In this document: positions 1 to 58,241 of the stretch, piece by piece
How positions within the stretch are numbered: position 1 is the first letter of the stretch
Layout of the letters: each line of letters opens with the position of its first letter
DNA from: an uncultured virus (IMG/VR IMGVR_UViG_3300028797_000120)
Lineage: Duplodnaviria; Heunggongvirae; Uroviricota; Caudoviricetes
IMG/VR virus record: IMGVR_UViG_3300028797_000120
Coordinates: 62,001 to 120,241 of that record
Length of the DNA stretch: 58,241 nt
Strand: one strand, 5' to 3'
Notes under the pieces: model-generated
What the model was told of the DNA's origin: nothing
Seen by the model: only the letters and a program-made list of their open reading frames with translations
Database searches by the model: none
Position numbers and translations under genes: made by a program

Positions 1-428
1 CGTGCCGTCTTCGTACTTTTCGGATTCGACAAGATACTCGTCATAACCATCGTCCCTTCCGACGGACATACTTGACCCGTCCTCAAGATATGGCGCCAGT
101 TCGGACATCGCGTCTTCCATGACTGAGCTCCAGCTGTATGATCCCCTGAATTCGCTCCGGTATGTCTCCCATCCTCCGTCGCATTCGTTATCGTACCTGC
201 ACGAACCCTGGTGAAAGGCGAGTATGCACTTTATCATGCCCTCAAGCGTGTCGGTGTCGATACCGTTCTTGCGGCACTCTTCCCGGCACCAGCAGACATT
301 TCCGAAACTGCCTTTCGGTCCGTACCTGGATTCCTTTTTCTCCATCCATTTCCGCAGGGAATCCCTCGCCTCATCGCGCTTCCCTTCCCTGAACTTAATG
401 TCAAGGCATACGCTGTAGTTGTCTCCCA

Positions 429-677
429 TCACTTCCCCTTTCTTGACGCTCTCCTCTTTCTGGCGTTCGTGACCTTCACCTTAACCCTTACCCTCTTGAC
501 CCGGGCTCCGCAATCATCTCCTTCGGCGATATATTCACCGGCCTCTTCGACCGTGTCGAAACGGTCAGCAGTCTGAGGGTCTCCCCAGCAATCGACGACA
601 GCGCCGTCCTCGAACGTACGCCAGTACGTGCCCGGGACGCTGCTTATGACGAAGAACTCGTCCGTATCGATCTTCAT
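429..677 (-). CDS. Hypothetical protein
   Basis: 82-aa ORF with ATGA overlap to the upstream ORF. Confidence 0.65.
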   Translation of the reverse strand: MKIDTDEFFVISSVPGTYWRTFEDGAVVDCWGDPQTADRFDTVEEAGEYIAEGDDCGARVKRVRVKVKVTNARKRRASRKGK

Positions 678-955
678 TTCTGGCTGTCCTCCAACCTCTC
701 GAACTCTTCGGACTCCTCGACCTCATAGGTGACGTGAAAATTGGTCGCTAGTCCGTACCAGTCATACCCTCCTTTGAACCTATCGACTTCCCGTATCTCT
801 TCGTCGACGATTCGTTCCGCATCGTATGGACTTCTAGCCTCTACGAAGAGATAGTGAGAGAGCGTGATCGCAGCCCTGACTTTGTATATCTGGACTTCTT
901 TGCCTTCGTCGTCCTTATGCGAGAAGACGTGAACGGTCCTCTTCTTATGCTTCAT
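674..955 (-). CDS. Hypothetical protein
   Basis: 93-aa ORF with upstream GGAGGAAAGGA SD-like sequence. Confidence 0.7.
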   Translation of the reverse strand: MKHKKRTVHVFSHKDDEGKEVQIYKVRAAITLSHYLFVEARSPYDAERIVDEEIREVDRFKGGYDWYGLATNFHVTYEVEESEEFERLEDSQK

Positions 956-996
956 GAGACATCCTTTCCTCCGATGTATGAACAGACATGTAAAGG

Positions 997-1431
997 CTAA
1001 TCATCCGCTTGGTGTTGCGCTTTACCGCCATCATTCGGAAACAGACTGAAGATGTAATCCATCGTCTCTCTGTCGGCCAGCTTCACATCTCCAGGATTCC
1101 CGTCTCTGATAACGTCATGCCTAAGAACCGCAAACCTCCCGGTAGGGAACACCTTGTTCCCTTCCGCGTCACGGATTGCGAACCTATCCTGGTTCCCGTA
1201 TCTGGATCCGTCTTCGTTCACCTCAACGATAAGGACGCCTTTCTTGAACTTCTCTTTGCACTCATCGCACGCGTCTAGACCCCCTGTAATTTCGTGGGGC
1301 GCCTCCAGGTCGCCCTTAATCCTTCCCATAAGCGCCACTCCCATGGGTTTCCCGCACCAGAAGCACTTAAGAACTGATGGGTTGACTCCATACTTTTTAG
1401 ACAACTTTATGCTCCTACCTTTTCTTCCCAT
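997..1431 (-). CDS. Hypothetical protein, probable Zn-binding
   Basis: Two CxxC pairs (CFWC, CDEC). Confidence 0.7.
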   Translation of the reverse strand: MGRKGRSIKLSKKYGVNPSVLKCFWCGKPMGVALMGRIKGDLEAPHEITGGLDACDECKEKFKKGVLIVEVNEDGSRYGNQDRFAIRDAEGNKVFPTGRFAVLRHDVIRDGNPGDVKLADRETMDYIFSLFPNDGGKAQHQADD

Positions 1432-1681
1432 TCGTTACCCCTTTCTTCACTTTCTTATCCGAAATCCCTTTCCCGGACGCCCTCGCCCGGCACTCCATCC
1501 AAAAGGCGATCGCCTTCCTCGACGCCTTAACGCAGTACAGGAGATGGTCTATCTTGAGCAAGTTCCTTTTGATACACCTTCGCTCCCTTGCTATGAATGA
1601 GTCTATCTCCTTCACGTAGAAATCTCCGACTACGTCGTCACCATTCTTCGCCATACGCATCCTCTTCTCCCATGTCCATCC

Positions 1682-1945
1682 CTATACCATGTATACGCTG
1701 ACGACAGGGATGTCGCAGTCCGGACTGTCCGGATCATCCTCGATCTTAACGTCGAACTCATCAAACTCCTTGTTCAGGAGATCCCTAATCTCTGAAATGG
1801 ACTCCTCGTCACCGCCGATGTAGTCTGCGTTCCAGATCCTGTGCCACTTGCCGTCCTTCTCGACGATCTTGAACCATATCTCGTCGTAGGCGATATCCAT
1901 CAATTCATGCAGAACCATATGACATCCCTTTTCATACTCACCCAA
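1682..1945 (-). CDS. Hypothetical protein
   Basis: Acidic 87-aa ORF in the tiled minus-strand run. Confidence 0.6.
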   Translation of the reverse strand: MGEYEKGCHMVLHELMDIAYDEIWFKIVEKDGKWHRIWNADYIGGDEESISEIRDLLNKEFDEFDVKIEDDPDSPDCDIPVVSVYMV

Positions 1946-2492
1946 GATGTAGGACGACCTTGTCAGTCCCGTAGTCGAAAGTGACCTGCCTCGCTCCCTG
2001 TCGAACGATCACACCGCCTCCGCACCAGCTGATTGACCTAAGGAAAGAGCTATCGCGGAAAACACGCTCGATCTCATCCATCGGCCGCAGCTTTTTACCA
2101 TAACCCTTGAAAAGGCCAACATCGTCCATGTCCTTCGCAACCAAGATCTTGCTATAGTCAAACCAGAAGAATCCCACCGCGTTCATCACGCTCGTTCGCC
2201 CTATCTTAACAGGGCGCCTCTCCTCGGCCTTCGCACGCTCGATAGCCTTCCTCTTCTCGCTCTTTCCCATCACTTCCTCCTTTTTCTTTTTGGAGTAACG
2301 GTCGCACAGGGAGATGACCTTCCTTCGCGACCACATAATCCCCTCGCGTATGTCGCAGTTCGTGTGAAGGCGTCCTGTGTCCTCCTCATACTGGGATACC
2401 CTCAGCGCCTTCGACACCTCTTCCCTCATGACCTCCGGAGAGAACACTGGCGGGCCGTCCGCTCCGATGACGATCTTATCCCTCTTCTTCAT
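1938..2492 (-). CDS. Hypothetical protein
   Basis: 184-aa ORF abutting both neighbours. Confidence 0.6.
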   Translation of the reverse strand: MKKRDKIVIGADGPPVFSPEVMREEVSKALRVSQYEEDTGRLHTNCDIREGIMWSRRKVISLCDRYSKKKKEEVMGKSEKRKAIERAKAEERRPVKIGRTSVMNAVGFFWFDYSKILVAKDMDDVGLFKGYGKKLRPMDEIERVFRDSSFLRSISWCGGGVIVRQGARQVTFDYGTDKVVLHLG

Positions 2493-2918
2493 TCATCGTC
2501 TCCTGTCCTCTACCATACAGACGTCTTTCCCCGACTCGCACCATGTTCCGAATCCAAGGAGATGTTCCGGCATAGACGTGATGAAGTTCCTTATGCAGGC
2601 TATCTCTCGCTCCTCCATCTTCATCGTAACCGAGCCAAAGACCCTGGAACCGATTTTTCTCTCGATCCTGAGGCGCGGCTTGGAAGCGGGGTCCCACTTG
2701 GCTTCCGACACATACACGATCGAGAAGTCGCCCTTTGACACCGTCCCTCCGCCCTTTCTGAAGCTCTCCTCGAGCTGGAGAGCCTCGCACGGGTTCAGGT
2801 TCATGTACGCCACGGTATCCGTCTCAGAGTCTGAGCGCCGCATCGATATGCACACTCCAAACGTACACTTCTCTAAATAAAGCTCGAACAACGCGCCGTC
2901 TACAACCTTTCTGATCAT
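2493..2918 (-). CDS. Hypothetical protein, probable paralog of 2934-3338
   Basis: SD AAAGGA; beta-beta-beta-helix-like pattern similar to the neighbour. Confidence 0.65.
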   Translation of the reverse strand: MIRKVVDGALFELYLEKCTFGVCISMRRSDSETDTVAYMNLNPCEALQLEESFRKGGGTVSKGDFSIVYVSEAKWDPASKPRLRIERKIGSRVFGSVTMKMEEREIACIRNFITSMPEHLLGFGTWCESGKDVCMVEDRRR

Positions 2919-2933
2919 ACCGTTCCTTTCTCG

Positions 2934-3338
2934 TTACCACTTGTCCGGGTCGCCGCTCCACCTATCGGCCGACATGAGCAAATCAGCCATGTTCTCAAGC
3001 GCTATCTTTACGAACCGAACCTCGTGCTCCCTGAGCGGGAAAGAAATGATCGGGACGAGTCCGGACTCGCCCTCTGTCGCTATGGAGATCAACGAGTACA
3101 CACCCAGTCCGCAGAACGCAAGGCACCTTCCGTCAAGCGCCCGTATCACGGCTCTTCCAGATGAAAGGCCTTCGATAAGCTCAGACACCTCGGACGGGCT
3201 CATCACGAAGGACTCCCTCTCATCCTCCTTACCTTTCCCTTCGGGATATCTGCAGACCATGGAAACCATCACGCCTCCACTAACGAGGTCCATGGACAAA
3301 TCCAAAACCCTTCCGTCATCCATCTCTCTCTTGATCAT
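2934..3338 (-). CDS. Hypothetical protein, probable paralog of 2493-2918
   Basis: 134-aa ORF; collinear motif spacing with the downstream gene. Confidence 0.65.
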   Translation of the reverse strand: MIKREMDDGRVLDLSMDLVSGGVMVSMVCRYPEGKGKEDERESFVMSPSEVSELIEGLSSGRAVIRALDGRCLAFCGLGVYSLISIATEGESGLVPIISFPLREHEVRFVKIALENMADLLMSADRWSGDPDKW

Positions 3339-3700
3339 ATCGACACCCTTATCCCTTTTCCCCTAACCTTTACCGCGCTGATCCTAAACGCTTTACCACC
3401 CCTTACGAACCAGGCCTCGTCTCCGTTTGGCGAGTAATAGACGTCGAGGCACCCCTCGGTGTCCCCATCGGCGAACCCCTTGAAGTCGGCTAGGTTACCG
3501 ACCAACTCCGCTCCGCTTTCGTCGCGCACGACGACGTTTTCGAGCCACTCCTTCCTGATGACGTTTTCGATGAACGAGATAGCCTGATCCTTTGTGTCGA
3601 ACAAGGTGAAGGCAGCCCACACGCATTCCTCCGGCGACTCCCCTTCATACCACTCTGACTGGAGAACTGCCCAACCAATATCATCTGTATGACCCGACAT
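3335..3700 (-). CDS. Hypothetical protein
   Basis: Start reassigned to ATG 3700 (MSGHTDD) after GAGGAGG. Confidence 0.6.
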   Translation of the reverse strand: MSGHTDDIGWAVLQSEWYEGESPEECVWAAFTLFDTKDQAISFIENVIRKEWLENVVVRDESGAELVGNLADFKGFADGDTEGCLDVYYSPNGDEAWFVRGGKAFRISAVKVRGKGIRVSI

Positions 3701-3868
3701 TGTTACCCTCCTCATCATATGCGCAGTCTGGATACGAACCGACGACAAGCATGTTCGACAGGTCCGCATTCCCGAACTCTTCCTGCGCCTTCTCGAACGC
3801 TTCGTCAACGCTTTCCGCGTCTACACTGATTTCGATCCTTCCTTCGACGACCATATTAACGCTATACA

Positions 3869-4216
3869 TCATAGAATCCTGAACTGCGTCGCCCGAGCCG
3901 AATTGACCCGATAACCAACGGCAATGATGGCGTCGAGATTGTAAAAGTCGATTTTCCGTCGGACGATGCGGCCACCTTCTTCTCGAACTTGTTCCATTTT
4001 GGAACAAGTTGCGCTTTCTTGCAATTCCCCTGCCGAATAGATGTTTTTCAGATGTTTAGTGACCGCCTGCGTACCGACGCCGAAAAGCTTGGCCATCGCC
4101 GCCTGCGTGAGCCATGCTGTTTCCTTTTCAATGATTACATTGACCTGAACCGCCCCATCTTCAGACTTAAGAATCTCCATTGGCGTTTGAATCACCCAAT
4201 CGATAGTATCCCACAC
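3869..4216 (-). CDS. RhuM-family (virulence RhuM-like) N-terminal domain, truncated
   Basis: WLTQAAMAKLFGV...KHLKNIY..GEL...YNLDAIIAVGYRVNS.RATQFR matches the RhuM-like N-terminal motif set; the ORF stops just after QFR. Confidence 0.75.
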   Translation of the reverse strand: MWDTIDWVIQTPMEILKSEDGAVQVNVIIEKETAWLTQAAMAKLFGVGTQAVTKHLKNIYSAGELQESATCSKMEQVREEGGRIVRRKIDFYNLDAIIAVGYRVNSARATQFRIL

Positions 4217-5230
4217 CTATGCATTCGATCGTTGGCATTGAAGACGTTCCCCTTTTTCAAGAAGCCTACGGAACTCGTGGCTGCCGTAGTCGCTTTTGTC
4301 AAGGATCTTCGCGAGCTCCGACGCCTTCATCCTGTCGCTCCGCTTGAATCCATGCGCATTGAGCCATGCGTCCGTTCCCTGCCGGCAGGCTCCTGTGAGC
4401 CTCTGGTACAGAGACGCAGTCATGACCGTATCGGGATAGATGACGCCATACGAGACTTCCGATTGCTTCATCTTTCTCACGAGGGCGTTAATTGCCGACT
4501 TGACCGACCTTCCGTGAGCTGTCACTCCTCCTGAGAATGAAGCCGTTGTGCCGGCGGCGAACGTCTTTTCCGAACGGACGTAGTATCCGCGGCCTTTATA
4601 CAACATCCATCCTGGGGCTACGTAGAAAGAGCCTACGCTCTTTTCCCTTCTCCTGTCGAGTAATGTAGGGATGCCGTCGATCTGTCTGTAGCATGTGGCA
4701 CGCTTCGGAAGGTTGACAAAGCACGTGTACTCGTACATCAGGTATGTGCACCTTCTGCTGTATGTGCCTAACTCCTTCCTCTCGACGTGGCACTCCACAT
4801 CGCTTATGCCGTCCTTGTATTTCACGACAGAGTCACCTCTTCCGGGTGTGAACCCGATACCGCGCAGCCCCGCTGAGACATCACTCTTTACTTTTACCTC
4901 AAGTCTCTTCGCGGCCGTCGAGGAGACGTCTGAATCTTTCCCGATATGGAACCTTTCCTTGTCAGGCCTTCCTCTGCAAAGCAGAACAAGCGTGTCCTTG
5001 AACAGACGTTCCGCACGGCTCAATCCTATTCGCTTCCTTCCCTTCAGTTCCCTGACGGTCTTCAGCCTTTTGTTCCGCGTGCTGTTTGCAATGGCGATCT
5101 GTGCGCCTCCTGATCGCATGGCCTCTGCGACGGCGGCCCTGAACAGCCTTTTCCCTCCCTCTCGGATGATTCGGAGGGCCTCCTGCCTACGATTCTCCTT
5201 ATCCAAAACAAACCGATTCTTTTCCATCAT
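4217..5230 (-). CDS. Hypothetical phage protein
   Basis: 337-aa basic ORF with C-terminal LTGACRQG motif. Confidence 0.7.
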   Translation of the reverse strand: MMEKNRFVLDKENRRQEALRIIREGGKRLFRAAVAEAMRSGGAQIAIANSTRNKRLKTVRELKGRKRIGLSRAERLFKDTLVLLCRGRPDKERFHIGKDSDVSSTAAKRLEVKVKSDVSAGLRGIGFTPGRGDSVVKYKDGISDVECHVERKELGTYSRRCTYLMYEYTCFVNLPKRATCYRQIDGIPTLLDRRREKSVGSFYVAPGWMLYKGRGYYVRSEKTFAAGTTASFSGGVTAHGRSVKSAINALVRKMKQSEVSYGVIYPDTVMTASLYQRLTGACRQGTDAWLNAHGFKRSDRMKASELAKILDKSDYGSHEFRRLLEKGERLQCQRSNA

Positions 5231-5270
5231 CTTCTTCTACCTCCGGAACTCCTGACCATTCTTTTCCATT

Positions 5271-6059
5271 TCAGCCACCCATCTTTATGGGAGTGCGCCA
5301 GATGTCCCACCTGCGAACCTTTTTGTCGTCGATGTGATATCGGAACCATCCGAACTTTGAAAGGTTCTCCCTGGCGGACCTTATCACATCTGACCTGCGA
5401 CGCTCATCAGAGCCGCACAGGACAAGCAGGTCTCCCAGGTCGTCAAGCGCGTTTTTAACTGCGCTTTCCTTCGTCAGATGCAGCTTAGGGAACTTCTGTT
5501 CGAACTCCTCGTCGCCGCTGTCCGAACTCCCGGATGTGACGCATGTCCATAACGTCGCGGTCCCCTCGATTTCGTTCTCGAATATCTCGAACCTGAAAAC
5601 GTTATCGCCTTTCCTGGCAATATACACGAACTGATCAGACAGCTCTCTAATGATATACTTTTTGAGCGCGGACCTTACGTAAAGCGTGACATCGTTCATT
5701 TCCCACGGAACGCTATAGCGTGGGAAAATTAACGGTTCGAGCTCAGCTCCGGACGCATTGCCTTTGGAATCGGCATCCGAAGGACTGTATACAAACAGCG
5801 ACCTTACGGTCTCTTCCGGATTCTCGGCTCCGGCCCTTTCTGCCGCCATCTCAAGGATTTCACGGAGGCCTTTGTGATTCTCGTCATAGTATAGCGCCAT
5901 CCTGATGTCGTCCCTGACATCAAGCCGATCGATGATGTAATCCGCGCACTCCGTGATCGCTTTCCCGACTGACAGGAACGTCCCTATGCAGCTCGTATCA
6001 AAAGGATAGCCGGGCGAATAATCGAATGACACGACGCTGTAAGCTGTGATTCCCTTCAT
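5271..6059 (-). CDS. Hypothetical protein
   Basis: 262-aa ORF with SD. Confidence 0.7.
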   Translation of the reverse strand: MKGITAYSVVSFDYSPGYPFDTSCIGTFLSVGKAITECADYIIDRLDVRDDIRMALYYDENHKGLREILEMAAERAGAENPEETVRSLFVYSPSDADSKGNASGAELEPLIFPRYSVPWEMNDVTLYVRSALKKYIIRELSDQFVYIARKGDNVFRFEIFENEIEGTATLWTCVTSGSSDSGDEEFEQKFPKLHLTKESAVKNALDDLGDLLVLCGSDERRRSDVIRSARENLSKFGWFRYHIDDKKVRRWDIWRTPIKMGG

Positions 6060-6155
6060 GGTTTATACCCCTTTCTGACACACTTGGAGGAACGAGTCGC
6101 CGTTAGAGCGTATTTCGTATCCTCCGTTTCCGCCGAAGACATTACGCCGGACACG

Positions 6156-6764
6156 CTACTTTCCATCCCGGACCTCCGTGATCCTCGTCGCGAGTTCGTC
6201 AGCTGCGACGATGACTGACAGGAGCGGATACTTCATACATGCGGCGGAGAAGTTCCCCTTGGACTCCATGCTGTCCGGTAGCTCCCATCCGGCCATGTGC
6301 CACCTGATCGCGGCGATCTCCTGCTCCGTCATGACGAGCCCCATCCGGAGGAGCCGAACGACGGACTTCTCACCGTGCCCCAGCGGGTAATCCGAATAGT
6401 CCGCGTCATAAGTCCAGTACTTCTCCCACTTGCCGTTTTCATCCTTCCTGAACCGCTCCACCTTGCGGTAGATATCAGCCTTGCACACGTCATGCAGGAG
6501 AGACGCGATGATGACGCTGTCCATCGGAAGCTCTTGTTCGAGCGATCCGTCGAGCCTGATCTGTGCCTCCCTGATCGCTTCGGACTGGGAGTACACATTG
6601 AGGGAGTGCCTCACGAGACCTCCCTCAACGGCGAGATGATGCCTCGCCGACGCAGGCGCCTTGAAGAACCCAAGGCTTTCAAGACACCCGATAACCTGAA
6701 CCACACCCTCGCGGTTAGTAGACCGCAAGAGATCATTGAACCTGTTTGAATACTCATTCGTCAT
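6156..6764 (-). CDS. HD-domain phosphohydrolase
   Basis: APAS.RHH...GGLVRHSLNV, LLHDVCK, GHGEKS, IRWHM and ADE motifs; start 6764 gives an ATGA overlap. Confidence 0.88.
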   Translation of the reverse strand: MTNEYSNRFNDLLRSTNREGVVQVIGCLESLGFFKAPASARHHLAVEGGLVRHSLNVYSQSEAIREAQIRLDGSLEQELPMDSVIIASLLHDVCKADIYRKVERFRKDENGKWEKYWTYDADYSDYPLGHGEKSVVRLLRMGLVMTEQEIAAIRWHMAGWELPDSMESKGNFSAACMKYPLLSVIVAADELATRITEVRDGK

Positions 6765-7374
6765 ACCAAAACCCACTTTCCAACACATCCCTCGATCGGA
6801 TATTTGAGCGATATGCGCGTCACCGCGCAGATTCCCAGTTCACGTCGCCAGTGCGCGCAGTTGAAGCAATCGCCGTAACGCTCGCTTTCCGGAACGCCTA
6901 CGCGTTCTTTCTCCTGTGCGCACTCGCCAGTCTTCCTCGGTTCCTTCTTTTTTGCTGCTTTCCTCTTAACCGGGCCATCTCGGCGCCGCCTCATCGACCT
7001 TCCCATCCTTACCTCCTATGCGTATCCGCACATCATGAATTGTATTCGTTCATAGTCACGGTGACCTTGGTGGACAGCGGCTTCTCATGCCCCTCCAGGA
7101 GGTATGTGGTCCACCCCTGGCACTTGGTGTCCAGCATCGCCTTCTCGTACTTGGTGTCGCCCCATCCACACCCGTACTGGTAGATTGACTCGGTGTACGG
7201 CTCCTCCACCTTGAGATCCTTTGCCTTCTCGTTCCACTCCTCCTGAGTGAGTACGATTGTCCTGTACGGGCCGACACTGCGCCCGCAGGCGTCGGTTCGG
7301 TAAAAGTTTCTGACTACTCTCATTTTCCCTCCTTGTTTCTCCAGATTGACCAAGCCTTCCGACCTGGCACGTCA

Positions 7375-8241
7375 TCAGATCCACCGCTCGCATAGACGCA
7401 CGGTGCCGACGAATCTCGTTTCCTTATCGTCTTCCCCGTACGTGATGTCCGGGTCGACCGACATCGGGTCGTAGACGCCCAAGGCGCTGAGGGCGAAATG
7501 GAAATCGGATTCCGAATCCGCTTCGATCCGGATCTGAACTATCAATGCATCGGAGCATACGTTATGATCGTCCACCTTTACCCGTACGTTTTTCCCTGTT
7601 TCAGCACGGATCAAAGATTCCCACGCCTTGCTGAGAACGTCTTCGAGCTTCGGCAAGAGAACGGATGTAACGCGCTTTGGGTCTTTCCCATACATCGTCC
7701 CTCCGTCCGGGAAGAGCTTTCTACCGTATATCCTGATCTTATTCCCCTGTTCTGGGTTAAGGTCGGACTTATCCCAGGTATCCCAGACGCTGATTTCCGG
7801 AGCGGCTTTGAGCCATGTCAGAGTAACAACGGTTTCGTTTTTTCCGTGAAGCTCCTTGCGGGCCCAGTCACCCGGCTTTTTCAGCCCGTCGAACAGCTTC
7901 CGTAGTGTTTCACCTTCGATTCCAATCCCTTTTGCGTTTTCGATAAACATTGACCTGACGGTTACTATTGGCGTGCCTTCTACGGACATAAGCGTGAGCG
8001 ACCCGTCGCCATAGGCCCAGTAGTCGTTGTACTCAATGATCGGTTTCTTATCTCCGTCGAACAGGTATTCCCTGTAAACGGCCCTGCGTTCATTGGACGG
8101 GTTGCCTTCCACGCCCCCGATCTCTGTAACCTCAATCAGAAAAACTTCCATCCTATTCTCCTTCTTCCTCTCTTGCTTTCTTTGCCGTATGGACTGGCCA
8201 TATCCCATAAGTGTACACGCTGTTGCGGTACCTGCACTCAT
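7375..8241 (-). CDS. Hypothetical protein (true start probably the internal MEVFL)
   Basis: Long ORF; AAGGAG SD precedes MEVFL. Confidence 0.65.
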   Translation of the reverse strand: MSAGTATACTLMGYGQSIRQRKQERKKENRMEVFLIEVTEIGGVEGNPSNERRAVYREYLFDGDKKPIIEYNDYWAYGDGSLTLMSVEGTPIVTVRSMFIENAKGIGIEGETLRKLFDGLKKPGDWARKELHGKNETVVTLTWLKAAPEISVWDTWDKSDLNPEQGNKIRIYGRKLFPDGGTMYGKDPKRVTSVLLPKLEDVLSKAWESLIRAETGKNVRVKVDDHNVCSDALIVQIRIEADSESDFHFALSALGVYDPMSVDPDITYGEDDKETRFVGTVRLCERWI

Positions 8242-8734
8242 CCTCGCAGTTCGGATCGATCAACATGGCGGTCATGGACGCGACCAGCTCAGTGATATTC
8301 TCCGAATCTTCGTCATTAAGCGCATTGCACGTGATCGCCAAGTTCTCTGCAAGCCCGGCAGCCATTGCCTTTGCCGAGTCGTACACGCCGACCACCTCAT
8401 TGTCGTCGTCCTTGTAGCGCTCGAAGAGAATATACACGGATTTCTCCTTATTCTTCTCCTCGAGCATCCTTTCTTTCATCTCGCTAATCTCGCTCATCCC
8501 TGCTCTCCTTCCACGCCTTCCACTTTTTGACATCTGCCGCATGTTTCCTTGCGAGCTTTCTTAGCTCTGAGAAGCGACTCGCGAAATCAATCACGCATAT
8601 ACTCTCCGAAGGGACACTGGTCTTGAATGGGTTTTCGGGGAGCCTGAGGAAACCCAGGCCCTCCATCTGCTCCCAAAGCTTGATCAGGATAAACTGGTTC
8701 GGCCAGTCATCTCCAGTATATGCCATGTCTACAC

Positions 8735-9232
8735 TCATCCGTTTCCGTTCGAGACGTTGATCTTCGCGTTGCACAGGGATAGGAACTGCCTGAGGCCCTT
8801 CAGGTCGATCGCCTCGATGTCGCAAAGGGTCATGAAGGATGTGATCGCCGTAAGCTCAGATATCGTGAACTTAGGGTTCTCTCGCTCATCCTTTGCCTTT
8901 CTCTCCTGTTCGGCGCGCTGCGCCTCGATGCGGGCCAGCTCCTCTTCCTTCCGACGATTCGCTTCCTCCACCTTCTCAAGTCGGCGGACCTCCTTGACAT
9001 AGGAGATCGCGCCATTCAGTGCGGCCGCGGTGACCTTACCTAGGTCAACCTTGGATTCTGGGCGGGCCTTCTTGTACTTGACGGCCCAGTCCGACTCCCC
9101 GGAGGCCAGAAACTCGTCCACGCTCCTGAACTCCATGATGACCCGCATGGCCTTTTTAGTCGTCGTGCTGTTGCACGATGACTTGAGATACCCTTCGATC
9201 CTATCCAGTTCTTTACTGTTCTCTTCCCTCAT
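8735..9232 (-). CDS. Hypothetical coiled-coil protein
   Basis: 165-aa ORF, GGAGGAG SD, E/R/K-rich helix. Confidence 0.7.
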   Translation of the reverse strand: MREENSKELDRIEGYLKSSCNSTTTKKAMRVIMEFRSVDEFLASGESDWAVKYKKARPESKVDLGKVTAAALNGAISYVKEVRRLEKVEEANRRKEEELARIEAQRAEQERKAKDERENPKFTISELTAITSFMTLCDIEAIDLKGLRQFLSLCNAKINVSNGNG

Positions 9233-9574
9233 ACTTCTCCTCCTGTTTTCTCTTTTCCTTTGCCAGTTTCAGTGAGTCCTCGATCGCTGACCTCATAGCC
9301 TTTTCATAGGCATCAGTCCCTTTTTCCGCATCCTTGCTTTCACCCAACTCATACAGGTGAAGCATGAGCATAATAGCGTTAAGCTCAGGATCGTTCTTCG
9401 TGATGGCGTATTTAGACAGCTTTCGCAGGATCTTCATCGCCGGGATTCTTCCGTAAACGTCTGAGTGCTTGATGATGAATTCCGGAAGATCGAACATCCA
9501 AAAAAACGGCTTATTTTCTCGCGACATATCACTGTCCGTCCCGTCGACATGCATGCTCAACGGCAAACTATCCA

Positions 9575-10186
9575 TCAGACGACCCCTTTCTCTTTCCGCG
9601 TGAAGGCGATGATCCTGTCGCAGATCTCTCCTCCGAAAGCGCACAGCACTTTCGCCTTCAGGTCTTTAGCATCGAGCTTGTCTGCGAGTGAGACTGCGAG
9701 CCGTTCGATCCGGTTGTATCCGGCAGCGGCTGACCTCACCAACTTCGAAGCCTCCGCCTCCCTGTCCGCTAACTCGATCCTACGCTCGATGATCCTGTCC
9801 CACACCTCCCTAGTCTTCTCCTCGGACATGATGTATATGCGCCCGGATCCATCGATCTCCCCTATAAGGGGTATGTCGAAATAGGACCACCCTTCGCAGA
9901 CAAACACCTTGACCTGCGGAACAGGAGTTCCGTACCCCGGCACCGAGCAGTACGACCATGTCGTTTCTGCGTCCCTGAAAAGGGTTTTGCCGTTGTACTT
10001 TATCTCCTCGCTTCCATACATCCTGGCCAGTTCGTTCAGGACCTTCCGGCTAACCTTCTTTCCGTTCCACTTCTCAAGGAACCCGGACTGAGCTATGGCC
10101 CTGATCTTCTCAACATGCGCCCTTATCAGTGCCTCGTCCTTTCGCAGACTCCGCTCGGCCTCTTCGATCCTAACGTTCGTAATCAT
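9575..10186 (-). CDS. Hypothetical protein
   Basis: 203-aa ORF with GAGGAG SD. Confidence 0.7.
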   Translation of the reverse strand: MITNVRIEEAERSLRKDEALIRAHVEKIRAIAQSGFLEKWNGKKVSRKVLNELARMYGSEEIKYNGKTLFRDAETTWSYCSVPGYGTPVPQVKVFVCEGWSYFDIPLIGEIDGSGRIYIMSEEKTREVWDRIIERRIELADREAEASKLVRSAAAGYNRIERLAVSLADKLDAKDLKAKVLCAFGGEICDRIIAFTRKEKGVV

Positions 10187-10902
10187 GAGACTTTCAGGAC
10201 TCCTCTCTCACCGTGCGTTCCATGTCCTCGTCAATGTCAGACATTCTTATTCCTTCCTCCTTTGCCGAAGATATCGTCAGGCTCGACGAGTATCTCGCAC
10301 TTTGGCTCCTCGTCTGATCCGAACGGGCTTGTTTCCGATATCATACGCATCTTGAGAAACGAAAGCCTCTCAAGTCGCTGCCACATCCTGAAGAGGCATC
10401 TCTGCCCCTCCCATTTGTCGAACACCCTATACCTTGACGGGACGGACCTGAACATCCTGAGACTATCGAGCTTCGCGCTGTTCGCCTCGTAACGATCATG
10501 GTCGTTTTTAGTGCCATCCCTCCTTGGGAGCTCTCCGACGATAGCCGCCCTGTGCCATAAGGACTTCCTTACCATCTTGCTGTAGAAGTAAACCCACACA
10601 GCGTGTATTTGGCCTCCGCCGAACCAGGAGAATCTGTAACGCTTGAACATCTCAACCCTCCTCAGGCAACGGCGTAGCGTCTGTCCATTGAAACGGGCGC
10701 ATCGATTTCATCAATTCTCATTTCTTCTTTCCTTTCTTCTTTTGCTTTCACCTGTACTTCGCTTGCCTGGCCTTGAACTCGGGGAGCGGAGAAGTCTGGT
10801 TCCGTTTTGTGTCCACGTTGTTTCGCTATTTACAGAGCCAGGAAAGATAGTCGGTATCAAGCAAAAATCCCAGCGCATCCGCATTACTGGACGTTTCACA
10901 TG

Positions 10903-11253
10903 TCATTCCAACACCACCCTTTCCCCGAGGCTGATTACGTAGTGCGGCGCGTCGGGCTCGCCCCACTCTGGATGCGGGTGAGGCCTGTAGCCCACTACGT
11001 ACAAATCGCCAATCGGCCACGGATGCGCTCGGAAGAACATGCCCGGCTTCGCGTACCCGAGAGAAAACGCAACAACAAGATACGTTTTCCTGCCACACAA
11101 CCGTCGATCAATCCAGTTTCTGATTCTCACGTCCCAATAGAGCTTTTCTTCACGGTACTCCTCCTTCTTTTCTCCGCTTGCGATCATGTCGTACCACTTT
11201 CGCTTCAGCGTGAGGTTAAGCACGGAGCAGTCTTCTCGTTTCAGCGTTTGCAT
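10903..11253 (-). CDS. ASCH-domain protein
   Basis: LNLTLKRKWYDMIASGEKKEEYRE fits the ASCH GxKxxExR motif. Confidence 0.75.
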   Translation of the reverse strand: MQTLKREDCSVLNLTLKRKWYDMIASGEKKEEYREEKLYWDVRIRNWIDRRLCGRKTYLVVAFSLGYAKPGMFFRAHPWPIGDLYVVGYRPHPHPEWGEPDAPHYVISLGERVVLE

Positions 11254-11831
11254 TCTTTTCCACTCCCTATTTCGCTGTCTCTCCGTATCGCATCCTTACT
11301 ATTGCAACCAATGATCATGTCGCTACTTTCTTCTCCTTTCTTCGATATCATCCACTTCACTACGCACTCCGCGCAGTTGTGGGGGCATTGAGTCCTCGGA
11401 TCTTCCCAGTCGTTATCGTAATGATCGCAAACTTCCGACCTGAATCTCCTTGTGATTTCTTCTGCGGATTCAGCTGTGTCACAATTCCTCGATGGCTCGA
11501 CCATGGCATGCCTCATCATGGCAATGCACATCTTCATGCACCCGACAAGGAACAAAACATCATCACCGAAGTCTTTGTCGGCGACGGCTTCGTTCATGTA
11601 CTTCGAGCACAACTCCAACGTTTTGCGCATCGCATTTGTGTTTCCGGCTTCATGTCCATATACCTCTTTGTTCATCCTATCGCAGATGGATTCTGCGCGT
11701 TCGATCCTCCAATCCCTGTAAGTATCAGTGTCCCAGCGGAACAATACATCGTGATTCGACGAGCAACGTATCGCCACGACAGAAGTCCCGTAATCAACAT
11801 AGAATGGCTTTCCTCCTCCCGTTATACTCAT
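11241..11831 (-). CDS. RNCD-motif paralog family protein
   Basis: GNTNAMRKTLE...PSRNCD...Cys cluster...W. Confidence 0.7.
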   Translation of the reverse strand: MSITGGGKPFYVDYGTSVVAIRCSSNHDVLFRWDTDTYRDWRIERAESICDRMNKEVYGHEAGNTNAMRKTLELCSKYMNEAVADKDFGDDVLFLVGCMKMCIAMMRHAMVEPSRNCDTAESAEEITRRFRSEVCDHYDNDWEDPRTQCPHNCAECVVKWMISKKGEESSDMIIGCNSKDAIRRDSEIGSGKECKR

Positions 11832-12039
11832 TCAGCGCCTTCTTCCTTCTCTATGAGTTCAGCAAGGTGTTTGATGTCTTCGCTGATCCGGTTTAGGTTT
11901 TGGTACTGCTCAACGAGCCGGTGTAGCGCGTTGTCCGCAGTGAATTCGCCATACCCGACACCTCGAATAGCGTCGTAAATACATAAGCAGGAAGAATCAA
12001 CACGAAATGACAGAGAAATCAGTTTGCCCCTGAGGTCCT

Positions 12040-12300
12040 TCATTCATCACCGCCTTTCTTATCCGCCTTTGCGTACAGCCACTCATCGAACTTCTTTTGG
12101 TCCTGCATATCATCTGCGCAATCGTTCTGCCATGCGACCCACGCTTCATGCAGATTCTGATACGTGTCGCAGTTCCTCGCGGGCGCGGCGAGGGCGGCGT
12201 CACACCTAATGACCGGCTCCACAAAACCATTGAGGGCCAAAACATCACGAGCATACTTTAGCGCGTCTCGGAGCGCGACGGCGTTTCCGTTTTCAGCCAT
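12040..12300 (-). CDS. RNCD-motif paralog family protein
   Basis: Start MAENGNAVALRDAL at 12300 after GGAGG; AALAAPARNCD. Confidence 0.7.
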   Translation of the reverse strand: MAENGNAVALRDALKYARDVLALNGFVEPVIRCDAALAAPARNCDTYQNLHEAWVAWQNDCADDMQDQKKFDEWLYAKADKKGGDE

Positions 12301-12301
12301 T

Positions 12302-12601
12302 TTACGCCTCCTTCCCTTCCTGGGCAAAGAGCCAGCGCACAAACGCGAAAACCTCGTCCATATCGTCCCACAGTTCGATGTCGGCCCAAACCTTGTGTCC
12401 GCGAATCCTCTGGAACTCCAGCCGCGCCTCCTCCGCCGTTGCGAATCTGTTGCAGTTGAGCGGAGGTGTAGAAAGTGCGTAACGAGCATTTTGTGCCAAC
12501 TGGTGTAGCACAGGTGAGATGCTCATACAGCAACGACAAGTGGTCTGATAATAGGAGATCATAGACTCAAGCGCCTCTCTCATCTGCTCGTATGCGTTCA
12601 T
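12302..12601 (-). CDS. RNCD-motif paralog family protein
   Basis: MNAYEQMREALE...PPLNCN. Confidence 0.7.
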   Translation of the reverse strand: MNAYEQMREALESMISYYQTTCRCCMSISPVLHQLAQNARYALSTPPLNCNRFATAEEARLEFQRIRGHKVWADIELWDDMDEVFAFVRWLFAQEGKEA

Positions 12602-12945
12602 TCCGCACCTCCTTCATCCGCCGTGGTGAGGGTCCACAGGCCAAACCAGTATTCTGGTGTCAGGTTTTGGTTGTACTTCCACAACTCGTTCTCAAGAAAG
12701 TAATCTTTAGCGGATATGTAGTCATCGAACTTATCGCAGTTCCTCGCTGGCGCGGCGAGGGCTTTTTGGATTGCCGTCTTCGCCTCGCACAAATCACGAT
12801 GTCCGCACAGTATGTCACCACAGTTCGCATTTATCGTGCTGTTCTCCCAAGCGAGACTGTCGCAAGTATGATTTGCTCGGGCATGGTTGCATATTGCCTT
12901 CTTCGCTATCTCCAGCGCCTCGCGCATCTGCTTGTATGCGTTCAT
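12598..12945 (-). CDS. RNCD-motif paralog family protein
   Basis: MNAYKQMREALE...ALAAPARNCD; start 12945. Confidence 0.7.
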   Translation of the reverse strand: MNAYKQMREALEIAKKAICNHARANHTCDSLAWENSTINANCGDILCGHRDLCEAKTAIQKALAAPARNCDKFDDYISAKDYFLENELWKYNQNLTPEYWFGLWTLTTADEGGAE

Positions 12946-13325
12946 CCCTTCGCCTCTCCTTCCGCCGTGTACGGCATCTGCGCCCACACCAATTGACACG
13001 ATTCGCTCCCTGTTTGCCTAAAATCCCATCTCGCATGAACAGGGCAATCACAACAATCTTGCGCTTTGCATTGTTTTCTGTATCGCTCGTACTGCTCCTC
13101 CGCCGTGCCAACGTCGCAGTTGCGGCGCGTTTCAGCGTTCTCACCCTTCACCTCAACAACGATGACGAACACGTCCTTCGAGTCTCTCCTCTCCTCGATC
13201 CGCACCCCCGCGATGTCGAGCGGGATCCTCTCCCCGTCCCGCTCGATCTCCACCGGCACGTTCGAGTCAGACAGCCTCTGCGCCATCCTCCCGATCTCCG
13301 TCGCCACCGTCATCCACCCCATCAT
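12942..13325 (-). CDS. RNCD-motif paralog family protein
   Basis: RRNCDVGTAEEQ...CCDCP...CQLVWAQMPY. Confidence 0.7.
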   Translation of the reverse strand: MMGWMTVATEIGRMAQRLSDSNVPVEIERDGERIPLDIAGVRIEERRDSKDVFVIVVEVKGENAETRRNCDVGTAEEQYERYRKQCKAQDCCDCPVHARWDFRQTGSESCQLVWAQMPYTAEGEAKG

Positions 13326-13512
13326 TTCGACACCTCTTTTTTCATCTTCCGATCCTTCTTCCTAACGTAGTACTGGCACTCTCCCGGCGAGCACGGCTTG
13401 TCGTCCTCCATCTCGTCTAGTTCGCAGAAACAGTGCGAGACAACCCTCTCGCATTCACTGTCAAGCACGATACCCGTTCTAAAGAACGCGCACTTGCTGT
13501 TTTTGTGGGCAA

Positions 13513-13902
13513 TCATCGGCTCGCATCCCCTTCCGCCGTGTACTGCATCTGCGCCCATTCCAATTGGCATAGCAATTCACCATGTCCTTCCTGCCTTAAT
13601 TTTATGTGTATAGGGCAATCTTCCGCGCATCTCACATTGCCTCTATATGAGCATGGATTGTATCTGTCCGTGAATTTACAATACCTTCTAGACTGCTCAT
13701 CCGGCGTCCCCACGTCGCAGTTGCGGCGAGGAAGGTCAAGGGCGGCGCGGGCTTCTTTGAGAACTGATAGGGTGTGCTCGCTATTCATGTGGCAGTTGGG
13801 CGATTTGATTGCTATGGCTAGCGTATTCTCATCAACCCCCATGTTATACAATACATCAAGAAGTTTCTCCAAAGCCTCCCTCATCTGCTCGTATGCGTTC
13901 AT
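13513..13902 (-). CDS. RNCD-motif paralog family protein
   Basis: MNAYEQMREALE...RRNCDVGTPDEQ...CQLEWAQMQY; start 13902. Confidence 0.7.
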   Translation of the reverse strand: MNAYEQMREALEKLLDVLYNMGVDENTLAIAIKSPNCHMNSEHTLSVLKEARAALDLPRRNCDVGTPDEQSRRYCKFTDRYNPCSYRGNVRCAEDCPIHIKLRQEGHGELLCQLEWAQMQYTAEGDASR

Positions 13903-14710
13903 TTGGGGCCTCCCTCCTGTTCGATCCGCTCTATGTAACGAACGGCATCTGTGAGCGTGTCGCACTCCGTGACGCTCGTCAGTCTTTCGTCGTTCTTTGA
14001 AACGCGCCAACGGACATGACCGTTAATCCTGTCGTAGCCGTAGATAGTTATACAAGTTATAACATACCTTCCGTCGAAGTAGTATTGGCTAGCATCGACC
14101 TTTGTCAATCTGCCGCCTATCATTCCGCCCTCCTTTCCCTGCTGGTCGCAATTTGCTATACCAGAACTTGCGCTTTTCGCGCTTCCACAGCAACCGCGCA
14201 ATCTTGCAAACAATCTTGTCCCTGTCTTCATGGTAGTCCAGCTGTTCGCCAAACACCCAACCAACTGCCCATTCGTATGACGCATCATAGCGGAGGAGCG
14301 TTACCTCCCCGTTTGTCGTTCCAAAGCGGGAAATTTTATTGTAGAAGATGTTTCGCGCCTCTCTTCTTATTTTGCGTAGTAGTTTAGTCTTCATTCAGCA
14401 CCGCCTTTCCTTTTGCGATAGTGTTCATGATCGAACATCTTTACCAACTGATCCTCTCTCATACCTTGTACTTTATGGTTGCAGAAATCTACCAAGTCTT
14501 TAAGCGTTCCATCAACCCAGTGCCGTATGACTCTAAAATCATCAGCAAGTTTTGTCTCTCTAAATCTGTAGTGGTATCTCTTGAAATCTTTGCACGCATA
14601 ATCAATGTTGATTTTCGCCGCCCTAAGATGCGCGAGGATTATTGCATCCTCGACAATTTCAACATCGTCAATGGTCGTTGTCTTCGCTTTGCTCTTCTTC
14701 TTTCGCTCAC

Positions 14711-15121
14711 TCATTCCGCGCCTCCTTTCTCCGCCTGGTCGAAGAGCCACGCTTCGGTTGAAATTTCAACTCCTATGATTCGACCTTGCGCATCTTTCGG
14801 GTGGTTTCGCAATTCGGAGTACATTTCCGCCAAAGACAAGAACAAATCGCAGTTCCTCGCCGGTGCGGCGAGGGCTGCCATCGTCTTGTTGTATGCTGTT
14901 TCGAACAGTCCTCTCATATACTCGTTCATCGGATGGTCTACCCTCCATAGGTAGTCCATACAAGATTCCAGCGCCTCGCGCATCGCCGCCGCGTTGCCAA
15001 CGGGCGGATGTTCGTGATACGTCGGTGAGTTGCATCCGTTCGGCTCACCGTAGTATTCGCAGAACGTTGGCTCAATCTCTCCGTCTGCGCATTTAGCGCA
15101 AATTCCATTCCAATCTCTCAT
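14711..15121 (-). CDS. RNCD-motif paralog family protein
   Basis: GNAAAMREALE...AALAAPARNCD; start MRDWNG at 15121. Confidence 0.7.
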   Translation of the reverse strand: MRDWNGICAKCADGEIEPTFCEYYGEPNGCNSPTYHEHPPVGNAAAMREALESCMDYLWRVDHPMNEYMRGLFETAYNKTMAALAAPARNCDLFLSLAEMYSELRNHPKDAQGRIIGVEISTEAWLFDQAEKGGAE

Positions 15122-15178
15122 TTCTCTCCTTCTACCCGCATTCATACACGACACAGCCAATCGTCACTTCCATTGAGC

Positions 15179-16102
15179 TTACCCCATCTTAACGATCTTT
15201 CCGCCACAGAGCGCGTACCATGTGTCGGGCTTGTACTTTTTACCGTCGATCCGTATCGCCTTCACGCCGAGGACGTTGTTTTCGCCGTCGCGCTCGGTGA
15301 GGACAAGCCAGCTTCCTAGCGATCCACGCGCCTTGCAGTTGGAGCCAAGGACGACCGCTATGGCGTTCTCTCCCATTGACTCGGCTTCTGAAAAATCACC
15401 GGCAGCAACTGCGTTTGACGAGTCTCCCGAAGTTATGGCGGTTGCGCCGAGTCCCGAAGTCATGGCGTGTGACCTGAATCCGGAAGTTTTTGCGCATGCG
15501 TTTATTCCGGTAGTTGCGGCGTTCGCCCAGGATCCAGAAGTCTCGGCACTCGCGCCGTATCCAGAAGTCATGGCGTTCGCGTTGTTTCCAGAAGTCGCGA
15601 CGTGCGCGTTGTTTCCAGAAGTCGCGGCGTGTGCGAAGGCTCCCGAAGTCGCGGCGTTTGCGAAGGCTCCCGAAGTCGCGGCGTTTGCGAAGACACCGGA
15701 AGTCGCGGCGTGCGCGTTGTTTCCAGAAGTCGCGACGTGCGCGTTGTTTCCAGAAGTCGCGACGTTTGAGCAGCGTTTTCTCGTACCAGCATGTGCTCTG
15801 ACAAAGTCGATTTCAGCCTTGACCAGGTCAGCTATAGTTATCCTGGGTCCGATCTTGATTCTGGTCGAAGCTACCTTCGTCCCTTCGCCGTTGTGTACGA
15901 TTTCGCCGTCAAGCTCGACCTCGTGATAAACGGATTCTCCCGGTTTGTAGTAGCTGAAACATTCCAACGGGTCTTCACAGGCGTGGAATCCGCATTCACA
16001 AATTTCAGCCCTGTCCGTCTCGTAAGACTTGCCCTCCTCGTACTGGAAGCCACGGCAAGTCATGTCCCTGTTAAATCCTTTATAAGCCTTCATCCGCACC
16101 AC
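15179..16102 (-). CDS. Phage protein with 9-aa ATSG solenoid repeats
   Basis: N-terminal KAYKGF..DMTCRGFQYEEG...GFHACEDP motif common in phages; central ATSGxxAxA repeats; C-terminal IDGKKYKPDTWY. Confidence 0.85.
   Translation of the reverse strand: MVRMKAYKGFNRDMTCRGFQYEEGKSYETDRAEICECGFHACEDPLECFSYYKPGESVYHEVELDGEIVHNGEGTKVASTRIKIGPRITIADLVKAEIDFVRAHAGTRKRCSNVATSGNNAHVATSGNNAHAATSGVFANAATSGAFANAATSGAFAHAATSGNNAHVATSGNNANAMTSGYGASAETSGSWANAATTGINACAKTSGFRSHAMTSGLGATAITSGDSSNAVAAGDFSEAESMGENAIAVVLGSNCKARGSLGSWLVLTERDGENNVLGVKAIRIDGKKYKPDTWYALCGGKIVKMG
15533..15766. repeat. 27-bp in-frame tandem repeat
   Basis: Units such as tttccagaagtcgcgacgtgcgcgttg recur in about 9 degenerate copies. 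Confidence 0.9.
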
Positions 16103-16583
16103 CTTTCCTATCCCTCTTTCTGAGATTAAATGACTCGCACAGCGTATAGACAGGCATGCCGGTGTATGCGCTCACAGCGTCGTCGTACGTCCGCTGCCAC
16201 TCACCGTAGTATAATGGGCCTCCGAAAATGCAGTCGCAATACGCGATGAACCACTCGCCTGTCTCGTGTGGTGGTATCACATAGCCGTCACCTCGACACG
16301 GAAGACTGATTCTCCCCCTTTCGCATTCATACTCAATAAAGCGCTTCCATCTCTTGTAAGGACTTTCCCCTAAATCCGGATTGTTTAGAATGAAAGCCAT
16401 TTCGTCATCGGTTCCAGTGAACTTGAACGACGCAACCTCTATAGGGCTCCCGCAGTCTTCGCATTCTTTGAGATAGACATTTCCGTTATTCGCTATGAAA
16501 ATGTCATCTCTGCTTCTGATCTCGTCAAGAAGATCTCCTATAATCTCCATGAGCTGCCTTGAGCTTAACTTCTCCAGCATCAT
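16080..16583 (-). CDS. Hypothetical protein
   Basis: 167-aa ORF with Cys motifs. Confidence 0.6.
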   Translation of the reverse strand: MMLEKLSSRQLMEIIGDLLDEIRSRDDIFIANNGNVYLKECEDCGSPIEVASFKFTGTDDEMAFILNNPDLGESPYKRWKRFIEYECERGRISLPCRGDGYVIPPHETGEWFIAYCDCIFGGPLYYGEWQRTYDDAVSAYTGMPVYTLCESFNLRKRDRKGGADEGL

Positions 16584-17235
16584 CCTGCCCTTTCTTCCCC
16601 TTTCCGTCCATTCCGTCTGAATCAGGCCACTCTTTGTTCTCTTTTAAAACCTTCTTTTCACCACATTTCTCCTTTCTTTTTTCGTTTAGTCCAGAGTTGT
16701 TCGCGCGCGTTCCTTCCTCGTAGAACACGCAGCCTTTACTCCTGCACCTTACGTATCCTTCCTGAAGACCGCAGGCCCAGTACCTTACGCTTTTCCATGG
16801 CTCTCCGTGGAAAAGCCCGCTCCTTATGCTAATCGCGCGGAAGGCGTGTCTGCATGTTTTCATTAACGCTCCTTATCATTGCTTTTAAATCTGTCGCCGA
16901 TCTCGTAGTCCGGGCATCCGCCATCAGTGTTCCTCGCGATCGCCGAAGGGAAATCATTCCACCATCCCTGCCCCGGCTTTCCGACTTCCGGATCCGTATC
17001 TTTCTCGCACATGAATCCGTCTGGAACAGCGTCCTCTATATGACCGAACCCTACATACCCTCCATCATCACCTTTTACGAAAGCCCCCCTGAATTTGCAT
17101 GAAAGGCAGTTTCTGTGCCCTGGATCAAATCTGCAGTCGTGACGGGAAGGTGTCTTAAAATTTTTCCCGCACCACCTGCATCGGTACATTGTAACCTTTT
17201 CCATCGATCTCATTCCAGTTCCTCTATTCCACTTC

Positions 17236-17787
17236 TCACTTCGAAGCTGTTTTTTCCACATCCTTGTCTGCGCATGCCTTCACGAACACTACGAACCACG
17301 TAAACTTCGACCCGCTCCTCGAAACCGTCTTATGCCAGATGAGCGGAGGGTACTCCTTAGGCGCTAGACCGAGCATATAGTCTATCGACTTGAACGAGTC
17401 GCACCACTTAAAGATAAGAGTTCCGTTTTTCTTCAGCACCCTGAAGCACTCTGCGAAACCCTTCCTAAGGTCTTCCTCCCACTTAAATCCAAGCGATCCG
17501 TATTTGTAGAACATGAAGCTCGTCTCGCCGCACTTGAGATGCGGAGGGTCGAAGATCACGATGCTGAACGACTCGTCAGGGAATTCCATTTTCCTGAAGT
17601 CCCCGACGATGTCCGGCCTGACCTCGAAGTAGGATCCGTTACTCTCTATCTTGTGCCGCTCGACTACCCTGATGTCCTGTCCGACAACGCGTGTGTCCCG
17701 CTTGTCGAAGTAAAACATCCGCCCTCCGCAGCACGCGTCGAGGACTGGTCTAGATCCGATATCCATTTCTCTGACATCCTGTTCCAT
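17236..17787 (-). CDS. SAM-dependent DNA methyltransferase (amino-methylase type)
   Basis: VLDACCGGRMFYFDK SAM-binding motif, FDPPH catalytic motif, ECFRVLKKNGTLIFKW. Confidence 0.85.
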   Translation of the reverse strand: MEQDVREMDIGSRPVLDACCGGRMFYFDKRDTRVVGQDIRVVERHKIESNGSYFEVRPDIVGDFRKMEFPDESFSIVIFDPPHLKCGETSFMFYKYGSLGFKWEEDLRKGFAECFRVLKKNGTLIFKWCDSFKSIDYMLGLAPKEYPPLIWHKTVSRSGSKFTWFVVFVKACADKDVEKTASK

Positions 17788-17945
17788 GCTTCCACCGCTC
17801 CCTGAAAAGTGTCTGACGCTTCGGCCGTTAACCCGCAGTTCGGACAGACGAAATACACGTCCGATCCGGAAGGGAACGACTTAACCAGCTCAAGACCGAC
17901 ATTCCTGTTGCCGCACCTAGGGCAATGCATTTTTCTGTCTACCAT
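17664..17945 (-). CDS. Lar-like (restriction alleviation) zinc-ribbon protein
   Basis: CPRCG...VCPNCG...AVEAWNR pattern. Confidence 0.6.
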   Translation of the reverse strand: MVDRKMHCPRCGNRNVGLELVKSFPSGSDVYFVCPNCGLTAEASDTFQGAVEAWNRMSEKWISDLDQSSTRAAEGGCFTSTSGTHALSDRTSG

Positions 17946-17957
17946 GGCACACCTCCA

Positions 17958-18323
17958 TTAGAACGGCATCTCGTCATCTTCCCTGTCCTCTCCGGGGAAG
18001 TCTGCCGCCGCAGAGGACGCCCTTTCGCACGCACCGATCGACGCGAGCGACAGCCACATCGAGTACTTTTTCCATTTACCCGAACCGTCTTTCCTGTCCA
18101 GCTCGTCAACCTTTCCGTTCAGGTATCCGGTCACGTGAACCGTTGCCCCGACCTTCGCGAACCCGTCCTGTGGCCCTAGAGGCTCTGGATCTTTCGTTGT
18201 GAACGCGAATGGGCTCGGATATGCCCCCTGCTCCTCAACAACAATCGTGTATCGCGTAACTCCGTCCTTTCCAATCCTCTTCGTCCTCTCCCGGACGACT
18301 CCATTCATGCTGACCTTCATCAT
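17958..18323 (-). CDS. OB-fold SSB-like protein
   Basis: VHVTGYLNG beta pattern and acidic tail ending DDEMPF, typical of SSB tails. Confidence 0.65.
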   Translation of the reverse strand: MMKVSMNGVVRERTKRIGKDGVTRYTIVVEEQGAYPSPFAFTTKDPEPLGPQDGFAKVGATVHVTGYLNGKVDELDRKDGSGKWKKYSMWLSLASIGACERASSAAADFPGEDREDDEMPF

Positions 18324-18539
18324 TCATCCTCCGAATATGGATCGTCACCGAACATCATCGCCATCACATGACCAAGTGCCCGAATGACGGTTTCGACATC
18401 ATCTGTTAAAGAAGTAACCGCATCGCCCACGGAACCGTATCCAAGCTCATAAGCAAAGCTTGACAATCCTTCCAGAGCGTTCACCGCATCATCCTTGACC
18501 TTATGGTACCGATCCCACGCTTTTACCCTTTCTGTCATG

Positions 18540-19118
18540 TCATTCATATCGTTTCCCGCTTTCGTGCCCATCGGACTCCTCTTTCTCTTGACGTTCGCAC
18601 TTCACGCATACATCGTTCAGCTCAGAGTCACCGATGACATATGGGAGCGCAGACCACCCTAATGACTCTTCGTCGAATCCGCCCTTCAGACCTCCCTCGA
18701 AATCGTCAGACGGCATGAAGAAAGGAAGATTGGTGAACACTTTCCTGTCTTTCACAAGGCCTCCGGCAGTCACTACATAATGCTCCTGGTAGCCCATCCC
18801 TTCTTCCTCAGCCCAGATTTCGATTCCGACGCCCAGAGCCTTGCAGATACACTGAAGAGGCCTCTTAACAGAACCGTTCTCCATGCTGTAGCTAGGCTGG
18901 TCCATGTTAATCCATTCGCTTATTCCCCAAGCGACGTCCCCGCATAGGCCACAAACCCAGTATCCGTCATCTTCGTGAGCCTCATCGTACACGTCGCAGC
19001 AGAAGCATCTGTATACGAAGAACTCACTGTCCCTGTATATTAAGATGTCATATACCCTATCGACGGATTCCTTCGTCCTACCTACGACGTGCATATCGTA
19101 GAAACAGTTGTTCGCCAT
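18540..19118 (-). CDS. Hypothetical protein
   Basis: 192-aa ORF. Confidence 0.65.
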   Translation of the reverse strand: MANNCFYDMHVVGRTKESVDRVYDILIYRDSEFFVYRCFCCDVYDEAHEDDGYWVCGLCGDVAWGISEWINMDQPSYSMENGSVKRPLQCICKALGVGIEIWAEEEGMGYQEHYVVTAGGLVKDRKVFTNLPFFMPSDDFEGGLKGGFDEESLGWSALPYVIGDSELNDVCVKCERQEKEESDGHESGKRYE

Positions 19119-19604
19119 ACAGACTCTTCTTATTTTCCTTTTACTACACCTGACATGTCCAGGAGCTCTGAGTACTTCGCCTCGGCCTCGCCGGGAGGAA
19201 GCGACCTGAGTTCCTCGAACGCCTCGAGAAGTTCGTCACCGTAGAACGACACGACCTCTCGGTAGTGCGCGTATTCGATACCAAGATCATTCCAGTTCGG
19301 TCCCTTGATGTAGGGTATCAGCCTTCCCGGATCTTTCACGTATCCGGGATTCACCTTCATGAGAGACTTTGCCCACTTCCTGAACTGATTCATAAGCTCT
19401 GACTGCTTTTTCTTCATTCTCCAATCTCCTTTCCAACATCGCAACCGTCTATAACGGACTCAGCGAAACTGACCATATCCGCCTTGCTCTTCTCCCACGC
19501 TGACTCAAGCTCCGCTCCGTCCCATCCTTTCTCTGCTATCGCACTGTCGCAATGGCTAAACTTAAGGACGAGCCTAGCGAGCTTAACGAGCCTCTCTTCT
19601 TCAA

Positions 19605-20003
19605 CTAACGGCATGTCATTTCCTCAACATCATATCCTCTTGACCTAAGCCAGTCGGCTATCAGGTGCCTGTGGCTGAAGCACAGCCTAGTCTTCTTCCT
19701 GTCCTCGTATCCCTCCCATGCCGTAAGTATCCTGTTGTTGTACCTGCTCGCTATGTCGTCTGCGTCAAGCGCGGCGAACCTCATGGTATACAGTTGGGAG
19801 AACCGCTGGACGCTCATTTTGCCCTTCATGAACTTCCATAGCATTCCGAACGGAGGGGCGAGCTCGTCAGCGACAGGAAGATGGAAACCTGGAGGCTGCT
19901 GAAGGCAGACGCTCACGGCCCTGTCGGACCTGTCTCCAAGTCCGGAAAAGTAACAGGTGTAGATCATATTAAAAAACCTCCGTCGGACGTCTGCCTTATC
20001 CAC
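19605..20003 (-). CDS. DUF488-like protein
   Basis: IYTCYF, ELAPP, and SHRHLIADWL motifs. Confidence 0.6.
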   Translation of the reverse strand: MDKADVRRRFFNMIYTCYFSGLGDRSDRAVSVCLQQPPGFHLPVADELAPPFGMLWKFMKGKMSVQRFSQLYTMRFAALDADDIASRYNNRILTAWEGYEDRKKTRLCFSHRHLIADWLRSRGYDVEEMTCR

Positions 20004-20632
20004 GGCTCTACCCTACGCCTGCTCTTCTTCGACTTAATCTCGACCATCTTGAACATCTGTGCGAACCGGTCGGCGACACGCCTCTCGTACCGCTTCAGGA
20101 TGTCGGACGCTCCAAGGTTTGAAGTCATGTGCGTCCTGCACGACCTTCTGGCCATACGCATCTCGAGAAGGTAAGGGAACACCTCGACCTTCTCACCGTA
20201 ATGGTTGAGCATCGGCTCTGCGCCAACGTCGTCGATCAGCACGTCCATCTCATATGTCCTCTCGGACCACTTTGCGGCGTCCTCCATCGTCCACCCCTGG
20301 GTCTCCAGCATGGAGAGCTTCACGATAGGCTGAATTCCCATCGACCTCCTGACTGAGTTCAAGCACTCGAAGAAGAAGGTCTTCCCGACGCCGACCGCTC
20401 CGCATATCCACAGGTTGTAGCCTCTCATGTAGTCGTTCAGCGCGGACAGCGCGTCAGCACCCATCTCGTATCCGCACCTAACCATCATTCCAGCCACACG
20501 CTCCACCGTCTCATCCGGGATATCAGACGGTTCCTTTTGCACAGGAATAGGAACTGACGAAAGCCTCTTCGCCATGGCTTGGAAGTCATGCTTACCCAGA
20601 TCAGCCTTTTTATCGACCATTTTCTCCTCCAT
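19964..20632 (-). CDS. DnaC/IstB-like AAA+ helicase loader
   Basis: Walker A GAVGVGKT, Walker B LIDDVGAE, TSNL...RYERRVADRF; follows the initiator gene. Confidence 0.85.
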   Translation of the reverse strand: MEEKMVDKKADLGKHDFQAMAKRLSSVPIPVQKEPSDIPDETVERVAGMMVRCGYEMGADALSALNDYMRGYNLWICGAVGVGKTFFFECLNSVRRSMGIQPIVKLSMLETQGWTMEDAAKWSERTYEMDVLIDDVGAEPMLNHYGEKVEVFPYLLEMRMARRSCRTHMTSNLGASDILKRYERRVADRFAQMFKMVEIKSKKSRRRVEPWIRQTSDGGFLI

Positions 20633-21788
20633 AATCTCCTCCCTCAGATCCCGTCATCCTCCTGATGAGGTCAGCGTCCGATTCTGCGTCCGACGCAAGG
20701 AACTTCGCCTTCTCGTCTGACGGAACAGGCACGGAGCCGTTCTCGACGCTGTCCTGCCAATGCCCTGCGTTAAGCCAGGTGGCCGGATAAGGGATATACA
20801 TCCCGGAATCCCTCTTCCACTGCCTGGTTCGCTTCCAGTAGGCGAGAGAATCCATCATCACGCCCATGAACACGTCCACATCCTTCTGGGACTTGATCAG
20901 CTTGGTGAAAGCCTTCTGCGCATCCTTCTTAGCGACCTTCCTCGGATACTGCTCCCAGAATATGGCGAACTTCGGCGGAATCCACGCTAGGTCATTCCGC
21001 GTATCAACCGATTTGTCTCCAGTGTCGCGACATTTTGTCGCATCTTCAGAAACCGCTCCAGAATCGCCCACGTTCGCTCCGGGCGTCAAGGCCTGCATAG
21101 ATGCCTCGCCGAGACCTTCCTGAGCGCCTGATGCCCGTTCTGACCTCAATGAGACGCACTCCATCCGTTCCGAGACATCAATATCTTGGTCAGACAGGCT
21201 GTCGGCAACAGAAAAAAGATCCTCGGAGAACTGGTCCATTTTCCCCTTTGACACAGACTTTGCCCTATTCCTTCCCGCACGTTCCGACTTTTCTAGGGGA
21301 GAGGGACACTTCTTCTCTAGGGGGATTATAGGGGGTGTCTCTTCTTCAGGGATACGGGGTGTCTTTGGTTTAGAAATTGTGTCAGAGGCTCCGAGCGTTA
21401 CAGTAACGCTGTCAACCTCGCGACTTTCACCGCATGAAACACCTGTTTTATCATCGTTTCCGAGAACTTTCTTCTTTTGTACGGAACAGTTATTAACAGC
21501 CCTGTCAGTAACGTTGTCCTTTGCCCGTTTCCTGATCTTCGCAACCCTCTCCCTCGTCATCGCACGCTGGTGCAATTTGTCACGGTAGATAAGGATTTCA
21601 GCCTCGGTTGACGGTGTCGCGAAAAAGTCAGTATCCATTGCAAGGCAACGAGTTATGCGCCCTATGTCATCATTGGAGAGATCCTTTCTTGAGACCAGTT
21701 CTCTGAAGGTCCACGGAACCCGGAAATCAGAATGAAGGATCGATTCTGGTATCTCCGGCCAGATGCTTTTGTCGTCCGTTTTCCTCAT
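20610..21788 (-). CDS. Phage replication initiator (replisome organizer)
   Basis: C-terminal FWEQYPRKVAKKDAQKAF...YIPYPATWLN domain; paired with a loader; iteron copy inside the gene. Confidence 0.8.
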   Translation of the reverse strand: MRKTDDKSIWPEIPESILHSDFRVPWTFRELVSRKDLSNDDIGRITRCLAMDTDFFATPSTEAEILIYRDKLHQRAMTRERVAKIRKRAKDNVTDRAVNNCSVQKKKVLGNDDKTGVSCGESREVDSVTVTLGASDTISKPKTPRIPEEETPPIIPLEKKCPSPLEKSERAGRNRAKSVSKGKMDQFSEDLFSVADSLSDQDIDVSERMECVSLRSERASGAQEGLGEASMQALTPGANVGDSGAVSEDATKCRDTGDKSVDTRNDLAWIPPKFAIFWEQYPRKVAKKDAQKAFTKLIKSQKDVDVFMGVMMDSLAYWKRTRQWKRDSGMYIPYPATWLNAGHWQDSVENGSVPVPSDEKAKFLASDAESDADLIRRMTGSEGGDYGGENGR

Positions 21789-21805
21789 AAATACCCGTCC
21801 AAAAC

Positions 21806-21890
21806 CGTTACAGTACGCGTTACAGTAACGCTGCTGAAAATGTTACAGTAACGCGTACAGTAACGCGTACAGTACGCGTTACTGTAACGC
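21806..21890. repeat. Palindromic iteron cluster, candidate replication origin
   Basis: Six variants of CGTTACWGTAACG directly upstream of the initiator; another copy at 21394-21410. Confidence 0.75.
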
Positions 21891-21902
21891 ATAAACCGAC
21901 TC

Positions 21903-22100
21903 CTAGCTGACGTTATCGGGATCCGCCTTTGGCTCTTTCTCTCCCTTTAAGCCCTTGACGAAAGCGTCGGCAATGGACTTAAGAGACCGGAACAAACATA
22001 AGAAAAGTTCGGACGCGATAAAGCACCAACCCTTCCCCTTTTCCCTGAGCCTACCGGCGAATACGCCGATTACGAATAAAAGAACACCAGCAACAACCAT
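21903..22100 (-). CDS. Small membrane protein
   Basis: TGGTATAAT promoter (22117-22125), GGAGG SD, hydrophobic N-terminus MVVAGVLLFVIGVF. Confidence 0.6.
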   Translation of the reverse strand: MVVAGVLLFVIGVFAGRLREKGKGWCFIASELFLCLFRSLKSIADAFVKGLKGEKEPKADPDNVS

Positions 22101-23424
22101 AAAACCTCCGGACTCAATTATACCAACCCGAAAATGTACGTCCGAGCATAATGAAATTGTTAACAAGATGTTAATTTCCTGTTAACAAAGCCATGTCAGC
22201 CATTAACCGCATTCTCAAAGATACATGTCATGGATAACGTCCGACGCGTGGGACACGCTGAGACCTCCATCAAGATATGCATCGACAGCGACTCCTGCCG
22301 CAGACCTGGCCGACACACTTCCGTTTGACCCGTGGACGCACATAATTACGATCCTGAACAGCCTTTCCGAATCGTCCGTCAGGCACTTTCTAGCTCTCGC
22401 GGATCTCATCCTGTTCCTGGCTCCGCGTATGGCCATGTCAAGCTCATACGCGGCTAGAACATCTTCAGGACGGACGTCCCTCGATACAAGTTCCCTTGCC
22501 TCCGAGAGGGACGATTCATAAGTGACCTTACCCTTTGCCATAAAGATCCTCTCCGACGACCTCAGCATAACGCTGAAGGATATCGATAACACGGTCTGTA
22601 AGCTCACTGCTCCTTGAAATGATAACGCCCCCGCCCGTGCTGTTTTGCTTTCTAACCATCACGATTGCGGACTGATTCATGAGTCTTTCTGCGATACCAG
22701 CAGCCGTGTCTGCAAGAACTATGTCCCGATCTGTTAGCGACATTTACCCTCCTCGTCAACCTTCCTGTCGGCGTACGACGCGATGTGGCAATACTCCCCA
22801 GAACATCTCACGTGGATTTTAACGGACAGATCCTTGATTTCGCACTCCATGTCGAAATCTCCGTCCCCGTCATAATCAAGACCGTACTGGAAATGGGTTC
22901 CTTTCTTGATCTTATCAAGCGTCCTTTTACTCAGGACGAACTTCCTGAGCGCCAACGCCGCAGGCTTTTCACCTATGATAGTCTCTCTGTCCATGAAATG
23001 GCAGAAAGACCTGGACCTGTTGTCGCACAGCCTGACTCCGAACGCCGCCGTATGCGAGCGAGGATCATTGAGCATCCCGAAGTTCATCGCCTCGTTAATT
23101 GAAAGATCCTCTACCTTCCTTATCCTCTTCTTTTTTTCCGTGTTTTTCTTTCCGTCTTTACTTTCGGACATACCAAACTCCTTTCCGTCCCTCACGTTGT
23201 CGCAGAAAATCTCCACGTCCTCCGTTCCGCAGAACTCAAGCGACCCAGCTATCCTTCTCCTCTCCGCAACGCGCCTGAGCGCATCGTGCGTAAGCCTTCT
23301 GTCGGAGAATACGGTCGTACGGTACTTGCATGTCTCAACGACGACCATGCCGTACGCGAACCGTCCGCTTTTCGCGCTGTCCGCCTTTCCTTTCCTGTTC
23401 GACACCATCATAGCCTCCGTTACG

Positions 23425-24798
23425 TCACAAGCCGATACCTTCAAGAGACGACTCGCACATTGCGGCCGCCGTCATTACCGGAACGCTGTTTCCGATCAGC
23501 CTTACCTGTTCCGAGCGGTTGCCCTTCAGGATATAATCCTTCGGGAAACTGTGGGCTGACGCAAGCTCGGAAGGCTTCAGCATCCTGATCCTTATATCAA
23601 TCAGCCTTCCGTCGTCAAGAACGGGGAACACTCCCCTGACAGCACCCGAAGTCGCTATGGTAGGACACGGGAAGTCAACCGGCCTGCACACGGATCCACC
23701 GTGCTGGCCGAGGACTAGAGGAGTCACCATGCTGAACCTGTCATGCGTCGTCTGGGCGCCTATCGGTATGCTTCCGTCCATCGCCTTTCCACCCCTTGTG
23801 TGGTCTATCACTATAGGCTGGCACAGCATGTGACACCCTCCCGAGGTAGTAACGGTCGAGCACGGCATGTCGATGTCCTCCACAGTGCTGTTGTTCCTCA
23901 GCTTCACGATGAACGGACGGACGATCATTGTCCTGTTCCCGCCCGCATGCTGTGTCCGCATAGGTGAATCCAAAGACAAGACTCGTCCTTCGTGCCCTTC
24001 CCCGCACCCAACTATATCAAGCTGGAAATCAAGGCCGTTGAATTTCTTCAACCCAACCATGATACGATCAAGCGTCTTACGTGCGAGAGGCTTCTTCCTC
24101 TCGAAGATGCTCGTTCCAAGGTCCGACATGTCCAGGCATTCTCTTATGCCCCTCCATTTTTTCAGATTAGTTGTGAACAGGGAGGCATAAGGATCCTTTG
24201 CGTGTGTCGGATTCGGCCATACGATCTTTCCGTACCCGCGCCTGACAGCCTTTAGGAAGAACCTCCTGCGAGTCGTTGCGTCTCCGTAGTCCGCACAGTT
24301 AACGATTCTCCAATCGACATCATAATCCCTTGATATTATGTCGTTAATCCATGCCTTGAAACACGAACCAGCCTTCTCCTTGATAGGCTTCACTTTCTCG
24401 TCAAGAGGGCCCCAATTCAAGAACTCAGGAACGTTTTCCACAATGAAAGAATCGACGAACAGTTCATCAAGCCAATACGTAACGAACTCAGGCTGTGAAC
24501 GAAGCTGGTCGTTCCTTGGCCTCCCTCCGAGAGCCCGGCTGAAGTGCGTGCATGTCGGGCTGGCCCACATCAGTTCAACCCTTCTTCCGGGAACAAGAAC
24601 TGAAGGCCTCGCGCTCTCGATCGACATACATCTCGCGTCGATGTCTCTGTGATTAGCGGACATTGTTGCGATCGCTGTTTCACAGTGGTTTATGGCTACG
24701 CCTCGGTGCCATATACCCCTCCTCCTCAGTGCGACCTCCATTCCTGTGGAAGATCCGCCACCTCCGCTGAAAAGATCCACAGTCGTTATGATTATCAC
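23425..24798 (-). CDS. DNA (cytosine-5) methyltransferase
   Basis: DLFSGGGG, ASPTC, VENVPEF, RRRFF and IGNSV motifs; GTG start at 24798 after AGGAGG. Confidence 0.92.
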   Translation of the reverse strand: MIIITTVDLFSGGGGSSTGMEVALRRRGIWHRGVAINHCETAIATMSANHRDIDARCMSIESARPSVLVPGRRVELMWASPTCTHFSRALGGRPRNDQLRSQPEFVTYWLDELFVDSFIVENVPEFLNWGPLDEKVKPIKEKAGSCFKAWINDIISRDYDVDWRIVNCADYGDATTRRRFFLKAVRRGYGKIVWPNPTHAKDPYASLFTTNLKKWRGIRECLDMSDLGTSIFERKKPLARKTLDRIMVGLKKFNGLDFQLDIVGCGEGHEGRVLSLDSPMRTQHAGGNRTMIVRPFIVKLRNNSTVEDIDMPCSTVTTSGGCHMLCQPIVIDHTRGGKAMDGSIPIGAQTTHDRFSMVTPLVLGQHGGSVCRPVDFPCPTIATSGAVRGVFPVLDDGRLIDIRIRMLKPSELASAHSFPKDYILKGNRSEQVRLIGNSVPVMTAAAMCESSLEGIGL

Positions 24799-25135
24799 CG
24801 AAATCCTCCTAAAGGAGCTTAACCATAATGATCCCAAGAATGATAGCAGTGGCTATAACTTCTATAGCCTCAAGCGTGTTTGGGCCGATGTCCACCTCTT
24901 CTCCTCCTTTCCACATCTGAACCTCCGTTGAAGATTTCCCTCCCGTCGTCTATGCGGTCGATCAGATAGAGATACGTACCGCACTTTACAAGCAGGGCGC
25001 TATCTCCCCAGTAGCGTTTCCTCATTCCCCTGATGCTTGCGTTTGGTCCGGTGCTCGCTATCGAGTTGGACTCAAGCCAACGGAGCATCAGATCAGTGCT
25101 CTTCCGATATATCGTTCTTCCTTTTTTATCAGTCA

Positions 25136-25513
25136 TCACTCGATCTCCAGAGAGAACCTTCTGCCGTCGCGCTTATAGGACGTGAACTGCTCGATGTCCT
25201 CGTCCTTCACACCGAACTTGGCGAAGATTCCGTCATAGTCGACTGACTTCGTGACGTTTCCAGGAAGCCACGTCGCGATTACCCCGCAGGATCCGACAAT
25301 CTGCTCACCCGAACCCATGGCGTTCATGATCTCTCCCTTAAGGATGGAAGCCTTAAGCTTAAGGGCGTCGATATCGCGGAGAACTGACAGGAGATCCCTC
25401 GCCTTCTTCTCAAGCTCTCCAGTCGCATTGACCGTCTTCCCTGGCTCAACCTCTTTGTATTTAGCCTTCGCCTTCTTCTCAAGTTCGCTCTCAGTCTTCT
25501 CGTGTTTCATCAT
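25136..25513 (-). CDS. Hypothetical protein (weak resemblance to YqaJ-type C-terminal domain)
   Basis: Coiled segment followed by IATW...KSVDY...RRFSL. Confidence 0.5.
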   Translation of the reverse strand: MMKHEKTESELEKKAKAKYKEVEPGKTVNATGELEKKARDLLSVLRDIDALKLKASILKGEIMNAMGSGEQIVGSCGVIATWLPGNVTKSVDYDGIFAKFGVKDEDIEQFTSYKRDGRRFSLEIE

Positions 25514-26282
25514 TTTCTCCTTTCAGTTTCCATTGACGTTTTCTCCGGACTCCAACCTGCACGCTATGATCGCGACAGATCCGTTTCGCCGGTCACTCAT
25601 AATCCAAACCCTCGTCTTCGATATCCACGTTCACCTCCGTGCCTCCGATGACGGATGACACAGCCTTCATTATCCTTCCCGCGAGAGATTCCTGACTGCA
25701 TTCAGACGCTATCCCGTCTATAATCCTCATGGTGAAGAAAATATCAGCCGCATCCCTGCATTCCTGGCACGACGCCACATCACCGCAAGGGCGCCCTCCT
25801 CGTCCAGCCCTGCATGAAGACATACGGAAAGGCGCGTATCCGCGCAGAGCCCTTGCGGCCTCTGACTGGACTTTCTTACTGATGAAATAAGTAGGAGACA
25901 TCCCTTCCAGGAAAGCCCGCTTCGACCCTATAGAGTCTCCTGGGCGAACGAAGAAAAACTCCCCTGTCACCTCTGCACGGATTCGTCCATCCCTTTTGTT
26001 CAGCCTTACTTGGTGCATATCCTCACCTTATCGATCTTCAGGACGATGCCTCCGTCCCTATACTCCCAAATGCCTTCGCCGACCTCGGCGACATCATCAC
26101 GGCGCCATCCGTTTTCCCTGACATCCTTGTCAATGATGTCCCTGACCCGCTCCTCGGCCTCATCGCGCGTTTCGCACACGCTGATGGATGAGACAGACAT
26201 CGGGTCCGGATCATTCGTGTTCGTGTCCACCACGACCCATACGTCAAGACCGTCTTTTTCCTCTGTATCCATAAGCCTCCAT

Positions 26283-26306
26283 AAAAAAAAGCCCCATGAA
26301 TGGGGC
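26283..26306 (-). terminator. Intrinsic terminator
   Basis: GCCCCA-TTCA-TGGGGC followed by T8 on the minus strand. Confidence 0.8.
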
Positions 26307-27707
26307 ATGTTCTAGACTTCCAGACTTCCAGGTTTCAAGATTCCCCGGTTCCTAGTTTCCGGCGCTCCTCTTCTCCCGTTCCTCTACCGCCTTCATGGCT
26401 ATCTCGTCCAGCTCCTTCGTCCTCTGCGGCAGCCTGGATCCGCACCCGGGACATATCTTGAGGCCGCGCCCCCTTCTTCCCGCCCATCCGCAGGACGGGC
26501 AGAGGTAGGCTATCTGTTTCCTCGAGTTCCAGCACCCGATATGCATCGCCATACATACCTTCGGACTTTATTCTGTGGACTACGGACTACGGCCTTGTGT
26601 CCATGGAAAAGGCAGGAGATCCGTCTTTATCCGTTATGCCTTCGAGAACAGACGCGGGAGGCTCTAAAGTCTCGCCAGCCTGCTCAAGGGCGTCGACATA
26701 CCCGAACAGCGCCTCAAACGGGATAACGTGCCGGCGCTCCGCCTTGCGCGTCTCCATCCACTTGATCCTGTGCTCACGGATGATCATCGCGAGAACAGGA
26801 AACTCGGAAAGGCTCTCCGATGAGGCGTGGCAGAGCTCGCCGACGGCGTACCCGTAATAATCCGGATAACCCATCGCGCACTCCTCGATGTAGACCGCCG
26901 CCGCCCCCAGGTGCTTCACGACGCACTCAAGACACGTCTTTCTCATTGCCCACCTCCCCTTCGTCTCCTATTGCGAATCCCTTGTAGTCTGCACTCGGAG
27001 GATAGACGCGTATCATTTTCTTCACGTAATCCCTCCACAGTGCCCCCTTGTCCGTCAGCGGAATGATCTCCATCGACACGCGCCGGCTGTCGCCGTCAAG
27101 GATAACGTCGACATCGTAGTCTACGCCCTCCTGCGGGATCAGCCTGGCGAGCGCGTCCGCAAGGATAACAACCCTCTGCTGCTGCTTGAAGGACAGTTTC
27201 CCTACGGGTATCTTCTTCCCGGAAGCGCGCTCGAGGAACCTCATTTGGATTTCCTCGACTTTCGCCTTTTCGGAGGCTTGTCGGCGACTTTCGGAAGATC
27301 GATCTCGACCTCGGAGCCTGACGGACCGCCATGGGCTGACTCATCCTGAGTCTTCCCGTCCGGACCTATCTTCGCCGCGTTCTCAATGTCCTCACGCCAC
27401 CCTTCCCTGACGGCCGCGTACTCCTCGTCGTCAAGGGAAATCTCCACGTGCGACAGGTTCGCAACGGACATCAGGGCAGCGATCGCGTCCTTCACGACGA
27501 GGGACTGGATCCTGATCCCGACAGGAGCGTCATCGAACGATTCCGAAGAGACGATGAGCTTCATCCCGACACCCATCTTCGCCGTCCTGTACGACACGGA
27601 CTTCAGCCCGTTGTAGGCCATCAGATCCGTGATCATAGTGACATACTGCACTTTCCGCGCCTCGGCGGGCGTCCCATGCTCTCCGATTGCGCGTCCAACC
27701 CTAACTT

Positions 27708-28226
27708 TCATTCCGTTTTACCTTTCACTTCCGTTTTCGTCATGACGATAATGCGCTCGGCGTCCGTCGGCTCAGCCCTCAGGCGCGCCTCAACGGCCGC
27801 GAGCGTCTCACGGTCGTCTATGTCTATCTCCTCGTCCCGGTGCTCCATGATGTAGACGTACTGGCGCCACCTGTACTTCTGCAGCCAGGTGATGAACCAG
27901 ATCGATCCCTTATGGGCCGAGTTTTTGGAGAACTTGTGGTGCTTTGGGCACAGAAGGATCCCGTTAAGCGCGTCCCACCGCATGCGCGGGTTCGTGTTCC
28001 TGCTGTCGATGTGGTGCGCGTTCAGGTAGCACGTCTTTCCGTCCGTGTCGACGTCGCCGTACTCCCTCCCGCACACCGCGCACCGGTCGCCGCCGAGAAC
28101 GCGGACCTTCTCGACCCACAGTCGCATGAGCCTGTTTCGGATCGTGGTCTTCTTCTCAAGGCGCTTCCGCTTCGGCTTCTTCGCCCTGGCCTTCCTTGAC
28201 TTTGCCCGTGATGTTCCCATTCTCAT
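27708..28226 (-). CDS. HNH/NinG-like nuclease
   Basis: CAVCG...LNAHHI...RWDALNGILLCPKHH beta-beta-alpha-metal motif. Confidence 0.75.
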   Translation of the reverse strand: MRMGTSRAKSRKARAKKPKRKRLEKKTTIRNRLMRLWVEKVRVLGGDRCAVCGREYGDVDTDGKTCYLNAHHIDSRNTNPRMRWDALNGILLCPKHHKFSKNSAHKGSIWFITWLQKYRWRQYVYIMEHRDEEIDIDDRETLAAVEARLRAEPTDAERIIVMTKTEVKGKTE

Positions 28227-28721
28227 GCGATGATTTTACCAAACCATCGCGCTAAACCTCGATTTCCCTGCTGTACGGCGCCTCGGCCATCACGATGCGT
28301 TCACAGGGAAAGTAAGTTCTAACGATCTCGGCTTTAAAGCCAGCGCTCTCGTAAATGCGGCGGAGCTCTTCAGCCGTTTCCCCGGCATAAGCGTCTGGCA
28401 GCGTCCTGAACCACACGTTCGAGTAAAGGATACCGTCCTCGACATAGCAGTTCGTCTCCGACTCATCAGCATCGAGTTCGATGGCCTTCGCTGCTGCCAG
28501 CCTTGCTACCTTGTCGCCGATGGCATGGATCTTCAGGACGCGCTTGATGTCCTCGACTCCGCGCATGCCGGAGCATCCCGCAACGTCGAGGATCTTGCGC
28601 CTGAGCCAGCGGCTCATTGAGCAATCGCGACTAAACCATGTGGACATTGCTTCCATCACGTCGCCGTCGCGGATGACGCCAAGCGCGACGTCATCAACCC
28701 AGCCGTCCGTCATATTCATTC

Positions 28722-29291
28722 CTAAGCGGTCGCTCCCCTCACGTAGCAGATTGCGATGCAGTCTCCTTTCGGAAGACCAGGGATTTTTAGGAGGTACATA
28801 GGTTCCAGCGGGGACATCGGCGACATCGGTGACTTCGTGGACTTCGTGGACTTCGTGGACTTCGTGGACTTCCGGCGTTTCGCTGGAGCGTCCTTTTTCT
28901 GAGCGTCCTTCCGGCCGCTCTTCTTCCCCGGCAGACTCCCCGCGCAATCGCAGGCGGTCCGTTTCGAAGATCCTTCTGATCGCGTCTGTGACGTCTTCCG
29001 GTTCTTTGCCTTCTCCTTCGACGGCTCCTTTTTTCGATCCGAACCGGCGGAGAGCTTTGGGGATCCGTTCGATGATTTGCAGATTCCTGCTGACATCAGA
29101 GCCTTCTTCTCCTCCCTCTCGATCATCTTCTGGCGGTACGCCTCGATCTCCTCCTTCGTCTTTTGGCTCTTCTGACGGACCGATTTCATTTCCGGCTTCA
29201 GGTCGTTGCCGTCCGCATGCGTCCCGTTTTCCGGCCCCTGATTCTGATGCCGCTCCAGTATTTCCCTCTTCGCCTCTTCCAGTACAGACAT
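28722..29291 (-). CDS. Basic low-complexity protein
   Basis: MSVLEEAKRE start after GAGGAAGAGG; KST repeats. Confidence 0.5.
   Translation of the reverse strand: MSVLEEAKREILERHQNQGPENGTHADGNDLKPEMKSVRQKSQKTKEEIEAYRQKMIEREEKKALMSAGICKSSNGSPKLSAGSDRKKEPSKEKAKNRKTSQTRSEGSSKRTACDCAGSLPGKKSGRKDAQKKDAPAKRRKSTKSTKSTKSTKSPMSPMSPLEPMYLLKIPGLPKGDCIAICYVRGATA
28813..28872. repeat. 9-bp tandem repeat
   Basis: gacttcgtg x4 plus gacatcgg-type x2. Confidence 0.9.
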
Positions 29292-29595
29292 CCTCTTCCT
29301 CCGAATTATCAGCATCCTTCGCTATCCGATCAAGCAAAACGCTTATCTCGCTTAACCTTTTCAGGACGCCTTTAAGCGCAGATATTTCTTCATCATCGTT
29401 AACTTGCACTTGGTGCCTCCGTAAGTTTGCAGACAAGGTCCTTCAGCAAAGACTCCTGCTGCGGTTTCAGTTTCGCCTCCTCGCAAACCATCCTCACGGC
29501 GTCGAAAAGCTGTCCTTTCGTGACGCCGCCGCACGCCCAAATCGCCAGACGCGCGGCGGCAAGATAGATTGCCGAATACTCTTCGCCAGAGCCCA

Positions 29596-30960
29596 CTACC
29601 CGTTCCCCTCTTCCAGCTGTTCCTGATCATCTGGCTCGGACTGACCGGGATCATCATCCTGCTCCTGATCATCCTGATCCTCAACGGACACCGCCTCCTC
29701 CTCAGGCATTGTGTACTTCGTCTCGAAGTCAAATCCGTACCCTCGGATCCTGAGCGTCTCGCGGATCTTCCTAAGCCTCTCCTCGTCGGAGTAGAGCGCC
29801 TCGACGAACTCGTCCGCGCTCTTAAATGTCTTGTCCGACACGAGAGGCGCGGAGTATCCTCCGCGAACACGGGTGATGCCCCATTTAGCTCCCTTCGGGC
29901 AGAGGAATCCTCCCGGGCGGAACGGGTTCTCTGAGCAGTTGTTGTTCTTAGGGTCGCCAAGGAAGAACTGTAGATCGGTCTCAGCCATGTTATAGCCTCC
30001 GAGGTTCTTCCTGAACAGCGTGATTGTCCTGTTCCTCGGAGCGATCTTGGACTTGAACGTCGTCAGCATCTGGCGCGAACCGAGCACTTCCTTAGTCTTC
30101 TCGTCCTTCCACGGATAATCCTTTGTATCAAGACCGATGGTAAGGGCCATGCCGATGGCGAGCTGGTTTCTTGCCGTCGCCTTCGGTCCGCCGTATCCGG
30201 CTCCAGGGCCAGTCTTGATCTCAGTCGTCTCGTGAGTTGTCAGGAACATGGTCAGCTGATGGTTATCGTAGTCTTGCTCCCTCGCTCGCATGAAACGCCT
30301 GACGTCCTTCGAGTCTCCTCCTGGCTTCTCGCTCTTGTCGAGATCAACGAAGTCACCACCGGCGTCGCTTCCTACGTTCGATAGAGAGTCAACGCCAACG
30401 ATGGAGATCTTCTTCATCTCTGGGTCGAGCGCGTCTTCCTTCGAGAACTTGCTCTTCGTCGCCCGTCCCGTCTCTGGATTGACCGTGCCTTCTCGCCCTC
30501 CATGGAGAGCCATATCGAAGGTGTCGATCTTCTTGAACAAGTCATTCAGATCGTTCGCCTTCAGATAAATGAACAGGCTAGGATCAAATCCGAACTGGGC
30601 AACGTAATCAGGAGGGTTTGGCGCGCCCTCCGTCTCAATGTGTGCGACCCATGCATTGCGGTCTTCCTGGCTGCTCCCGTGGAGCGCGCAACCATAGACA
30701 TAGTAAAGGAACGAAGACTTTCCGGCGCTGAACTTCGCCCTGAGCTGATACACCTTACCGGCCTGGAATCCCCTCGCGCCGAGCAGCCACTCCATCGCAA
30801 GACACGGACGTCCCTTCACAGGGTCTATCATGTCGATGTAGCGCATGTTCCTGTAATAATCGGTGATTGTCGTTACCGATCCCTCCGGGTCGATCCCGGC
30901 GGACTTGAATCCGCCGAGGACCGCCGCCATCAGGCTGTCAGTCTCCTTTTTCTTTGCCAT
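29596..30960 (-). CDS. RecA/UvsX-like recombinase
   Basis: GKVYQL, Walker A AKFSAGKS, HIETEG, Walker B VGVDSLS, FLTTH and KSKIAP motifs; acidic tail. Confidence 0.8.
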   Translation of the reverse strand: MAKKKETDSLMAAVLGGFKSAGIDPEGSVTTITDYYRNMRYIDMIDPVKGRPCLAMEWLLGARGFQAGKVYQLRAKFSAGKSSFLYYVYGCALHGSSQEDRNAWVAHIETEGAPNPPDYVAQFGFDPSLFIYLKANDLNDLFKKIDTFDMALHGGREGTVNPETGRATKSKFSKEDALDPEMKKISIVGVDSLSNVGSDAGGDFVDLDKSEKPGGDSKDVRRFMRAREQDYDNHQLTMFLTTHETTEIKTGPGAGYGGPKATARNQLAIGMALTIGLDTKDYPWKDEKTKEVLGSRQMLTTFKSKIAPRNRTITLFRKNLGGYNMAETDLQFFLGDPKNNNCSENPFRPGGFLCPKGAKWGITRVRGGYSAPLVSDKTFKSADEFVEALYSDEERLRKIRETLRIRGYGFDFETKYTMPEEEAVSVEDQDDQEQDDDPGQSEPDDQEQLEEGNG

Positions 30961-32485
30961 TCTCTCTCTCCTACTTACTCATTAACTATTTTGTCCACAA
31001 GCTCCTTGAGCTCGATCCTCTGATTCCCTACAATTCCTGCGACGTCGCATTTCAGCATGATCTCAACCGCCTTGAGCCTGTTCATCTTCTCAAGCTCGCA
31101 TGCGATTTTAGGTATTCCGTGCGCTATAGCCCTCAACGCGTTTTCCTCAATAACCGTCATGATTCTTCTCCTTTCTCGTTCTCTACGTAAGGCCTAAGAT
31201 AAAGGCCAGACCACCACGCGACTCTTTGTCCGTCCTCGAACTCCAGCTCACAATCAAGGATTGGCGAAAGCGCGTAACGCGGAGGCAATCCGTAAATCGC
31301 CTCCATCTCCATTCCGACCAATCCCATTTTTTCCCCTCCGTTACCAGGGTGATGCATCAGCGGATGGGTGGTAGGCGTCATCGTGACTTCTGCGACTTTC
31401 CCGATCCTGAACGCCTCGCGCCCATCTCCATCCATACCGTCGAAGTCGTTTGTGACGACCACGCGGTCTCCCTGCTCGAAGAACACCCTGCCCCGGCACC
31501 AAGCGTGCCATTCTTCGACCGTCTCCCTGTATTTGTCCCGGTCCTCCTGCTTGAAGCATTCGGGCAGTTCGGGCCTCATGTCAAGGAGCCACAGCATCTT
31601 TTTCTTTGACAAACGCCTGATCATTACTACTCCACGATCTCGATGAGACCTAGCTCCGCGCACCTCTTCTCCTGGTCGTCATCCATATCGAAGTCGTCGA
31701 TAGACCAGTTCTCATTCTCATTGAACATACTCAGGTCATCCGACAGATGGCAGTCCTGTCCGTTGGCGTCCGTCCATACGAGTAGATCCCCGTCCGACGC
31801 CCTGAGCAGGTATGTCGTACCCGAATAGGTGTTGCTGTGGTTGTAGTGGTCGTGCTTACCGAGAACCTCGCACTTCAAGGTGTCGTACCGTTTTCCGTTG
31901 ATCGTTGCCTTCATATCCTTCTTTTCTTCCCTTACTACTTGCTTGCCAGAATGTTTGTCGCCGTCGTGATGACAAACATGAGAATCAGAAACAACGCGAT
32001 TTCTCCGTCCATTTTACCTTCCCCACCTTATCCATAGCTTCATTTTACCTTCTCCTTATCCTCTACGGTTACTTCGCTCGGAGCGAACATGTCGCACAGT
32101 CCGGATGCCTTAACGTACAATGATCCTGAGACAAACGGGTGAATGCACTCATATACGCCCTCATTGACATGAAAGGCATGCAGGCACGACATGCAGCACT
32201 CTCCCATCTGTCTCAACCTGAACTTCTTCGCGAACAATTCAGCCTTCATGTTTCCTCAACACGGCAGTCTTCGCCTCCGCGAATTCTGATATGAAGTCAT
32301 AGTACTCCATGTTTTCTCTCCCGATCTCTTTCTCCTTCTTGCGGTAAGCCTCCTCAGCCTCAATCGCCTATGGGATGATGTAGTCTTGGATCGCATACTG
32401 TCTTGTAGACCCACCAACATAGAGGAGACCCTGAAGCTCCTCAAGCTTCTCGAACGCGATCTCAATCGCGTTTTCGACCACGTTT

Positions 32486-33466
32486 TCAAACGTTTCCCTT
32501 TTCACTACATCCTCCCGTTTTTCCCCCTCTCCTGCCTTGCATGTTGGTCTTGATGAAAATATCGAACAGTTTGATACCCTCTCTCGTTCGCTCGTCACTC
32601 TCGAGGAACTTGTCTATCATACCCTGGGCATCCTCCTTCTTGCAAGGAACCTTTTCGATAACATCATGAAACACGACATCTTCGCCGTCCAGAATTTCAC
32701 ATTCGTGCCAATTGTCTTTCACGCGTTCCGTAGCCAGTTTATCCGACCACAGCGCGTCATAGTTTTCCCCGCCGGCGACAAGCCAGGACTTCAGCTTTTT
32801 GTTCAGACCGTCCACGGAAACATCTTCGCACATACGTTCCCCTACGCAAGTCCCGATCCTCTCTATAAGAACCTCAATCATCAAAGGACTCTTTCCTTCC
32901 ATAATGAGCTTCTTGGCGTTCTTCCTCCGGACAAGGTCATCCCTCAGATCATAGAATGACAATGTGAATGTTGCCGGAATGCCGTCCACAAGAAAGTAAA
33001 CATAATGCTCATCGGACGTGTAGTTAAGGCTCCCGATCCCGAAGTACCGAACCCCGGGTATCCCGTCAAGGATACTGTCGGCTACGGAGAGCACCTTCAC
33101 AAGCGCATCCCGCCCTTCCTCGTTGTCATCTTCCAGAGACATCTGGCAGAGCGTTTTACCGTCGATCACGCATTCGCCCATTACCTCTTTCATCTTAGCC
33201 GCGTAGATATCGTAAAGCTCCTCGATCGAGGATTCAGCATAGTACTTTAACGCAAAAGCGTATGCGAACCGCTTCGAGAGCTCCTCGAAAGAGGCGTTGT
33301 AGGCCTCCCATAACGGTAGGCTCCTCGGGTCTATCTCCTTAAGCCCTGCCTTCTCACGGGCATACTCAAGCAACTCTGAATAAGTCCCCATCAGTTCCAT
33401 CTCCTTCCCATCATCTGCTCCTTTCCTGATTACCAGTGTTCTCTTGTCCCAGCTTCCAGTGATCAT
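32486..33466 (-). CDS. Hypothetical protein
   Basis: 326-aa ORF. Confidence 0.7.
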   Translation of the reverse strand: MITGSWDKRTLVIRKGADDGKEMELMGTYSELLEYAREKAGLKEIDPRSLPLWEAYNASFEELSKRFAYAFALKYYAESSIEELYDIYAAKMKEVMGECVIDGKTLCQMSLEDDNEEGRDALVKVLSVADSILDGIPGVRYFGIGSLNYTSDEHYVYFLVDGIPATFTLSFYDLRDDLVRRKNAKKLIMEGKSPLMIEVLIERIGTCVGERMCEDVSVDGLNKKLKSWLVAGGENYDALWSDKLATERVKDNWHECEILDGEDVVFHDVIEKVPCKKEDAQGMIDKFLESDERTREGIKLFDIFIKTNMQGRRGGKTGGCSEKGNV

Positions 33467-34728
33467 GCCTTTCTACCCTTAAGCATTTCCCTTATGCTCG
33501 CTATGTCAGCTGGATCAATGTCCTCGCCTGGAACATGGGGCATCTCACCCTTCTTCTCTTCCCTGTCAGCCTTCCTTGCCTTCGCCTTGCCTTTCCTGGG
33601 CTTCGGATCAGGCTTTCCAGGATTGTCCGGCTTTCCAGGATTTTCATGAGTTTCCGGATTTTCCGGGTTGCTCACCGGCACGTACCGCTCGCGCTCGACG
33701 CCGCGCTCGACGGACGCCGAGACCTCGCCGGCCTTTTGACCGTCGTCTCCTGACGCCGTCTTTTCGGCCGCATCCCCGAATGGGTCATCAATCATGGCCT
33801 TGGCTGACGGAGGGTCGATCTCTACGGCTTCGTCATCGACAATGTACTTGCTGCCGTATGCGAACTCCATCGCCTCCTTGAGCGCGTCGATCTCGTCATC
33901 ACCGTCCGGGGACTTGTACCCCCTCAGCATGCCGGCAAGCCGGTCGACGATGTCCTGCCCGGTCCCCGGATGGACAAGGAACGACTCCGGATCCTCCATA
34001 TGCACTCTGTGCCGAAGAAGAGTGTCCGGAATCTTCACACGCATGACGCAACCCTTAGCGTCCAATGCCGGCCTCGCCGAATAGGTCTTCCCGTTGAACG
34101 CGATCTCGATGACAAGGGCTCCATCGGGTGACGTGATGTCACCAAACATAAGCCTTCCTTTCTCGTCTCGCTCGAACGCAAGCCCGTTCAGCCTTTTTCC
34201 ATTCCTGTCCTCGGAATAGAGGATCCCCTTCGCCACAGACTCAGAAAACTCAGCGACGAAAACTCCGCCCCTCGTCCCGGCCGCAACGTCCATCACGTTC
34301 GCGGAGAAGTAATTCCTCATACGAGGGAACACCGCACCCTCGACCTCTCCGGTCAGGCGTTTACCACGGTTGTCCTTCGTCAAATAGCTCCACTTGTCAG
34401 ACCTTGAGCAGTAGTCGAAGAACGCCTCATACGGATCGTCAGCGTCAATGTCGAACGTCTTAGGGCTCAGGAACGACGTTTTCGCCATCCTGTTACCGTG
34501 CCCGACGAACTTGGCCGCCCTGATGGTCGTGTAGAAATCGGACTCATCGTCTCCGAGAACGGCAGGGATCCAGCTGACCTGCGCCTTCTCAGCGTCTCCG
34601 TCTGCTCCATATGCAGGAAGAATGGCGATCTTCAGGCTTCCATTTATGGACGGGTAGAGGTTCTCTATCCCGTCCTTGAAATACGCCTGCTGCTGGGTCT
34701 TCCTGACAAGAAAATTACGAAATTTCAT
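33463..34728 (-). CDS. Possible phage ssDNA-binding protein (gp32-like)
   Basis: Globular N-terminal ~300 aa with acidic low-complexity tail, in a recombination module; function inferred from context only. Confidence 0.45.
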   Translation of the reverse strand: MKFRNFLVRKTQQQAYFKDGIENLYPSINGSLKIAILPAYGADGDAEKAQVSWIPAVLGDDESDFYTTIRAAKFVGHGNRMAKTSFLSPKTFDIDADDPYEAFFDYCSRSDKWSYLTKDNRGKRLTGEVEGAVFPRMRNYFSANVMDVAAGTRGGVFVAEFSESVAKGILYSEDRNGKRLNGLAFERDEKGRLMFGDITSPDGALVIEIAFNGKTYSARPALDAKGCVMRVKIPDTLLRHRVHMEDPESFLVHPGTGQDIVDRLAGMLRGYKSPDGDDEIDALKEAMEFAYGSKYIVDDEAVEIDPPSAKAMIDDPFGDAAEKTASGDDGQKAGEVSASVERGVERERYVPVSNPENPETHENPGKPDNPGKPDPKPRKGKAKARKADREEKKGEMPHVPGEDIDPADIASIREMLKGRKA

Positions 34729-34785
34729 TTATCCTCCTTACTTGGCATGCGGAACCCCCTTTCGGGGGTCCGCCTTAACCGATTC

Positions 34786-35529
34786 CTAGCCGATATACGC
34801 GAGCTTGATCGCCTTGTCGCGAAGCATCTCCTCTTTCTCGACCTTCTCCTGCACTCGGTTGAGATACGACCGGTAGCTCTCGGAGATCGCCGAGATTTGG
34901 GCGGACACGTACCCGACCATCTTTTCGATTGTCGCGTTCGTGGCCACCTTCGGAAACCTCGTGATGAGGCAGGGCTTTCCGCCAAGCGTGATTACCACGC
35001 CGCCGGCATACACCTTCATCGCCATTTTTGTCGAGGAATAGCCAACTCGGTCGACAGCGTCAGGGCAGACCATATACAGACTTTTCCTGACCTCGTCGAT
35101 CGCCTTCCTCGACGCCTCGATGATCGCGTCCGCCGCCTCGCGGTTCACGTTCCCGGAGAGCATCTCAGGGGGGAGACCAGCTTCCTTCAAGACATTTATA
35201 GCCTTTTCAAGCATTCCCGACTCCTCCGCGAGACCCTTGGCCTCCGAAGAGACTTTCCCACGCGCATCTACCGCGCTACGGATGCTCTCGATCTCGTTCT
35301 CTACCGTCCTCCTGATGTTACGGATAGCGGTGTCCGGGTTTCCGGTCCGCTCGACCGCTATAACAGGAGTCGAACCTGAGCTCACATAAATTCCGGCCCT
35401 GTCATAATCAACGCTGAACTCCACTTCTTCGAACTTAAACGGAAACCCGTTAGAGTCCGAAGTAATGGCGCCAACCCGATCATTCGCGACATCGATGATC
35501 TCATCTATCTTGTCCATAACGACTGTGAA
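34786..35529 (-). CDS. Hypothetical protein, exon 2 of the intron-interrupted gene (exon 1 = 37068-37073)
   Basis: ATG at 35517 has no SD; joining ATG GAT (37073-37068, preceded by GAAAGGGA) to TTC ACA GTC GTT ATG gives in-frame MDFTVVMDKIDE. Confidence 0.65.
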   Translation of the reverse strand, partial: FTVVMDKIDEIIDVANDRVGAITSDSNGFPFKFEEVEFSVDYDRAGIYVSSGSTPVIAVERTGNPDTAIRNIRRTVENEIESIRSAVDARGKVSSEAKGLAEESGMLEKAINVLKEAGLPPEMLSGNVNREAADAIIEASRKAIDEVRKSLYMVCPDAVDRVGYSSTKMAMKVYAGGVVITLGGKPCLITRFPKVATNATIEKMVGYVSAQISAISESYRSYLNRVQEKVEKEEMLRDKAIKLAYIG

Positions 35530-35680
35530 CTTCTGTCACATGTCAAATGACACTTCCCGCTTCAACGGATGCTCCACTTCGAGGCCCATGGACCTCGTCG
35601 CTTCAACACCCTCCACAGGCACTTTCCGAGTGACCCTCGGTGAAAATTCTCAGTCCCTCATCGCGAATATTCATGGATGC
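35530..35680 (-). ncRNA. Putative TnpB omegaRNA scaffold (5' boundary uncertain)
   Basis: Overlaps the tnpB 3' end; hairpins GAGGUCC/GGGCCUC and UGUCA/UGACA; UGAAGCGGGAA motif typical of tnpB right ends. Confidence 0.6.
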
Positions 35681-36703
35681 GTTCAGATCTCTGTCAAGCA
35701 CAGACCCGCACTCGGAGCATCTGTAAGTCCTCTCGTCGAGGCCAAGATGTTCCTTCACGTGTCCGCACTTCGAGCAACGCTTGCTCGATGGGAACCATCT
35801 GTCGATCTCCACATAGTTTCGACACTTATACGAGAGAAACATGCGCAGTTCCGCCATGCAACTCTGCTGAGCGCCTCTCCTTATGGATTTCATCGACCTC
35901 TTCATTCCCTCGACGCACAGGCTCTCACAACACACGACGCCGTGGTTTTTGGCAATCGCGGATGTGAACTTGTGCACCGCATCCATCTTCGCGTTTCGGA
36001 TTCTCTGGTGAAGCCTTGCAACTCGTCTTCTGGACTTGTTCCGGTTCTTCGAGCCCTTCTGCCGCCTGCTCAGCTCTCGCTGTGCATGCTTGAGACTCTT
36101 CTCCAGGCGAGGTATGGCCTTAGGCTTGTCGAGCACAGTTCCATCGGACGCGACCGCCCAATGCTTGATGCCGACGTCAATCCCGACAGCAGTCTCTCTA
36201 TCGGTAGGCACAATCTCGCCTTCCAGTTCAACGGTTATCGCAACATACCAACCGTCGGCTTGTTTGGACACTACGAATCTCAGGATGTCGCCCTTGAATC
36301 GCAGTTCTTCGGCCATGCGCACATCTCCAATGTTTGGCAGATGTATGCGCCTGCCGTCCTTGAGCCAGCCCTTGTCGTTCTGGACGTAAAACGAGTCTTT
36401 CCGACCCTTCTTGTGGAAGGTTGGATGTTTGGCCCGTTTCTTGAAGAAAGCAGAGAACGCCGCACCGAGATTCATCAGTGCTTGGGTTTGTGCGCCTCTA
36501 GCTATCTCTTTAGCCCATTCGGGACGCTCGACAGTCCAGAGCTTAGACAGCGTGTACTTGCTGCACTCTTCACCATTCTTGCGCATCTCATCCCATTTGG
36601 CCAAACCCCAGTTGTAGCAATAGCGAACCGTACCGGCCGTCTTGGCCAGCATAATCGCCTGCTCCTTGTTGGGATAGAGCCTAATCTGGTGGGATCTTGT
36701 CAC
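35603..36703 (-). CDS. tnpB: TnpB RNA-guided endonuclease
   Basis: HQIRLYP N-terminal region, RuvC GIDVG / CESL / DRDLNA, Zn finger CSKC..CSEC; catalytic D-E-D intact; probable GTG start at 36703. Confidence 0.95.
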   Translation of the reverse strand: MTRSHQIRLYPNKEQAIMLAKTAGTVRYCYNWGLAKWDEMRKNGEECSKYTLSKLWTVERPEWAKEIARGAQTQALMNLGAAFSAFFKKRAKHPTFHKKGRKDSFYVQNDKGWLKDGRRIHLPNIGDVRMAEELRFKGDILRFVVSKQADGWYVAITVELEGEIVPTDRETAVGIDVGIKHWAVASDGTVLDKPKAIPRLEKSLKHAQRELSRRQKGSKNRNKSRRRVARLHQRIRNAKMDAVHKFTSAIAKNHGVVCCESLCVEGMKRSMKSIRRGAQQSCMAELRMFLSYKCRNYVEIDRWFPSSKRCSKCGHVKEHLGLDERTYRCSECGSVLDRDLNASMNIRDEGLRIFTEGHSESACGGC

Positions 36704-36710
36704 GCCACAT

Positions 36711-36739
36711 ATCATAGGATACTAATCCAATTTTGTCAA
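36711..36739 (-). promoter_or_regulatory. Sigma70-type promoter for tnpB
   Basis: TTGACA (36739-36734), 17-nt spacer, TATGAT (36716-36711). Confidence 0.8.
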
Positions 36740-36776
36740 CGTGGCAAGTGAGAATTTCTTGTGTCAATTGACCATG

Positions 36777-37067
36777 CTTGTGTTCACACGGGTTCGCTAC
36801 TCCCGTGCAGTTTAACCGGCGGTCAACCGGGACATCTTCTGGTTTCCCAGAAGCACAGACTATATCATCATCCCATTCCTGGGATGGAGCACTTCGACTC
36901 GCTTGAGCCTACTCCATTGCGGGATAGTCGTTGAACCTTCTCGGATAGGGGTATCCCTCCACACCGAGCTTGGCTGCTGATTGCCATAGGCACTCCTGCC
37001 ATTAGGTGTTCCAGCAATTCACTTTCTTTTATTCACCGCAGATCGCTCTGCGGCGGGACTCTTACGA
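36777..37067 (-). ncRNA. Group I intron catalytic core (IA-like)
   Basis: P1 GGAU/UC-GUAA-GA-GUCC with U.G at the 5' splice site; P GAAUUGCUGG (37011-37020); Q AAUCAGCAG (36974-36982); R AGGUUCAACGACUA (36925-36938); S GAUAUAGUCU (36857-36866); P8 and P9 hairpins with GNRA loops. Confidence 0.92.
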
Positions 37068-37133
37068 ATCCATTCTGTATCCCTTTCGTGTTTGTGGTTG
37101 TGTTTGTGGTTGTGGTTGATACCCTTTCGGGTG

Positions 37134-38537
37134 TTAGATAAGGAACGTCAACCGGCTTGGGTCTTGGAAATCCTGGAAGAACCCCATATTTCCGAACCGT
37201 TTTCTCCTATCGCCGTCCCTTATCGCAAGATGTCCTGGACGTCCGTTGTGGAAATCCCATCCATTCTCGAACGTGAACACGTGAGCGGATTCGCCGGGGA
37301 ACCTTGGCTTGCCTGTCGGTATGCGCCAGTCAGCGACCTCCGCTCCTCCGCACGTAGCAAGGATGACGACCCTGTGTTCTGACGGCGGAGGCAGAATGTC
37401 CGCCGTTACGATCGCCTTCCTCACCGTTCCGTTCTCGATTCCAGTGAACAGGTTTCTCCTGTCACGTACCTTCATTCTCCTGTCCGACACAGGTATGTCG
37501 GATTGCTCCTTCTCCGAATATGCCTTGGCGATCCTTTCCGCTATGGCAAGGTTCGCACAGCAGCATATGGCGCCCATGTCGTCGGGCGTCTTACTTATGA
37601 TCCCCGCTACCGTTTCGCAGAAATCTGGATTTTCCGTCATAGCGACGGACTCCATGAATCTGAAAGATGCATTCCACGCGTAGCTCGGCTGCTTCATCCG
37701 TATCCAGTGTACGGACACCTTCAGCGCAGATCCGTCAGCGACGGCGTCGGCATGCGTTGCTGATGCCACCACAGGTCCGAAAAGGCCCTCGCACAGGATA
37801 GGCTCTCGGATCCTGTCTCCTCCCTCGAAGGTCGCCAGAATACCCCACCTTGCCGCGTTCCTGACAGACGAAACCGGCTCAAGAGCGAGCTCCATGCTGT
37901 CAGTTATCTGTGCGACAACGACGCCGACGGCCGTAAGCGGGAGATCGCACATCGACCCGTAGTCAGTGACGATCACGTCGTCCGAGTCCACCAGGGAGTG
38001 GCCTATCGAAAGCCCGACGTCCCTCTCCGGCATCTCAACCATGAGCCTGGCGTGCAGGTATCTGGCCGAATCTTGGTCCGAAGAAACCACGAGGGAGAGC
38101 GGAGTCCCCCTCATGGCCAAGTCTTTTGACCCGAACGCACGTATGATGGCCGTTGCCATTCTGGCGAACCCGAACGAATGCGGGATGCAGACAGTCCCTC
38201 CGCATGACATGATAGCCCTGACGGCAGTGTCCCTGAACAGGCCATCGCACGAACCGACAGCCTCGAAGTAGTCCGGATCAGGCATAGGAATCCTTCCGTC
38301 GACTATCTTCGCATAGCCTTCAGCAGATATGCCTCCTATGATGCGGCTAGCGAACCCAGGCATGGTCAGAATCTTGTTCGGAAGAGGCAATGAGAAAAGG
38401 TTTTCATAATGTCCTTCACCCGATCCATCCTCCCTCCTGAACACCCTTAGGTCTCTTAGACGCTCCTCAATGGCTTTCATGCTACCGGCATTGTCTTCCT
38501 CGATGACTATCGACCCTCTGTTCAGAAAGACTTTCAT
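37134..38537 (-). CDS. Degenerate SF2 helicase-like protein
   Basis: Size, context and spacing of helicase-like segments, but no GKT or DExH motif. Confidence 0.5.
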   Translation of the reverse strand: MKVFLNRGSIVIEEDNAGSMKAIEERLRDLRVFRREDGSGEGHYENLFSLPLPNKILTMPGFASRIIGGISAEGYAKIVDGRIPMPDPDYFEAVGSCDGLFRDTAVRAIMSCGGTVCIPHSFGFARMATAIIRAFGSKDLAMRGTPLSLVVSSDQDSARYLHARLMVEMPERDVGLSIGHSLVDSDDVIVTDYGSMCDLPLTAVGVVVAQITDSMELALEPVSSVRNAARWGILATFEGGDRIREPILCEGLFGPVVASATHADAVADGSALKVSVHWIRMKQPSYAWNASFRFMESVAMTENPDFCETVAGIISKTPDDMGAICCCANLAIAERIAKAYSEKEQSDIPVSDRRMKVRDRRNLFTGIENGTVRKAIVTADILPPPSEHRVVILATCGGAEVADWRIPTGKPRFPGESAHVFTFENGWDFHNGRPGHLAIRDGDRRKRFGNMGFFQDFQDPSRLTFLI

Positions 38538-38545
38538 AACTTTCC

Positions 38546-39631
38546 TTAGACGCCTTCCTGGCCCGACATGAACTTCTCCACGAGAAGGTGGATCGATGCC
38601 GGCTCCGGAGAATGCAGAAAGCTTGCCGTAAGGCGTGCCTCACTGCTGTCCCTAGGGAACCTAGCCTCGATTGCGGACGCAAGAGTTGCCACACTCTCTT
38701 TCCTGTCGACAACAGGAGCGAGATCCCTCGCCTTGCTAGACCGCATGATGATTCGTCCCATGCTTGACGTGTCGTGGATAACCTGGCTCAGACGCTTGAA
38801 CACATCGTTCACCGAGTCATCCGCGATTATCTGCCAGAATGTTCTGTCCTCTCTGGCAATCCCGAGACTGTCCTCCTCTGCCATGTCAGCGGAAGCGTTG
38901 GCAAGATCAGACTCGCTAGAGATCTCTAACTGTCCCACTTTCCTTGTCCTGAGCCTGACAGGCTCCGCGTTCCACGTGTCCGTCTCAAGGAGGAACCAGT
39001 ACTTCTCCTCCGGCTCGTTCGACGACTTCATCTCGGTCGATCCTGGGTTTACGAACAGGATACCGTTCCACGTCCTTGCGTCAGGGATGTGGACATGGCC
39101 CATGAGCACGCACCGTACGCCCATCTTCTCGAGCATAGGGCACAGCTCCTGTACGCCGGTGTCTGCCGACCCGCCTCCGTTCATCTCGGAAAGCGCGAAA
39201 TGAAGGACAATGATATCGGCCTTCGTTCCGATGTCAACGAGACGCTGGATCTCCTCGACGAGGTCCCGCCCGTTTCGGTAATTCACCCCTATGATCCTTA
39301 TGCCACCTACCGTGACGGGTTTTTCGGAAAGCGGCGTCGCGCCGATCACATCAGCCCATTTCCCGTCAGACAGGTCATGGTTTCCGTCTACGGACAGAAC
39401 GTTTACGGCCCTCTCCCTGATCTTCCCGATTACCTCCTTCGCGCAGAGAACGGATCCTGCGTCAGGACGAGGGGAATCGAACAGATCCCCTCCTATGACG
39501 ACTGCTTCCGGCCTATGCGAAAGGACATCCTCCCCGAAGCGCCTGAACGCATCCAGGAAGTCTTCGTACCTTTCCTTGAGATTGTACTGGCGCGTGCCAA
39601 GATGCACGTCGCTAATCAGCGCTATTCTCAT
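38546..39631 (-). CDS. sbcD: SbcD/Mre11-like metallophosphoesterase nuclease
   Basis: SDVHLG, GGDLFD, GNHD and GHVH motifs; adjacent to SbcC. Confidence 0.92.
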   Translation of the reverse strand: MRIALISDVHLGTRQYNLKERYEDFLDAFRRFGEDVLSHRPEAVVIGGDLFDSPRPDAGSVLCAKEVIGKIRERAVNVLSVDGNHDLSDGKWADVIGATPLSEKPVTVGGIRIIGVNYRNGRDLVEEIQRLVDIGTKADIIVLHFALSEMNGGGSADTGVQELCPMLEKMGVRCVLMGHVHIPDARTWNGILFVNPGSTEMKSSNEPEEKYWFLLETDTWNAEPVRLRTRKVGQLEISSESDLANASADMAEEDSLGIAREDRTFWQIIADDSVNDVFKRLSQVIHDTSSMGRIIMRSSKARDLAPVVDRKESVATLASAIEARFPRDSSEARLTASFLHSPEPASIHLLVEKFMSGQEGV

Positions 39632-39660
39632 TTCTCCTCCTTCATTTTCATAACAAGCAT

Positions 39661-42600
39661 CTATTCCCCTTTCATGATCCCAAGGTCGATCCTCGTATCG
39701 AGGAACGGCATGATCGCCTTCTCATGGGTCGCCATGATGATCTGTAGCCCCTTGTTTCTTGCTACCTCGCCAACTTTCTGCAGGAGCTCTCCAAGATGCC
39801 CGATGCTCGCATCGTCAAGATACGCAGTCGGCTCATCAAGGCTCAGCAAACCGAGTTCTCCTCCGAAGCACATGTAGATCGCCAGACGGAATGCGATCGC
39901 AAGCGCAACCTTCTGACCTCCGGACAGCAGGGACGCGTCCGGATTCGGATCAGGCATGGACCGTCCGTCGATGAATCTGCATCGGAACCCGAACCCCTCC
40001 TCCTCCGCCTCAACGACGAAAGGAGCGCAGAATTGGTCGAGGAAACTGTTGACGCAAGCCGTCAGATCCCTCATCACGTTCTGAGACATGATCCTCGGGC
40101 CTTCCTTATAGGAGAACCAGTCCCTCACGCGCTTCAGCACATCAACCTTCTCCCTTACCGCGTCTTCCACCCTCTTCTTCTCCACGAGGTCGTCGATCAT
40201 TTTCCTCGTGCTCTCGATGGATTTCTCCGCAGTGTCGAGACGGCCTTTCTCTGTTGCCATGTCCCGCAGGATTCCGTTGAACGCGTCCAGGTTGGAGCGC
40301 GCTTTCTCGGTCGCCTCGCGGCACTTTTCGGAATAGTCGCCGTGTACGTCCACAGCCTTGATCCCGATGTCCGCCACGCGCCTCTCCGCCGCCTCCATGG
40401 CCTGTCTGACCATGTCGACCTGGGCCGAGTAACGCGCGACGTTGTCCCTGGCCGTCTTGGCCGCGTCCTTCGTCCTGACCGCATCATTCAGCTTGCGCCT
40501 GTTGTCGGCCAGCCTTGACTCGATCTTCGGGAGATCGTCGGGGACATTGCCCTTGTATGAGACCTCGAACGAGACCATGTCGATTACGACACCCTCGACG
40601 TTCTTGTCCTTGGCGTTCTTGAGCGCCGCTTTTGCGGCTTCCATCCTCGTCCTCGCGCGGTCTAACTTTCGCGCGCAGGCGCTTTCTTCCGCCTCGCGCT
40701 TGTCGAGGGCCATTCTGGCATCCCTCGCCTTTTCGGTCACTTCCCTGCGCTTCGCCTCCATCGCGTCAAGCTTCTCTTTAACGTGTCTGGAGATGTCTTC
40801 CTGCGTGGCCGGAGCGCCGCAAAGCGGACACGTCCCGTCACTTGACGCCTCGCGCATCATGTTGCGCAGACTGCGGGCCTCGGCCTCTGCGGCAGCCTGC
40901 TCGTTGTCGAGCCTCTTGACCTCCGCACGGTCGTCCTCAACTTTCGTCGTGTACCGCGCGAGATCGGACTCAGCCTCCCTTATGGCGGCGTCGCCCTCAT
41001 TCTTTGCGCTGAGCGCCGCATCGGACAGATCCTTCAGCCTTGTGAGGAAACGGACGACATCCCCGTCCTCGTCGACGAGCTTCCGGAGCCGCTCCTCTTC
41101 CTCTTCCGAGAACGATCCGACTTCGTCAAGCTCCTTGAGCGCGCGCCCGTGCGCTTCCTGCGCGCTGTTTAGCCTGCGCGTCACGGAGACGAGCTCCTCG
41201 ACCGCGGCCTGCGCGCCGGCCAGACGGTCGACTTCCTTCTCAAGTTCCTCCTTGGTCGGGAGTTTCCGGATCGCCGCGTCATACTTACCGAGCGTTTCCC
41301 GGCAAGCTCTCGCGACGTCCTCGTGCGTGTCGAGCTGCTCCCTTGCGCGTGCGATGGCGTCGTCGAAGCCCTGAGGCTTGTCATACGCAGCTATCTCACT
41401 ACGGAGCGACTCGTAGATCTTAGTGGCGTTCCCGATACCGATGAGTCGCTGGAACGCAACCTCCCTGTTCTTAGGGTCATCGAACAGGATCGCGTCGATT
41501 CCCTTCTGAGGTACAAACACGATCTGCCTTATGAGCTCCTTGTCGAGCCCGGCCTTCTCGCGCAGGGCATCCTCTACCTTCCTCGCCTGCTTGATCGTCT
41601 CTCCGTCCACCTTCAGCGTCACGTCACCGTTGGTCTTCCTGACAATCACGAACTCAGTGTTGTTCGACCCTGCCGTGAATATCAGCTTGACCGAACCTTC
41701 CTTCTCACCCCACGTAGTGAGGTTAGCTTTCGTGAACCCAGGCTGCTCACCTGTGAGCGCGAACTGAATGGCTCCGATCAGGTTCGACTTGCCGCAGTTG
41801 TGTGTCAGATAACAATGTTCGCGTCCGATACAATATGTGTATGGTGCTTCTCGCATTCGGATGGTATAGTAAGCGGCTGCTTCCAATACCTTAATCCGTA
41901 CGCAATTTCCGAGATGCTCTTCAGGCTCAGCTTTCTCGCCGCCGGAACAGCGTTCCTCACCTCCTCCGCAAGGATCCTTTTCAGCGACACTCCCGCCACA
42001 TGGTACGGATACTTCTTCCGATTCTCCGACCACACCCTCCGAACCTCCGCAATCTCCTCCTGCGTCAGCACCTGCGGATTCGGTATTGTCACCCTGCCAT
42101 GGGTTACCCCATACCACGCATTGTACTTCACGCTGCACCACTCCAGGTTCTCCGCCCTGTTGTTTGACGGATTGCAGTCGATATGGTTCACCACTGGCAA
42201 CCCAAGCGGGTTCTCCAGCCACGCTTCCGCCACGATCCTGTGCACCTTCACGGTATGCCCATCGAGCATCGTCCTTAAGTACCCATTCGGATCCCGCGCT
42301 GGCTTCATCACGGCAACTATTCTGCCGCCATACTGTCGCGTCGTCAAAAGGCGCCCCATATTGCTCACAAAGTAATTTGAGCTGTGCCCTCTGACCTGCT
42401 TCCAGCGCTCCCCAGACAAGCTGATAGAGCGGATAGAATCCATCTCCCGCGAAGAAGGGGTGGTCGTATGTGCAACACGTTTTCTCTCCATCGATTTCAA
42501 CCTCCAGCATCGGTTTCTGTTTATGATCGGGACTGGTCATAACGACACCGGAGACCGTGCTGGACGTCAACCGACCGCTCTCATCGTCAAAAGCAAGCAG

Positions 42601-42777
42601 CACGTCTCCACTCTTAACCTCCTCTACGGGCCTGACCGTCCCGTCATACATCCTTACGGGCGTTCCCTTCGCGAGACACCCGTTCGGCCCTAAAACGGCA
42701 ATCAGGTTGCCGCTGAAGTCGACGTCAAGCTTCTTATGCTGGCGAAAGTTCGTCAGCTCAATACGCTTCAAATGCAT
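39661..42777 (-). CDS. sbcC: SbcC/Rad50-like SMC ATPase, intein-containing
   Basis: Start MHLKRIELTNF after AAGGAG; Walker A GPNG/CGKS split by an intein; coiled coil with CPLC hook; LSGGQ signature; LDEPT Walker B. Confidence 0.93.
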   Translation of the reverse strand: MHLKRIELTNFRQHKKLDVDFSGNLIAVLGPNGCLAKGTPVRMYDGTVRPVEEVKSGDVLLAFDDESGRLTSSTVSGVVMTSPDHKQKPMLEVEIDGEKTCCTYDHPFFAGDGFYPLYQLVWGALEAGQRAQLKLLCEQYGAPFDDATVWRQNSCRDEASAGSEWVLKDDARWAYREGAQDRGGSVAGEPAWVASGEPYRLQSVKQQGGEPGVVQREVQCVVWGNPWQGDNTESAGADAGGDCGGSEGVVGESEEVSVPCGGSVAEKDPCGGGEERCSGGEKAEPEEHLGNCVRIKVLEAAAYYTIRMREAPYTYCIGREHCYLTHNCGKSNLIGAIQFALTGEQPGFTKANLTTWGEKEGSVKLIFTAGSNNTEFVIVRKTNGDVTLKVDGETIKQARKVEDALREKAGLDKELIRQIVFVPQKGIDAILFDDPKNREVAFQRLIGIGNATKIYESLRSEIAAYDKPQGFDDAIARAREQLDTHEDVARACRETLGKYDAAIRKLPTKEELEKEVDRLAGAQAAVEELVSVTRRLNSAQEAHGRALKELDEVGSFSEEEEERLRKLVDEDGDVVRFLTRLKDLSDAALSAKNEGDAAIREAESDLARYTTKVEDDRAEVKRLDNEQAAAEAEARSLRNMMREASSDGTCPLCGAPATQEDISRHVKEKLDAMEAKRREVTEKARDARMALDKREAEESACARKLDRARTRMEAAKAALKNAKDKNVEGVVIDMVSFEVSYKGNVPDDLPKIESRLADNRRKLNDAVRTKDAAKTARDNVARYSAQVDMVRQAMEAAERRVADIGIKAVDVHGDYSEKCREATEKARSNLDAFNGILRDMATEKGRLDTAEKSIESTRKMIDDLVEKKRVEDAVREKVDVLKRVRDWFSYKEGPRIMSQNVMRDLTACVNSFLDQFCAPFVVEAEEEGFGFRCRFIDGRSMPDPNPDASLLSGGQKVALAIAFRLAIYMCFGGELGLLSLDEPTAYLDDASIGHLGELLQKVGEVARNKGLQIIMATHEKAIMPFLDTRIDLGIMKGE
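41797..42678 (-). mobile_element. Intein (294 aa) in the SbcC Walker A motif
   Basis: Block A CLAKGTPVRMYDG, block B TYDHPFF, terminal THN followed by +1 Cys; excision restores GPNGCGKS. Confidence 0.95.
41805..42491 (-). CDS. NUMOD4-HNH homing endonuclease in the +1 frame inside the intein
   Basis: ERWKQV...YFVSNMGRL (NUMOD4) and VHRIVAEAW...VNHIDCNPSNNRAENLEW (HNH); ATG 42491 with GGAGG 9 nt upstream. Confidence 0.9.
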   Translation of the reverse strand: MERKRVAHTTTPSSREMDSIRSISLSGERWKQVRGHSSNYFVSNMGRLLTTRQYGGRIVAVMKPARDPNGYLRTMLDGHTVKVHRIVAEAWLENPLGLPVVNHIDCNPSNNRAENLEWCSVKYNAWYGVTHGRVTIPNPQVLTQEEIAEVRRVWSENRKKYPYHVAGVSLKRILAEEVRNAVPAARKLSLKSISEIAYGLRYWKQPLTIPSECEKHHTHIVSDANIVI

Positions 42778-42820
42778 TCTGTTCTCCTTCCTGGTCAATA
42801 CCAGACCAAGCACCATAACT

Positions 42821-42847
42821 AAAAAAACGCCCCCCTTTCGGGGGGCG
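42821..42847 (-). terminator. Intrinsic terminator
   Basis: CGCCCCCC-GAAA-GGGGGGCG followed by T7. Confidence 0.85.
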
Positions 42848-43542
42848 CCGGCCTCGGGGAAACCTAGGCCTTGCTAGTTGAAAATGGACATGACCATGCG
42901 CCCGAGTCCATAGGCTGCCTTGACGGCCAGCCCTGCGATCCCGGCCACGCTTCCGGCAAGCTCCACGGCATTGTTCCCAATGCCCTTTATCGACTTGCCA
43001 ACGTCGCGCGCTGCGTAATCCATCACATTGAGAGCCTCTGCCGCGATCTCGCCGTCGTCCATCCTGAGGACCTTGTCGGAGTCCACCAGTCCGAACGTAT
43101 TGGCGTACCTCCACAGCTTCGGCTTTCTCTCATGCCTTTCGCGGTTGTCCCTTCTATTCCGTCCGCGGCGCCTAGTCTCCGCGTCAGGATATCCGTTCCA
43201 ACCGCCCCAGCTGTTCAGGCTGTTCCAGTCGCTTCTGGCCATGACGGTGTTGGTCACGTTGGTAACGCTGTTGTCAGTGACGTTGTACGACACCATTCCT
43301 GCGTTTCCGCGATGACCGCACATCGCTTCCCATTTCCGTTTTCGCCTTTTCCTCTTGCACTTGCCGTTAGTATAGTTCATGGCATTTCCCCAGATGGTTC
43401 ACGCGGCACCCTCGTTAAGGGCTGTACGGACATGCCGTGCCGCGCCGCAACCGTGGGCCAAGGACGAAAGGCCCCTCTCCGGAAGCAGAATTCCGAGGGG
43501 GATCTCCTGTCAACGCCATGAGCTTATCGTGAAGAGGAAAAA

Positions 43543-43983
43543 TCAGGAAACGGGGGTAAGCTTGGCGCGCTCTGCGAGGTACTCCTCCCTCGTCCAGAAC
43601 ATACCGAACTCCCTCCCCTCGATGATGATCACGACACCTCCGGACCCGCCGGGCTTTCCCGGTACCCCTGATCCGATGTCGTGATCGTAAACGCTCAGCA
43701 CCCTCCTTTTGCCAAGCCTGTCAGCGTCGTCCGCGCATATTTTCAATCGTTTTTTCGATGGCGCCCTTGACGGGGGCCTGGACGCGGACGAGCTGTTCGC
43801 GGAACGCATGGAGGCGATGCGCCTGAGAATGGCGCACACGGTGAGAAGGTCTGACGCGGCCTCGTCGGCCGGTCCGATGAAGAAGAATGACGAACGCGCT
43901 CCTATGTAGACAGTCTTCCCTGACTGCCTGGCGAGCTCATCCGCCAATGTCATTTTCTCCCTATCCGCCTTCTTCTCTGACAT
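43543..43983 (-). CDS. Hypothetical protein
   Basis: TATAAT (43993-43998) 9 nt before the ATG; no SD. Confidence 0.65.
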   Translation of the reverse strand: MSEKKADREKMTLADELARQSGKTVYIGARSSFFFIGPADEAASDLLTVCAILRRIASMRSANSSSASRPPSRAPSKKRLKICADDADRLGKRRVLSVYDHDIGSGVPGKPGGSGGVVIIIEGREFGMFWTREEYLAERAKLTPVS

Positions 43984-44259
43984 GATTACTGGATTATACC
44001 TAAATCAATGGAAGGATGCTGTCATCACTCCGAGCCATAACATCCTCCGATTTTCAACAGAATCCCGACAGCCATCTCCGCCCCTTTTCGCCCGACATTC
44101 CTGAGCTTGACCGCCTCGGACACCAGATACCAGTAGGCCATGTCCAGAGCGACATCCCTCATGTCTTCAGGCACAGACCTGACCACATCCATAGCGGACC
44201 TGGATTTTGAAGCAAGGGCCTCTACAACACACGAAATATCCATAAGACCTCCAATAGCG

Positions 44260-44288
44260 AAAAAGAAAGCGGGCCCTCACGGTCCCGC
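44260..44288 (-). terminator. Intrinsic terminator
   Basis: GCGGG-ACC-GTGA-GG-G-CCCGC followed by TTTCTTTTT. Confidence 0.7.
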
Positions 44289-44360
44289 AGTCTTCAATTG
44301 AGAGCGGACTTCGCCGCTTCATCTCATACTCCATTTTCGCGGCCAGACGCCGGGCTGGGG

Positions 44361-44561
44361 TTACGGCTCGAGGGCGAAACGGCTCGGCCGGTAGTGATTG
44401 AGGCCGTAGGCCTTTCCGTCCTCGTACCCCTCGGTGTACCCGGCCTCGCGGCCGACTTTATATCCGGTCTTGAAACCGGTCTCCTTGCCTTCGGCAAGGC
44501 CCGCCTCGTAGGCGGATCTAATGGCGTTGTCCAGAAGGGCGTCGCCGGTTTTGAAGGTCAT
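44361..44561 (-). CDS. Small protein with GxxxG repeats
   Basis: AAGGAG SD; AYEAGLAEGKETG...GYEDG. Confidence 0.65.
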   Translation of the reverse strand: MTFKTGDALLDNAIRSAYEAGLAEGKETGFKTGYKVGREAGYTEGYEDGKAYGLNHYRPSRFALEP

Positions 44562-44636
44562 GTTTTCTCCTTCCGGTCGGGCCGGGTTGGGTTTAGGTCC
44601 CGGCACATCGCCGTGCGCTGGGCCGGTTGAAGTGTC

Positions 44637-44858
44637 TCAGGGCATACCCTGGAGCCCGGCGTAATTGCCGTCCCGGTAGCCCATCTCGTACGCCGCCCGG
44701 AAGGCGGCCTTCAGCTGGGCCTCGGCCTCGATGCTGAGCATCGAGTGGTCGAGGCCCGCGAGAAGAGCCTTCTCGGCGCTTGCGTTGAGGACCTTCATCA
44801 GGTCCTCCTCGGACGCGGCGGTCCGATTAGATACGACATCGTCTATTGTAAACCGCAT
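44637..44858 (-). CDS. Small hypothetical protein
   Basis: AAAGGAG SD; AAYEMGYRDG resembles the neighbour. Confidence 0.65.
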   Translation of the reverse strand: MRFTIDDVVSNRTAASEEDLMKVLNASAEKALLAGLDHSMLSIEAEAQLKAAFRAAYEMGYRDGNYAGLQGMP

Positions 44859-44918
44859 GGATTTCTCCTTTCCGGTCTAACCGGATTGGTTCAGACCCCG
44901 GCACGTAGGTGCGCGTGG

Positions 44919-45269
44919 CTAGAAAAGTTGAAAGAGCATCGCTGTCCCGTCGATTGACTTCAGCGCTCCGACAACGGCCTCGACGAAAAGGCCGTACCCC
45001 GGCAGGGCCGGGTTGAGTCTCTCAAAGGAGACCCACTCGTCCCTGTCCCATTCTTCCTCGACGACTGTCGGGGACAGGACAAGCTGCCACTTGCCCCACA
45101 GGGAGATCAAAGCTCCCCTGAGTTCAGGGGACGGTTCCCCGTCAGAACCGTCCACGTACATCTTTGGTACGTAGACAGTCTCGGCGAGTAAGCTTTGACT
45201 TCCGAGCCGAATCTCGACCTCGAAGAGGCCGAGCTTCTGCTCGTAACAACTAAAAGCCGAAATTTTCAT
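44919..45269 (-). CDS. Hypothetical protein
   Basis: GAGGAGG SD directly after a repeat copy. Confidence 0.65.
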   Translation of the reverse strand: MKISAFSCYEQKLGLFEVEIRLGSQSLLAETVYVPKMYVDGSDGEPSPELRGALISLWGKWQLVLSPTVVEEEWDRDEWVSFERLNPALPGYGLFVEAVVGALKSIDGTAMLFQLF

Positions 45270-45344
45270 CTGGCTCTCCCTCCTCCCGGTCAGGCCGGGT
45301 TCGGTTTAGGCCCCGGCACGTCGGTGCGCGGGGCCGGAAAGACA

Positions 45345-45995
45345 TTATTCGCCGCGGAGGCGCGTGATGACGCGCATCACGTCCTTCGCGGTCACGGATT
45401 CCGCCCACGTGATCGCGCGGTCGATCTCGTGGCGGAATACGGCGCGGTACCGCGCCGTGAACGGCGGATCGCCCCGCCGGTAATCTTCCGCCTTTCGGCG
45501 TAGGCGCCCGAGGACGTGGGCGATCACGTCCCCGATGGGCGTGTCGAGAGGGAGGCCCCGCCCCGAGAGCCAGTATTTCACCGGCTTCTCGATGCGGGTC
45601 TCTCCCCAGACCGGTGCTCCCTCGTCCGCTTCGATGAGAAGCTTGTGGACGGGGGAGACGATCCCGACGACGTTATAACTCTTCCGCATGTGGAAGAGGA
45701 TAGCGTCCTCGACGACCCGGCGCCCGGCCTTTCCGATCCGCCGCTTCATGTAGCGGCGGACCGGGTCCAGCCGGTCGTCCCTCTCCAGCGCCTCGAGCGC
45801 GGCCGCCGGGTGGCGGTCGCGCTCCCAACCAGGGCGCCCCACGCCTATGTCATGGAGCGTCACGGCCAGCGCTTCCTCGGGCGCGAGGGGGCCGGCCTTG
45901 AGCCGGCGTGCGGCGGCGAGGACCGCCTCCGCATGCGGCCAGCCCCGCCCGTCGGGCTGGTCGTAATACCACTTCGCCGCGTCGACTATCGTCAT
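45345..45995 (-). CDS. HD-domain protein
   Basis: PHAEAV, LHDIG, HP, ILFHM and EADE motifs. Confidence 0.75.
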   Translation of the reverse strand: MTIVDAAKWYYDQPDGRGWPHAEAVLAAARRLKAGPLAPEEALAVTLHDIGVGRPGWERDRHPAAALEALERDDRLDPVRRYMKRRIGKAGRRVVEDAILFHMRKSYNVVGIVSPVHKLLIEADEGAPVWGETRIEKPVKYWLSGRGLPLDTPIGDVIAHVLGRLRRKAEDYRRGDPPFTARYRAVFRHEIDRAITWAESVTAKDVMRVITRLRGE

Positions 45996-46092
45996 AGCGG
46001 CCTCCCTTCACCGCCCGGTCGGGCGGAAAACAGTTAAGGCCCCGGCGCAGGGCAGCGCGTATGAAAGAACGCCCGTGCGCCCGGGCTTTGGG

Positions 46093-46944
46093 TTATTCGG
46101 CGAGCGGGGCACCCTGGGCTAGCCTGATAAGCTCGTCCACGAAATCTCGGCCGAGCTTATCCCTCGTCTTCATGATAAACCCTCCGGAGTGTGCGAACAG
46201 CACCTCAGGGCGCCCAGCCAGACGGCTGAAGTCGATCCGCGGATCGTCGTTCAGCCTCAACATGGTGAGTCCCGACCCACGGTCGTCGTGGAAGACGGCG
46301 ACTCCTCGGTCGCCGACCAACGCGTCCGACACCTCGCGGGTTTTAGCTGGATCGTCCGCGAGGAAGTCATAGACCTCCACTCCGCCTACATCCCTCTTTT
46401 CGAGCCCTGCCTTGACCTCGTCGTAGGCGGCCAGCTTCGCGGCGATCATCTCCGCGAGCGGAGAGACCACCTCCCAGCGGGCATCGTCGGTCGCATCCTC
46501 GAACGCCAGGAGCACCATCTGCTCGCAGGGGCCGAGGAACTTGGCGACCGTAGACCAGTCGGTCCCCGCCGACTTCGCCGTCGCGAACGGACCGCATGCG
46601 TCAAGCTCAACCCGCGTCTCAAACCACGGGAAGAGCTTCGCGATCTTTTCGCGGATACCAAGCCAGCTCGCCACCAGACCCATCGCGGACTCTTTTGTAC
46701 CACGCTGGAACTGGTGGTGGTCGAAGCAGAGGTGGTCGGGGTCGTGCTCCCACCCGACATCGATCACCGCAACATCGGGGTCGCTGATCTCTTCCTGTGT
46801 AGGGTCGCGGCGGTATATGAACTCTTTCTCCACTCTACCGCCATTGTCCATTGCCTTCATGGCCATGACAATAGCCACGGCCATCACCTCATCGAGGTGG
46901 GAAGTACCAGCGTGAACGATAAAATATTTGATGCTCTCCAACAT
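46093..46944 (-). CDS. MYG1-like (DHH-related) metal-dependent hydrolase
   Basis: HAGTSHLDEV, RRDP, IDVG, FDHHQ and FAHSGGF motifs. Confidence 0.8.
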   Translation of the reverse strand: MLESIKYFIVHAGTSHLDEVMAVAIVMAMKAMDNGGRVEKEFIYRRDPTQEEISDPDVAVIDVGWEHDPDHLCFDHHQFQRGTKESAMGLVASWLGIREKIAKLFPWFETRVELDACGPFATAKSAGTDWSTVAKFLGPCEQMVLLAFEDATDDARWEVVSPLAEMIAAKLAAYDEVKAGLEKRDVGGVEVYDFLADDPAKTREVSDALVGDRGVAVFHDDRGSGLTMLRLNDDPRIDFSRLAGRPEVLFAHSGGFIMKTRDKLGRDFVDELIRLAQGAPLAE

Positions 46945-47048
46945 GATGATCCCTTTCCCGTTTTGTTGCGCGGACGGACGGGCGCTCTCGCATGTTCTCC
47001 GCCGCAGAAATCCTCCGGGCAGTTTAACGTCATGCCCGGGACGTCCAG

Positions 47049-47837
47049 CTAATCAAGGAACTTCGCGTGATCCTTGACGAAGAGATTGCTCCAACGTTTG
47101 TACTCCTCGTCCATGTAACTCTTGATCACGCCTTCATGCTCGCGCCTAGGGAGCCCGGTGGACAACCGAAGGATCTCGTCGAACTTTTCGTTCCCGAGGC
47201 CCATATAGTCGTTCGCGAACGAGCAGGCCTCCTTCAGCGCGCGCGCGCCAATTTCTCCGGATACCCAGCTGCGCTCAAGCGTTTTGCGCGAGAGCGAGTG
47301 GATCAGCCAGATCTGGACGACACGGACAAAGCACGCGCCATCTTTCTCGTCCAGAATCTGGATCTCCTGACCGGTTGCCGGATTATTGAATCTGGACAGC
47401 GGAGCTACGACGAACATGTCGTCATCGTGCTTCTCGCCGTTCTCCCCAGCGCTCATCCACTTCCCGAGCACGACCACACGGCGCGGCTCGCCGATCCCGA
47501 ACTCAGGCGACATCATCCGGATCTGCCCCTTTTTGATGTCAGGGTCGAAGTCGTCGACGAGCCGCAGACATTCGGCACGCGCCTTATCGTCGTCCGAAGT
47601 GGAGAAGTCTCGGTCCATATCAGGATCCTCCACGCTCTCAAGGCGCTTCCGGATCTGGTATTCGGCGACGAACATATCCGAATGTTCTCGCCTTGCCTCT
47701 TCTTCGCTCTTTGACGGACGCCGCAGTATCTCGTCGAAGCTATCCCACAGTTCTTTTGTGGACTTACCTTTCGTGTCCACTCCACGGTCGAAGCAGAATA
47801 CCTCCCTAAGAAGGGAGTCAAAAACGGTTTTACTCAT
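47049..47837 (-). CDS. Hypothetical protein
   Basis: 262-aa ORF. Confidence 0.7.
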   Translation of the reverse strand: MSKTVFDSLLREVFCFDRGVDTKGKSTKELWDSFDEILRRPSKSEEEARREHSDMFVAEYQIRKRLESVEDPDMDRDFSTSDDDKARAECLRLVDDFDPDIKKGQIRMMSPEFGIGEPRRVVVLGKWMSAGENGEKHDDDMFVVAPLSRFNNPATGQEIQILDEKDGACFVRVVQIWLIHSLSRKTLERSWVSGEIGARALKEACSFANDYMGLGNEKFDEILRLSTGLPRREHEGVIKSYMDEEYKRWSNLFVKDHAKFLD

Positions 47838-47919
47838 AGTTTTTTCCTTTGTTTTCCCCCGAAATGGGGGAATCGCTAAAAAATGTCATTAACACTCCTT
47901 TCTCTAGGTTTCTAGGGTT

Positions 47920-48411
47920 CTAGGATTCTAGTGTAGACACGTCCTCTTCTTCGCTTTTCCTGACCTCCTCTAGGAGGCGGCTGACGATATAGCCCTGCAG
48001 ATAGGTCAGGATCTCCCCTCCCTTGCCGATCTCAAGGCCAAATGCGGTCACGATGTTAAGCGCCGCGTGAAGCGCCTCGTGGTAAAGCTGCCCAACGCAC
48101 AGCTCGTCACTCATGTCGAGCTTCGGAAGGCGTATAAGCGCATCCACTCCTTCCGTTATCGTATGGGCGAACCCATCTCGCTCCATCATGCGTTCCTTTG
48201 CGCTCAACCTTTTGTTAAACTCAAGGTCAACCGCATCGGAATGCCTCAGGAACTCCTCCCTGCTTCCGACAAATAACATTATCACAGCAGGGAAAATCGG
48301 CATAATAAACCCTACGCACCCCTTCCAGTCTGGATCGATTCTGATCTGCCCTTTTGGGGCAGTTTTGTCTACATTTCCTACCTCATTTCTCTCCATTCTC
48401 TCTATCCTCAA
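47920..48411 (-). CDS. Hypothetical protein with HExxH motif
   Basis: LYHEALHAA with a downstream E; metallopeptidase-like. Confidence 0.6.
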   Translation of the reverse strand: MRIERMERNEVGNVDKTAPKGQIRIDPDWKGCVGFIMPIFPAVIMLFVGSREEFLRHSDAVDLEFNKRLSAKERMMERDGFAHTITEGVDALIRLPKLDMSDELCVGQLYHEALHAALNIVTAFGLEIGKGGEILTYLQGYIVSRLLEEVRKSEEEDVSTLES

Positions 48412-48503
48412 ATCTCAAATAGCGAAAAACAGGGAGGGTGTTTCACCTCCTGTTTTTTCCTTGCCGCGCGTGCGCGGCTTTTGGCGCAGGTTCGCGCCTA
48501 TCC

Positions 48504-48650
48504 TTACGGATTATTAGGAGCCTGAGGCTCCTTCGGACGGTCCTGAGGCTTAGCAGGTTTCGGTTTCGCGCAGTTCTGCGCGATAACCTCCGCCTGTGCC
48601 TCAGGAACGCCCTGCTTAAGCAGGGCGTAAAAGATTTCCTCTTCGGACAT
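48504..48650 (-). CDS. 48-aa small ORF, not in the ORF track
   Basis: MSEEEIFYALLKQGVPEAQAEVIAQNCAKPKPAKPQDRPKEPQAPNNP; terminator-like hairpin at 48425-48458. Confidence 0.5.
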   Translation of the reverse strand: MSEEEIFYALLKQGVPEAQAEVIAQNCAKPKPAKPQDRPKEPQAPNNP

Positions 48651-48828
48651 CTTTTTTTTTCCCAGGTTTCCCTTCCCCTCCATCCGAACTTACGACAGGC
48701 ACGCCTGCCGCAGTACTCGGACTTTAGTCCGGTATTACCCTGCGCCCCCCATTGCTGGGCCGCGGTCTCCCGCGGATCTTCGGCTGGGCGCCTGCCAAAA
48801 ACCCCGACCCACCCGGGCGGGGAAAACG

Positions 48829-48864
48829 AAAAACCCGCATGCCGCTGGAATGACGGCATGCGGG
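48829..48864 (-). terminator. Intrinsic terminator
   Basis: 11-bp stem CCCGCATGCCG/CGGCATGCGGG followed by TTTTT; a second hairpin plus T5 at 48797-48822. Confidence 0.85.
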
Positions 48865-49226
48865 CTCCTACTCGGGATTCCAACCCCTTTCGGAACAGGG
48901 GCCCATTTGAGGGACCCCTCCCCATCGGCATCCTGGTGCTGCCTTTGGGGGAAAATCTCTTTCGTCCCGCCCCCAGGCCACCGAAGCGGCCCGGGGACGG
49001 GACATGCCGCCGGTTTTGACCGGCTTGGGGAAGTTGGATTTCGGAGCGCGGCACTTCCCGATGAACACGCTCCTAGCCGGTGGAACACCCCGCGGCTCCC
49101 GGCAGCCGCGGCCCCTCTATGATGAGGGGGACGCCATGGAGGCCCGCTGAAACTCCTTGAAAGTCGCGGGCCCCTTTTATCATTCCTCGCCCTGGCTTGA
49201 CGAGGAAGGGTGAGGAACTTATTTTT
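48829..49226 (-). ncRNA. Candidate large structured ncRNA
   Basis: Runs from a TATAAT promoter to an intrinsic terminator; many helices, an 18-bp C(UUCG)G stem with G.U pairs, and a pseudoknot. Confidence 0.65.
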
Positions 49227-49231
49227 CACCT

Positions 49232-49243
49232 TATTATAACCGG
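49232..49243 (-). promoter_or_regulatory. -10 element CCGGTTATAATA
   Basis: TATAAT in an AT-rich patch; identical 12-mer at 49642-49653. Confidence 0.7.
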
Positions 49244-49433
49244 GAATTCGTATATTTTAACTCCCGGAAACAAAACGGCGGGGACCATCTCTGATCCCCG
49301 CCGCACGCACCTCCCGACCCTAATCAAATAGGATCAGGAGGATGTAGATGAGGACTGGCATGTCCCCTCCTTTCCCCCTTGATGGGTTTTTCCAACACGG
49401 CCCCGTGGGGGTGGGGCGAGAATCGCCCCCGAA

Positions 49434-49510
49434 TGGTGCGCGTGCCGGGACTTGAACCCGGAACCTGCGGATTAGGAATCCGCCGCTCTGTCCAGTTGAG
49501 CTACACGCGC
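49434..49510 (-). tRNA. tRNA-Arg(CCT)
   Basis: Cloverleaf with acceptor GCGCGTG/CACGCGC, anticodon arm GCGGA-TTCCTAA-TCCGC, GGTTCAAGTCC T arm and encoded CCA. Confidence 0.96.
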
Positions 49511-49641
49511 AAAATCCTTCCGCCGTGACGTCGCGGATTATGTGAGGCTTGGTGCCTCAACGGTGTGCCGGGGACTCGGGCATGGGGTAGCACACTTTCC
49601 ATGCCATTCGAATAAGGGAAATGTTTCACTTTCCCTCACAG

Positions 49642-49653
49642 TATTATAACCGG
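49642..49653 (-). promoter_or_regulatory. -10 element upstream of the tRNA
   Basis: CCGGTTATAATA preceded by A-tracts. Confidence 0.7.
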
Positions 49654-49737
49654 AAAATGCCCTTTTTTTAGCCATTTTACGGCTTTTTTTGAGGAAAAAC
49701 GCCTTTTTTTAGCACCTGTTTTCGCGCTGGCGTGACG

Positions 49738-50730
49738 CTACGCCTTTTCTGGGGCGAAATCGGCAATGGGGATTCGGAAAAGGAGGGTCCTGCGGTCGCT
49801 CACGCAGAAGGGTAGGACAGCCTTTCCGTCCTCAACTGACATGCCGCAGATGAAGTTGACAGGGGTCTCGGGCCCCATGACGGTGAACTCTCGGCTGTAC
49901 GACGCAGACTTCATACGCTTGTCCATAAAGACGAGGGCGTTGACGTATCGCCCTTCCCGAGTCTTCCTGTGGGCCACGCACACATATCCTTCCCCGTACG
50001 GGCCGTCGCACGGGACGATCTGTGAGGATCCGCGCATCTGGCGCATTCCTTCGCATAGGAACAGCCTTTTTTCAGGCATCGAGAGGGTTGCCGCCCGGTA
50101 TCCGTTCACGACCATGTCGGTTACGTACATGATGTCTCCCGTATCCAGGTCAGATCCGACAACAGGCATGTAGTTTTTTTCCCTCTGGGTCGGAAAAACG
50201 GTCATTTTCCCGTCCGTCACGAGCCTGCACCTGCCTGAAAGGGGCCCTCCGGAGATGGCGATTCGCATGGCGCACATCACATGGCTCCGGTTTCCGGCCG
50301 AAACGTCCGTAGCGCTCGCGAAGATGACGCCGTCCGCGCCGCCAGCGAGCCTGATATCCTCAAGATAGGCCAATTTTGGGATTTCGGCGTCGATTTTGGC
50401 CACAGGACGGAAATCTTTGTCCGTTACGATGAAAAAATAGGCTCTTTTTTCGAGAAAACCGCCTAACCAGCCCGGGGTTTCCCCCTTTTTCAGCCCGTAT
50501 GGGAGCCTGTAGTTGAACTGGCGCACGGAGACGAGCCTGAACCCGTCCCATCCAGGAACGGAAGGCGAGCAGAACGACATGTTCCCAAGCGGGACAGACG
50601 GGTCAATTCCGAGAAAGCCGTGGTAGTCGAGCTCATCGAACGGATACAGGTCGCAGACGTCATCCATGCCAAACGCCCTCCTCACCCTCCTTCTGACGTC
50701 CTCCATCCGGATACGCATCACGGACTCCAT
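49738..50730 (-). CDS. Predicted beta-propeller glycosidase-like protein (GH43/GH130-like)
   Basis: LEDIRL, REKNYMP, RGSSQ and FICGM motifs. Confidence 0.55.
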   Translation of the reverse strand: MESVMRIRMEDVRRRVRRAFGMDDVCDLYPFDELDYHGFLGIDPSVPLGNMSFCSPSVPGWDGFRLVSVRQFNYRLPYGLKKGETPGWLGGFLEKRAYFFIVTDKDFRPVAKIDAEIPKLAYLEDIRLAGGADGVIFASATDVSAGNRSHVMCAMRIAISGGPLSGRCRLVTDGKMTVFPTQREKNYMPVVGSDLDTGDIMYVTDMVVNGYRAATLSMPEKRLFLCEGMRQMRGSSQIVPCDGPYGEGYVCVAHRKTREGRYVNALVFMDKRMKSASYSREFTVMGPETPVNFICGMSVEDGKAVLPFCVSDRRTLLFRIPIADFAPEKA

Positions 50731-50747
50731 TCACGGCATACGCTGAA

Positions 50748-51389
50748 TCAGGGGGATCTGGACTTCAGACGCATCGTGAAGCATCCGTAGAGAGGCGTGA
50801 TGTCGCTCACGTTGCCAAGGATGTCCCTTGTGGGCGAGATGTGCCCGTACGCTCCGCATCCGCACCCGATCTGGCCAGTCACGCTCCCCCTGATGACGTT
50901 GTCTGACGGCCCTGTTCCAGACATGACGATGACCAGCGTGTTGTCCGGCTCGTCATCGCCGATGTTGTAGGAGGGGTCAAGATCTAGGTTGATCCGCATG
51001 CATGGCCGCTTGAACACGCCGGTCTTGTTGTCGCCAATGTAACGCCACATGATGTCCGTTCCGACCGCGCAGTCCGCGTAGGAAACCTTCTTACCGGACA
51101 CCTTGTGGGTGTTGTTCGTGAATCCCCATGACCACACGGACGGCTCTCCGGGCGCTCCTGAGCAGTCTCCCGTCACGTCAGACTTATCGACGGACATGTA
51201 GCCGGTGATTTTCTGCCACTGAGGCTTCCTGTACCCGAGAGACTCCATGTTGTTGTAGACCCTTGGCACAAAAAGGCGTATCGTGACCTTGTAGATGAGC
51301 GTTTCAGCCATCGAAACGCACGTGCATGCTAAAAAAATGCACGCGATGAGCGGAAACCGATTGAAAAAGGCCTTTTTCACCATTTTCAC
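50748..51389 (-). CDS. Hypothetical protein with signal-peptide-like N-terminus
   Basis: Basic then hydrophobic N-terminus ending SMA; Cys-containing beta-rich body. Confidence 0.65.
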   Translation of the reverse strand: MKMVKKAFFNRFPLIACIFLACTCVSMAETLIYKVTIRLFVPRVYNNMESLGYRKPQWQKITGYMSVDKSDVTGDCSGAPGEPSVWSWGFTNNTHKVSGKKVSYADCAVGTDIMWRYIGDNKTGVFKRPCMRINLDLDPSYNIGDDEPDNTLVIVMSGTGPSDNVIRGSVTGQIGCGCGAYGHISPTRDILGNVSDITPLYGCFTMRLKSRSP

Positions 51390-51589
51390 CCCCCATTAGC
51401 CTGAATTATGTCCGAGATTCTTCTGTACGCGTCGCCATGCGCATTCATGGCCCTTAGATTCTTTACGCATCGAAAGATTCCTCCGCACGCCCTGTGCGTT
51501 GCTGTGCGTTGCTGTGCGTTGCTGGTTGGTTTTTATGTTCGCTTCTTGTGGGTTGGCTGTGAGGGCGTGCGGAGGAAATCGGGGTGCCG

Positions 51590-51928
51590 TCAGTCCTTCA
51601 TCCACTCGTCGATGGCAGCCTTGACGTCAGCGATCGCCTTCTCGATCTCGTCCTTCGTAACCTGGTTGTCGGCGAACACGCCGCAGAGCGTCTCGACCGC
51701 GGACAGGAGCTTTTCGTAGTGGACAGTCCATATGGACGGGCAGAAACTCTGGTATTTGCGCAGGTAGCCGAGAATGGTCTCGACGTACTCCCTGGCCTTT
51801 GCGACCCTGTCAGCGACCTTTTCCTTGGAGAGGTAGTCGTTCAGGAGCTTCAGCGCGTAGTCGGTTGCTGACTCGAACCCTCCGAATAGGAACTTAATTC
51901 CGATCGTCAGTTTCTTCCAAAAAGACAT
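51590..51928 (-). CDS. Hypothetical helical protein
   Basis: TGGTATAAT promoter at 51958-51966 and AAGGA SD. Confidence 0.7.
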   Translation of the reverse strand: MSFWKKLTIGIKFLFGGFESATDYALKLLNDYLSKEKVADRVAKAREYVETILGYLRKYQSFCPSIWTVHYEKLLSAVETLCGVFADNQVTKDEIEKAIADVKAAIDEWMKD

Positions 51929-51975
51929 GGCTCTTTCCTTTCTTTTGAATCTAACGCATTATACCAAATTGAAAT

Positions 51976-53781
51976 CTAAAACGCCTCCTCATCCTCACCA
52001 TCGCCGTACGCCCTTCTCGGCAAATCTCCTCCGGACGACAGTTCGGACAGCCTAGCTATCGCCCTTGACCCCCTGAGCTTCTCCATGGCCTCCAGCTCGA
52101 TCTTCCTGATGTGCTCCCTGGTGACGTTGAACACCCGCCCGATCTCCTCCAGCGTCCTGGCCGATCCGTCGGAGAGACCGAACCTGAGGTCGATGACGAT
52201 CCGCTCACGCTCTGTGAGGCAGGACATCGCCTCCCTGATGCCGTCCATCACCATGTGCCTGCCAGCCTCCTCTGCTGGGTCCTCGGCCGTCTCGTCACCC
52301 ATCAGGTCGCCGAGCGTCGTGTCGCCGCTCTCGTCCACGCTAGAGTCCAGCGAGACCGAGTGCTGGCGCATCCGCCTGAGGGACTCGATCCTGTCCGGCG
52401 TCACGCCCATCTCGTCGGCTATCTCACCGACGCCCGGCTCGCGCCCAAGAGCGTTCGTGAGGGCCTTCTCGGCAGCCCCCATCTTGTTTAGAAGGTCCAC
52501 CATGTGGGATGGCAGGCGGACCGTCCTGGAGTTGTTTGTGAGCGACCTGGAGATAGCCTGGCGTATCCACCATGTGGCGAATGTAGAGAATTTGTGCCCC
52601 CTGGACAGGTCGAACTTCCTCACCGCCGTCATCAGGCCCATGCTCCCGTCCTGAAGCAGGTCGGACATCTCGATTCCGCGGTTGGCGTATTTCTTCGCGA
52701 CATGGACGACTAGGCGAAGGTTGGCCTCCGTGATGCGCGTCCTTGCGGACTGCACCACACCGAGTATGCTGATGACCTCGCCGAAACTGTCCATGAACTC
52801 GCCGGGCGGCATGCCGAACATCGGCTCCATGTCCATCGCCCTCGCCTCCGCGTCCGCGTCCCCTGCGTCAGCCCTCCTCCTGAGGTCCATGTACACCGAG
52901 TAGACGCTCTCTTTCGCGCTGTCGCAGAACGACTCGACCACTGACTGCCTGAAGTGGAGGGCCTTCAGGCGCCTCCTCATCTCGTCCCTGTAGGCCTGCA
53001 GGAGTCCGTCGGCCTTAACGGACTCCCCAGGGCTCCTGACGGAGTACCTAAGCATGCTGGCACCGGCCACCATGTCGGCCGCCTCCGCTATGCACCGCTT
53101 GAATCCTGGTATGGCCTGCTTGTAGGCGGAGCACCTCATGCCTGACGACTCGGACACGACGCTGTCGAAGTGAGTCTCACCGGACAGGAGGCGGTCCAGC
53201 TCCCTGACGTACATGTCCGGGGCGAACAGGTACCTGCTGAAAAGCTCACCGACCCTGTCGAGCGACGCTTCGATGACCCTGAACCATGAGACCTCCTCCT
53301 CCCTGCTCAGCAGACGCGTGTCCGAGGCCTGGTGCAGATACATCCCGACGGTGTTTGACGCCCCAGGCGAGTCTCCATCCACCTCATACCCCTCATCCCC
53401 ATCATCACCATCGTCCTCGTCATCCTCTTCATCCTCGTCATCACCGTCCCCTATGTCCTCTATGTCTTCCCCGTCTTCTCCGTCTTCGCAGTCTTCCCCG
53501 TCTTCGCAGTTAGCTCCGAAATCACCCTTACCCCGTAACGCGTATCCGCCATCTTCGTCATTCTCATCGCACACGCCACCCGTCTCATCCACTCCTAATT
53601 CGATTCCCCATCGGACGCCTGCCACGCCGTCATCTGGACATACGGACATGGAGAATCCGGCGTCCATAAGGTCCGCTCCAGGCCCGCCAGCCGTTCCTGG
53701 CCATACGTTGGTTCTTGGATTTCCGGCGATTCCTGAGCTTCTGGCGCTTCTACGGGCTCTCTGTGTTTTCTGGGCTACCAT
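51976..53781 (-). CDS. RpoD-like (group 1/2) sigma70 factor, phage-encoded
   Basis: Region 1.2 MYLHQ..LLSREEE, NCR, region 2 ANLRLVV..AKKY...FSTFATWWIRQAI, region 3, region 4 RTLEEIG; acidic N-terminal region; start 53781 after GGAGG. Confidence 0.93.
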   Translation of the reverse strand: MVAQKTQRARRSARSSGIAGNPRTNVWPGTAGGPGADLMDAGFSMSVCPDDGVAGVRWGIELGVDETGGVCDENDEDGGYALRGKGDFGANCEDGEDCEDGEDGEDIEDIGDGDDEDEEDDEDDGDDGDEGYEVDGDSPGASNTVGMYLHQASDTRLLSREEEVSWFRVIEASLDRVGELFSRYLFAPDMYVRELDRLLSGETHFDSVVSESSGMRCSAYKQAIPGFKRCIAEAADMVAGASMLRYSVRSPGESVKADGLLQAYRDEMRRRLKALHFRQSVVESFCDSAKESVYSVYMDLRRRADAGDADAEARAMDMEPMFGMPPGEFMDSFGEVISILGVVQSARTRITEANLRLVVHVAKKYANRGIEMSDLLQDGSMGLMTAVRKFDLSRGHKFSTFATWWIRQAISRSLTNNSRTVRLPSHMVDLLNKMGAAEKALTNALGREPGVGEIADEMGVTPDRIESLRRMRQHSVSLDSSVDESGDTTLGDLMGDETAEDPAEEAGRHMVMDGIREAMSCLTERERIVIDLRFGLSDGSARTLEEIGRVFNVTREHIRKIELEAMEKLRGSRAIARLSELSSGGDLPRRAYGDGEDEEAF

Positions 53782-53810
53782 GGCAGTGTCCTCCGTCAAT
53801 ATATTGTGAA

Positions 53811-53839
53811 GAATGCCACAACATCGCTCCCATGTCAAG
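53811..53839 (-). promoter_or_regulatory. Sigma70-type promoter for the sigma gene
   Basis: TTGACA, 17-nt spacer ending TGG, then CATTCT. Confidence 0.55.
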
Positions 53840-53859
53840 AGCCTATGTTGAATTTTCCG

Positions 53860-55608
53860 CTACGGACAGACGGGCCTGTAGACTGCGCGGGACACCGTCC
53901 ACAGCCGCTTCAGACGGATGACGCCATTCGCGTCCGGATCAAGCGTCTCTCCAGCCAGACTGAACGTGAAGACGGTCACTGAATTTGGCTCGAGCGAGCT
54001 CCAGCCAAACGCGCCGCCGTCCCCTCCGGACAAGGCGAACGCGTTCCTGCCCGATTCGAAATCGACCGCCGAGCCGCCGGGCGTCTCCGGACCGCACATG
54101 ACCGACCACATGACCTCGAGCCCGTTTGAGAGGTCGGATTCATCCGTGTCCGGAAGCGGAAGGAAAATCGTATTCCCGGACGGGTCGGAACCCGAGCCTG
54201 AGACGGTCCCGTAGAGACGGACAGTCCGTCTCGGACGGGTCTCATCATACGGCGGCAGGATATCGAAGGATATCCTCGGGCACAGGCGGGTGCCGTCGCA
54301 GAAGCATCCGTCGTAGGGGGAGCTGACGCCTCCGAAGACCAGCCTCATGCTCACCTGAATCGTGTCCTTGTCGGCCAGGACGGACCCGACATCGTGCCTG
54401 CTATCAGAGAATGCGATGAAGTGCCTGTCACCGGGATTAGCGAACACAGCGCCTATCCCCCCGCCTGGGCTTGAGCCTCCGCTGTCCGGGAACAGGAACA
54501 CAGCCTCGTAGTCTGAGCGCTCGTCCGGCCACACGGATGCGTCGGATACGGCCACGACCGTGCCCTCCGCCATGGGAGACTCTGGTGAAGACCTGTCGAG
54601 CGCGCAGACGTGCGCGTAGAGCGTTTTCCCGAACGAGTTGCAGTGGTCCCACTGGGACGGGGCGAACGTCTCCGCGTTCAGGATGCGGACGGCTGTTACG
54701 GATGATCCTGCCCGTGCACCGACGTTCTCCGGTGTGAAGAAGACGCGGCCGACGTTCTGGCTTTCGCTGGATACAGGTATCATGATTGACGATACCGTCC
54801 TGGCCCTGTACAAGTCTGGAACACAGGGCCGACCGCCCTTTTGCGGAAGGGCGTTGGCTACCGCGGAGGAGAGGGCATCCGCCAGAGCGTCTATGATCGC
54901 CCCGACGGTGAACCTGTCCGTCCACCTTCCTGCCTTCATGTCTGGGTCGAACGACTTCCCGCTCGTGTGTGCCTCCGAGCACATGTAGGCTTTCCCCATC
55001 CTGACGCACAACATGCCCTCGCGGTACGCCGAGTCCGGTCGCCACGGGTCGCCTAGGTCCTCTAGCAGGGCAGCCGTCCCGGACCTGGACGGGTAGCGGA
55101 GCGTCGACGACTGTACGCCTTCCCCGTATGACGTGACGCCTGACGTGGAAACCAGCACGCGACTCTTCCCGCCGTCTAGGACGACGCACGGGTTCACCCC
55201 TTTCGCCGTGACGGACTGTGGGATCTTGGAAACCGAGTCCTCGACAGACTCCACCCGGCTCCTGACGGAAGACACGGTCTCCGACACGCCAGACACGGAC
55301 GACGACAGGTCGTCCGCCCTCATGGAGATGATCTCGGAGACGGTAGTCCTTCTGAAGACCGCGTCTGAGCCCTTTCCGCCTACGACGCAGCGCACGAGCT
55401 TCCCGTCTCGGAACACGGCGTCGCCCTTCGCGTACTCTGCCCCATCGCTGAACGCGGGGAACAGGACGTCACTCGTCAGACGCTCCCCGACCGCGCCCAT
55501 CACTTTGGAGACGGCCGAAGATAGGTCTTCCTTAGACGCCTTGCCTGCGATCGCCTCCCTCAGGGAACTGATCACTCTAACGAGCTTGTCATATACGGTC
55601 AGCGACAT
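53860..55608 (-). CDS. Tail/virion-associated protein with CBM5/12-like repeats
   Basis: Two repeats (FSDGAEYAKGDAVFRDGKLVRC; WRPDSAYREGMLCVRMGKAYMC..AHTS); lies downstream of the DGR target. Confidence 0.6.
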   Translation of the reverse strand: MSLTVYDKLVRVISSLREAIAGKASKEDLSSAVSKVMGAVGERLTSDVLFPAFSDGAEYAKGDAVFRDGKLVRCVVGGKGSDAVFRRTTVSEIISMRADDLSSSVSGVSETVSSVRSRVESVEDSVSKIPQSVTAKGVNPCVVLDGGKSRVLVSTSGVTSYGEGVQSSTLRYPSRSGTAALLEDLGDPWRPDSAYREGMLCVRMGKAYMCSEAHTSGKSFDPDMKAGRWTDRFTVGAIIDALADALSSAVANALPQKGGRPCVPDLYRARTVSSIMIPVSSESQNVGRVFFTPENVGARAGSSVTAVRILNAETFAPSQWDHCNSFGKTLYAHVCALDRSSPESPMAEGTVVAVSDASVWPDERSDYEAVFLFPDSGGSSPGGGIGAVFANPGDRHFIAFSDSRHDVGSVLADKDTIQVSMRLVFGGVSSPYDGCFCDGTRLCPRISFDILPPYDETRPRRTVRLYGTVSGSGSDPSGNTIFLPLPDTDESDLSNGLEVMWSVMCGPETPGGSAVDFESGRNAFALSGGDGGAFGWSSLEPNSVTVFTFSLAGETLDPDANGVIRLKRLWTVSRAVYRPVCP

Positions 55609-55630
55609 AGCTTATCACCCATTCCTACCG

Positions 55631-56056
55631 TCAGACGGACGCCGATTCCTGATCGGCAGCGGCAAGGACCGAATCCACAGCCTCGTCCCCGAACCGCTGT
55701 CTCGCCAGCTCGATACCCGACATGAACGTCTGGTCGTCCTCTCGGATCACCTGGGCCATGATGAAATCGTCATAGATGCCGGCCTGCCTCATCGCCGAAG
55801 CCACGTCCGGCCACAGTTTGCCGCACGCCCGCCTGATGGAGAGTGGCGTCCACGAGCGCACGACCCTGACCTCTTGCTCGGTGTAGACGCATACGCACTT
55901 GCCGTCCCTGTTCACCCACCTGTCGATGACGACCTCGACGCCGTCGCGGCTCGGATAGGGCACGATGTCCTCGATCGGATAGAAACCCTCCGCCGCGCTG
56001 TCCGGCGCGTACTGCACGCGCCCGTCCTCCGTAGCCCTTCCCCTTCGGAAATCCAT
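55631..56056 (-). CDS. Hypothetical protein, possibly tail-fibre associated
   Basis: Start MDFRRG at 56056 after AGGAG. Confidence 0.65.
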   Translation of the reverse strand: MDFRRGRATEDGRVQYAPDSAAEGFYPIEDIVPYPSRDGVEVVIDRWVNRDGKCVCVYTEQEVRVVRSWTPLSIRRACGKLWPDVASAMRQAGIYDDFIMAQVIREDDQTFMSGIELARQRFGDEAVDSVLAAADQESASV

Positions 56057-56076
56057 ACGGACTCTCCTTCCTATTC

Positions 56077-56406
56077 CTATGTCAAACAATATCCCTTGCC
56101 GACCATTTTTACGGTCGCCTCGCACGGATACGCCATCCTCGGGTTGTCGATCTGCGAGATGATCGTTTTCGATGAGGTGAACACGACCCTGAGCCGCCTT
56201 TCCGGGTCATCCGCGAAGTAGAACTGGATCATCTTGTACGGACCCCTCACGCCGTCGACATTGGCGTGGTTCGATATCCTGGCCTCCGTCCTCGTGATGA
56301 CGATGCGCCTGTTCAGGATCTCCGGCATCTTCGCCTTCTCCCCCTCCATGATGCCCGGGATGTCCAACGCCGAGAATTTCCTTATGACGCCGTCTGAGCT
56401 CACCAT
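56077..56406 (-). CDS. Small ORF overlapping the DGR RT, candidate accessory protein
   Basis: KFSALDI..EGEK...ILNRRIVI...VVFTSS..IISQI...YPCEATV; overlaps the RT 3' end by 200 nt. Confidence 0.7.
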   Translation of the reverse strand: MVSSDGVIRKFSALDIPGIMEGEKAKMPEILNRRIVITRTEARISNHANVDGVRGPYKMIQFYFADDPERRLRVVFTSSKTIISQIDNPRMAYPCEATVKMVGKGYCLT

Positions 56407-57424
56407 AGAGATCGTCGATCCCTTCGCTTTTTCTGAAGTTGTATGTCTGCGCCCACCTGCACACTCCGACGGCGCTTGAAGCCGACCCCATCATGCTGAG
56501 GATCCTGTTCGGGCCAAGTTGGATCCCGTCAGCGTCGGAACGCTCGACGACCCTACGTATCCCGCGCATCCTACGGGCGATCCGCCTTGCCGTCGACCTC
56601 CTGAGCAGGAGCTTCCGCGGGAACGACCGGTATCCGCAGAAGTCGAGCCCGTCCCTCGTCCTGGCGATTTCGCGCTTCGAGAACGAGAGCCGCATCTCCC
56701 CCTCCACGAAATCCGCGATGCCGTCGGAGACGGCGCGCATCTCGTCCCTGCACCCGAAGGCGATGAAGTCGTCGCAGTACCGGACGTACTTTTTGACGCG
56801 CATGCGCTCCTTGACGTGGTGGTCCAGGAGGTCCATGTAGATGTTCCCGAACCACTGGCTCGTCAGATTTCCGATCGGGCACCCGACCCCCGTGTCCGTC
56901 TCGAACGAGTCGATCCAGTCGAACAGGATCCTCAGCGCGTCAGCGTCCTTCAGCCCTCGCTGGATCGCCTCCTTCAGGACGTTGTGGTCGATGCTGTGGT
57001 AGAACCCGCGGATGTCGCACTTCAGGTAGTGCGAGGAGTTCCGTACGAACACGGAAGCCCTATGCACCGCCCTGTGCGTTCCCTTCCCGACGCGGCAGGC
57101 GTAGGAGTCCGAGATGAATCGCGGCTCCCAGACGAGCGGTCCGAGGACGTCCACGACCGCGTGCTGCACGATCCTGTCCGGATAGAACGGGAGGATGTGT
57201 ATCTCGCGGCGCTTCGGCTCTGTGATGACCCTCATCCTGTAGGGGGCTGGCCTGTACGCCCTGTCGAGGAGCATCTCCCTGATCCCGGCGATTGTCCCGT
57301 CCGGGTCGTCCATCCGCGCGGAGACGTCCTCGGTCCGTTTCGCCCCTCTGGCGGCGTTGAGGAGCGCCCTCCGGATGTTCTCCGGATCGCAGATCCTCTG
57401 ATAGACATTCCCCACGCGCTTCAC
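56207..57424 (-). CDS. DGR reverse transcriptase
   Basis: GTG start giving MKRVGNVY; EPKRREI, DRIVQHA, SYACRVGKGTH, CDIRGFY, DGR-type GCPIGNLTSQ, and YCDD. Confidence 0.95.
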   Translation of the reverse strand: MKRVGNVYQRICDPENIRRALLNAARGAKRTEDVSARMDDPDGTIAGIREMLLDRAYRPAPYRMRVITEPKRREIHILPFYPDRIVQHAVVDVLGPLVWEPRFISDSYACRVGKGTHRAVHRASVFVRNSSHYLKCDIRGFYHSIDHNVLKEAIQRGLKDADALRILFDWIDSFETDTGVGCPIGNLTSQWFGNIYMDLLDHHVKERMRVKKYVRYCDDFIAFGCRDEMRAVSDGIADFVEGEMRLSFSKREIARTRDGLDFCGYRSFPRKLLLRRSTARRIARRMRGIRRVVERSDADGIQLGPNRILSMMGSASSAVGVCRWAQTYNFRKSEGIDDLYGELRRRHKEILGVGHPGHHGGGEGEDAGDPEQAHRHHEDGGQDIEPRQCRRREGSVQDDPVLLRG

Positions 57425-57610
57425 TTGTCCAACATCCAATCTCACGGAGTCATGGCGTGAGCATAAAAACGCGGGCGGGCGTTCGGCCAGACGCCTACCA
57501 GACCGCCCGCGTCTCCGTCGTGTGTTTCGCCGCCGTGGAAACCGCCATGGCGACGGGGCTACGCGCTCAGCCGGAGTCAACTCGAAGGCGTTGCCTTAAC
57601 CAACCTCGGA

Positions 57611-57729
57611 TCGAACCGCGACCGCCGTTGTTCACGTTCACCGTGGAACGGGAATTGTTCGCGTTACGGTAGAGCGGACCGATCGCGACAAGCGAGGTCG
57701 TTGTCCAATTACCGCCAGCGTTAACGGCC
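57611..57729 (-). repeat. DGR template repeat (TR)
   Basis: 119 bp matching 57975-58093 except at 8 positions, all A in the TR sense strand; AAC/AAT-rich. Confidence 0.97.
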
Positions 57730-57771
57730 GTCACCAGCGCGGAGCCATCCGGCGTTTCCGCCGGCAAAGAC

Positions 57772-57780
57772 AGTATACCA
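57772..57780 (-). promoter_or_regulatory. Extended -10 promoter for the TR-RT RNA
   Basis: TGGTATACT about 43 nt upstream of the TR, followed by hairpin CCGGCG-GAAA-CGCCGG. Confidence 0.65.
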
Positions 57781-57936
57781 AATTTTCCTGACGTGTTGCC
57801 GAAACCCGTGGGAAGCCGGAAAATTTCGCCGCCCGGCCGGGCGGCCGGGCGGTTTCTTTCTCTTTTTCTTCTTCGTTTTGCGTCTCGCGTCTCACGTTCC
57901 GCTTTCAACGCGCCCGTTTCCGTCCCGCACGTACAT

Positions 57937-58241
57937 TCACGCGTCCGGGGGCTGTACACTGTGGAGACTCCGGCTCGAACCGCGACCGCCGCTGCTCACG
58001 CTCACCGTGGAACGGGAATAGTTCGCGTTACGGTAGAGCGGACCGATCGCGACAAGCGAGGCCGTAGGCCAATTACCGCCAGCGTAAACGGCCTTGTACT
58101 GCCCCATGTAGTAGTGGCTGCCGAAGGAGTTCATCGCGCCGTCGAAGCCCTTTGTGGACGTACTTTCTGTCGTGTTGTCCCATTTCGCGCCGCTGTAGGT
58201 GTACGGGGCCGCCTGCCTGAGCCACTGGTTCTGGAGACCGC
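57937..58241 (-). CDS. DGR target protein, C-terminal C-type-lectin-like domain (5' end outside the window)
   Basis: Frame open to the window edge: GLQNQWL...AGGNW...YRNAN.SRS...GGRG, typical of CLec-fold VR domains. Confidence 0.88.
   Translation of the reverse strand, partial: GLQNQWLRQAAPYTYSGAKWDNTTESTSTKGFDGAMNSFGSHYYMGQYKAVYAGGNWPTASLVAIGPLYRNANYSRSTVSVSSGGRGSSRSLHSVQPPDA
57975..58093 (-). repeat. DGR variable repeat (VR)
   Basis: At the 3' end of the target gene; changes relative to TR are N>Y, T>P, T>A, N>Y and N>S x3. Confidence 0.97.

Follow-up and report, generated by a model that had tools for sequence, protein, structure and literature searches.

In the 58,241-nt stretch of uncultured phage DNA analyzed here (the window, which corresponds to 62001-120241 in G000, a virus record of 120 kb), the minus strand of positions 48829-49227 holds what is, judged from its sequence, a real and well-bounded orphan candidate RNA gene that lies outside Rfam and gives no basis for a class. 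We tentatively read it as a stand-alone phage gene for a noncoding RNA of ~400 nt that may act in trans by serving a host protein as decoy or scaffold; transcription, the tertiary fold and the decoy or scaffold role are what we infer. A 181-kb record (G029) represents the same phage, and its candidate region is identical to that of G000. The terminase of this phage has more than 100 uncultured relatives at 50-77% identity, while the best terminase match in INPHARED is at 28.5%. ENA and Logan assemblies show the clade to be large, with about 80 terminase clusters at 60% identity or more. Clusters of look-alikes of one neighbouring protein come mostly from Verrucomicrobiota, Lentisphaerota and Kiritimatiellota, which is a weak hint that the host belongs to this group.

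On the minus strand, a 330-aa gene is followed by a promoter, the tRNA-Arg(CCT) gene (49434-49510, with its own TATAAT at 49648-49643), a terminator, a second promoter and the candidate RNA, after which come two terminators, a folded stretch of 110 nt, a 48-codon ORF (48504-48650), another terminator and ORFs of 163, 262, 283 (MYG1 domain) and 216 aa. The tRNA-Arg gene is the sole tRNA of the 120-kb record, with no array, and lies 200 nt upstream of the candidate. Several neighbouring stretches are structured in their own right: the tRNA-Arg leader (49605-49560, minus strand) contains its own H-type pseudoknot of 7 bp plus 6-7 bp, the stretch past the tandem terminators (48797-48690, minus strand) has a multi-branch fold with GAGA, GCAA and UAAA loops (z -3.2), and the 48-codon ORF is strongly palindromic (z -7.3). 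Outside the window, at about 28100-28180 of G000 (minus strand, L005-L006), relaxed ARAGORN found a degenerate tRNA-like sequence with a T arm and a CCA end.

The candidate is probably transcribed, with ends as given here, according to the signals on either side of it. As stated in the initial annotation, the minus strand carries a TATAAT box (49238-49233) at one end and an 11-bp terminator at the other. The -10 element lies in the context CCGGTTATAAT (49233-49243) and was found by a consensus scan with 10/12 matches; TTAAAA at 49260-49255 is a possible -35 element. Two copies of GGTTATAAT are present in the 120-kb record, one before the tRNA unit and one before the candidate RNA. Many genes in G000, in G001 (a relative with a terminase at 69% identity) and in G002 have related -10 boxes in front of them, and the tRNA-Arg promoter of G001 has nearly the same sequence as this promoter class. 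Beyond the candidate's own box, TATAAT is absent from the minus strand between 49233 and 43998. The 5′ end would lie 6-7 nt past the -10 box and the 3′ end in the U-tract of terminator 1 (48823-48869, minus strand), whose stem (48864-48854/48844-48834) has an 11-bp Watson-Crick core, or 15-17 bp with G-U pairs, and is followed by UUUUU and a second U run. Terminator 2 (48797-48822, minus strand) stands in tandem with it; the consensus scan listed the candidate promoter and terminator 2 (48817-48803), while terminator 1 is absent from that list. The same scan reported a terminator with 13 pairs and a U-tract at 49275-49304 (minus strand) that closes the upstream tRNA unit, and this strong terminator places the candidate RNA outside the tRNA transcript.

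A hairpin follows all 4 other GGTTATAAT promoters found in G000, G001 and G002. At the candidate, the promoter-proximal hairpin H0 (49209-49230, minus strand) has two A-C mismatches in G000. In sequencing runs X1 and X2, A>G changes at 49225 and 49224 replace both mismatches by G-C pairs; these changes are one-sided, stem from low-depth contigs (depth 4-5) in two runs of one study, and do not constitute covariation.

The 400-nt minus strand folds with a z of -6.6 and the plus strand with -5.2. Removing the terminator brings the minus-strand value to -6.0, and taking out the 18-bp hairpin described below as well brings it to -4.1; 60 other 400-nt windows of the genome gave a best z of about -4.3 and a median of -0.6 in what is a rough control, being mostly coding, with 6 shuffles each and a fixed SD. 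Nearby noncoding DNA folds too (tRNA leader, z -4.2; tRNA trailer, z -4.3), and in windows of 120 nt the candidate ranges from -0.2 to -4.1, with two flanking windows reaching -8.4 and -7.3. The region had been described as almost entirely helices; the strong fold was borne out, but not the extent, as pairs at p>0.9 cover 38% of the candidate bases. Among these pairs, 6/76 are G-U on the minus strand and 1/72 on the plus strand, and this bias, together with the UUCG loop and the orientation of the signals, identifies the minus strand as the probable RNA strand. The ORFs inside the candidate are either short or without a usable ribosome site, and we agree with their earlier dismissal as noise: there is no credible gene among them.

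All helices named in the initial annotation were found on the minus strand where it had placed them, including the 18-bp hairpin (49003-48964), which has three G-U pairs, is capped by C(UUCG)G and is predicted at p 1.00. In 5′ to 3′ order after H0, H1 (49183-49207; UUCCUCG/CGAGGAA, 49207-49201/49189-49183) has two competing registers, H2 (49139-49174; 9 bp plus 5 bp, with GGCCCGC/GCGGGCC at 49172-49166/49147-49141) is predicted at p 0.92, and H3 (49112-49129; CCCCUC/GAGGGG, 49129-49124/49117-49112) at p 0.96. H4 (49090-49111; CCGCGGCU/AGCCGCGG, 49111-49104/49097-49090) comprises 8 Watson-Crick pairs and appears in some predicted folds, but is absent from the centroid. Toward the 3′ end, H7 (48920-48950), whose stem is interrupted by a 2x2 purine internal loop and whose 9-nt loop ends in AGGA, has p 0.98, and the outer 5 bp of H8 (48897-48919) have p 0.99. 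An H-type pseudoknot occupies 49028-49073, with stem 1 at 49073-49066/49050-49043 (p 0.94) and stem 2 at 49059-49053/49034-49028. A predicted 7-bp helix, ACCGGCU/AGCCGGU (49081-49075/49025-49019, spanning 49019-49081), would close it; a hairpin at 49024-49009 is an alternative to this helix and, in a pseudoknot-free model, outweighs it (0.72 vs. 0.28). The sequences proposed for the knot and its closing helix are thus in place, but their distinctiveness is borderline, since comparable pseudoknots occur in 16/300 shuffles and 10/296 genome windows; we regard the knot as a plausible real structure that is borderline against shuffles.

The confident elements (p 0.92-1.00), namely H2, H3, pseudoknot stem 1, the 18-bp hairpin, H7, H8 and the terminator, are all local, and the long-range helices of the centroid comprise one of 6 bp (p 0.63) and two of 4 bp (p about 0.56). 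Two crossing helices that could form a large pseudoknot (49211-49199/48926-48914, 13 bp; 49175-49167/48905-48897, 9 bp) were rejected as being at chance level: shuffles reach a 13-bp long-range helix in 54/300 cases and both crossing helices in 22/300. The predicted pairing suggests a chain of hairpins with one knot, and not a demonstrably ornate multi-domain fold.

A search of the whole window against Rfam 15 at the gathering threshold returned the tRNA and one group I intron only, with the candidate unmatched. When cmscan was run on the candidate at E up to 10, the matches were weak and unrelated (best E 0.2, far below thresholds), in agreement with the expectation that no Rfam family would match; ROOL (RF03087) and GOLLD (RF02032) were absent from this output, and none of the riboswitch, T-box, Y RNA, Csr/Rsm or ribozyme families matched within the candidate. 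Searches with the ROOL and GOLLD families over 24 records gave no match anywhere, with the controls silent too, and are hence uninformative. The absence of RNase P, tmRNA and intron signatures, noted earlier by eye, was upheld by covariance models that match controls or relatives and not the candidate. The RNase P model (RF00010) rings in 11/14 controls, and its sole match in G000 is a 20.8-bit piece elsewhere. The tmRNA model (RF00023) matches nothing in G000 or G029 and scores 83-114 bits in the relatives G003, G004 and G006; ARAGORN at default found no tmRNA in the candidate region. A permuted tmRNA overlapping the region, reported by relaxed ARAGORN, was discarded: it has no identified tag and spans both terminators. 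No group I or II intron lies at the candidate, which has no flanking exons, and the same scan detects the intron at 36836-37059. That intron match (63.9 bits) is directly upstream of an IS605 TnpB ORF (35603-36715, minus strand) and is IStron-like; G001 has both genes that flank this site, with no TnpB and no Rfam match in the gap between them.

For a Y RNA of the YrlA type, no TROVE domain was present in G029 or 4 relatives (2/14 controls ring), and neither a CsrA nor a Ro60 gene was found in 5 records. For an RNA associated with a reverse transcriptase (DGR, retron or DRT), the reverse transcriptase is 7 kb off and comes with template and variable repeats of its own. It belongs to a diversity-generating retroelement at 56207-58093 (minus strand), with a template repeat at 57607-57729 and a variable repeat at 57971-58093, 8/9 of whose differences fall at template adenines. 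No published name for such an RNA was found in titles and the openings of abstracts, and six motif strings were absent from the part of the PMC10690425 supplements outside files 1, 2 and 4, which may hold RNA models.

The only holders of the candidate that we found are the same phage (G029) and one ~93%-identical relative, seen in runs X1 and X2. This relative retains the promoter end and the 3′ half; coverage is missing at 48741-49218 in X1 and at 49011-49194 in X2, and these gaps carry no evidence in either direction. Over 48707-49010, run X2 shows 22 changed bases out of 304, plus 2 gaps, and the flanking genes have 40/779 and 17/187 changes against the same relative, so that no extra conservation is visible in the 3′ half. 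At 48648, a loose end of run X1 looks, by eye, like a diverged start of the 48-codon ORF with a similar protein sequence. Right of the tRNA, the relative has 223 other letters in place of 66 nt, which indicates fast turnover there.

Diverged homologues were sought widely. The phage's own genome holds no diverged copy (the longest G000 self-match is 15/16 nt, E 2.3), INPHARED phages yielded 3 matches of 30 nt at E 0.5 and no diverged homologue, and PLSDB plasmids likewise yielded no homologue and 3 matches of 33 nt, on the terminator. In blastn searches of 29 and 24 related virus records, the only full-length match was G029. Covariance models R1 and R2, which have low power because the input to each was a single sequence entered twice, found no diverged homologue over 47 records, nor over 75 pattern hits or 29 pattern hits plus 5 metagenome loci. 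Viral pattern scans (2, 2, 16, 75 and 29 loci) found the RNA only in the same phage; a tRNA-Arg pattern run against metagenomes matched 7 loci, of which two are the G001 and G029 contigs and the other 5 lack the RNA; a genome pattern scan gave 63 loci at 21-51% identity with no close relative; and a sequencing-run search had no RNA holder among the matches listed. Five of the 75 loci (L281, L296, L314, L316 and L327) have a look-alike stem and a matching CUUCCC, which we rejected as convergence on account of the short intergenic gap and the lack of other similarity to the candidate. The element at these loci, near 501-545 in high-GC phages, is a long hairpin whose loop could pair with the downstream CUUCCC, and it has no Rfam match. 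Likenesses of the candidate to an element of G001 (60/500 shuffles as good), to its own downstream stretch 48800-48420 (374/500) and to the three tmRNAs of the clade (117, 189 and 120 of 200 shuffles score equally) were all set aside as chance.

As no diverged homologue was found, covariation lends no support to the candidate, and of the suggestion of an undescribed phage RNA class, the lack of an Rfam match stands but the class does not. The narrow distribution may be partly an artefact, since close relatives are mostly readable as proteins only and the RNA models are single-sequence.

In G001, the 330-aa gene, the promoter, the tRNA and a 146-aa gene are kept; between these genes there are other RNA-like elements, with neither the candidate nor the 48-, 163-, 262-, 283- and 216-aa ORFs. 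One such element, on contig L096 at 1096-742 (minus strand), is ~355 nt long, with tRNA-like ends around an insert of ~270 nt; the ends comprise a 7-bp acceptor stem starting with C-G, class II-like arms (by eye), a T arm and ACCA. It has no match to Rfam or to the tmRNA model, and L167 carries a variant without the 5′ part. An unusual tRNA-like gene lies directly after tRNA-Arg on L096 (1480-1400, minus strand) and was missed by both Rfam gathering and default ARAGORN. One-piece tmRNAs are present at G003:130368-130758, G004:51263-51641 and G006:41078-41446, with none in G000, G029 or G001. Given these replacement elements and the tmRNAs of three relatives, RNA genes are gained and lost within this clade, to judge by the records compared. 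G001 also lacks a Hint-domain insertion located near the N-terminus of an SbcC/SMC-like ATPase at 39661-42816 (minus strand).

Our tentative reading of a trans-acting phage RNA would proceed as follows. A sigma-70-type polymerase, using the host's factor or the phage-encoded RpoD-like factor (51976-53838, minus strand; long acidic N-terminal stretch; present in G001 too), would start the RNA from the promoter class common to the tRNA-Arg unit, and the tandem intrinsic terminators would end it. Cotranscriptional folding would give a single H-type pseudoknot with some eight local hairpins around it, and the hairpins at both ends would slow decay. The RNA, which would be abundant and resist nucleases, may then bind a host protein (putatively an RNA-binding regulator or an anti-phage RNase) during infection and act as its decoy or scaffold, and would be an accessory restricted to one narrow phage lineage. 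Action in trans is suggested by the candidate's own promoter and terminators, the lack of a credible reading frame and the lack of a long antisense match in the genome.

Several other readings have to be weighed against this one. The region could be a decaying or neutral relic, a former RNA gene, an insert of the tRNA region or the end of a mobile element that is now free of selection, and the equal divergence of the flanking genes, the absence of the candidate from G001 and all other related records searched, the two H0 mismatches that the relative is without and the fast turnover right of the tRNA fit such a history. Yet the promoter is intact, there are perfect stems spanning 7-18 bp, and both the C(UUCG)G loop and the tandem terminators are in place, a combination that would hardly persist free of selection; nor is there similarity to the clade tmRNAs or the G001 element, and on balance a relic seems unlikely. 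Rather more improbable is a regulated leader or attenuator, in which a two-fold switch would control read-through into the 48-codon ORF and beyond. A 10-bp antiterminator-like helix is possible between 49011-49002 and the 5′ strand of the terminator (48861-48852), two helices are mutually exclusive (49014-49009 being hairpin-bound or free depending on the pseudoknot closing helix), and the minus strand offers no further TATAAT between 49233 and 43998; yet the antiterminator has a probability of about 0 both at full length and when the RNA is cut at 48850, terminator 2 is untouched by it, and no riboswitch or T-box family matches. That the palindromes act as DNA, as an origin or a protein-binding hairpin cluster, would account for the folding of the plus strand (z -5.2) and the dense palindromes across 48500-49700, but the G-U pairs and the UUCG loop make better sense in an RNA of one strand, the promoter and the U-tract terminators are oriented, and tandem iterons are absent, which makes this quite unlikely. 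We consider it highly improbable that the candidate presents GGA loops as a sponge for CsrA/RsmA: there are 5 copies of AGGA where 1.8 would be expected (p 0.015, a post hoc observation), one of them in the H7 loop, but GGA itself is unenriched (10 vs. 9.2 expected) with most copies in stems, and no Csr/Rsm family matches inside the candidate. We give equally little credence to an undescribed self-cleaving or splicing ribozyme, to which the compact pseudoknot within its closing helix near a tRNA gene could point; no ribozyme or intron family matched at E up to 10, the separate promoter and terminator make processing needless, and, in a comparison by eye with their consensus, hammerhead and HDV-like cores are absent.

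A more specific proposal concerns the 262-aa ORF (47049-47837, minus strand), in which a structure model (pLDDT 86) has a MazF/CptN-like fold in residues 99-262 (vs. MazF, Foldseek E 1.5e-4 and Z 9.1, rmsd 2.7, 99 aligned; vs. CptN, Z 8.4, rmsd 3.8, 121 aligned). The candidate could be a type III-like RNA antitoxin or decoy, with the RNase binding or cutting out the pseudoknot and being held inactive, a reading prompted by the order promoter, pseudoknot RNA, terminator and MazF/CptN-fold gene and by the joint absence of the RNA and the 262-aa gene from G001. Type III antitoxin RNAs (ToxI, CptI, AntiQ) resemble the candidate in having a promoter, an H-type pseudoknot, a terminator and a downstream MazF-fold gene, but these systems are defined by repeat arrays directly upstream of the terminator and toxin gene (PMC5086642). 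The candidate has no tandem repeats at score 30 and no internal repeat family of that kind, offers one pseudoknot in 400 nt, and is 1 kb from the gene, with two ORFs (48650-48504 and 48411-47920) and a terminator (48450-48433) in between. The 262-aa family has no Pfam match; most of its 100 relatives are ~330 aa long and match over the first ~200 residues, and 55/59 have Tyr at the position of Arg120. The only further phage homologue that we found, in G019, is preceded by AT-rich DNA with no such RNA; a search of 5 cellular genomes with the A7 profile, run without a positive control, came back empty. The shared fold shows no function for the 262-aa protein, and we find the antitoxin reading improbable. 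Just as speculative is a bolder version, in which the candidate would be the first member of a new structure-conserved class of large RNAs in the present phage clade (genomes of 160-210 kb) that neutralises a MazF/CptN-fold RNase by a single pseudoknot, the target being the phage's own protein (47837-47049) or the host family of that gene. If linked to the MazF/CptN-fold protein, the candidate would extend RNA antitoxins beyond repeat arrays.

If it works at all, the candidate would by analogy do so in the manner of other stand-alone structured phage RNAs. It is comparable to the tmRNAs of G003, G004 and G006 in size (369-391 nt), pseudoknot content and phage group, but it has no tRNA-like domain, CCA end or tag frame and ends in a terminator. 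Independently transcribed bacterial small RNAs of the CsrB/RsmY type act as protein decoys, and the candidate shares with them its own promoter and terminator and a chain of local hairpins; in contrast to them it has no repeated loop motif, its GGA is unenriched, and it is much longer with more G+C-rich stems. ROOL and GOLLD, described in PMC12286853, are the precedent for large structured noncoding RNAs near phage tRNA genes. The earlier comparison with them holds for the proximity to a tRNA gene, but not for a match to their models in cmscan, and the candidate consists mostly of local hairpins with one pseudoknot and has no family or covariation behind it; it is also shorter, at 400 nt, than the 659 nt of ROOL env-120 and the often more than 800 nt of GOLLD. 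As the function of ROOL and GOLLD remains unsolved, an unrelated, clean-ended RNA of a size suited to probing and cryo-EM would be a usable test object.
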